From positions 3,224,001 to 3,288,000 of the forward strand of contig NW_027117338.1 in the NCBI RefSeq assembly GCF_038025025.1: a stretch of DNA of 64,000 nt, given 5' to 3'. A program made the translations under genes and the position numbers. The notes under the pieces were generated by a model. The model did no database searches, had not been told where the DNA came from, and saw nothing but the letters and a program-made list of their open reading frames with translations. This DNA comes from Phyllosticta citribraziliensis. Taxonomy: Eukaryota. Of the stretch, positions 1 through 64,000 are shown one piece after another. Positions within the stretch are counted from its first letter, which is position 1. Each line of letters begins with the position of its first letter.

Positions 1-218
1 GGAGGAGGTGGAGGTAATCTTTTTCTATGTATTTGGCATTTGCGCTCCGTCTCTTTTAGTTTTACAGCTCAGCGTGAGCAGTGAGTGGGTGAGGTGCGCT
101 TCTTTGGCGTGTTCTCGCTCTGGCCTGCTCAGGGGCATGTCTGCCCTGCCTGTCCATCCACCTCCCTCCCCCATGGTGCCTCCACGCTCCCTCCGTTCCT
201 CTCGCAACAGCAGCCCGC

Positions 219-1518
219 TTACTCCGTGGTCGTCTCCGTGGTCGTCTCCGTCGTCGTCTCCGTCCTCTTCTTTTTGATGCCCTCGTCAACCCACTCGCAC
301 GCGCGCCACCCCCTGACGGCCCAATTCTCCTCCAAGGTCTGGCCAGGCGAGAGGTTCTCTCCGATCGACTTGACATTCTCTTTGATCAGGGCGTCGCACT
401 CTTCGAGCGTCTGTGCCGCGAGCTGCGGCTGCGGCATCTTGTCAGACGGGACGAGGAGGCGCTGAGCAAGGGCAACGGCATGGTGGACGGGGATGACGCG
501 CATGAGGCGATGCTCGGCGACCTTGAGGCGCTCGTAGCGGACCTTGATCACCTCCGTCGACGACGGCTTCTGCACAGCGCCGCCGTAGATTTTGATGTTG
601 TTCAGCAGGCGCTCGGCGCCCTGGCGCAGCTCGTCCAGCGCCTTTTCGCGCTCCTCTGGGATCTTTGGCGCGTAGCGGATGTGATGGACGGCCAGCAGCT
701 CGAGGGGCGCGGCGATGGTGAGCGGCAGCGTGCGCAGGTCGCCGGGCTTGACGGCGCGCTCGCCGCCCGCGTGCTCCGGCGCCTCGAGATAATCGGCCAC
801 CTGGCGGACGCCGGTGAGGGCGCGCATGAGGGCGCGGCGCGACCAGCGCCCGGCGACGGCCAACTCTCGCAGGCCCCACAGCAGCGTCGACAGCAGCTCC
901 TCCGTCTGGATGCGGATGCCCGTCTCGTGCGCGCGCTCCACCATGCGCAGCACGGCGTCTTGGTGGCCCTGGAACCATGCCTTGCGCACCACGCTGAGCA
1001 CCTGGCTGGGCGACAGCTTGATTCCCGCCTTTTGGTAGCCCACGAGCAGCCGCTCCACGTTGGCCCAGTCGCTCGGCGTCTGTGCCAGCGTTATCACGCT
1101 CTTGAGCGTCCCCCATTCCGATGGATGGTCCTTTTGCGGGTCGAGCGGCTGCAGTCGGACGTCGGTGCCGCCAATGTGTGCGACTACGGGCTCTTCTTCG
1201 TTTTCGAAGAGCTTTCGGTGTTTTGAGCCATAGACGATTCTGGTTTCCCGCGGCGTCAGATGCTTGGGGATGATGATGCGGTCGCGCGCGATTTGGAGTT
1301 TAGTGTCCAGTTCGTCACTCGAAGACCGGTCGAATTCGGGAATAGCTGGTAGTCATTCGTTAGCCGTGCTCCCAGGACGTGATTTATCATTTCGTGGTTC
1401 ACCGAGAGGGTTGGTGAAATTGGGTTGGCATACTGGCTGGGCGAGCAGCAGTGCTGCTAAAGGTTCGCCGAGTCCATTGTGACAGGGCCGTGCGGCCGAA
1501 TCTTGCTGAAATCCTCAT
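219..1518 (-). CDS. Conserved hypothetical protein with predicted mitochondrial presequence (2 exons; intron ~1346-1433)
   Basis: ATG at 1518 gives MRISARFGRTALSQWTRRTFSSTAARPA (Arg/Ser-rich, no acidic residues). A GTATGC...GCTAAC...CAG intron joins in frame to IPEFDRSSSDELD... and continues into ORF 219..1097. Low-complexity TETTT tail. Confidence 0.75.
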
Positions 1519-1809
1519 GTCGAGGTTGTGCGGGTCCTCAATGATAGATTTCCGGAGAGCGAGGTCAGTTCAAGTCGTCCGCGAGCTTTCGGCGGAGCGC
1601 CCGGTTGCCGCAGTTTTTCCGGCAGCACTTCATGCCTCAGGCCTTTATTCGGTTCCGTCAAAACCTCAATCATGGCACGCACTGCATGACAAGATATTGA
1701 AATTGCTAGTTGCATGTCATGTACTTAGAAAAGTCCTTCTTCTACCCAAGGTAGCTACCGCCTGCAAAGCTACAATTACAAGATTCCGCCCCCTTGATTG
1801 ACCCTCCAT

Positions 1810-3710
1810 CTAAACCGTCTCCCTAAACTCCAAGTCGACCCTTTCATAGTGGTCCAGGAAGCCCTGGAAGATAGCAACCCCGAGTCCAGGGTCCAAGCTA
1901 CCCGTGGTGGCGCGGATGCTGTGCATGCTCAGCTGCGGGATACCAGCGTCAATGGCTCTGATGCCAGTGGCGGCGCTGAGCATGGGCCCAACGGTGCCGC
2001 CGCTACGGCTGTCGTTGCGGATCTGGAAAACCTGCAGCTCCTGCTTGCTCTCTTCGGCAATGCGCTGCATGAGAGCTGTCGACACCGAGTCGGTCGTCAT
2101 GTGGCCGTTGGAATCGGCGGAAAGCACGAGACCAACGTTGAGGCGAGGTGAGTGATGGTCGAGGTAGGCGTTGAGGAAGTTGGGGTTCACAGCGTGAATG
2201 ACGTCGCTGGAGACGATGAACGAGTTGGCAAAGGTTTGCGAGAGAAGCGAGGGCGTCGGGAATCCCGCGAACGAGTCGATGATGCGGTCGATGGTGGCCG
2301 GGAGGAAGTTGGATCTCGCGCCCTGGCGGAGAAGACTGCCAATTTCTTCGTCATCAAAGAGGCCAACAACCTTGATGCCCGAGGAGCTCCTGGTTGCTTG
2401 AGAAGTTTCGGGCTTGACACTGTTCAGAAGAGCCTGGACGGCGGCCCATGAACACAGCTTGTCATCGACGCGGGGAGCAAAGATGAACTCCTTTTCAATA
2501 CCGCCCACTTGAGAAGGCTGTGTGTCAAAGAGTTCCAGCTCCCAGTTGACAATACTGGTCGACTCGATGCCCAGCTGTTTCGAAATGGCCTGAACAAGCT
2601 TTGGCGGCTGCGTTGCAACAAAAGATCTGCCGGGGCGGAAATAGGGTTCAGAGTCCTCAACGCTCTTTCCTCCGTACAAATCGCTGTTGTCGAGCCCGAT
2701 GATGGGCACCATCTGCGTCTCCTTGTTGAATGGTCCTTGCGCCGCAGCGCCAAAGTGAGGAGCCAGTGTGGGAATGCGAGCAACTGCAGTTGTCAGCATT
2801 ATCCTAGACTGCCCCAGATGTGTTTGAAAGGATGTCTAAGCACAACGAAGAATCGCCAGGAAGTATTCAGCTCCTCGCGTCAGTGGTATGAAGCATCTGA
2901 CGACACTTTGAGGTCATCGTTGCGTGTCACACGATATTTCGGCACATGCGGTGTCAACTTACTTGGCCAGTCAAGCTTCACCAGCTTGGAGACAATCTTG
3001 CCCGAGTCTTCCTTCACCAACACTCTTCCGCCAACACCCAGGTCCCTATCCCACCACGTGCTGTTCAGCGCACCCGCATAGGGCGCTACGCCCAGCTGGA
3101 CGTATCCAGACTTTGTTCTTAGTTGTGGGACAGGCTTGAGCCTGGCACACAAAGCATCGATATGACCTGCCAGGATGGCTGCGCCGTTACCTGGCTCGTA
3201 GTCCGGTCCAACAGCGAAGGCAATGAGCGACGATCCATTACGCTCGACATAGTATAGACCGCCCTTGTTCAGCTTCCAGATATCGCGCTCCGACAGCTTC
3301 TTGAAGCCTGCAGCCTCGAGGTCCTTTGCCACTGCGTCGACGGCGTGAAAGACGGTAGGGTTTTGGGTCAAGAAGTCGCAGAATGGCTGCGTATATTCCT
3401 CTGGCTTGACTGTCTTGATCTCTTCGGAGGTCTTCCTGGACGGTTCCAGCTTGGTCGGTGGCTGATGGAGCTCGGGGATAGGCGTCTGGGGCACCTTGGG
3501 AGGCACCGCTGGCGGCTTCGCTTCGGGGACAGGAGCGAGGAATGGCGAGTCCCTGTAGAGAGTTTCGTGGTCGAAAGGTTCGGGGAAAAGGTTTGGCCAG
3601 GCGCGCTGCTCGCGATGGGTCATGTCTGGATGCCAGCTGAACCTCTGGTAAGGCAGATGCATCGAGGCGGAGGACTGGGTCTTGCGGAGAGTGGGGTGGT
3701 TCCTCGTCAT
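1810..3710 (-). CDS. M18-family aspartyl aminopeptidase / vacuolar aminopeptidase I (Ape1/Lap4-like); intron ~2784-2962
   Basis: Motifs NPTVFHAV, GHIDAL, TWWDRDLG, ARIPTLAPHFG, PRVDDKLC, FDDEEIGS, DVIHAVNPN, RSGGTVGP, QLSMHSIR across two exons, with GTAAGT/GCTGAC/CAG splice signals. Confidence 0.93.
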
Positions 3711-4266
3711 GGTATTAGATTTCGAAATGGTCTGTCGGTGCGGATGATGTAAAGCCGAAAGGTACCTGGAGAAGAGGCGAGGAGAGGAAGAGAGGATGGA
3801 GTGAATGAGGAGGAGTGGGTTGGGTACAGTAGGGTGGGTTCTTGGGCGATGAGAGGGTGCCTGGAGTTGCTGGGGGAGCTGCACGTGGTGGTGTGCACGG
3901 GGCATCGGGCGGATTTAGCTTCGAGCTCCCCGGTCCAGGTCACCTAATCCGATTCCTCGACCACCTCTCCTCTCCTCCGTCCGACTTCTCTTCACCCACC
4001 CACCTCAGCATCACTAGACACCCAGACCATCTGTCACAACTTGACTCTGCATTCTCAAACATTGCCCATCTCTCTCCCCTCAAGTTCATGCACGCTGCCG
4101 ACCCTCAAACGCCAACACCACCAATGACGAGCAAACCTCTCAGCATTTCGTGATGCGACCTTCTACATCGGGCAAAAATGAATCATCGAGTCAGCCCCAG
4201 TTTGCGGAGCAAAAGTTTGTTTTCTTTCATCATGTCTCCTTTCATTTTGTAACACTGGGCTACTAC

Positions 4267-5610
4267 TCAGAGCTTCCATCCCTTCCTCGTCGCCAGAGCA
4301 GTTTCCTGTCTCACGCCCAAGTCTTCAAGAATCTCTTCACTTCCTCCTCCTACTACCAACATTCTCAAGTCCCGTGAAATTTGTTCGACAGTCGCGCCCA
4401 CGCCGCTCCTTGTGTATCCGGCGCCGCCAAAAATCTGCTGGGCCTCCCTATTCGCCATCTCCACCAACCTGCCGCCTTGCACCTTGATCAACGCAATTCT
4501 TCCTGCAATGTTGGGATCTTGCCACTTCATCTCGGAGCTTTGCACATGGTACGCAATCTGCTCCAGCCAGGCCCAGTGCGCCTCGACCTCGCGGGCCATG
4601 GTGGCAATCTTGTGCCGTATGATTTGATTCTCAATCAACGGCTTTCCAAACGTCTCTCGCCGGCAGGCGTAGGTGAATGCGTGCGCTAAACACGTCCGCG
4701 CCTTTCGATTCATTCCCACGGCCATGGTGAACCTTTCGCGGTTGAAATTTGTCAAAATCATCTTGAGGCCCTCATTCTCTCGTCCGATGAGATTCTCCGC
4801 AGGAACCCAAACATCCTCCAGCTCGACCCAACTTGCACCTCCGGCCTTTTGCCCGCTGTTTTCGATGCGACGCCAGGAAAGCCCCTGACTGTCCATTGGA
4901 ATCACCAACACGGAAATGCCATTTGCTCCGGACCCTGGCGGCCCGGTCCGCACCGCCGTCACCATGTGCGTCGCCCACGGGATCCCCGTAATCCACTTTT
5001 TAACCCCATTGACGACATACCACTCTTTCCCATCCTCTATCTTCGTCTTTTCTGCCGTCGTCGTCAACGCCGCGACATCGCTTCCTCCTCTAGGCTCTGT
5101 CACGCCAAGCGCAAACGACGTGCTCCAATCAAACAACCTGGGCAACCACTTTCTCTTTTGCTCCTCGCTACCCCAGTGGATGATGGGCGGCGCCGCAATC
5201 ACGCTCGCGCCCTCGAGACTCGTCCCTACGCCACCTTCGATCCGCGAACCCTCGTCCACCATGATCAGGTAGTGAAATGCGTCCAACTCTTCCCATGGGA
5301 TCCCCGCCGGATTTCCTACCCATCCGGGCCGGTACGCCGGAGGCACGTCGCTGTAGGCAACGCCGCTACGTGCCCAGGCAAGTGCTGCATCACGCGGCGC
5401 CGAGCCGGCAGCCTCCCAGTCTAGAGCATAAGGCAAGACGTTGCTGTCAATGAAGGTTCGAAGGGCTGCCTGAAGGCGGTAGTGAGACGGCTTGTAGTAA
5501 TGCGACGAGAGGCTGTGGAAGGCCGGTTCCGCCCATGGGCCATGAGGCGTGCGGTTAGAAGTCTCATGCCCTCCTTCCTTGGTGGGTGACCCCGCTGGTT
5601 TAGGAGTCAT
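4267..5610 (-). CDS. Acyl-CoA dehydrogenase
   Basis: ALGVTEPRGGSDVA, VNGVKKWIT, NFNRERF, RETFGKPLIENQIIRHK, QQIFGGAGY, GGGSEEI motifs. Likely start MTPKPAGS at 5610. C-terminal -WKL weakly resembles PTS1. Confidence 0.92.
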   Translation of the reverse strand: MTPKPAGSPTKEGGHETSNRTPHGPWAEPAFHSLSSHYYKPSHYRLQAALRTFIDSNVLPYALDWEAAGSAPRDAALAWARSGVAYSDVPPAYRPGWVGNPAGIPWEELDAFHYLIMVDEGSRIEGGVGTSLEGASVIAAPPIIHWGSEEQKRKWLPRLFDWSTSFALGVTEPRGGSDVAALTTTAEKTKIEDGKEWYVVNGVKKWITGIPWATHMVTAVRTGPPGSGANGISVLVIPMDSQGLSWRRIENSGQKAGGASWVELEDVWVPAENLIGRENEGLKMILTNFNRERFTMAVGMNRKARTCLAHAFTYACRRETFGKPLIENQIIRHKIATMAREVEAHWAWLEQIAYHVQSSEMKWQDPNIAGRIALIKVQGGRLVEMANREAQQIFGGAGYTRSGVGATVEQISRDLRMLVVGGGSEEILEDLGVRQETALATRKGWKL

Positions 5611-6037
5611 GGTGGTGTTGTGGGATGAAATTGGGCGATTGACACCAAAAGAGTTGTTGAAAGCGACTGGTGAGTGGTTCTTCAACACTGACTGACCGCA
5701 ATAAGAGAAAACATCTGGAACGATACCCTGCCTCGGGTGTGACGTGCAAGCCGGCAGCGAAGACCCCGCCGCCCCGCACTCCACTTTGCCGCTCCAAAAC
5801 AGGAAATGAGCGACGATGGGCTTGAATGGCCTCGGTCGAGGCTCTACTATCTCACTGCAAGGTCGATTGATTTCTTCTGGACCTCGTTTGGAATCTTGAA
5901 AATTCGCTGAATTAAGCATCATCCCTCCTTGGTAAAGGAGGAGTAGTAAGTTTATATACAAGGTTTTTTCTTCTTCTCCGTCTCTTACAACATATCCATC
6001 CGTACAATTGACCTCCCAAACCTTTTCATATCACCCC

Positions 6038-6493
6038 TTAGGGGCACAGCGTCAGCGTAAACGACGCATCCGACGTACAAGTGTACAAATCAGGCTGCAC
6101 AACATCAAAGTTGCCCTGGCCCCCCTGAATAGCATGGCACGCAGAATCGGTACTGCTCATGGAAAACGCATCGCCAACGGGGCTTCCACCATCCTCGTAC
6201 ACATCGTAGTACACGATGGTGCGCTCGAGCCTCGTCTCGTAACCCAGAATCTGACTGGGGTTGTCGCCCTTCCACATCTTGATGCGCCAGCCGTCGGTGC
6301 TGTGCTCGCCGGCCGACGACGAGCCGCCGGACGGGATGCTGAATTGGTTTTGCAGCGTCCGCCCCGTGCTGGTTTGCTGCGTTATCGCCGTCAGGGCGTA
6401 CGCGCAGTTGTTGACGACGTTGGCGGTGCCGACGGCGGCGACGGTGGCTGAGAGGGCCGCGGTGAGGAGGGCGAGGGCGCGGGGAACAAACAT
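6038..6493 (-). CDS. Small secreted Cys-containing protein, Bys1/CalA (thaumatin-like) type, copy 1 (151 aa)
   Basis: Hydrophobic signal peptide, VVNNC, VYYD, C-terminal TLTLCP; 4 Cys. Confidence 0.8.
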   Translation of the reverse strand: MFVPRALALLTAALSATVAAVGTANVVNNCAYALTAITQQTSTGRTLQNQFSIPSGGSSSAGEHSTDGWRIKMWKGDNPSQILGYETRLERTIVYYDVYEDGGSPVGDAFSMSSTDSACHAIQGGQGNFDVVQPDLYTCTSDASFTLTLCP

Positions 6494-7483
6494 GGCGATG
6501 GTTTTGTTGTGTTTGTTGTTTTTCGCGGAAAGGAATTGTTAAGTCGTCGGGGGGTGTAGAGAGAATGCCCCAGCGGATGCGTCGATTTGAGATGAGGAGT
6601 TTGTTTCGAGGTGAGGTACTCAGAGGAAACCCAAAAGAGGAGACTGATTTGCTTTCTAGCTTGCTTGCTGCAGAACACCCACCACCCGACCTCCCTCACA
6701 CAATATATACCTCTCCTCCCTCCTCCACATCTTCCCCCAAACCCCCCAAAACGGCCTCTGCCCTGCCGATCGCGTCCTCCACCGCATCTTTTTTCGCCTG
6801 GCTTGGCTTGGGGGCCGCGGCCAAACCTCTCGGCCCCTTCCGCCCCATCGACCATTAACCATAACTCAAACGAGCTGCCGATCGTCCAAACGAGACGTTC
6901 TGGCCCCCAAAGGCCGAGCGTCTGTGCCAGAAAAGCGGAGGGATCGTCCGCAAGGCGCCGAGATGGGTGACTCGCGAGTCGTAAGGCGCAACCGAACTGT
7001 TGCTGTGTTTGGTTCTCGGCTGTGGGGTTGGGGCGTGAGGTGCGCCAGGCACTGACTCGACGTCGACGGCTTTATAGGGTCGCGAAAAAGTGCTGACTGG
7101 GTTTGTTCTCTTGTTCCTGTTTTCTCTGCTGATAATATATCTAGCTCGAAGTAGTATTATGTCGTTTGTCTCTTGCCAATGGCGTCGAGTTAAGCGGCGA
7201 CGACACCTCAACGAGGACACGGAAGTCAGATTTCGCAGCGAAGAAAAACACGCAAAAGGAGCTGTAGAAGGTGGCTTTGGATGGCCCATTGGACGAGAGC
7301 AGAGTGACATAGGTCTCTTCCAACACATCTGCCTATCCAAAGCGCGCATCAATCTCCCGCGTTCCCTACATACACATTTTACAAATCGCCGCGCCTACCA
7401 AACCAGAAGCAAGGAACCGATCATTCGCACCACCAATTCTCAATACCAGCCTCTCTATCCCAGGTCCCTCCACCCTCAGCCAA

Positions 7484-7924
7484 TCATCCACACAACGTCC
7501 ACGTCAAAGACGCCCCATCCGCACAACTATGCGACGTACTATCCCCAGTCGTTTGATACGGCGTAGTACACGAAGTAGACTGCGCAGGACACGTTATGGG
7601 GACGCAATCGCCATTGCTCGACGCCACCGTGTACGACCCGACGTCGTTGCCGCCGATGCTGGCTACGTCGTAGTACACCATGCCGCCCGCGGCCGTCGCC
7701 TCGAGGATGAGCGGCTTGGCCGCGTCGGTGTAGACGCGCACTTCGAGGGCGTCGGCGCCGTAGGTGATGGGCGCGGCTGTGGCGCCCGCGGCCAGCGTAA
7801 ATGCGCTGCCGGCGTCGAGGGTGAGGGCGTTGGAGCATTGGTTGATGACTGTGATGGTGCCGGTGGCGTGGGCGGTTGTGGATAGAGCTGCCGTGAGGAC
7901 GAAGAGGTGGCGGAGAGAAGACAT
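7484..7924 (-). CDS. Small secreted Bys1/CalA-like protein, copy 2 (~146 aa)
   Basis: MSSLRHLFVLTAALSTTAHA signal, VINQC, VYYD, TWTLCG end; 6 Cys. Confidence 0.8.
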   Translation of the reverse strand: MSSLRHLFVLTAALSTTAHATGTITVINQCSNALTLDAGSAFTLAAGATAAPITYGADALEVRVYTDAAKPLILEATAAGGMVYYDVASIGGNDVGSYTVASSNGDCVPITCPAQSTSCTTPYQTTGDSTSHSCADGASLTWTLCG

Positions 7925-8250
7925 GGTGTAGTTGTGTGAGAGGAATTGGTTGGTGGTGGGTTGGAGAGATTGAAGGTATTCGTGCGGTTGGGATGATTGC
8001 TCCATGGGGAAATGCACGAATTTAAGTACTGTTTTTGGATTTGCTGACTGCTATCTTGCCAGACGCCCCCAACTCGCCAGGGGCTGAAAAGTCACGGCTT
8101 GGTGTGACAGTCTCATCCTTCTTCTCTCCAAATAGACCGACCTCTTCCCGGCGTCTCAGAAACCTTCAGGAACAAGAGCAGAGATGCCATTGACCACAGC
8201 GGCCACGACCGAACTTCCAAAAAATAAACCGTCCGCCTCGAATAATCCAA

Positions 8251-8700
8251 TCACCCGCACAGCGTCCAAGTAAAAGCCGTCCCCGGCGCACACATGTAGG
8301 TCGAATTTTCGTCCGTCGGCGTGATATTCACATCCGCGCCATCAACGCCCGGACAATCGGCACTGCTCGTCGTCAGGACAAAGTCATTGCCGATGGCGCT
8401 CCCGCCGACGCTCTCGAGAAAGTCGTAGTAGACTTCGTTCAAGTTGATAAGGGCCTCAAAGGCCAGGTAGTCGATGCTTGAGTCCGTGTAGGCGCGCAGG
8501 TGCAGCGCGCTGTCGTTGTACTCGAAGGCCGCGGACGTGGCGCCAACGGCGAGTGCCGATGTCGATATTGCGCTGGAGCCGCGGAGCTCGTCGATGGAGA
8601 CTGCGTAGCTGCACTGGTTGACGATGGTGATGGTGTTTGCGGCGTGGGCCGTTGCGGAGAGGGCCGCGGTGAGGAGGGTGAGGAAGCGGAGAGATGGCAT
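8251..8700 (-). CDS. Small secreted Bys1/CalA-like protein, copy 3 (149 aa)
   Basis: MPSLRFLTLLTAALSATAHA signal, IVNQC, VYYD, TWTLCG end; 4 Cys. Confidence 0.8.
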   Translation of the reverse strand: MPSLRFLTLLTAALSATAHAANTITIVNQCSYAVSIDELRGSSAISTSALAVGATSAAFEYNDSALHLRAYTDSSIDYLAFEALINLNEVYYDFLESVGGSAIGNDFVLTTSSADCPGVDGADVNITPTDENSTYMCAPGTAFTWTLCG

Positions 8701-9677
8701 GGTCGTGTTGAGGTGGTTTGTTGGATAGATGTCTTTGGTGGAGTCTGTAGAGATGTTTGAGGTTGATGTGATGATGAGGAGCTGTATGCCCGTTTTTGCA
8801 TGTTTAAATATGCCACTGGACTTCGCGCCGTTGTTGTGCAGTGCTGAGGAAGCGTTCGGTGTGCCGACCTTGTTCTCTTGCCCTAGCCCCTACCTTCCGC
8901 GGATTTCTGCCTACGCATCAACTGATAACAACTAACTATGTCCGCATGGAGCAAAGCAGCGGCCGCTAGATGGTTCAATTGGGAGCTTTGAAATGTTTTT
9001 GTGGGTCATGGTCTGCTACTCCACCTCTAGCGGATGGGGCCGGGGGCCAAAGGCCTTTTCTATTGCTGATCCGGCTATAGGTAGCAGAAGCGAGGTCCGG
9101 TTTTGTCATGGATCTTCGCTGTCTCAAGTCGGGTCGGTGGACAACAGGGCGCTGCTGGGACTACAGCCCTATCGAATGGGTTTGGCCCCCATGCCTCCTG
9201 GCAGGAGCCGGTCGGTGCCTGGCGATCATTAGGGCACGAGTTTGCTCGGCTCTTGCCCTCCGCGGAACCAGTAGCTGGTAGCCAATTGATGAGGGTAGCT
9301 TGGGAGAAGCCCATCTGCTGCCCTGGAAAAATGGTGTAGCCTGGAAGTGTTCCCTCTCGAGGTCGTTCTGCGTTGGAGGCAATCATGGCGAGATTTTTCT
9401 CGCGGCGAGTCAACGTAATAGTTGTGATTTCTCTCCAACCGTAGAGGATAGTGGAAAAAACATGAAAGTCGAAATTGCGATGTTGACAAACGACGTGGTA
9501 GTGGTATGACGTTCTGCTTCACGGGAAAAGGGCGCGATTCAGCGCTAAGCATTAGCGAACCAAACCTGACTAGCATCGCGAACCGCGACAACAACTTCCA
9601 GCAGCGACCAAGTCCACGACGGCACAACGGCCCAATTTGATTTCCGACAAGTAATTTCGACGGTACCCTTTTGGAAA

Positions 9678-11288
9678 ATGGCCGTCTTCGAGGTCTTGAA
9701 GCCAGGGCCAGTCCTGAGCCCACGTCTCGGCTCGCTTTCCCTCCCAGGGAAATCTGCAATCCCAACGCCTCACTACATCGCCAACACTTCACGCGGCGTG
9801 GTACCGCATCTCTCGCAAGACAATCTCGAAAAGCACACAAACATCAATGGACTCTACCTGGGTCTCGAGGACTGTAAGATGCCGCAGCAACCCAACTTCC
9901 GCAGCACACGACACTGATTCCCCTGCTCTCGCGAGCACAGAACAGTCATAGAAAAAGCGCCGCAAGAAACACCTCCCGTCTTCTCAACGCCATGTGAGAA
10001 GGCGCAAGACTCGCCACTGCGCCGCTTCATCGCCGTGCGCGACGAGCAGCTGCTGGTCCTGGGCCCGCGGCGCGTCCCCGCGCTCGACTCGCCCGGCTCA
10101 AACACCAACGCGGGCATCCAGATCCACACCTCCGTCGGCCACCGCGCGCTGTCGTCCGAGTACTACGCCTCGGCCGCCATCAAGCTGTGTCCGGATGTCG
10201 TGGTTGGATTGGGCGATGTCATGCCTGGCCACCCCAACCCCAGTTTGAAGCGTGTCGAGAAGATGGGCGATCGCACGGCCAGGTGGATGAAGGATCTCGT
10301 CGGCGCCGTGTCGCACGCCTCGCGCAACGGCGGCGAGCGCAACGGCAGCAATACGAATGGCGACGGCCATGCTGATGCCAACACCAACGGCATCGACGCA
10401 CCCTCATCTTCATCCCACAGCCCCGCCATCTTCGCGCCCATCCTGCCCATCGAGCCCGAACAGCAGTCCTACTACCTCTCCGACCTCACCTCCTCCCCCC
10501 TATTTCCTCAACTATCCGGCCTGGCACTCTACTCGCCATCCTCCATCGCCTCGATCCCCGCCAAGCTCTCACACCTCCCGCGGCTCTCCCTCTCCAACCC
10601 GCCCACGCCCGCCAAACTGCTGCACGAGATAGCCCAAGGCGTCGACCTCTTCACGCTGCCGCTCGCCGACGCCGCAACCGACGCCGGCATGGCGCTGCTC
10701 TTCTCGTTCCCCGCGCCTGCGCACCCTCCCACCCCTCCGCACAAACTGCCGCTCGCCCTCGACGCCTGGTCCCCCGCCCACGCAACGGCGCTCACGCCCC
10801 CCTCCCCCTGCTGCCCCGCGCCCCGCTGCTACACCTGCCGCACGCACTCGCTCGCCTACCTCGCGCACCTGCTCTCCGCCAAGGAGATGCTCGCCTGGGT
10901 CCTCCTCTCCATCCACAACCACCACGTCCTGGCGCACTTCTTCGCCGGCGTGCGCCGCGTCCTCGCCGCGCCAGACGGCGCCGCGGTATTCGAGGAGGAG
11001 CGGCGGCGGTTTGAGAGGGTGTATGAGGCGGAGTTGCCGGTGAGGACCGGGACGGGGCCCAGGGTCAGGGGGTACATGGTGAGGAGCCGCGGGCCGGGGG
11101 AGGCGCGGCGGAATGAGAGGGGGTTTGCGGGGTTGGCGTTGGGAGAGGGGCAGGGGGAGGGGGAGGGGGAGGGTTCTCAGGCAGTCGAGCAGCCAGACGA
11201 AAACGACGACGTCACGACGCCCGGCGAGGCGGGCGCAGGCGAGGCGCGGCAGCTGGTCGACAGGGGGTTTGCGGTTGTTGAGACGTAG
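9678..11288 (+). CDS. Queuine tRNA-ribosyltransferase accessory subunit (QTRT2/Qtr2-like); intron 9874-9945
   Basis: PRLG...TPHYIANTSRGVVPHLSQD, KRVEKMGDRT, IFAPILP, Zn-site C...CYTC..H, AYLAHLLSAKEMLAWVLLSIHNHH. Confidence 0.88.
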
Positions 11289-11297
11289 ACATTTCTC

Positions 11298-11330
11298 TAC
11301 CTACCTACCTACCTACTTACCTGCCTACCT
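11298..11330. repeat. (CCTA)n microsatellite; a similar degenerate tract lies at ~14791-14845
   Basis: ctacctacctacctacctac read directly. Confidence 0.85.
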
Positions 11331-11894
11331 TATCTAAACGTAGGCAATTAGGCGCAGATGCATGCAGAGCACATGTAATAAATATTCAGCCACCCATCCG
11401 CCTCTCGCCACACATCGCCAGCAGACCGACGTTCGTTTACATACAGGTTGGCAAGGCAGGGCAGCGCAGGTATGGTGGGAGGGAGACCTAGGTCCTAGCT
11501 CTACAAACGGCAGTTTGCCTTCTGCATGCCGTCCTCCTGCCCAGCGGCGGCGGCGGCGGTCGTCTGCACTTGGTTGTAGAGTCTGGTCTGCCTGTCTGTC
11601 TGACTACGGACATGTCCTGTCTGTGCCTGCCATCGTCCTCTCTGATGCCGGCGGCGCCCAAACTAAAGCAAAACAAACCAAACCAGACCCACTGCCGCCA
11701 CCGCCGAACAAAAAGCGCGTCATGCATGCCACGGCATCTCCCGCAAACCGACCCAACTCACTCACCAACTGTGTCTCTCACCTCCGCCCCTTACCCCCCC
11801 GTCCAGATGTCCATCGTCGTTGCCGTCCCCAATAGCCGGGCAGCGCCGCCCTCATCGTCATCATCGGCATCATCGTCGTCACCGAGCCCTTTCT

Positions 11895-11918
11895 GCATGC
11901 ATGCATGCATGCATGCAT
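11895..11918. repeat. (TGCA)n self-complementary microsatellite
   Basis: tgcatgcatgcatgcatgcatgca read directly. Confidence 0.85.
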
Positions 11919-12373
11919 ATGCAAGCAGCGACAGAAACCAAACCAAAACCAAGACGCAGATGCAGACGCAGACAGCAGCTTGGCCTTTGAAGCTTTCCTT
12001 GTTTGTCGATCCGCCGCGCGCGGGAGTGGCGATGTGAGACTGATACCGAGAGTGAGACAGTGAGGTGGTGAGACATGTCAGAGCGCTGTCATTTGATATG
12101 GTGACGCGCTTTGCTTTGCTCTGGGAAAGGCAGGGTAGGGCGGTTGCGAGGTGAGGCGTTGGAGGACATGGCTAGGTTCTGTATGTAGGCGAGTAGGAGA
12201 ATGCCTCCAGTTGCTTGAGATGACCCTATCTGTCTGCGCGCACTCCCTCGCGCTCGAGAGCTTCGCCTGGCGCGTTTGGGCGTCGTGCGAGCGTCTTGGA
12301 ACCGGTAGGGTGACATATTTTGTTGTTGTCGAGGTGCGAATGCCGTCTCGTAAGCTCAATCGCATTGAACAAG

Positions 12374-14375
12374 TCAATCTTCATCGCCGTCTTGCTCGCC
12401 CTCTGCAGCCATCTGGTCGTCGTCGCTGTAGTCGGGCCCCATGAGGTCATCGACGTCGTCGTCCTCGGCGTCCGAGTCGCTGTCGGTAGCGCCAGACGCG
12501 TCGCTGGCGTCGTCTTCGCTGTCGGCGTCCTCCGCCGCCGCCGCCGCCGCCGCTTTTGCTTGACTAACAGAAGTCTGCTGGGTCGATTGCTCCGGCGAGT
12601 CGGCGCCAGACTGCTCTGCGGCATTGACGTCGTCCGGCATGTCGTCGTCCGCTCCGTCGAGGGCGGCAATGTCGGTCGGTTCCAGCTTGCTGACCCTGGC
12701 CTTGGCGAGGTTGCGAATGTCGCCGGCCAATTTGGTCTCGTACTCTGAGATGACCTTGCGGCGGCCCACCGCGATATCGGCAATGTTCTCTGCCGTGATG
12801 GCGTCGGGGAACAGCTCGATGCGCGTGTAGTCTTCGTCTCGCGGGACGTTGCCTTTGATGATGACGCCAATCTTTTCGCGCATCAGGACTTTGATCTTGG
12901 CCCACGTGCCGTTGAGGAACCACCCGTCGGACTTGATCTGCCGGGCTGTTAGTTTTGCGTCTGCGATGAATGTACTGTCGAGACTTACGTTGCATGTTTT
13001 TCGCAGTTTGTTCGTGTCCAGGATGCGCCGCAGCTGGCGGTCGGTCACGTCGCACACCTGCCACACCTTGCCGTCCGGGACGAGCTTCTTGCCGTCAAAC
13101 ATGTGAGTGAGCTTCTTAGACCCCTTTTGACGGCCCTCGCGCCGGAAGACGGTCCTCGAGTCCATCCACTTGTTGGGATCCTCGTTCGACTCTTTGCCCT
13201 GTGAGACGGGAATCTTGAACATGACGGTCTGGTACATTCTGTACTTGGGGTCGGTTCTGGGGTCCACGCCGAAGCGGATCAGAGTGTCGCGCCAGGGGCC
13301 CGAGTTGAACGAGTAACCGACGTAGCCGTACGAGCTGCGGATCGAATCATCTGTGGGAGCTTGAATGTTATTGTGCAGGTAGCGTTTGGTCATGATGGGC
13401 CTCTCCTCCAACAGCGCCCGTATGTTGGCAATGGTCTCGCGGATGTGGGGTTCCAGCGACTCCTCGCGCGGCAGGGGGACAGGAGACTCATGGGGCACCT
13501 TTTTGGCATCGATGGAGATTGTGTGCAGAATGAACTTGCGGCCGGCGGTGGGATTGTATGTAATCTCACGGCCCTTGTCGTCTTGGATGAGCTTGACTGC
13601 CGGATTCTGGCGGTACGAGTAGTTGTAGGGCACATCGACGCCGGTGAATTGCGGCGAGGGGCCCACGTCTTGGCCGGGCTGATGATTGTCTCTACCGTCG
13701 TCCAGCTTGAAGTGCTTGAGTTTGGAGTACTGAAAGGGCAAGATGGAGTGGCGCAGCGACTGGGCGAGCGACAGCTGGGAAGTGGCATACTGGAAGTCGG
13801 GCAGGGTGCGGAAGCGGTGAGTCTCGTGATTGACGCCTACAGCTTGCACCGAGTAATTGTCAGGATGGTCGCGCAGGCTCTGCAGCAGCAAGAGGGGATC
13901 AGTGTGGGCGGCGTCATGCGGGCGCGGATCGTCAATCCACGGGTCGTCGGAGCCTCTCTTGCGCTTGCGGCCCGTACGCTTGGGCACAGTCACTTTGATC
14001 AGAAGGTTGCGCGTCTTTACGAAATTGGACATGACGGGCTTTGCCATGACATCGCCCGGGCGCAGAGACGCGCCAATGGTCTTTTGCCTGTTTCTGGTCT
14101 GCAGGAACTGGGTGGGGGTTAGCATCGATCAAGCGAGAACGAGGGCATGCGCAACTCACCTTGTCGACGACGACAGGCCCGCCCAGCGACTGGAGGCCAT
14201 TGTCAATGTTCTTGACGATGCATGGGTGCTCCAGACTTACGACATGGTCGCGAGGCACGGCGAGGGCGGGCGCAGGGGCGTCGGCAGGACCATGGAGGGC
14301 GGCAGACGGGCTGGGCTGGAGGGCGCCATCGTCGTCGTCGTAGAGGTCGTCGAGCAGCTGCTGTTCGTCGTCCAT
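12374..14375 (-). CDS. TFC1: RNA polymerase III transcription factor TFIIIC tau95 subunit (Tfc1/Sfc1); introns ~14108-14159 and ~12938-12988
   Basis: VVSLEHPCIVKNIDNGLQSLGG, NLLIKVTVPKRTGRKRKRGS, THRFRTLPDFQY, LLEERPI, GPWRDTLIRFGVDPR, WQVCDVTD; acidic C-terminal tail. Confidence 0.9.
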
Positions 14376-15072
14376 GATTGATCTGGAGATGAGGGGCCTG
14401 TAGCTGTAGGTGTTTGAGAAGTGCCTGTCGCAGCAGTGGGTGGTTCGGGTTGCGCTAGGCCCGCATGGACCGGACCCTACCCTACCTATGGACATCACCA
14501 CCTCCTCGATTGCAGTACCGCCCGGCACCTGGACCTGGACCTGGACTTGGACCTGGACCTGACCTCGCCCTCCCGACTCGGCACTGCACTCACTGCAAAC
14601 ACCACCTCCACCACGACACCACCATCTCCATCTCCATCTCTCGTCTGCTCCCTGCCTGAAACCTGTCCATCTGCACCCGACCCGACCTGACCCAGCGCCC
14701 CTCCCTCGGTGCCTCGTCGGCCCTTTGCCGTCACCCTACCACCCATCAGCGCAGCGCAGCGCACCGCACCGCAGCCGTCCCGTCAGGTCGCCTACCTACC
14801 TACCTACAACCTACAGCACCTACTACCTACCTACAACCGACCTACCTTGCTCTGCCTCTCCTCCGCACTGCACCGCCTGCGTCCAATCCCCTCGCCCATG
14901 CCGACCTCGACGTCCTAGCAATTCGAACGATCCAACCCTGCGCCAGTCGCACGTCGCCATCCCCCCGTCTGCCTGCCCTGCTGCGTCGGGCCTCGAGTCC
15001 TTTGACATCTCCACCCGCCGACTTCCTTGGTCCTCGCCCGCATCCTCCAGCGCGTCTGCGCAACCTCTAGCC

Positions 15073-17922
15073 ATGAAAGGCTTCCGCCAGAAGTTTGTAA
15101 GTCGTCAATGCCGCGTCCCGTCCCTACCCACCTCCCTCGCCTCTCGCCTCGCTCCGCTCCGCTCCCATCTCATCTGCCCCGGCTGACGTCTGCCGCCGCC
15201 AGTCCGACAAGCTACGTAACCACGAGTCCAAGTCGTCCTCAAAGAAAAAAGACCAGTCCGGCACCGCCTCTCCCTCGCACGGCGGCTCTGGCACCCACTC
15301 TCCTGCCGGCTCCGCCCACGCAACACCCACTTCGTCAACCACACAGCTGCCAATCGACCCGCGCAGCAAGCCTCTCCCCGGCGCTGGCGACAATGCCGCC
15401 TCGGCCAGCCATGCTGCTGCTGCTCCTCAGCCCGGTCAGCCCGGCGCCCCCAACTCCCTCACACCTGGATCGCAGTACATGGCCGGACAGCAGATGGCTC
15501 AGGGATCCACCAATAACGGCATGAGCGGCGGTGGCCCTGGCACACCCACCCGCGCTGGCCAGCCGCTGGCGCCGAGTGTTGTCATCAGTCCTAGCGCTCC
15601 TGTAAGTACCCCATGTCTTAAACACCCTGCGCTTCTAGACTAGCCCACCACCTCTCCCGCAAACATTCAATCGCCTGACTGGACTCATCTAGCACGTCCC
15701 TCCTCCTGGAGCTGCCGAGACCATGCCCGGCGACCTCTTGCCCCCCAAGGCCGGCAGCAAATCCTTGCTCTTCGACCGCCTGCAGACGACCCCAAAGGAC
15801 GTTGCCGAGGGCATTAGGACGCCCAAGCGCCAGCACTCGTCTCGCTTCGACATTTCCGACCAGAGCAAGCGTGAGCTGGAGAAGCTGCCCGGATTCCACG
15901 AGGTGGCACCCAACAAGCGCGAGGAGCTGTTTATGCAAAAGATTGACCAATGCAACATCATCTTCGACTTCAACGATGCCAGCGGCGACATGAAGTCCAA
16001 GGAGATCAAGCGCCTCGCCCTGCACGAGCTGCTAGACTATGTCGCAAACAACCGACAGGTCATCACCGAGCGCATGTACCCCCGCGTCGTCGAAATGTTT
16101 GCCAAGAATCTTTTCCGTCCCATCCCTCCGCCCGTCAACCCGCAAGGCGAAGCGTTTGATCCCGAGGAAGACGAGCCGGTCCTCGAGGTCGCTTGGCCGC
16201 ACATCCAAGTCGTGTACGAATTCTTTTTGCGATTCATCGAGAGTCAAGACTTCAACACCAACATTGCCAAGCAATACATTGATCACTCTTTCGTGCTCCA
16301 GGCAAGTTTGCGCCGCCGCTGGAAATTGGGCACAAGCTAACCGATGGCAGCTCCTCGAACTGTTCGACTCTGAAGACCCACGGGAACGCGACTTCCTCAA
16401 GACCACCCTGCACAGAATATACGGGAAATTCCTAAACCTCAGATCCTACATTCGGCGGTCCATCAACAACGTATTCTTCCAATTTATATACGAGACGGAA
16501 CGGTTCAACGGCATTGCCGAGCTGTTGGAGATTTTGGGTTCCATCATCAACGGCTTTGCGCTGCCATTGAAGGAGGAGCACAAGCTCTTCTTGACGCGCG
16601 TCCTCATCCCTCTGCACAAAGTAAAAAGTCTCAGCATGTATCACCCGCAGTTGGCCTACTGCATTGTGCAGTTTTTGGAAAAGGACGCGGCATTGACTGA
16701 GGAGGTAGGTCACGTTTAGCGCGATTGTCACATGCACCACTAACGGCTTGGCAGGTTGTTTTGGGTCTTTTGCGCTACTGGCCCAAGGTCAACAGCACCA
16801 AGGAGGTCATGTTCCTGAATGAGGTCGAGGACATTTTCGAAGTCATGGACCCCGCCGAATTCGCCAAGGTCCAGGAACCGCTGTTTAATCAGCTGGCCAA
16901 GTCTGTTGCCAGTCCTCACTTCCAGGTTTGTTTGAAGGGTTCAATTCAAGAGACTTCGCTAACGGTGGCAGGTTGCCGAGAGAGCCCTTTACTTTTGGAA
17001 CAACGAATACTTTTGCAACCTGGTCAGCGATAACGTCGAAGTCATCCTCCCCATCATGTTCGCCCCGCTTTACGAAAACTCCAAGGGACACTGGAACCGG
17101 TGAGTCGTTTTGCACCAGTCAGAGGTCATGCGCTAATCCAGACCAGGACAATCCACGGCATGGTCTACAACGCAATGAAGCTCTTTATGGAGGTCAACCC
17201 ACAGTTGTTTGACGAGTGCTCGCGCGAGTACGCGGAGAAGCAGCAAAATGCCAGCAAGGAGCAGCAGTCGAGGCAGCAGCGTTGGGACAAGCTCGCCGAG
17301 CTGGCAGCATCCAAGAAGACGGGGAAGGTGAACGACAAACTTCCCCTCCCTGCCGCGGGATCAAAAGGCGCATCTCCACTGCGGGTCGAAGACTCTGATC
17401 CGTTGAGCCAAGACAGTCAAAGGAGGTTAGAAGCTCTGCGATTGCAGGACGACGCCATGTCCAACCGGGAGCGGAAGCCCAAAGACTATGCGGTACGTTA
17501 GTCTGTCTTGATAGTCCACACGATGCATTCTTGGGAGCGTTTCAATTCTTCATCCAAACCCCGCTTTGTATACACCTTTAGAGCAGTTTTTAGAAAACAT
17601 TCCGTTTCTCGAGACACCGCCTGTAGGGAACAGATGTGAAAAATTGTTGTTTTCGTTGTTGCGGGCGGGGGGACAGACGGCAGCGTCACGGGGTGGTGTG
17701 GGACCAACTAACTGCGGCCTTTTCGAGCAGAGGCGCCACCGTCAGTCGACGTCCGCAGACGAGAGCCGGCGGTCAGGAGGAGGAGGGGGGCGGCGTCGAA
17801 GCGGCAGTCGGCCCGGGTCATCATCTGGGACGGCGACGACGACGACTGCAGCCGCAGCCGCAGCAGCCTCGAGCGGATCTCGGCCCAGCTCTAGCAGCAG
17901 CACAACAAAAAGAGGTGGATGA
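15073..17922 (+). CDS. RTS1: PP2A regulatory subunit B' (B56; Rts1/Par1), ~8 exons
   Basis: MKGFRQKF start, [87 protein letters not shown]. Last exon starts after the acceptor at ~17730. Confidence 0.95.
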
Positions 17923-18764
17923 CGAAGGCGGGCAGGCAGGCAGGCAGACAAGGGGTTCAAGAACGGAAAACGTGTATTATTTCCTTGAAGACATTCGGGG
18001 CGGTTTGGTGGTGAAGGTGGTGAAGGTGGTGGGTTGGCGTCTGGAGTGTCTTTTTTCTTTTTCCTGTTTTCTTTTCTCATCTCATCTCATCTCATCCCAT
18101 CCCACACATTCGGCATCACATCATCACCCACCCTTTTCGCAGGCAGGCTGTTGAGCTGTGGCCTGTCAGTCTGTCAGTCCGTCAGTCTCTTTGGCCATCG
18201 ACTCGCACTCGCACCCGCACTCGGACGGACATGAGGAATTTTGTGAACCACCAAACCAAGGGAGGCATCGGCATGGACGGACGGACGGACGGACGGATGG
18301 GCAAAGGTATCGGATGGTCGGTCGGTCGGGTCGGGCGGTCGGGCACTTTTCTGGATTGCTTGGGTCATCATATCATGGGGGGGACAGCAGCAGCAGAGGC
18401 AGGCAGGCACTGAAGGAAAGGGTACCTAGGGACAGCAGGCAGGCAGGCAGGGGCATCTTTTTGTCGTCTTTTGATGGCCGTGGCTTTTCTTTTCTCGCTC
18501 AAACATAATGTCGTCTTGTCGGTCAATCAGTAAGTCGGTCTGGGGGCGGGGGGCGTTTTTGTTTGTTTGTCTTGTCTTGTTTGGGCGGAAAGATGGACGC
18601 AAAATGATGGATGGGAGGATTAGGGAGGAAGGGGAGGGCAGGGTCGGGCAGGCAGGGGTTTCTAATAGGTTTTTGTGTCTGTTGTTTGTTATCCGTCCGT
18701 CCGTCCCGTTGAGTATCTGTCTGTCTGTGTGCGTCTCTCTGTGTATGTGTGTGTGGGGGCGCAG

Positions 18765-18798
18765 AGAGAGGGAACGAGAGAGAGAGAGAGAGAGAGAG
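18765..18798. repeat. (GA)n microsatellite within a simple-repeat-rich intergenic/3'UTR tract (also GGAC, GGCA, GGTC runs at 18.2-18.5 kb)
   Basis: gagagagagagagagagagag read directly. Confidence 0.85.
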
Positions 18799-20226
18799 CA
18801 TTATGTAGGTCATCTTGTTGTTGCTCTCTGCTTGCTATTAAACACGCCCCTCGTCCACTCGTCCACTCCATCTTCTTTCTTCTTCTGCTTTTGTCGAAAA
18901 TGATTGATTGGTTGAATTATTTGACAAATAAAGAGAGTGATTGGCTCGGTGCTGTTTAAGAGATAGACAGGCAGGTAGGCTGGTTAGGTATGCACGTATA
19001 TATCTAGTATCATCGCATTCTTTCTTTCTTTCTTTCTCCCTTCCCTCGACTCGCCCATGCCATAAAAACTACGTGCGTGTTGCTGCTGCGCCTCACCTCC
19101 GCCACCGTCGTCTGACGTCCCATCATTTCTGCAAACAGCCCCCAGACGCGTCCCCGACTGCAGGCGGCAGCTAACCACGTGCGGCAACCCAACACAACGG
19201 TAGCAGGGGGGGTGGCTGTGGGCTGTGATGTCAAGAGAGTCTTGGGAGAAGGCGGTGGATGGATGGCGTTGATTGGCCACGCTTTTGCTGCTTTGTTTTT
19301 TTCCGAGGCGCGGATTGTTTGGGGAGGTGGGGATAGAGGGAGGAAACGAGAGGGAGAGGGGAGTGGTGGGTGGGTTTAGGCTAAGCTGTTGGTTGGTTGG
19401 TTGGGCGTTAGGACGGGCGTGCTGTTGGTGCTGCATGTAGGGACATGGAGGTAGTGAACAGAAGGAAGGAGAGGGAGGTGCCTCGGCTGTTGCAAGCGAG
19501 AGGGCGGCGCCCATTGGCTGCGCTGCGCTGCCTGGTGGTGGGCGGTGAGGCGATTCTGCCGCCAATGGATGGGCCGGGATACACGGGCACAGCAACGCTC
19601 TTGTTCCCAGTCCGAGCCGCCAAGCGCCAATTTATGCTTCACGTATCCTTGGGTTCCGTTCTCCTGAGCCCCCGGGCTGCACTGCGGACTGCGGACATTC
19701 GCAACGCGGAGGGAATGGCAGCGGAGTGGGCGGACGGGAGGGAGTGGTGCGGTGGCTCAACGGCCGCGTCCAGCTCAACCGACCCGACGCAGCCGACGGA
19801 CTTGACGGCCGAGTGGACGGGACGAGATTTTGTTGGCCCAGTGCAGCCAGGGGAACTGCAAAAAACGAGCATAGCTGCCAATCTCCGCCGCCGGGCACCC
19901 CTTAAACCGCCACCCTTCTCTTTTTTGTTGGTGATTGTCTGTTGTTTGTCGACCTCTGACGTCCTCCGTCCCTGTCCCTGTGCTGTCATTCCTGCGCAGA
20001 AGGAACGTCTCGTCTCGGCCTACCGCACCCTGCCCGCCCTGCCCTGTCGTCGTGTCGCTGTCTGTCTGTCGCAAACACCACCTCCCAGCTCCAGCAGCCC
20101 ACCAGCTCGACGCTATCTTAGCACCCGCTGCTCCTCCCGTCTCCCGTCTCCCGTCCCTCAGACCTTGACGCCGCCCTCTCGTCACCTTCCCTCGACGCCG
20201 CAAAAAAAATTCCCACCTCCTCAGCC

Positions 20227-21462
20227 ATGTCGACGCCCGATTGGATCCAAGTCGGCCTGCCGACCCTCGACCGCCCCTTCGGCATTGCTCTGTGGCCCAT
20301 TTTCGAAAAGGCCTTTGAGACGGTCCAGGGCTACCGGCCGCAGGACTTTCGCTTCGTCGCCGGCGAGACGCCCATGTCGACGGTGACGGCCACGGTCGCG
20401 ACGCTCGCCTCGTACTACATTATAATCTTTGGCGGCCGCGAGGTCATGCGGAGCCGGGAGCCGCTGAGGCTCAATGGCCTGTTCAAGGTGCACAATTTTT
20501 ACCTGACGGCCATCAGCGGCGTGCTGCTGGCCCTCTTTGTTGAGCAGCTGCTGCCCGAGCTGGTGCGCAACGGCGTCTTCCACGCCATCTGTAGCTACGA
20601 TGGCGGCTGGACTGACAAGCTGGTCATTCTTTACTACGTGCGTGCAGTTTTCTCCCCTGGGCACAATCGCGAGGAATGCTGACGCCCCCCACCCGCTGCA
20701 GCTCAATTACCTGACCAAGTACCTCGAGCTCATCGACACCTGCTTCCTGTTCCTCAAGAAGAAGCCCCTCAGTACGTTCAATGGCGCGCCAATTGCCACG
20801 ACCGCTCGCTAATCCGATGCCTCTAGCGTTTTTGCACACTTACCACCATGGTGCCACTGCGCTGCTTTGCTACACCCAGCTCGTGGGCCAGACTGCCGTT
20901 TCCTGGGTCCCCATCACCTTGAACCTGTGTGTCCACGTCGTCATGTACTGGTACTACTTTCAGAGTGCCCGCGGCATCAGGATCTGGTGGAAGAAGTACA
21001 TTACCATTATGCAGATTATCCAGTTTGTGCTTGACCTCGGTAAGTTTTGTTTCCCCCCCCCCCCCCCCCCAAAGCGCGAGAAGAAAAAAGCTGACGGCCG
21101 CAGGCTTCGTGTACTTTGCTTCCTGGACCTACTTCACCTCGACCTACTGGCCCTGGCTCCCCAACGCCGGCCACTGCGCCGGCAAGGAGTTTGCCGCCTT
21201 TTCGGGCATCGCCATCCTCAGCTCGTACCTCGTCCTCTTCATCCTCTTCTACATTGCGACGTACAAGAAGCCGGTGCCCAAGACGCGCGGCCGCGCCAAG
21301 AGCGCCCTGATTGAGATGAAGGACGAAAAGGTGCCCACGGTCGGCGCGGTCCGCCGCCGTCTGAGTGGGGCCTCGTCTTCTTCCAATTCGCTGGCTAACG
21401 GCTACTCGTCACCCGCAGAGGCCGTGTCCAACGGTCGCGTCACCCGGTCCCGCAAGGCATAG
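20227..21462 (+). CDS. Fatty acid elongase (GNS1/SUR4, Elo1/Elo2-like), 4 exons
   Basis: [22 protein letters not shown] His-box, [16 protein letters not shown]-terminal basic RSRKA. Introns ~20638-20701, ~20773-20827, ~21040-21103. Confidence 0.95.
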
Positions 21463-22436
21463 ATTCGCTTCTAGATGGCTGGCTGGCTGGCTGGTCGGCT
21501 CTTCGCGGTTGCCGAGGAGTCTTGTTTTTAGACGATGGGCGCCGGGTACCAAGGCAGGCCATTGATGTCGTATGTGTGGGCGGGCGACCCCCTCGCTGGC
21601 AGGTAGTCGCGGCTTGCCTGCCGTTCGTTGGCTTTGGATGATGGCTACGGGTAGAAGAAGGTGGACAGCGTGCGTGTGTGTCTCTAGAGGAACGGAGGGG
21701 AGTTACGGAGAACAAGGCGCGGCACTTGTCCGCAATGGCTGTCAATTCTTTTCTTTTGTTGGCTCCTTGTTTGCGTTTGGGTTGCGAGTCGGCCTGGCAT
21801 CACTACATGTAGCAACACGATGATGGGCGGTGGCGGCGGCTGGTTTTGAGAGTTTCGAAACATCAGCACAGCCAGCCTGCTGCTGCTGCTGCTGCTCCAT
21901 CATGAAAAGGGGACATGGCGGCACTGCTTCTTCTTCTACTTCTATTACTCTAGTACTACTCTCCTACTACAGCAGAAGGTACAGCTTTTGTAATCGAGGT
22001 AGCATATGCATAGATTTGGGATGGGAATGTACAGGCATGTATAGGACGAGCGGAAGACAAGGCGGATAGAAGGCCGGGGAAGACGTCTGTAACTGTAAGG
22101 TATGTAATGCAGAATGATTGGTTGGCAGTTGGAGAGCCAATTGCGTGGTGGACGAGTGGATGACAGGTGCACGTGATGGGGTGTGGGCAAAATTCCGGCC
22201 TGGCTGGCTGGCTGGCTGGCAGGTCGTCGGCATCGGTCGGCGAGGGAAGGATCCGTCACCGTCAGACCACCAACCATTAAACGTACATCACTTGGCTCTG
22301 GACCGAACCAGCTCAAATCAACGCATCCCACCCACTCCGTCGGCATCACATAACCTAACCCAACGACGACGCCGTCACGCCCCCGGCCCTCCCGCCCCCG
22401 CATCTCCCCAGTGCCAATTGATATAAACCGTGTCAA

Positions 22437-23336
22437 ATGGCCGCCAGCGTCCTCCGCCTCGCGGCCCGCCGCGCTCCTGTTTTCCGCGCCGCTGCTGCTG
22501 CTCCTCGCGTTGCCGCGCCCGCCGTGAGCTCGCGCCTCGCCGCCGCCGCCGGCAGGCCCTTTTCCACCACCGTCGCCCGCTTCTCTGGTGACCACCAGGA
22601 GGAGAGCTTCGAGGAGTTTACTGCCAGGTACGAGGACCGATCATCATGACCGAGAGAGAGCCGCCGCCGCCGGTTGCGACGCCAATGGCCGCCCGCCCTC
22701 GACGCGGGACAGAATCTTCAACGACCGACCAGCCGGCGGCGTCGCAGAACCGAACCAACACCCACCAACCTCTCCCCCGCCCCGTATTGTGCTCGTGGAC
22801 CTGCTGAACTGATGGTCGTCGTGGGGCTTGACAGGTACGAGAAGGAGTTTGACTCTGTGCAGGATGCCTTTGAGCTTCAGGTAGGTGTTTGCTCGGGTTT
22901 TTCCTGGCTTGGGCCTGTGCGCCGTGGCTGCGCCGACGACAGCGACGACAACAGCGACGACATGACATGGACTGACGACTGATGGCAGCGCAACCTCAAC
23001 AACGCTTTTGCGTACGACCTTGTGCCCGCGCCCTCCGTCATCACCGCCGCCCTGAAGGCTGCGCGCCGCGTCAACGACTTCCCCACTGCCGTCCGGATCT
23101 TCGAGGGTGCGTTTGCTCTCCCACACCACGCGTCAATTCCCGCCCCAGCGCCTGGCAATTGGCGCGTCTCGCAACTCTGTGCGAACCAGATTGGCTGATA
23201 TGTGGCTACTACTACAGGCATCAAGTCCAAGGTCGAGAACAAGGGCCAGTACGAGGAGTACCTGAAGGAGCTGGAGCCCCTGCGGGAAGAGCTCGGCATC
23301 GTCCTCAAGGAGAAGCTGTACCCGGAGGACGCATAA
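22437..23336 (+). CDS. COX6: Cytochrome c oxidase subunit VI (yeast Cox6 / mammalian Va), 4 exons
   Basis: Mitochondrial presequence, EESFEEFTAR|YEKEF, FELQ|RNLNNAFAYDLVPAP, AARRVNDFPTAVRIFE|GIKSKVEN...LREELGI. Confidence 0.95.
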
Positions 23337-24354
23337 GCGACGGACACGGACGATTTGTGGTAATCGTTTGGGACGTATTGCCAACGACAATGCTGCTGCT
23401 GCTGCTGCTGCTGCTACCACCGCTGCTCCGATAATTAGAGCTGACTGGATCATCCGTCGTCATTCACGAGAGGGGGCTTCTTTTTGAATATGAGAGAGGA
23501 TCAATCCGCCGGCCACATGCCAAGTAGAAAAAGAATCGGGGCAAACTCTACCTACCTACCCACTACCACAGAACAAAAGTACGCGGCGAGGTGCGACACT
23601 TGTATCACCATCATATCATCATCATCATCATGGCCCCGCGCGCGCGAGGCGGTTGTGCACGTACAAGAGTCGAGTTTTTCTTTCTTGGGGGCTGCTCCGA
23701 GCAATTGTACAGATCCATAATCTCACCTCTCATCTGCGGCGGCCCAACCACATGTTGTTCGCCTGCAGCTGCTGCTTACTCAGGCCTGACGGTCCAATTC
23801 TCGAATACGAGGCTTGATGCTGCCAATTGATTGTCGACGTGCTGCGATAATAATGTATCCAGGGTCGAGTCCTGCTCGTAGGCTGAACCCATGTGCCTTG
23901 GGACGACTCTCACATGCCAGCGAGCTAGGTACGGTGGCTAGCTCCATCTGACGTTACTCACGAAACAGCCTGCCCCTGGCAGCAGAGCATTTGCGTCGCT
24001 CTGATTGGTCCGTTTGAGGTCGGCCGGCATGGTGTGGAATATGTTTGTTTGGAGCGGGAGGATGGCGGGCTTGGTTTTTGGAGTGGCTTGCCGTGAGTTG
24101 TAGCTTGATTCTAAAAGGCATACTGGAGAGGCAGGCCAAGTCTTGCGTGGTGTTGATTCTGCAGCTCGCGGACCGCACGGGCCGGGGCCGGAGCCGGAGC
24201 CGGAGCTCGGCGACCCCCGCCCCCACCAGCACACTGTGACTGTGACTGACTGGCTTTGCTGCTTCAGGCGAGCCTCTCCGAACTTTTTCGATGCAGTGAC
24301 CTCTCCCACTCCGCTTTCGAGCCAGACGACAAAGCACAAGTCGCCGCCTGGACC

Positions 24355-37628: not shown

Positions 37629-39683
37629 TTAGTGCAGAATTTTGAGCAAGTCGTGATCGCAATCCTTGAGAACGGTGTACAAGAACAGGGCCCCGTCTAT
37701 CGTTCGAAGGTCCATGACTGTTTTGGGCATTTCTCGGCAGACAGACGAGATTGTATCTCCAAGCGGTACAGGTTCCCGGCCAGTAGCATCGCAGACGCTT
37801 TGGAAAAGCTCTGTTAGCAAATTCTCCAGATATTGCCGTCGCTTTGTAGTTTGGGGACCAGCAGTGGAACTTTTGACCAAGTGGCGGTTTCGGATCATTT
37901 TGTAAAAGTCTGTTTCAAAAATGGTCGGAATTTGGTTCTCATACAGAATCCGCAGCTTCCTTTCACTGACATATGTTCCATGTATGACCAATGTTGCCGA
38001 CTTTATCTTTCGTTGTTCAACCAAAGCCTCGCCCCCACACCGAGCAATGAGTTCACATGCTTGAAGCCTAGACAGGCAAGTCAAACGGCCTGTCAAGCCA
38101 ATTGTCCAATTTTGTAGGCACGGCTCGGGTGTGGTAAGAAAGTCGAGGAGATTTTTACTGGCTTCTTCGGCTTCATTGCTGATTGTTTTGGCGTCATCCT
38201 TTCGGCGAGCTTTCTTCACTTCTGAGGTGGGAAGTTTAGAGTCTTTGGGAGGTTCATTCGCAGCCTGCGCTGATTGGACGCCTTCTTCATTGACGGCTTT
38301 GAGGCCATTGAAAGTGATTGGGCCATTTTCTGGAGCCTCCTCCTGTCGGCGAGCTCTCTTCACTTCCGAGGTGGGAGGTTTAGAGTCTTTGGGAGGTTCA
38401 TTCGCGGCCTGCGCTGCTTGGACACCTTCTTCATCGACAACTTTGGGGCCATTGGAAGTGGTTGGGCCATTTTCTGGAGCCTCCTCCTTGTCCTCCTTAG
38501 CACCCTCAATCGGCAAGCCCAGCTCGGCAAAACGAGGGTGCGGGGGTGTCGGTCTCAACTGTTTCCTCTTTTCGTTCATGATATGATACAGCGCAAGCCC
38601 AGCGTAGGCATCGGCAGCAGCGTAGTCGACTTGAGCCAGGTTTAAGCCTCGAGACCAATTACCACATCGGATTCTGCCTACTTTTGGCAAAGGAAACCCG
38701 ATATATGTTTTGATCTGGGTGGCTAACGCACATAGATTCTTGGGATACGTTCCACTAGCCGTCCTCGTGTTTTGGAGGACGTGGAAGAAGTGGCTCAGTT
38801 CAACGAATCCACGAGGATTGAGACCCAAGAATTTTTGAATCCTTTTGCCATCGGCGGTCCACACGGCCACACCAGTCTTGATGACGTCCCGAGACTCAAT
38901 CAGGGAAATCAACGATGGTGGGATGAGTTCCTTTGTAGTGTTGCCTCCTTGAAATTGAGCGATGTGGAAGACGACCACGGTGGATTCCGAAGCGACTTGC
39001 ATGACGGATATGTTCCTTTTGATCGTATCTTCGGGACTCGCGTAGCTTTCCCATTCCATGTCAAAACCCACAACTTTCTCTTTAAGGAATGGTTTGCAGA
39101 GTTCCTCGGCTTTTTTGAAATTTGTGCAGTAATGAACTGTGACTGGCTTTCCTTCGGGATCGCGGTAGAGCTTGTGGGTGAAGTATTGGGGGGGATCGCT
39201 TCGTATGCCATTGATTGGGGGTGGAGGCGAAGGTATCGCGAATCGAGGAGTGTAGGGCGCTTCGGTCTGCTCCTCCGCTTTGGCTGCGCCCCTTTTCGAC
39301 GATGGCTTGGACTCGGAAGTAGAGGAATGTCGTCCCACGGTATCGGGTCGGAGACGGCGGACCAAGTCATCTACTGCATCAATAATCGAGGAGTCGAAAA
39401 AGTCGTCAGACCCGGCATCCGATGCAGGTGACTTGGTTGTAGCACTTTTGATCGAGTCAAAAGACCCATCATCCTGAAGATGGTTCATGGCATCGTATGG
39501 CACCCTGCGGACCTGAAAGTTGGCGCGCGCATTCGAGGAAGGTCTGGTCGTGTGGGTCTTGCGAAAGGCAAGGAATGCGGCAAAGTGGTGAGCTGGAGGG
39601 CGTCGAATACGAGTGAGAGGTGCTTTCGAGTACAGACTGACACCAGCCGCAGGAGACAGGGCACGGCGACCGGGTAGAATCAT
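37629..39683 (-). CDS. DEDDy 3'-5' exonuclease (WRN-exo/EXD2-like) with internal duplication and C-terminal BRCT-like and HRDC-like modules
   Basis: VVGFDMEW (Exo I), IKTGVAVWTADG (Exo II), W...L...QVDYAAADAY (Exo III); TIGLTGRLTCLSRLQACELIARCGG...IPTIFETDFYKMI; MPKTVMDLRTIDG. Confidence 0.85.
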   Translation of the reverse strand: MILPGRRALSPAAGVSLYSKAPLTRIRRPPAHHFAAFLAFRKTHTTRPSSNARANFQVRRVPYDAMNHLQDDGSFDSIKSATTKSPASDAGSDDFFDSSIIDAVDDLVRRLRPDTVGRHSSTSESKPSSKRGAAKAEEQTEAPYTPRFAIPSPPPPINGIRSDPPQYFTHKLYRDPEGKPVTVHYCTNFKKAEELCKPFLKEKVVGFDMEWESYASPEDTIKRNISVMQVASESTVVVFHIAQFQGGNTTKELIPPSLISLIESRDVIKTGVAVWTADGKRIQKFLGLNPRGFVELSHFFHVLQNTRTASGTYPKNLCALATQIKTYIGFPLPKVGRIRCGNWSRGLNLAQVDYAAADAYAGLALYHIMNEKRKQLRPTPPHPRFAELGLPIEGAKEDKEEAPENGPTTSNGPKVVDEEGVQAAQAANEPPKDSKPPTSEVKRARRQEEAPENGPITFNGLKAVNEEGVQSAQAANEPPKDSKLPTSEVKKARRKDDAKTISNEAEEASKNLLDFLTTPEPCLQNWTIGLTGRLTCLSRLQACELIARCGGEALVEQRKIKSATLVIHGTYVSERKLRILYENQIPTIFETDFYKMIRNRHLVKSSTAGPQTTKRRQYLENLLTELFQSVCDATGREPVPLGDTISSVCREMPKTVMDLRTIDGALFLYTVLKDCDHDLLKILH
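38200..38487. repeat. In-frame tandem duplication, 2 x 144 bp (48 aa), inside the exonuclease gene
   Basis: tggagcctcc occurs at 38331 and 38475. Protein copies: EEAPENGPTTSNGPKVVDEEGVQAAQAANEPPKDSKPPTSEVKRARRQ and EEAPENGPITFNGLKAVNEEGVQSAQAANEPPKDSKLPTSEVKKARRK. Confidence 0.95.
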
Positions 39684-39896
39684 GCTCGTGGTGAAGATGG
39701 ACTCGGCCGCGAGCGTCGACGCGAAGGAAGACGCGACGCGGGAGACGGGATCGAGTTGCCAAGCGCATGGCTCGCAAGAAGGGCCGAGCTTCCATGCGGA
39801 TGAGCCCCACCCACCGCACCACCTCATCGTTGCCTTCGACTACTGCTCTTCTCTACTCTTCCATCTCACCCGTCCTTCTCAGCTACCCACGAAATC

Positions 39897-41474
39897 ATGC
39901 CCGACGACCGGAAGCCCCCAGTCGAGAACCCAAACAACCACCAAGACAAACCGCAACGTCCTGAAGATGAGAATCCATTCATAGCTTTCCGCCGCTACGC
40001 CGACGAGCAGGTCTCATCGATTCTAAACGCCTTCGGCCTCCCCTTGTCTTGGAATCCGCAGCACTGGAACGACGAACGCATCCAGGAATTGAAATCATGG
40101 ATAACCGAACGAAAGACTCCCAGCGGGAAAGAGGATGCCGCCAGTAGCTCGCCTCAGGACCCACCGTCCTGGATAAAGATCTGGGCCCCCGATGGTCGCG
40201 AGGTCAAACCCAAGGTCGTCGAAAATGACGACGGAAGCAAGACTTACTACTGGACTAACTCCTGGTCCTGGCCGCCGAAAGAAAGCGCCAAGACGGACAA
40301 CGCAAACGACCTCGATGCGACACAAAGGCAGGCTGTGGAAGAAGCGCGGCGCAATGCCGAAAAGGAAATGCAAGAGCTGTCCAACATGTTCAAGTCCTTT
40401 TTCGGTACAGAAGAGGAAAAGGCCGCTCAGGATCAACCCAAAAGTGGCTCGGTCTTAGACTGGGTATGGCCCAGCCAGCCCAAGTCCAATCCCGAGAAGG
40501 GTGTAGACATGTCGAAAGAAGCATCTCCAGAGCAAGAATCCAAGAGCTCACGAGAGAAGTTTTGGGGCCGCCACCATGGCCCCTGTCGCTCTCGCGACTC
40601 GGAAGATCAAGGCGTCACCGCTCCTCTCCACAGCCACCACGGTTTCCCACCCTTTATGCATTTCCACGGACCCCGGTTTGGACCGCACCGCTTTGGGGAC
40701 TCCCGGATGCGCTGGCTCCTCTCGCACCCATACTCTCCGGTGGTCCTGGAAGCAGAAAACACAAAATCCAAAGTCCACGGCCCCAACTTCGTCGACGCGT
40801 TCGAAGACTTGCTGCGCGTAGAGCAGGGCCTACCAATCGACGAGCGTTGGGCCTGGGAGCGCGACATGTGGCCGCGCCGCATGCGGCTCATGTCCATCCT
40901 GCATAGCCCACACCCCAAGACCCAAGAATTTTGGAACAACATGCATGAGGGCGGCGATTGGTATGTCGCAAAGGACGGCTTGAAGCCATTGCAGGAACAA
41001 GCCAAATCATTGCCTTTGCCCGAAGCATCCAAAGACGAGACTGTTGCGCCGCAGAAGAGCAGCGGTGACGAGCATGACGAAGCGTACGAGCGCTTTCTGG
41101 GCTCCTCGAGCTCAGGGCCGAAAACGGAGCTCGACGCATACGAGCAGCTCCTGGGCGGCGACTCTGCGTCTTCGCCGGCCATCAAGCAACCGCATCAACG
41201 AACCGAGCATCAAACTGCGAAAATAGCAGAAAAACCGACCCCAGAAGTCGTCCAAGCCTCGCCCATTCTCTCCACCGTCACCTCAACCGAGCGCACCGTC
41301 CTCCCCGACGGCACCGTCACGACCAAAGTGGTTTTCCGCAAGCGCTTTGCTGATGGCCGCGAGGAGAGCTCTGAGACTGTCAACACGACGAGAGGCGATG
41401 CTGCCTCTGCGGCGCCCGAAGCTGCTGCAAATGCCGAGACCACGAGCAGTGGCGGTTGGTTTTGGTCAAAGTGA
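39897..41474 (+). CDS. Conserved fungal hypothetical protein (525 aa), divergent from the exonuclease gene
   Basis: Long intronless ORF with ENPFIAFRRYADEQVSS, PYSPVVLE, AFEDLL, TELDAYE, STVTSTERTVLPDGTVTTKVVFRKRFADGREES and C-terminal GWFWSK. Confidence 0.8.
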   Translation: MPDDRKPPVENPNNHQDKPQRPEDENPFIAFRRYADEQVSSILNAFGLPLSWNPQHWNDERIQELKSWITERKTPSGKEDAASSSPQDPPSWIKIWAPDGREVKPKVVENDDGSKTYYWTNSWSWPPKESAKTDNANDLDATQRQAVEEARRNAEKEMQELSNMFKSFFGTEEEKAAQDQPKSGSVLDWVWPSQPKSNPEKGVDMSKEASPEQESKSSREKFWGRHHGPCRSRDSEDQGVTAPLHSHHGFPPFMHFHGPRFGPHRFGDSRMRWLLSHPYSPVVLEAENTKSKVHGPNFVDAFEDLLRVEQGLPIDERWAWERDMWPRRMRLMSILHSPHPKTQEFWNNMHEGGDWYVAKDGLKPLQEQAKSLPLPEASKDETVAPQKSSGDEHDEAYERFLGSSSSGPKTELDAYEQLLGGDSASSPAIKQPHQRTEHQTAKIAEKPTPEVVQASPILSTVTSTERTVLPDGTVTTKVVFRKRFADGREESSETVNTTRGDAASAAPEAAANAETTSSGGWFWSK

Positions 41475-42805
41475 TGCGAGGTATGACCTGACAGCCACGG
41501 TTGTGGACAGATGGTGAGGGGATTGGTAGGTGCGGGCGGCGCAGCAAGGCGTTTTCGTGATATACCAGGGCATCTCATCTCATCTCCATCCACAGGTGTT
41601 TTGACTCCTTTTGCTTACTTTACTGTCAGTATCATTTTCCTTGCTCTGAGGTTCTGCCAGCTTGGTTGTACTGTACGGTAGGCTCTCTCCTTCTTTTCTC
41701 TTCTCACCCCACTCCTCTCAGTACTTCCTTACTCTTCTCCGCATTCTTGTCCTGTGTTTATGACTAACGCCCGCCTTTGAATTGATCTTTGCTCCATCTG
41801 TCTGACTTCCTTGCATGAGAGACTTTCGCTGCGGTCGTTTGTCTTGTGAAATTTTGACCTTCGAATGCTTGTGAATTGTTTTTAGGGAGTGGAGGTTTAG
41901 ATAACAGATTCGCTTGTCATGTCTCAGCTTAATATTGATAATGGCCTGCGACATCAATTTGCCAGTTCATGGTGAGAATGGCCACAGGCCAACGTTTCAC
42001 AACTGGGTCGCCCCGCAACGACACAGCGAATTCCACGAGCTTAACTTCTTAGAATTCTCGACTTACCATAGCCAGAGAGCACGCCCTTTGCACTTGAAAA
42101 TTGCAACGTTGGCCATTGGGACTTGCTCTACTCTTGCAGTCTAGGCATCTCGCACTGCTAGGCCAACTCCAACGACATGTCCACGCAGAGCGAGAGAGAG
42201 AGAGGCGATGACAGTGCTAGAGTTGACTGCTCCTCCTCTCCGCCCTCACCCAAACATCTCTCTCAACAACCAGACCCGATATCGTCTCCTGCTAGCTGTG
42301 AGAACTTCTTCCAAAACAAAGAAGCGCCCTGCCTCGACGAAATAGGTGTGTTAACGAGACGCAAAGAGCTTTGAGGTTAATAAAATACTAAGTATAGCTC
42401 ACACCCAACCCTAGATCGCTGCAAAATTTGTTTTCACCGGTCATCGACGCTGTCGGTACACTCCATACGGGTATAAAGCTGCCAGAGTGGCTCACAAACG
42501 CGCACTGAGTCTCTCGCCCTTCTGACACGGGCTCTCCGTCGCCCCGACAGGCGGCATCAAGCACTGTGCGTCAAACTAAGCACTCAATCGTTCGCTCGTC
42601 CACTTGCTCGCCCGCTGCTGCTGGCTGGTTGCAACATCTACGCGTGCGAATGCAACGAAGAGATCCTCTTAAGCTCGTTCTCGTTCTCTTCCTCGAACAA
42701 GACCCTCCTTGAGAGCCGATCAGTCCAAAAGGTATGCATTTGTAATAGGCGACAAGATAGCCCGCCCACACAACCAACGCCTTTTCAAATGAATGCATAA
42801 CTAAC

Positions 42806-43633
42806 ATGGCAGCCAGAACACCTACGCGATGAGCAGCAGTCATTCTCCCGCAACGAACGCTGAGGCGTCTTTCGTTCCTCGGGCTGCCGGTCGAACTGCG
42901 CATCTGCGTCTACGAGTTCGCCATGGACTTCGCCGGCGTTGTCAGGACGCTGGATAAGTTTCACAAGGAGAATCTCGAAAAAGAAAGTGCAGCACGGTCA
43001 AGACACCCTCAGGCGTCCGAAGCCGTAATCGAACTGTCGACGCCAGGGCTCCTTCTGGCCAACAAGCAGGTCGCGCACGAGGCGCTAGACGTGCTGCACA
43101 AGAAGGAGTTGCGCATACCCCGGTACGCTTTCATGGAGTTATACGCGAAGAGGAACGGGAGTTTCATGAATATCATGTGCCGCCCTCTACTGCAAAAGCT
43201 AAGACACGTGTCCTTTGAGTGGCACGTCAATTCTTTCACCCTCGGCATGATGAGAGTCTCGTGGTGTGGTCATTCCGTCCCGGATCGCCTCGCAGGACCT
43301 GCGGTCGCCGCGTGGCGCGAGAGGAATTTTCTCGAGACGCTCGAGTTCATCTTTATTTACCTGCCCCTGCCCCTGAACCCCGAGAGCCCAGACCAGCCCC
43401 AAAGGCGAGCTTGGCAAGATTGCGGGGATTCCATCAAGCTGATGGCGATGGTGGCGGGAAACGTCCTCGGGACTGACGACGATTTTGTCAGGGAGAGGAT
43501 CGAGGAACGCTTCAGGGTGCTGGAGGGGAATATGAAAAAGCTGGTTTCGAACCATTACAAAGTGTTGTTGGACATAAGAAATCGAAAATTCGCCTTTCAT
43601 TCTTTGAAGCAGCCGAGGTGGAGGTGTGAGTAG
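42806..43633 (+). pseudogene. F-box-like N-terminal motif protein, paralog A; 5' end disrupted or mis-sequenced
   Basis: In frame upstream of ORF 42923 lies RRLSFLGLPVELRICVYEFAMDF. The in-frame ATG (42806) is followed by TGA at 42830, and the ATG at 42829 is one base out of frame. Also TPGLLLANKQVAHEALDVL. Confidence 0.55.
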
Positions 43634-43841
43634 CCAGCCATCTATGAATGGCCGTCGCGAGTGCCGCCTCAGATGGCTCTGCGTGGAGGGACTTTTTTGG
43701 CGCCTTTTTGCTTTGGGATATTGAGGCCCTATATGAAATTGATAATCTTTCGCCATGCCTGATGTGATGTACGAATGCGTGCCATGCAGTAATGGATAGG
43801 TGTGAGGGTAATGTAATGTAATGTGGGTCTCTTCTCTCCAT

Positions 43842-44357
43842 TCATTTGCGATGTAAATCAAGCTGCGCTTCGAAGCACTGGAAAATAACTCGCTGGCAAT
43901 CAATTTCGAGCTTAGACAAGTGCAACATGAGATAACAGAGAACGTCACACAGGCTAAGATGACGACTACATTCGTCATGACTCTTGTCGCGGGTAAAATC
44001 AACATCCTTCACCCTCAGCAGCAGCGGCCGGCACATAAGATCCGTCATCTTGCCATTCGGCGTCATGGCGTGCGGGATCCTCAACGTCTTCTTATGTAGC
44101 ACGTGCCGCGCCTCGTGCGAGACCTGTCTGTTGACCAGCAGGAGGCCCGGCGTGGCCAGCGGCGGCCAGCCAGACGGGTCGTCCGCTGGGGCCCCGCGCA
44201 GGTGCGCCTCGTACTGCCTGTTCAGCACGCGCGCCACGCCGTCGAAGTCGAGCGCGAAGGCGTAGATCTGGATGCGAAGCTCGGCTGGCAGCGTGAGGAG
44301 CGTGGATCGACGACGTTGGAGAGATGCTGGGGATTTCGCTGTTGTGGAAGGATGCAT
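43842..44357 (-). CDS. F-box-like N-terminal motif protein, paralog B (171 aa; shorter C-terminus)
   Basis: STLLTLPAELRIQIYAFALDFDGV, TPGLLLVNRQVSHEARHVLHKKTLRIP, MCRPLL; clearly homologous to 42806..43633. Confidence 0.7.
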   Translation of the reverse strand: MHPSTTAKSPASLQRRRSTLLTLPAELRIQIYAFALDFDGVARVLNRQYEAHLRGAPADDPSGWPPLATPGLLLVNRQVSHEARHVLHKKTLRIPHAMTPNGKMTDLMCRPLLLRVKDVDFTRDKSHDECSRHLSLCDVLCYLMLHLSKLEIDCQRVIFQCFEAQLDLHRK

Positions 44358-44787
44358 TGCCAGGCCTTGTGCTCTGGGTTGTTGTCGTTGGTGGTGCTGA
44401 GACGCTGTGACAGACTGGGAATGCCTGAGGTTGTGTCGGGTGCTGTCTCGTTCTGCTGCTCAGAGCGGTGTAGGCACGCGAAGATACTGCGACCAGCAGC
44501 GGTGGGTGAGTGGACTGGGAAGAGCATCGGGTTCAAGTTCAAGTACTGAGATTATTGCATGGTGTATACCACCCGACTACCGTGAGCGAAGGAAGAGGAG
44601 ACTGTTGTAGGTGTTTGAGAGTCCCGTAGGCAACTTGAAACTGGCTTGGCGTATCGCATGCGATGGCCCAAGAGACCGCTGTGCTAGAGATGAATTTTAA
44701 CCGTTTGCCGTGCCTGAGATGATATACGAATGCGTGCCGTGCAATGGATGAATGGACAGATGAGATGTGTCCAACCCAGTCTCCAGT

Positions 44788-46258
44788 CTATGCCTTATCC
44801 TCCGCACCCTCCCATTTCTTCCTTGCCTTCTCCTCATCCGCCTCACTCCACTCCCGGGGCAAAAGCGCAAAGCAGAGGTAACTCGTGTGCGTCTTGATGT
44901 CCGGCTCCGTCCGATGCACCAGCCGGCCCTCGCGGTAGGTCTTGCGCTCCTTCTCCAGCTCTTTGATCTTGAGCAAACGCTGCCCCTTGCTCTCCTTGCC
45001 CCAGCCCTTTTCAACGGTGCCGTCTTCTCCCGCGGCACCGCCATTGGCCGCAGCCGCCGCTGCAGCCGTGCTCTCGTGGAAAAGCTTCAGGCGGCCTTCG
45101 ACTTCGCGCAGGCGTCCTAGCGCCTCGTCGACGGTCGCCGGCATGGGAATCGTCCCGCGCAGCCCTTCTTCTTGCAGTCCGATGCGCTCGCGCCGCACGT
45201 CGATCCGCCGGTGCAGCACCTCGACCATTTCGATGTTCGTCCAGCCCAGTCGGCGCAATTCGGTGGTTGTGCGCTGCACCTGCTCAATGCACGGCGAAAA
45301 GGTGCACAGCCGGATCGTCTTGCGCGGATTGAGCGGCGAGCGCCACGCGGCCGCATCGCCATCGTTGGTCGACGACGGCTGCGGCGTGCTCTCGCTCGAC
45401 GATTTGGCGGCAGGCCTCGAGCGGCTGAGGTGCTTCACGGCCATCCAGGGCGCCGGCAGGTCGAGGAAGACGGCATCGGCCTGCGGCACGGCGCCGTCGA
45501 GCGTCTTGCCGAAGCCGTCCTCGTAGACGTCGGCGTGGGTGACGGTGACGAGCGGGTCTATCCTGTGCTCCCTCAGCTCCTCGCGCAGCTTCTCGGCGCG
45601 CTGCTCGTGGAACTCGAAGCTGTAGACGTGGCCTTGTCGCTTGCGCTTCTTGCTGTCGGCGCCCCCGTTTGCGTGTGCCCCGTTTTCTGCCGATGGGTAC
45701 CCGTTGAATACGGCTCGCACTGCGGCATGCGTGAAGGACCCGCTGCCGGCGCCGGCTTCGATTAGGGTGTCCCCGGGTCGCACGCGCAGCCGTTGGAGGA
45801 CGTAGCTGTAGTCGGGCGTGTAGACGACTTGGGTGCGGTGGGGGAGAGACGTGGTCCAGGTCTCCGGAGTAGGCGGCACAATGTGGGCGAAACCGCTTGT
45901 TGTAGCGCCAGCATCGGGTCTACGACACAGTCAATGGAGATTCGAGGCTCAATGGGTAAGATTGGACTCACTGCGCGCCGTCTTCACCTCCCTCGTCCTC
46001 GCGCTTCCTCTTCTTGGCGCTCTTTTTACCTCGTCCCCGGTGATCCACTACTGCAGCACGCACTTGTGTTCCCCATGGTATGTTGACGAGATTGCTGTGC
46101 GGAAACGAGCCAAAGCGAGTGTTTATTACGCGGTTGGTGTCCGTGGTTGACGTCTCGAGGATGACGGGAGTGAGCAGGTCGCGCTTGAGATGGATGAGAG
46201 CGAGCTGGCCCTCGGCCGTTTGGGCGCCAGGATCGATAAAGGGCGAGATAGCAGCCAT
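44788..46258 (-). CDS. TRM61: tRNA (adenine58-N1)-methyltransferase catalytic subunit (Trm61/Gcd14); intron 45920-45971
   Basis: NTRFGSFPHS, PTPETWTTSLPHRTQVVYTPD, EAGAGSGSFTHA, SFEFHEQR, VFLDLPAPW, FSPCIEQV, KTHTSYL. Confidence 0.96.
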
Positions 46259-46431
46259 GGAGACCGAGTTGTTGTGTTGCAGTTGCAGTGGCCGGTGGAA
46301 AAAGTTCCATGCGATCCATGCCCCGCGAAAATGATGAGCGGCAGGGTTCAGCGGCGCTGCTTTGACGCCGCAACTCTGCGCTACCTGACCTCGCTGCGTT
46401 GACTCAAACAATGAAAACCGCGCCCCCATAG
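46259..46431. promoter_or_regulatory. Short (173 bp) head-to-head intergenic region, probable bidirectional promoter for TRM61 and CysRS
   Basis: Divergent start codons at 46258 (-) and 46432 (+). Confidence 0.6.
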
Positions 46432-48939
46432 ATGTCCTCAGTGGCCGCCCTCTTCCGCCGATCTGTCCTCTCTCTTCGACTGCCCATAGCACGACCGCCT
46501 CTACATCGCCCATTCGCCATGGCCGCCCGCTCCCAACCGCCGTGGCAGGCCCCGCCGTCTCGCGCCGACCTCGACCTCCCGCCGCTCCACGTATACAACT
46601 CGTTGACCCGCTCCAAGGTCCCGTTCGTGCCCATAGACGGCAAGAAGGTGTCGTGGTACGCCTGCGGTCCGACCGTCTACGACGACGCCCATCTGGGACA
46701 CGCGCGCAACTATGTCAGCACCGACATCATTCGGCGCATAATGCGCGACTACTTCAAGTACGACGTGCGCTTTGTCATGAACATTACCGACGTCGACGAC
46801 AAGATTATCCTGAGGGGCAGGCAGCAGCACTTGCTGTCACAATATACGAGCGAGCATCCGGAACTCAACGCAGAGGTCCAAGAGACGGCACATGAGGCAT
46901 TCGAGGCATACATCAAGAAGAACCTGCCATTACTACCCAAGGGATTGAAGCCTGCCGAGTTCGCGGAGCAGTCGAAAAAGGCGTATGGCCATGTTTTGGA
47001 GGGCAAGGCTGTCGAGGGCGACGGGCTGCCGGGCGACAAGGAGGCCAAGATCAAAATGCATCTCAAGACGGCGTCATCGGCGGCAGAAGCTCTGCTTCTT
47101 GCAGACGCAAAAAGCATTGGCGCCACCGAGTTCTACACCAAGACCGAGGATGTCTTTTTGCCGCATCTCGACTCTCTCTACGGCGCCACCATCAATGCCG
47201 AGGACCACAGCATCTTTACCAAGCTGACCCAAAAGTTTGAGAAGCGCTTCATGGAGGACGTGCGTGCTCTGAACTGCCTGGACCCCGATGTGGTGACCAG
47301 GGTGACGGAGTACGGACACCAAATCGTGTCGTTCGTGGAAAAGGTTGTAAAGAATGGATACGGATACGTCACGGCGGACGGCTCCGTCTACTTTGACATT
47401 CAGGCATTCGAAAAGGATGGCAACAACTATGCGAGACTGGAGCCATGGAACAGAAACGACAAGGACCTCCTGGCAGACGGCGAAGGAGCCTTGACCAACA
47501 AGAGCACAAAGAAGCGTTCGGATGCTGACTTTGCTCTGTGGAAGTCTTCAAAGCCAGGAGAGCCGGCGTGGCCGAGTCCTTGGGGACCTGGCCGGCCCGG
47601 CTGGCACATCGAGTGCTCTGCCATGGCCTCGGATGTCTTGGGCCAAAAGATGGACATTCACTCCGGCGGCGTGGATCTCGCCTTTCCTCACCACGACAAC
47701 GAGCTGGCGCAGAGCGAGGCTTTCTGGTCAGAATGCAGGCACGAGCACCAGACTCACCAATGGGTCAACTACTTTCTCCACATGGGCCACCTCTCCATTG
47801 CCGGCTCCAAAATGTCCAAGTCGCTGAAGAACTTCACCACCATCCGCGAGGCGCTGGGGCGCGGCGACTGGACGCCGCGCGGCCTGCGCATCGTCTTCCT
47901 CCTGGGCGGCTGGAAGGACCCCGTCGAGATCACAGAAGGCCTCGTCACTACGGGCGCCGGCTGGGAAGACAAGGTCAACAACTTCTTCCTCAAGGTCAAG
48001 GACCTGGAGCGCAACCCCAGCCCGGAGAACGCGGCGTCGGCAGAGGAGGACTCGGCTCTGGCGTCGGCCTTTGCCGCCGCGCAGACGGACGTCGACAAGG
48101 CCCTCTGCGACTCGTTCGACACGCCGACCGCCATGCAAGTCATCTCGCGCCTGGTGACGGACTACAACAGCGCGGCGACGCGGGCGTCGCTCTCGGACGC
48201 CACGGCGCTCAGCATCGGCATCTGGGTCACCAAGATGGTCACCATCTTCGGGCTGGACAGCGAAGGCGACCTGGCCAACCCCAACCGCATCGGCTGGTCC
48301 GGCATCGACATTCCCGCCGCCGCCGCGCCCTTTGTCTACCCGGCCGCTGCCCTGCGCGACGCCGTCCGCGACGCCGCAAAAGCAGGCAAGCCCTCGCGCG
48401 CCGCCATCGAGCAGCTGCTCGCCTCGCAGCCGGCCGCCGTCACGACGCAGCCCGCCGAATCGCTGCCGTTCGCCGAAGCCCTGACGCAGTTCCGCGACGA
48501 CGTGGCCGCGCTGGCCGCCGCCGACGCCCCCGCCGCCTCGTTCCTCGCCCTCTGCGACAAGCTGCGCGACGAGGCGCTCTGGAACCTCGGCATTTACCTC
48601 GAAGACCGCGACGCGCAGGGCCTGCCGGCGCTGGTGCGGCCGCTGTCGGCCGACCTGATTGCCGCGCGCGAGCAAAAGGACGCCCAGGCCGCGGCCAAGG
48701 CGGCGGCGAAGGCGAAGCGCGAGCAGGAGGAGCTGGACCGCAAGAAGCAGCTTGCGGAGAAGGCCAAGCTGAGCCACCTCGACATGTTCAGGACGGCTGA
48801 ATATAGCGCCTGGGATGACGAGGGCTTGCCGCTTAGAGACGCCAAGGGCGAGGAGCTGCCCAAGAGCCGCGTCAAGAAGCTGCGGAAGGAGTGGGAGAGG
48901 CAGCGCAAGTTGCATGAGGAGTGGAAAGCGGGACAGTAG
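46432..48939 (+). CDS. Cysteinyl-tRNA synthetase, intronless
   Basis: WYACGPTVYDDAHLGHAR (HIGH), MNITDVDDKII, DFALWK, GRPGWHIECS, DIHSGGVDLAFPHHDNE, KMSKS. Confidence 0.98.
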   Translation: MSSVAALFRRSVLSLRLPIARPPLHRPFAMAARSQPPWQAPPSRADLDLPPLHVYNSLTRSKVPFVPIDGKKVSWYACGPTVYDDAHLGHARNYVSTDIIRRIMRDYFKYDVRFVMNITDVDDKIILRGRQQHLLSQYTSEHPELNAEVQETAHEAFEAYIKKNLPLLPKGLKPAEFAEQSKKAYGHVLEGKAVEGDGLPGDKEAKIKMHLKTASSAAEALLLADAKSIGATEFYTKTEDVFLPHLDSLYGATINAEDHSIFTKLTQKFEKRFMEDVRALNCLDPDVVTRVTEYGHQIVSFVEKVVKNGYGYVTADGSVYFDIQAFEKDGNNYARLEPWNRNDKDLLADGEGALTNKSTKKRSDADFALWKSSKPGEPAWPSPWGPGRPGWHIECSAMASDVLGQKMDIHSGGVDLAFPHHDNELAQSEAFWSECRHEHQTHQWVNYFLHMGHLSIAGSKMSKSLKNFTTIREALGRGDWTPRGLRIVFLLGGWKDPVEITEGLVTTGAGWEDKVNNFFLKVKDLERNPSPENAASAEEDSALASAFAAAQTDVDKALCDSFDTPTAMQVISRLVTDYNSAATRASLSDATALSIGIWVTKMVTIFGLDSEGDLANPNRIGWSGIDIPAAAAPFVYPAAALRDAVRDAAKAGKPSRAAIEQLLASQPAAVTTQPAESLPFAEALTQFRDDVAALAAADAPAASFLALCDKLRDEALWNLGIYLEDRDAQGLPALVRPLSADLIAAREQKDAQAAAKAAAKAKREQEELDRKKQLAEKAKLSHLDMFRTAEYSAWDDEGLPLRDAKGEELPKSRVKKLRKEWERQRKLHEEWKAGQ

Positions 48940-49920
48940 AGAGGGGGAAGGGGGTTCTGCCATAGATGGACATTTCCAAAAAAGACGGACGTCGAGAGCG
49001 TCTGGGGCAGCATTTTGGTCATTTGACGATGCGCTTCAGAGGCAGTTCTGAAGCGCATCGTCTGCGAATAGAAGTCCGATACCGCATTCGAAGGCTTGAT
49101 TTTCATGGCCTCACTTCCGTCCTCACCTCACCTCGCGTCTTCATCTCCCTGCTCTTACCATCACAGCGGACCTCACGCGTCAATAGCCATGGTTTATTTT
49201 TTCCAGGCCGGTGATGGTGAAAAGTGCATGTTTCTCAGTAGACTGACTGCACAGGTGACCAATCTCGGTGCAGCTTCTTATTCAGGGTCTCTCGATTGGC
49301 GCGGCAGCTCTGATTGTTTAAACGTTTGCATTTTGCGGCTTAAATGTCCAAATAAGGTGTAGCTTTTGCAGGTCCATTGGTTACCATGCCCTTGAAGGAC
49401 GGGGCGGAAGCGTGCCCTCCCGGGTTCAGCGTTGGTTAACGGCGGACTTCTTCGATGTAGTGTTTGCAGGCGGTTCCTGCACGCAGCTCAATGGAGGCTC
49501 TTCGAGAAGGCACATCAGACAGGCGCATCGTCGACAGCAGCAAACATCGGCGACAGATGGATGACATGGAGGTTTGTAATAAGCTTATACCCGCAATGCT
49601 CACGCCTTGTCCGCCGTGCAAGCTTCGAGAAGGTGTCCTAAGCAGACGGAGGAGCACAGAAGGGGGAGAGTCAACCGCGTCTTGACTCTTGAGACGGTGA
49701 GGCTGTTCTTGAAATTGGCGTCGTCGTCTTGTTTCTTGTCAGCGGTTCGGCTGTCGCCGATGCCGTGGCAGAGGGAGAGAGAGAGAAAGAGCATCCTGGT
49801 CGGAGCAAATGGCAACATGAACCCCGGAACACAGGCCGCAGCCGAGTGCAGATCATGGCTGGCCATCTTGTTTCATCTCCCTCTCTCAAGTCTCAATCCA
49901 CACGCCGGCACTGCGACGAC

Positions 49921-49961
49921 CGCACATCAGGGCCGCACATCAGGGCCGCACATCAGGGCCG
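49921..49961. repeat. 3 x 13-bp perfect tandem repeat CGCACATCAGGGC
   Basis: cgcacatcagggc cgcacatcagggc cgcacatcagggc read directly. Confidence 0.9.
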
Positions 49962-50491
49962 TCGGCACGCGACTCGAATCAGCCCTACGAGACGGCAGGG
50001 TCTACGGCACGGAAAGATGCATCGCGAGTTGACGTCGCGACAAGCCTCAAGGCCGCGCAGGTTCTGCATGTCACATCAGGCCTGACATGCATAGGCACAT
50101 GAAAGAGCACAGGGAGATTCAGGATCGGGGATCCTAACGGGCGCCGGGCTGGCCCAACCCAACGGTGGTTTCCTCTTGAGTGGGCAGCTGAGGCCCTTGA
50201 CGCAACCACCGTTGGCCAGAGTCTATCCAAATGAGATGCTGCAACACTTCTCATGTCACCGTCGACCGCATTTTTGCAAAATACCGTAGGTGCCATGATT
50301 GCTCCGCTCTTTTGCCCCCCCCCCCCCCCGTCAGCGCCATGACTCTGTGTCGCCGGCCCTGGCTGTCCGATGATGCTTTCCTTTAATATCATGGATGCTC
50401 TCGCAATTCCTTGAGTGCAACGGTCGCAGCCAAACTCTCTGTCGTTTTTTTCTTCGCAAGTCATTCCTTTTTTTGCCGAGTAGCGCTCAAG

Positions 50492-52125
50492 ATGCGTTTC
50501 TCATCCACGCTCATTGCGGCTCTGGCCATCATTCCTTCACTGGTCGCCGGCCAACTCTCCGGTCCTGTCGGGCCCAAAACAACCGTCGAGCAAAAGAAGG
50601 GCGTCAAGGTGTGCGACGTGACCCAATTCGGCGCCAAAGCAGACAAATCGACAGATCTGGGGCCCGCCCTCTTCAAAGCGCACGCGGCCTGCAAGACGGG
50701 CGGCGTCGTCGTCATCCCCAAGGGCGACTATGCCATGGCGACGTTCGTCAAGCTGGCCGGCGGCGCGGCGTGGGCGCTGCAGCTCGACGGCGTCATCTAC
50801 CGTACCGGCACAAAGGTCGACAACATGATCATGATCGAGCACACCAAGGACGTCGAGGTCTTCTCCAGCACGGGCGCCGGCGCCATGCAGGGCAATGGCT
50901 TCGAGTTCCATCGCAAGAACTCGCGCACTGGCAGTGGGCCGCGCCTCATACGCTTCTGGGATACGTCGGACTTTTCGTTCCACGATGTCGCCCTCGTCGA
51001 CGCGCCTTCTTTCCATCTCGTCATTGACACGTGCTCGAACGGCGAGATTTACAATCTGGTCATTCGCGGCGCCTACATGGGCGGGACCGACGGCGTCGAC
51101 GTGTGGGGGACCAACCTGTGGCTCCACGACATTATGGTCACCAACAAGGACGAATGCATCACGATCAAGGTAAGCCATGCACTCGCAGCCATCGCACACA
51201 GCAGTGGGACCGTCTCTTCTAACCAGCCCGCCACGCGCACAACAGTCGCCCTCGAAATTCATCCTCATCGAAAGCATATACTGCAACTGGAGCGGCGGCT
51301 GCGGCATGGGCTCGCTGCCCAGCAACACGGACATCAGCAACATCCACTACAAGAACGTGTACACGGTGCGCTCCAACGCCATGATGCTGATCAAGAGCAA
51401 AGGCGGCGGCGGCACCGTCAAGGACGTGCGCCTGGAAAACTTCATCGGCCACAGCAACGCCTACGGCTTCGACCTCGACTCGGACTGGATGGGCCAGAAG
51501 CCCAACCCGGGCCGCGGCGTCTCCATCACCGGCGTCGTCGCCACCAATTGGAAGGGCCGCATGCTGAACGGCGCCCAGCGCGGCGTGCTCAAGGCCGTCT
51601 GCGGCCAGGTGCCGTGCACGGGCATCACGCTCGAAGACGTCGTCCTGGGGACCGAGCAGGGGAACAAGCACCGCAACCAGTGCGGGTCGTCGTACGGCAG
51701 CGGCGGGTGCCTGAAGCCGGGCAGCGGCGCGTCGTATGCGATCGACGAGCAGATGGTGGACGCGCCGACGAGCGGATTCGAGGCGCAGAAGCTCGCCGAC
51801 GACTTGACGAACCACTTTGGCACCGACCAGCCCATCCCTCTTCCTGAGAAGTGGCCGGCGCAGTTCTTCCCGGGGATCAAGCCGCTGAAGGCGTTGGCGG
51901 CTGGCGGCGGTGCTGGCGGGACGACGACGACGACGACCGCTGCGGATAATGTGCAGGAGAAGACGCAGAGCCGTACGTTTCCTATCCACCCCCCCCCCCC
52001 CCCCCCCCCCTCCTCTTATGCTGAGCTCCTCATACTAACAATCTGCAGAGAAACGGCCGCCTCCGCCTCGCCAGCGCCGCCGTCGTCGCAGTGCCGCTGC
52101 CGCCGCCGAGCGCGCTGTCGCCTAA
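50492..52125 (+). CDS. Secreted GH28 rhamnogalacturonase (RGase A-like); introns 51170-51245 and 51973-52048
   Basis: Signal MRFSSTLIAALAIIPSLVAG, QLSGPVGP, LVDAPSFH, GGTDGVDVWG, NKDECITIKSP, WSGGCGMGSL, MMLIKSKGGGG. Confidence 0.93.
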
Positions 52126-52954
52126 GCTGTGCAGCAGTGGGTAAACATGCACGCACGAAGGCAACAGGACACGTAGTGGCAACGAACTGCAAGCGATGGA
52201 AGCAAAGGTAGGCAGGTAAGGCGGAAGGTAGTGGCACTGTATAGTATATATACACGCAGGACACGAAGCGCGAGCATAGCATGCCGGCTGATGCGGAGTG
52301 AATGGGTATAATCGAAACGAAAGTTATGCACGCTAGAAGACATACGATGCAGACAACACGCGGAAAGTGAGAGGTGAAATCGTAGAGTAGGTATACTGCG
52401 TGCCAAACCTCTTCTGCACTCGCTCCTCCTGTCCTTACTATCATTTGCCCACACGCTCAGGAGGTACTGCATTCTCCCGCCACCAACTCAGTTGACTAAG
52501 GATCCCCTCTAACCATCCGCGATGAGAATACTCGGAGCAAACTTATCGTCACGCTCGCTGCGACAAACTCCAAGTCGTGCCGCCGACCAACGCCGCATGT
52601 CCTTCGCCCCAACTCCATGTGTCGTAAAGAGAAGCGCATACAGTCTGGTGGTCTCCATCCATTCAGGATACAAACGACGCCAGTGACGACGAGCGGACAA
52701 GGCCCGTACGAGGTGGCTTGGTCGTCGTGGCTCTGGTCGTACATGCGAGCGCAACTCCTAGCCAGGGAGCGAGCGAGCGAGCCCCCCGTCCAACGCCGGC
52801 CCTCCAGAGTCGTCCTGTCATCTTTTGCTGTAGATTGTATTGAGTTTTTTCCGTACATGCTTTTGACGATTCTTTCTGCTCGTACAGCCCACGCCACGCT
52901 GTCCGTCGCTCGTCCATGAGGCACGAGGCCTTTGGGATCGACCTGCCGGTTCGT

Positions 52955-54337
52955 CTAGTCCATGCCCACGTACTTGAACCAGTTGGGGCGGCAGTCTTCC
53001 TTGTTCAGCCAGGACTCGCCGTCGGTAAACTTGCCGGCCGAGCAGCCCTTGCACTTGGGCGAGTTGGGGCAGTTGAAGTAAGGGATGTGTTGGTAGCCAA
53101 TGTCGCGGAACCTGTATGACGTAGAGTCGTGTCAGCTGTGTGCTCCCTTTCATGGCAAGGGCTGAATGTGCGTCGGCAGGACTTACCAATGGATCTTGCT
53201 CTTGTCCTCGAACAGGCCGAGCGCAATCGAGTGTACCGGAGCGTCGCCCCAGCGCTCATAGAAGAAGCCGCCCGAGCGGTCCAGGTGCTGGAAGAACTCC
53301 TCGTACTGCTTGCTGCGCCAGAAGTTCATGTCGCCAATCTCAAAGTTGCTCCAAAAGTGGCAGGTGCTGTAGCCATTGGCCAGCAGGTTGTGCTCCTCGC
53401 GGCGCTTCGAGTCCGTTAGCCAGTCCATGGCGTTGTTGGGGTGCAGGTAGCGGGCGTGGTCGTCGGACGCCAAAAACTTGAGCGTCTCGGGCCACAGCGT
53501 CGCTATGCTTTGCGGCGAGTCGTAAATGTTGACCGTAAAGCCATATGTCTTGTTGTTGTCATGCATATAGCGGAAGACGTCGTAGTCGACGTCGCAGAAG
53601 AAGTGGACGTGCGGCTCCACGCGCCAGTAGTAGCGGTAGTTTTGCAGGGCCGGGTGCTTGTAGAACATGCCACTGTTCCAGCGACACATTTGGTGGTAGG
53701 AGATCTTCTCGGCGTATTGCACGTCTTGCTCCTTGAGTACTTGGGCCGACTCTTGGAACAGGTCCATGTTGATCCAAGCGGGGACCTCCCAGTGCTCCTT
53801 GGGAACGAGTTCTGCAGCAATTAGCAAGCTGAGTTCAATGTCCTGTTGTCCCATGGCGTACCGTAGCGCACCTCAGCCTTGGTAGCGGCCTTGGTCTTGC
53901 GCTTGAATTCCTCGGTGAATGGTACGTCATTCAAAAATGTCCACGGGTAGTTGAATTTTGAGTTCCATGTCCTCTCCAAGTCGCGCATCGACTGCAGTAT
54001 TTCCTCGAGCTCCGAGTTGCGTACAAGGGAGAGAATGGTGGCGTTGATGCGGTCCGAGTTGGGGTTGTCGGGGGCGTAGTTATTTCCTTCAACTCGTCTC
54101 AATTCGCCAGCAGGCTCGCCAGATACTGGAGAGAGGTTAGACTCAAAGACAAGGGATCTGGGGCTTGAAGAGATGCTAACCCTCGCTCTGGGGGTCGTGG
54201 GTCCATTTGTCTGTCTTGGTGTCGGAGGTTGGTAGCGATATTCTAGGTGTTGAGCCGGAAAAGACCTGGTATAGGACGACGACGAAAAGGACGAGGGTGA
54301 TTGCGGCGAGGGCGCGCAGACCCCGTGGCAGGGCCAT
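52955..54337 (-). CDS. GT15 alpha-1,2-mannosyltransferase (Kre2/Ktr family), 4 exons
   Basis: Type II TM anchor (MALPRGLRALAAITLVLFVVVLYQ), NATILSLVRNSE, SYHQMCRWNSG, YYWRVEP, CHFWSNFEI, FFYERWGDAPVHS. Confidence 0.95.
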
Positions 54338-54554
54338 GGTGTAGAATGGGTTGTGTCCGCAGGCTGGCGACCTGAGGTTGCGTTGCGGTCTTGGGCAGCG
54401 GAGGATTCAAGGAAGGCTGCTCCTATCCGCCAGCTCGCCGCCTCGTCCTGATTGGCCGCCACTCGTGCGCCACAGCTGGTGTGCCACGGGCCGTGACGTG
54501 ACGCGCGGCGCGTCTCCCATCAACACCTCATGTCGACGACACCCAGCCAATGCC

Positions 54555-57472
54555 ATGGCTCACTCGGCCACCATAAACAATACTGGCGCTGACCTCTTTG
54601 TAAACATTGCCGGCTCTTCTCAGGTTCGCTATCCGACCGTCTTCCACACAGCTTCAAACTCACCGTCACCAGGGCAACACCCGCAAATTCAAGAGGTCAA
54701 GGGACGCCTTTCTCCGCGGTCTGCGCTCCCAGCAATGGCAGCGCGTGAACCAGTTTGACGTCCAGGCCAGCTGCGAAGGTCTGGTCGAAAAGTTCTTCGT
54801 CCTCAACCGGCAGGACTTGGCCGAGGCTCTCTCCGATCGCCTCAAAGAATTGTCCAAACGGTCGTCCCGATGGATTCCGGAAATCCTCACTCTGTTACTG
54901 CATCTCCAGGGCGATCCGGTGAATCAGTCTCGGGTTGAAGACTTGGAGAAGCTTAAGCCTCCCGAACCACCGCCTCCACTCACATGGGCCGACATCATTG
55001 CAGACGATCCCCTCGATGAAGAGGGCCTCTGGGATGACGTTGATTATACTCGCTCCTCGGACGACGAGCTTTTGCCGGAGCCCAAGCAACACAAGTCGCG
55101 CAGGCGGGAAATCACGCCAGCCTCGTCGTTGGATGAAGACGACTGGATCGCTGCTGCGCAGGCCTGCGTCGTCGTGCCAGACTCGCAGCCTTTACAGCAA
55201 GTTACAGACGGCCAGTTCTGGAGACAGGAGCACGAATTGTCGCGCACATTGGACCGAGTGACCGTGACAGAGCTGCAAGCCGTGCGGGAGACGCTCTTCA
55301 TGCTCGCTGGTCTTCCAACATCTCTTTACCAGTCAGACTCTTCGAAAAAGATAGGATGCAATGTCAATTATTCCGTCAGTCATGTCATGGCGTCCACGTG
55401 GGGACATCAATTACAAGAATTTGCAGAATTTGGCACGGGGCTATCGCAGCTCCGCCTTTGGACCAAGGAAGCTCAATCCGTCGCGCTTGTACAAACATTT
55501 CGGGCCGCCGTCTTGGAAGAAATAAGGTCGTTCGAAAAGTTTCTATCCGAACTCCAGGCAACCTTCCTCGACTCTGCGGCCGTGGCTGTGTCTATTGCAG
55601 ATGTACTTAGTAGAGTCCGGCCGCAAGCCAGCCTCCGCCTCCGCCTAAAGGACCTCATTCAAAATGCCTCTCAAAAAGTCCAAACCACGCCTTTCGTTCT
55701 TCTCGAAGCGCTCTACGATGAAGTAAATCTGGCTCAAATGACTGGAGAAGCCGACGTGTTCAACTTCCTCGGCCGCATTTTCTTCGCCTGTCTAAAGACA
55801 TACCTCAAGCCGATAAGGAGATGGATGGCAGAGGGGGAGTTGGGAACAGACGACCAAATCTTCTTCGTCGGCACGGCAGACAAGAGCAGTGAAGCCGCCT
55901 CGCTGTGGCACGATCAGTACGTCCTGCGTCAAGATGGCCAAGGACGGCTGCATGCTCCCAGCTTCCTGCATCCCGCCGCCAGAAAGATTTTCAATTCGGG
56001 CAAAAGTGTTGTCTTCCTGCGGGAGATGGGAAAATACGAGCGCGCCGTCTCTACCGGGCAAGAGGAGCCGCGTCTCGACCTCGAGACGGTGTGCAGAAGT
56101 GGTGTGGCCATCCATAACCACTCGGCAATGCCCCTGGTCTCCTTCTCCGAGCTCTTCAACTCGGCGTTTGAGAAATGGATTAGGAGCAAATACACGTTTG
56201 CGTCGTCGGTTCTGCGCGAGCAGCTCTTTACCAACTGCGGGCTCTGGACCTCACTCGACGCCCTGAAACACGTCTACTTTTCCAAAGACGGCACCCTGCT
56301 GCAGGCGTTCGCCGACGCGCTGTTTGACAAGATTGACCGCAACCGCGACGGCTGGAACGACCGCTACCTCCTGACAGAAATCGCCAGGAGCGTGTTCGGC
56401 TCCGTTGCAAGCGTGAGCCCTGAGAAGCTGGGCGTGCGCACCGCGGCGACCAAGGACTCGAGGCGCTCTGTGAAGGCCCTTGCCAGCATTTCTATAGACT
56501 ACTTTGTACGTCCACTCTTCTCGCATTGGTTCTATGTGCACGCTAACAGGCGGCTGCCTCTAGCTCCCTTGGTCCATAACCAACGTCATTCAGCGCAGCT
56601 CGTTACCAGTATATCAACGTATCTCAACGCTCCTCCTACAGACATACCGCGCACGTCACATCCTACGCAGCGCCAGCCTCTCCATTTCCCTCTCCTCAAC
56701 TGATCGCAATCGTGAGGCCCGCCTCCGTACCCTCCTCCGTCACCGCCTCCTCTGGTTCGCCGACACACTACACGCATACACTACAACGACCGCCATTGCG
56801 TCCTCTACAACGGCGCTGCGCAGCGCCCTCGTCACCGCCGACGACATCGACGCCATGGCCGCCCTGCACGCCGCCTTTGTCGCGGACGTCGAACGTCGCT
56901 GCCTGCTTGCGCCCGCACTGCAGCCTATTGCCGATGCTGTTGTCGAGCTGCTCGATATGGCGGTGCGCTTTGTTGATTTGAGTCGTGAGGGCGAAACCGC
57001 GGCTGGCGTCGAGCTCACGAATGCAGGCAAGGGGCGAAGAGGCAGCGCAGCGACAGTCGCGAGTGCCGCTACCACTGGGACGTATCGACGGCGCGACCGG
57101 CCGCGCGACCACCGCCGTGTTTCGGCGATGCAGGTCGCGCTGGTGGAGGAATCGTCGTCCTCAGACTCGGACGACGACGTGGTCGAAAAGGAGGATGAGG
57201 ACGAGGTAGATGAAGACGGAGACAACTCTACCAAATACCTCAAGCCTTTGCCTGCTGATACGACCACACCGCGTCAGCAGTCGGCCGGTTCGTTGGTGTC
57301 GGCTCTCCAGCAAATGGCTCAGCAATTTGAGCAGCTGCACGGCTTCATCGTCGCGGGGCTGCGCGGCGTCAGTCGTGCGGGCGACGAGCGGTGCTGGGAG
57401 ATGCTGGCTGAGCGATTGGAGTGGGAAGGCGTGCAAGGCACTGCAACGCAGGGAAGAGGGAGAGGGAGGTAA
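54555..57472 (+). CDS. Gamma-tubulin complex component (Spc97/Spc98 family, GCP5-like); introns ~54624-54672 and ~56506-56562
   Basis: RVNQFDV...GLVEKF, PEILTLLL, TELQAVRETLFMLAG, TYLKPIRRWMAEGEL, PSFLHP...IFNSGKS, WNDRYLLTE, GLRGVSR...WEMLAERL. Confidence 0.85.
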
Positions 57473-58516
57473 GAAGCATATAGAGAATGGTAGCATCGTG
57501 ATGGGCATGCAGAGGAACTGGGGTGAAGATATAAGGGGCTAGCACGCAACGCAGCTCCTCTCCATATCATAGCAACACGGTGCTCCACCAATGATTCATT
57601 ATGTCGATTATATTTGCTTCACGACGCGGTCTGCCCGGGAGCATTCATGTGGATACTCGCGTGCCACAGACCGCACAAAGTTGATAGCAAACCATTGACT
57701 CTCTTCCACCCTCCCATCAGGTGGAAGATCCCCTTGGCATCCAGCTGAATCGCTGGCGCCGTTGCAGTCGAACCAAGGGCCTTCGAAGGCTCTTTATATC
57801 CCATCAACTCCGCACGCACAGACGCCGCTGGTGGTGCAGAAGGCTCGTGATGCTGCGTGCGCGTGCTCTCGCTCTTTCGTGTGACTGCAAGGTCAGAATG
57901 ACAGGCCAGACCAGGCGTCAGTGTTAACTCACCACCCCGCTGGAGTATAAAACCACGCCGCCCTCCCACCCACAACCTCGAACTGCAGCGCTGGCAGCTT
58001 CTTGACAGGAGTCGGCGGACGAGGAGCCCTACTGCGGTCGGGAAGCACAGAAGGCAATATTGATTTACTGTGCTGGCGATATGCGTTTGTCAACTTTACT
58101 TTTTCCTTTGGTTGCTTGCTGCGGAGTTGGCGATGCTCTGCCGTGGTGTGGTGTGGCGCAGAGGGAGCATTTCTGCGCTGGCTGCTCGTCAGCATGGTGG
58201 CTCGATGATGCGCTCCACCGACTCCGCAAGAGCATTGGCATCATCGATCCATGTCGTTGCCCCCACAGTATACCCAGGAAGTTGAAAGTAGGTCTCATTC
58301 AGGGGCTCAAAAGGGGCACACCAACGGCTCCCCCAAGTTTAATGATCTGGCGCCCACCCCGACAAGTCAATGCGGGCGTTGGAACTGTTCTTGTCGCCAG
58401 GTGCGCCGCATGTGCAGTGGAAGAGTGAACTGTCCGTTCGGTTTTATACCTGTGTGTAGAGGGCGTCACCTGCGGTGGGAGACAGTCATGAGGGGCTTGC
58501 TCCCTGCTGTCTGCAT

Positions 58517-58628
58517 GTGCGAGCGACGACAGAGCATTCGGCAGCTGACACGTGCGAGCGACGACCGAGCACCCATTCAGGAGCTTCTGGCGCGTGTGAG
58601 CGAAGACGGAGCATTCGGCAGTTGGCAC
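58517..58628. repeat. Degenerate minisatellite, 3 x ~35-42 bp (GTGCGAGCGACGAC.GAGCATTCGGCAG...)
   Basis: Units start at 58517, 58552 and 58594. Confidence 0.8.
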
Positions 58629-59894
58629 GTGGTTCCTGGCTCTTCGCGCCGTATAAAGCGCTCTTTTGTTGCGGTTCTGGCAGTCGACGTCCAGGGCACC
58701 GCGCAGGCGTTATGCTAGGGGCGCCAATTTCCTGGAGAACCTGACTGTGCTGGCTCTGTTCTGTGGACGGATGGCTTTTCACTTGCGTCTTTTTCTGTCT
58801 GCTTTTGACGCTCGTTGGTTGCTCGTCAGTGTTGGTGGAAGAGCATGCTCATCGTTACTTGGTCATGCTGGTAAGTGGCACTCTTTAATAGCACGTAATT
58901 CACTTACAGACTGATTCCCGGGCTGACAAAGCGGTGTTCCATCCTCCAAGCAGTCGTTCTTCGTTACAGAACCCAAGACGAAGCCCAAAGTCGGATTGGG
59001 GTTCCTTTGTCGAAGCAAGAGAAGTCGGGCTGCGTTGTAGAGCGCCAGTCCAACGCAACTGGTGGCCCTTTTTATACAGGGAGAGGTCGAGGGAGTGTTG
59101 TGCCGTAGACACAGGAGACGCGACAGACAGTCATGTGCTTAGCCTCGACGGCCTGTGACCGGGAGTCAATCTACTGGTGTAAAAGACGCTCAATTTCCGG
59201 ACTCAGTTTTGATTAATCTAACAGAGACTGACTGCCCTGAAAGACGGCGGAGCATTGCTGATGATGACTCACTTTTGGAAGAGTGGCGAGAGAGATCGAA
59301 ATTTTGGTTGCTTTGTTTTCCGCGTTCTGCCTGCTCGACGATCTCATAAGCATTGGTGCTTTGGAAGGGCAACTCCCTCCATATTATGATGGTGATGATG
59401 CAAAATTCCGGCGTCTTGAGTCGGGGAAAAGCAAGAGGCGTCTGCGGAGGGACAAATTCAAGAAGCTGAAAGAAAAGGAGGGAGGGAGGGGAATGGCAAG
59501 GCAGCGACATCAACCGCGCGCTTCAAAAGTCGACAAGAAAGTGGGGTTCAAGAGCCGAAACTCCTCACCCAAGGCAATAAGAAGCCCAACAGTTGAGTTG
59601 GTGTTCAACGTCGAGTCGGGAGAGCGAGAGATTTCTAACCCCGTCTTTTTTGCGGCGCGGAGACTGCTTCATCCTGCGCCACCAACTAGACAACTCCAAC
59701 AGTCATCTTTGACGAAGGACGCCGCGAGAAATGAGCCTCTGATGCATTAGAATGTGTGTTGCACGTCGCGCTCGACACGCCACCAACGGCTGCGCGATTC
59801 TGGGAGCGCTTCACTCGAGGATATAGAGAAGCGCTTCCAGGAAGGCTACTCTCGTCACCTCCCTCCAGAGCACTTTCCAAATCGCAGCAACAAG

Positions 59895-60460
59895 ATGTCG
59901 CATCTACTACTTCCTCTCATTTCCGCAGCAGTCGTGGGTCTTTGCGCTTGGATTGCCCTCAAGCTTGTACTGCCTCCACGGGTCCTTGTTCCAAAAAAGC
60001 CCTCGATTACCATTAAACACGCAGACAGAATCTCGGACCCAGGGCGGCGAGATTTCGTAATCCAGATGGTTCAGCGCGCTGTCCAAGATCCTACACTATC
60101 ATTATTCACCAGCGCCACAATGCTGTAAGTGCAAAATTCTGCGCCTCCTTGTCCTTGCAATTCGAGCGAGCTTGCTGAGAAGTGCGCAGTAGCAAACCAC
60201 TCCAGTACGATCCGGACCTCAAGCGCACGTACATTGTTGCCATTCTGCAGACCGAAGACGACGAGAGGGACAACACCTGCTCGGAGCTCGAAATTCACTA
60301 CTCCAACCGTCCCGTGGGGAATGGGAATGTGTGGGCAATAATGACCGGTTGGGGCGTGAACCCAAAGGGGGACTTCGAGGAGAATCTGGTGACTGAGGCC
60401 AACGAAGATCCGGTGTTTGAGGCCAGAGAGATTCGCGGCAAGAATGTGGAGGGGGACTAG
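59895..60460 (+). CDS. Small hypothetical protein with N-terminal hydrophobic/TM segment (~166 aa); intron 60125-60189
   Basis: MSHLLLPLISAAVVGLCAWIALKLVL. The GTAAGT...GCTGAG...CAG intron joins ORFs 59754 and 60182 in frame. Confidence 0.65.
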
Positions 60461-61192
60461 CGACCTTGTCAACACACTATTCTCTATGAGAAGGAAGAAG
60501 CACGAAATTGCTACACAAATGTCGCCGTTTCAAGGCATCCGTGGTGAAAGTTGAAGTGGAATGGGTTTCCGACGGCTCAGGGGTTTGCGCCGGGTTGCTT
60601 TGTCGCACGGCGCAAACATCACAGTTCGGAGGAGGACAAAGCTGGGCTGCACAATGCAAATAAAGGATGATTTGAATAGAGCCCTGGAAAATGTTTTGCG
60701 CGTTTCGGAGTGGTGACAGGAGTCGGTGAGCTTGAGTTGTTGGAGTAATGGCTGGTCGTTTTGTTTGCCCTGGCTCTTTTCTCCGTCTTTCCATGTTTGA
60801 TGCCGATTTTGAGTTTTGCCGTCCTGCTCGCCGCTTCACGCCAGAGATTTTGGTGCCTCTGTTGTTTTTCCTCGCTGCGCGGCGTTTTGGTGTTGCATCT
60901 CCTGCTCGTTTCTCTTGCGGTCGAGCTTTGAGCCCCTTTTCGTCGGTCTGTGTCTGGAGCCGTCGTCACTCCCAGCTCGATGCTCGCACCGTAAGTGCTT
61001 TTTTCTCTGGCGAGGCGTAAGACCTGATTCTTGACCGGCGGCGGTCGATTTTGGGCAGTCACGTGGGGAAATAGGCCCACGGCAGCAGGTGACTGGTCGA
61101 CGCTTTGCGCCCGCACAACACCTCGACAACAAACTCTGCTTCTGGGTCGCCAACTCCAAACGATTTCCTCGTCTTGGCTTCTTGTCGGCATC

Positions 61193-62649
61193 ATGGCTTC
61201 CAGTCATGCAGAAGAAATGGCGCGTCGCTGCACTGGCGGCAAAGCTCCTCGACTGGCTCAACACTTCTACCGACACGTTCGCGACTCAGATGGCCATCTC
61301 ACTTTGAGATACTGGTCGGGCGCCGAAAGCAGTCTTGCACCTCTCTACTCCTTTCAGGTATGACCACTCCCGAGCTTATCATGTCTCAACACATACTGAT
61401 CATACAGTTTTACGTCACCTACGACATGTCCGGGGCTGCCAATTCTGAGCTGGAGGCTCTCGCGCGCGAGCTGATGTGCAGAATTCCGGATGGCACATGG
61501 GACCCGGGTGCCATTCATGCCCGTCTGGACGTCCATTTCCTCGGTTGTGGCGCCAGCACAGAGGATTGTGTCGCACACTACCGCCGCTTCAAGGACAATC
61601 CACCCGACGGTCCGTCGATGCGAATCATTCCTTCTTACTTTTCCGAGTCCTACTGCCACCACCACTGTCTCTTCTTCAAAATCGAGGATCCCAATTGGAA
61701 GGACGATGAAATCGGCTTGAAGAGGGTAGAATTTGATCATAAGGAGTCTGGTCGACCCGATGCGGAGGAGGAAAATATCACAACTGGCGAGGCAGCTGTG
61801 CTCTGTGGTAACGTGTACCTCATGCCACACCACGATGGCAACTTCAGAGATGAATGCGAGGGCCTTTATCAAGCAGCGGTAAAGGCTGGCTTGAATGAAT
61901 GGACTTCCGATCCCTTCTCCAGGCCTGTCAATCTCATGGACACCAGCCCCGTCGACGTCATGGCTTCGCCTGCCGCCCTGCCTCCTCGTCAGATCAACCT
62001 CGACCGTCACTTTCGCTACCTTCAAGCCCATGATGGCCATTTGGTTTTGAGTGTCTGGGCCGGCTGCAGTCTTCCACCTCTGTACTCGTTCCAGGTATTT
62101 CTCGTCCGAATTTTCTTGTGCCCGGGCTGATTGGTGTAGTTCTACGTCACGTACGACCTTTCTGGAGTGGAAAATTCCGGCTTCGAAGCACTTGCCCGGC
62201 GACTTCACGAAAGGATTCTGGATGACGACATGGCTTCAAAGCCAATTCGCTTCGACGTGCACCTCGTTGGACCGCAAGCCACGATCGAAGACTGCATCGC
62301 GCTCTACCGCCATTCCAAGGAAAACCCCCCTAGTGACCCATCAGCTCGCGTCGTGGCTTCATACAATCGCGACGACGATTGGAGCTACCACTCTCACCTC
62401 TTGATAATCTCGAAGACCAAATGGGAGGACCGCGTCGGGGGAGGAATGCGCCGAGTTTCTTTTGACCCCGTGGAGTCCAAGCGTGTCGCGAACCATCGTC
62501 CGACGCTCAAGCGTTGGAGCGTACTTTACGAGGTGAGTGGATTCTGCAAGGATGTATATGAGTCTGTGGGTACGCCGGCGGGGTGCATCAGGGAGGAACG
62601 TGAGGCTGCTTATGACGCGGCAAAGGAGAAGGGCTTGACTGAGTGGTGA
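61193..62649 (+). CDS. Unknown-function protein with two tandem copies of a ~210-aa domain (~453 aa); exons 61193-61357, 61408-62094, 62140-62649
   Basis: Both halves contain DGH..L..W.G..SL.PLYSFQ|FYVTYD.SG...EALAR.L...R.DVH...EDC.A.YR..K.NPP..PS.R...SY...RV.FD...Y.AA...GL.EW. Canonical phase-0 introns keep the frame. Confidence 0.85.
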
Positions 62650-62955
62650 AGAGGCCACACGGACGATCATGGAGAAGTCGAATTCTTGGATTTGGCTGGA
62701 TGGTAGAAGAACTTGCGGGCTTTCATGGTGCAATGGAGGCACGTTTTCCATAAATGAATGAGATACCATATACACGGAAAAGACGGAGCTCTTCGCACTG
62801 CCGTCATCATCCTCCCCTGGCTCGACACGCGGGAATTTGAGCTTTTCGGCGGTCAGTTGCTTGCGCCCCCTCTAAAAGCCTGCCCAACGTCAAACTCCAA
62901 CCAACCTTCATCATATCTTGCGCGCAACACTTGAACGTTGAAGTCAACCAACGCC

Positions 62956-63653
62956 ATGCCTTCCCGCTCTGGAGCGAAGCGTCGCAAGGTTACGGCCTCG
63001 GCCCCAGTCCGCCTGCTCGACTTTTATCGACACTACGAGGATCATGACAGATATCCTAGCCTGAGCTACTGGTGTGGCAAATGTAGCCTTCCACCTCTCT
63101 TCTCGTTCCAGGTATGAAATTTGCTCTGCATGACCTACCTCTCGAGTTGTACTAATGCGACCAGGTTTACGTTACGTACGATGTCTCTGCAGCCGAGAAA
63201 TCTGACCTGGAGGCACTTGCAAAGAAGTTACATCAAACTCTCCTGGTAAGCAATTTGGATACGAGCCTGGTTCGTCTCGACCTCCACTTCCTTGAACCGA
63301 ACGCCAGCACCGAGAACTGTGCGGCGCACTACAACCGCGGCAAGGTCTTTCCCTTCGATGACCCATCGCTGCGCATCATTCCCTCTTACGTCTCTCCGGG
63401 CTACCATCGTTGGAACTCGTACTTCTTCAAGATCTTGGGTCCGGACTGGGAGCGTGATGGCGCAAAGTTGACGAGCGTGTCTTTCGACTCAGAGTCCTCC
63501 GATGCCGCCACGGATGGCTTTCCATTTCTTGAGGAGCCCACAAGCATCGACGCGGCAAAAGAGACTTCTGTTTACTTCTGCGGATCTGCGGATGCCAAAG
63601 ACTGCGAGGTGGTCTATGAACTAGCCGAAGCCGCGGGCTTGACCGAATGGTGA
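62956..63653 (+). CDS. Single-domain paralog of the same unknown family (~214 aa); exons 62956-63111, 63165-63653
   Basis: MPSRSGAKRRKVTASAPVRLLDFYRHYEDHDRYPSLSYWCGKCSLPPLFSFQ|VYVTYDVS...LEALAKKL...RLDLHFL...TENCAAHY...PSLRIIPSY...GLTEW*. Confidence 0.85.
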
Positions 63654-64000
63654 ATACAAACGCTTTCTCAAGACAACGCGGTCATCGTTTCTAGCAAAAT
63701 GTGGAGTGTTCAAGGGCAAGTAGCATGTCACTGGCCGAGGGAAGGTGTTTAAGACGCTTGCGGAGCATTCAAGCCCAGATTTCACTGGTCGATAGAAGGA
63801 GTTTGTGTGTGAATGGAGCATCCGAACTTGGTGCTTTGCGGGCATTTGAGGAGCATTCAGGCGCGGATTTTGCAGGTCAATTCAGAAGAATTCTCATGGA
63901 GTATTGAGACGTGCGGAATTCACTGTGACAGAGTAGCATGCACGAGGCGGATAGAACCATCACTTTCATTGAAGTGTGTCGCTGGTATACCTCGGACCGT

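Follow-up and report, generated by a model that had tools for sequence, protein, structure and literature searches.

Two genes with three copies of an undescribed Pezizomycotina domain, one bearing a histone H3-like tail, in Phyllosticta citribraziliensis

What is encoded at a locus where three diverged copies of an unrecognised domain lie side by side, each interrupted by an intron at the same codon? The question is raised by positions 61193-63653 (+) of the window, by which is meant the whole 64,000-nt stretch of DNA analysed here from the citrus-leaf fungus Phyllosticta citribraziliensis (Dothideomycetes, Botryosphaeriales). The region was found to comprise two genes with three copies of a domain of about 210 aa, and all of the reading frames are intact. 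The explanation put forward, in which two intact genes carry three paralogues of an undescribed Pezizomycotina domain with a predicted alpha/beta fold and a presumed protein-binding role, is tentative as a whole, being somewhat more apt to fail in one of its parts than to hold throughout.

Gene 1 has three exons encoding 453 aa, with the units D1 and D2 fused in a single frame. Gene 2 starts 306 bp further downstream and has two exons, which after splicing give an intact 214-aa frame with the single unit G2 (Table 1). The hmmsearch envelopes place D1 at aa 1-220 and D2 at aa 232-453 of gene 1, and the 11-aa linker between them (61903-61935) lies inside the uninterrupted 229-codon second exon. 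The initial annotation had described a tandem array of three copies. Its three units are present as described, motif blocks and intron coordinates included, and the array resolves into two genes, units 1 and 2 sharing the 453-aa frame and unit 3 standing separately. Fragmentation of the open reading frames had also been expected to make the family escape detection; ordinary annotation in fact has gene 1, since its product spliced in silico is, letter for letter, the correctly spliced deposited protein P0010 (J3D65DRAFT_673811, P. citribraziliensis, uncharacterized protein). No protein identical to gene 2 occurs among the four matches of the indexed protein search, and its nearest deposited relative is P0006 from P. 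citrichinensis (80% identity; 87% between the exon 1 product and P0006 residues 1-53). The three units match each other and their Phyllosticta homologues with tblastn E-values of 1e-21 to 1e-97. No further domain-like sequence was detected below E 0.2 by tblastn in the 64-kb window, and no domain besides the repeated one was found in the 453-aa and 214-aa products.

Table 1. Exons, introns and tail motif of the two genes (positions in the window).
Feature	Position	Strand	Description
Gene 1 exon 1	61193-61357	+	ATG at 61193; aa 1-55: basic tail and D1 N-terminal beta-hairpin, ending ...LYSFQ
H3-like tail motif ARRCTGGKAPR	61220-61252	+	Gene 1 aa 10-20; from PDB search and shuffle test
Intron 1	61358-61407	+	50 nt, phase 0, GTATGA...CTGAT...CAG; predicted removal gives P0010 exactly
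Gene 1 exon 2	61408-62094	+	aa 56-284: D1 body (to W220, 61902), linker and D2 N-terminal part
Intron 2	62095-62139	+	45 nt, phase 0, GTATTT...CTGAT...TAG; X1 contig spans the splice
Gene 1 exon 3	62140-62649	+	aa 285-453 and stop: D2 body, ending GLTEW
Gene 2 exon 1	62956-63111	+	Gene start at 62956; aa 1-52: basic tail (KRRK cluster) and beta-hairpin, ending ...LFSFQ
Intron 3	63112-63164	+	53 nt, phase 0, GTATGA...CTAAT...CAG; predicted splicing gives an intact frame
Gene 2 exon 2	63165-63653	+	aa 53-214 and stop: G2 body, ending GLTEW

All three introns (50, 45 and 53 nt) are of the GT..AG type and phase 0, and each lies directly 3' of the S-F-Q codons, so that the SFQ intron is common to the three window units. 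Each starts with GTATGA or GTATTT, has a branch-point-like word (CTGAT or CTAAT) near its 3' end and ends in YAG. A 186-nt Logan contig of the sequencing run X1 passes directly from 62092 to 62138 (cut +2); the 45 nt that it omits have GT..AG ends and correspond to intron 2. This was the one of the three introns with junction support from contigs, and the splice junctions for which the initial annotation had proposed a check are to that extent confirmed, in a run guessed to be RNA; the contigs span neither introns 1 and 3 nor the D1-D2 junction. Other X1 contigs cover 62266-62549 (gene 1 exon 3) and 63227-63477 (gene 2 exon 2), and a contig of a second run, X2, covers 62595-62786 across the stop of gene 1; both runs are guessed to be RNA and carry no RNA label on record. 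Among the relatives, P0079 has 17 in-frame residues directly behind SFQ that are absent from P0014, P0086 has seven more residues than P0018 at this point, and P0087 is 11 residues shorter than P0025 directly behind SFQ. These inserts and the gap are read here as mis-modelled introns at the SFQ codon. The deposited proteins thereby suggest that the same intron would be present in the P. capitalensis paralogues and in a second Phyllosticta subfamily.

The conservation of the domain was assessed over 51 aligned units. Seven positions are near-invariant (R in 50, F in 50, Y in 49, Y in 48, W in 48, T in 47 and D in 47), followed by D, C and L in 44 each, and D1, D2 and G2 keep all of the near-invariant residues listed. 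The initial annotation had argued for selection on intact frames. The frames are intact, and the pairwise comparison of the window paralogues gave dN of 0.51-0.60 and dS of 1.4-2.1, a ratio of about 0.25-0.36; since dS is saturated, this is no more than a rough sign of constraint. The family is selectively maintained and, the run being guessed to be RNA, probably expressed.

To which known family, if any, does the domain belong? Neither the window exons nor 33 true relatives nor any of 41 aligned members gave a Pfam match above the cut-off, and in the scan of those 41 at E<=5 no Pfam family was matched by more than one of them. NCBIfam gave no match to the domain. Against the sequences of PDB chains, a 41-sequence profile returned 0 matches at E<=10 and a 6-sequence profile one noise match only, while the ESM Atlas held no usable neighbour for P0008 or P0073. 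A weak PDB match of the D1 beta-hairpin to a cellulase module (4uz8; E 0.022 over 26 residues) was attributed to chance, since the family profile, with 0 matches, does not reproduce it. The part of the full-text literature that could be consulted holds no description of the locus tags or accessions of family members, and the supplementary orthogroup tables of the Phyllosticta genome paper PMC9073689 might list the family; the titles and opening lines of abstracts on histone mimicry or the H3 tail in fungi mention nothing on it. The domain, left unrecognised in the initial annotation, thus has no match in Pfam, NCBIfam or the PDB sequences, and the family is real and undescribed.

A profile search of 1.84 billion proteins, counted as representatives, gave 37 matches at E<=1e-3, 17 at E<=1e-10 and seven at E<=1e-30. 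One of these, P0041, proved to be a bacterial Ig-repeat (Big_7-repeat) false positive, leaving 36 true cluster representatives. The first word-indexed search had returned Phyllosticta proteins only, and another indexed search, queried with an alignment of 26 members, returned 22 proteins, further or overlapping. All members with a source name belong to Pezizomycotina and are annotated as hypothetical. They fall in 13 genera, namely Phyllosticta (five species), Lasiodiplodia, Diplodia, Coniosporium, Bipolaris, Plenodomus, Xylaria, Hypoxylon, Monosporascus, Thozetella, Aspergillus (A. egyptiacus) and the lichen fungi Pleopsidium and Circinaria, which we take to represent four classes. It follows that the family is old and its distribution sparse and patchy, and with relatives in 13 named genera it is not a Phyllosticta invention. 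The description of the family as lineage-expanded holds for an expansion within Phyllosticta and not for a family private to that genus.

The expansion was examined in a maximum-likelihood tree of 48 domain units from 42 chosen proteins. A unit was kept if it covered 140 or more profile positions, and the tree omits fragments as well as near-identical copies from other strains. D1, D2 and G2 fall within one Phyllosticta clade of 11 units (SH-aLRT 97). In it D1 clusters with P0011_d1 and P0014 (SH-aLRT 96), D2 with P0011_d2 and P0013_d1 (98), and G2 with P0006 and P0008 (96). Since each of the three has its own P. capitalensis orthologue (P0014, P0013_d1 and P0008, respectively), the triplication predates the species split. 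The sister clade, also of 11 units (SH-aLRT 99), makes up a second subfamily, restricted to Phyllosticta and slightly extended at the C-terminus. It is represented in P. citribraziliensis by at least three units, deposited as P0024 and the merged model P0087, which brings this species to at least six units in total. The contigs that carry P0024 and P0010 are equal in length.

D1 and D2 share one 453/454-aa frame in P. citribraziliensis (P0010) and P. citriasiana (P0011). The D1 orthologue P0014 of P. capitalensis and its three strain copies are deposited as stand-alone 215-aa proteins, and for this reason the D1-D2 fusion looks derived, the alternative being a split in P. capitalensis. Two-domain forms comprise P0010, P0011, P0050 and P0068/P0069; some other deposited two-domain forms are merged gene models (P0007, P0012, P0013, P0087 and P0091). 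The accession numbers of the P. capitalensis paralogues differ by no more than about ten, suggesting that they sit in one genomic cluster, and the window probably cuts through a paralogue cluster at base 64000.

It could be asked whether these genes are decaying duplicates or annotation artefacts with no function. The absence of gene 2 from the four deposited proteins returned, the merged or mis-spliced models in several relatives and the read support for one of three introns would all be in keeping with this. Against it, all frames are intact with every family-invariant residue kept, the orthologues of each unit are retained across species, profile E-values to other fungal classes reach 1e-45 to 1e-53, covariation is strong enough for a model of pLDDT 88, and contigs of the probable RNA run cover both genes. 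Decay is thus practically excluded.

The fold was modelled on P0006, which is orthologous to gene 2 at 80% identity, rather than on the window sequence itself. With six sequences AlphaFold reached a pLDDT of 40.4, and with 41 sequences a pLDDT of 88.4 and a pTM of 0.84, a rise attributed to sufficient covariation in the 41 sequences. The model has strands at residues 21-28, 34-41, 50-55, 89-94, 135-142, 152-159 and 171-176, and helices at 64-79, 101-113, 178-189 and 192-206. The domain is accordingly predicted to be a compact, strongly acidic alpha/beta unit behind a short basic tail, with a modelled architecture of an N-terminal beta-hairpin, a beta-alpha-beta-alpha-beta-beta-beta-alpha core and a C-terminal helix, in most cases closed by a terminal Trp. 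The combined AlphaFold and Foldseek check proposed in the initial annotation yielded a confident model and, in a Foldseek search of the PDB, nothing at E<=0.001, the best TM-score being 0.22. The structural matches span about residues 46-195 of the model and the entire target domain, with the same order of elements. The modelled resemblance to solved folds is weak, and would serve as a lead on architecture, not on membership.

The charge of the proteins is unevenly distributed. Over 32 members, the core has a median net charge of -16 and a median pI of 4.7, and the median net charge of the basic N-terminal tails is +2.5. In the window the cores of D1, G2 and D2 have net charges of -15, -15 and -5; the tail of G2, with its KRRK cluster, has +6, and D2 has no tail. 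No hydrophobic run was found at the N-terminus of either gene product, so that secretion looks unlikely, as the initial annotation had supposed.

These features bear on a suggested kinship with the anticodon-binding domain of class II aminoacyl-tRNA synthetases. HGTP_anticodon (PF03129) belongs to the SCOP fold "anticodon-binding domain-like". A distant relative of this domain, or a member of the same fold group, might bind RNA or nucleotides, and the structural comparison does bring up the synthetase domain, at a weak Z and with no Foldseek support. PF03129 was matched at E<=5 by none of the 41 family members, nor by the window exons and 34 relatives. Compared with the PF03129 domain, that of the window is extended by a beta-hairpin at the N-terminus and by helices at the C-terminus, its proteins have no attached synthetase catalytic domain, and its surface charge is acidic and not of an RNA-binding kind; the acidity of the core argues against direct RNA binding in particular. 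We regard such a kinship as quite unlikely.

The domain is better viewed as an intracellular, probably nuclear, protein-binding module than as a recognisable enzyme, and this too must be called doubtful at present. For the acidic core a basic binding partner is envisaged, and the basic tail may present a short motif to partners that normally handle H3-like tails. The recurrence of two-domain forms hints that the domains may work in pairs.

An enzyme acting on a small molecule or on a protein side chain is almost as likely. About ten conserved polar positions (T, R, D, C, Y/H, R, S, Y and D) would fit an enzyme as well. Its putative active site would comprise the T that closes the YVT strand, the R-x-D strand, the Cys that starts the second helix with the H/Y-R behind it, the P-S-Y loop and the end of the F-D strand. 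Substrate diversification, as in families of accessory metabolism, would then account for the tandem copies. Several observations speak against an enzyme: the Pfam and NCBIfam scans revealed none of the catalytic motifs of known families, seven of the 51 units have another residue in place of the Cys, and the His/Tyr position varies, D2 having L at the His position and G2 having N at the Arg position. In the model, moreover, the R-x-D appears to lie at the start of its strand, away from what we read as the usual ligand-binding edge. The neighbours of the genes do not form a biosynthetic cluster either. The 10 kb upstream contain a GH28-type hydrolase, a GT15 mannosyltransferase and a gamma-tubulin complex component; the region is not housekeeping-poor, as the initial annotation had it.

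A small unmatched gene was also observed upstream, near 59.9-60.46 kb. The deposited model P0007, from one P. citrichinensis strain, merges its counterpart with the gene 2 orthologue.

The protein-binding reading draws on the tail of gene 1. When aa 1-55 were searched against the PDB, 33 sequences were returned at E<=10, of which 29 are H3 tail peptides or H3. With aa 1-25 the best 60 of 127 matches are all histone H3 tails, with a best E of 0.047; the E-values for H3 reach only 0.05-1. The alignment places gene 1 residues 6-21 on H3 residues 3-18, and aa 10-20 (ARRCTGGKAPR) are identical to H3 7-17 (ARKSTGGKAPR) at nine of 11 positions. The tail has R at the position of H3 K9 and C at that of S10; the only lysine kept is the K14-like one, in the G-K-x-P context of H3 K14. 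A shuffle test of this likeness gave p=0.002. The stretch MARRCTGGKAPR is identical at 12 of 12 positions between P0010 and P0011 of P. citriasiana, proteins that are 70% identical overall.

How far the likeness extends through the family was tested on 39 representatives. Two tails were too short, and each of the other 37 was compared with its own shuffles against H3 7-18. H3-like tails numbered 11 of 37 at p<0.05 (nine at p<0.01) and fall in several clades, including both Phyllosticta subfamilies, Coniosporium, Pleopsidium and further assemblies. Their common core is K-S-T-G-G-x-x-P, and the family tail motif is roughly [KR]-[ST]-T-G-G-x-x-P. The remaining 26 tails, including those of gene 2, of the Lasiodiplodia proteins and of the whole RGG-type clade with its T-R-G-G-G tails, are not H3-like by the shuffle test. 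In distant relatives that keep K-S-T-G-G the K14 position varies; no modifiable residue is kept across all of the family tails. H3 was not among the PDB matches when two distant members, P0029 and P0034, were searched at full length.

A bolder form of the protein-binding reading would make the family an endogenous fungal system of histone-tail mimics. The tail would engage enzymes or readers of H3 residues 9-16, the core would bind histones or another basic chromatin partner, and the expansion in Phyllosticta would diversify chromatin decoys or adaptors. This we consider unlikely. Were the tail functional, it would be a rare case in fungi of histone-tail mimicry by a non-viral protein family of the cell's own. 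If not, the family is one more lineage-expanded family, otherwise not surprising and useful for annotation, because several of its deposited models are merged or mis-spliced. The family lends itself well to a new Pfam entry and to structure determination, and its expansion took place in the genus to which the citrus black spot fungus and its harmless relatives belong.

The nearest parallels for the tail are found among proteins that copy the H3 tail. G9a and GLP are reported to automethylate H3-like motifs that then bind HP1 (PMC9768651), and human "H3 N-terminal mimicry proteins" such as VRK1 to bind PHD and Tudor readers (PMC8166343). The likeness to gene 1 lies in a short stretch of a disordered tail that nearly copies part of the H3 tail. 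Gene 1 differs in that the copied stretch is H3 7-17 and not the extreme N-terminus, that its K9 and S10 equivalents are R and C, and that the motif is only partly conserved in the family, in 11 of 37 tails.

With ordinary lineage-specific tandem expansions the locus shares clustered paralogues, a common intron position, a gene fusion and a patchy taxonomy. It differs from them in spanning what we take to be four classes, in having a confidently predicted fold with no clear structural relative, and in its conserved tail motif.

The neighbours upstream of gene 1, which encodes the fused domain units D1 and D2, are ordinary genes, and they are listed in the table below together with a small gene for which Pfam returned no match and in which an N-terminal membrane helix is probable. 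In P0007, a deposited model of 270 aa from Phyllosticta citrichinensis strain BKA80, this small gene is spliced straight to exon 2 of the orthologue of gene 2. Such a junction implies either an error in the P0007 model or the absence of gene 1 from that strain. Many deposited family models in Phyllosticta and Coniosporium are faulty: they run on into an adjacent gene, translate across the intron or are spliced at the wrong position (P0007, P0012, P0013, P0072, P0079, P0086, P0087 and P0091). The gene cluster of this family is a trap that can mislead automatic annotation.

Features in and around genes 1 and 2 (window coordinates)
Feature	Position	Strand
GH28/rhamnogalacturonase-like hydrolase	within 50387-57472	+
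GT15 alpha-1,2-mannosyltransferase	within 50387-57472	-
GCP5/Mod21-type gamma-tubulin complex component	within 50387-57472	+
Small gene	59919-60316	+
Gene 1 N-terminal tail, ARRCTGGKAPR	61220-61252	+
D1 beta-hairpin (gene 1 aa 23-44), HFYRHVRDSDGHLTLRYWSG	61259-61324	+
GLTEW, C-terminal end of D2	62632-62646	+
GLTEW, C-terminal end of G2 (gene 2)	63636-63650	+

The tryptophan of a G-x-x-x-W motif closes the protein or domain in 39 of the 51 family units, with GLNEW as the D1 counterpart of the terminal GLTEW. With the final residue itself conserved, these proteins may dock somewhere through their free C-terminus. Between the beta-hairpin of D1 and a C-terminal module of Bacillus cellulases (4uz8) there is a weak match, at E 0.022, that is not recovered with the family profile and is therefore probably due to chance.

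The N-terminal tail of gene 1 is identical to histone H3 residues 7-17 at 9 of 11 positions, and H3 tails alone appeared among the matches listed (best 60 of 127) when residues 1-25 were compared with the PDB. A weaker core, K-S-T-G-G-x-x-P, is present in 11 of 37 family tails (p < 0.05, shuffle test against H3 residues 7-18). Repeated R-G-G or G-R-G-G motifs characterise the tails of one clade (P0030, P0073, P0074, P0076, P0081 and P0082, from Bipolaris, Hypoxylon, Monosporascus, Plenodomus and others), and in the MAFFT alignment they share columns with the K-S-T-G-G motif of the remaining clades.
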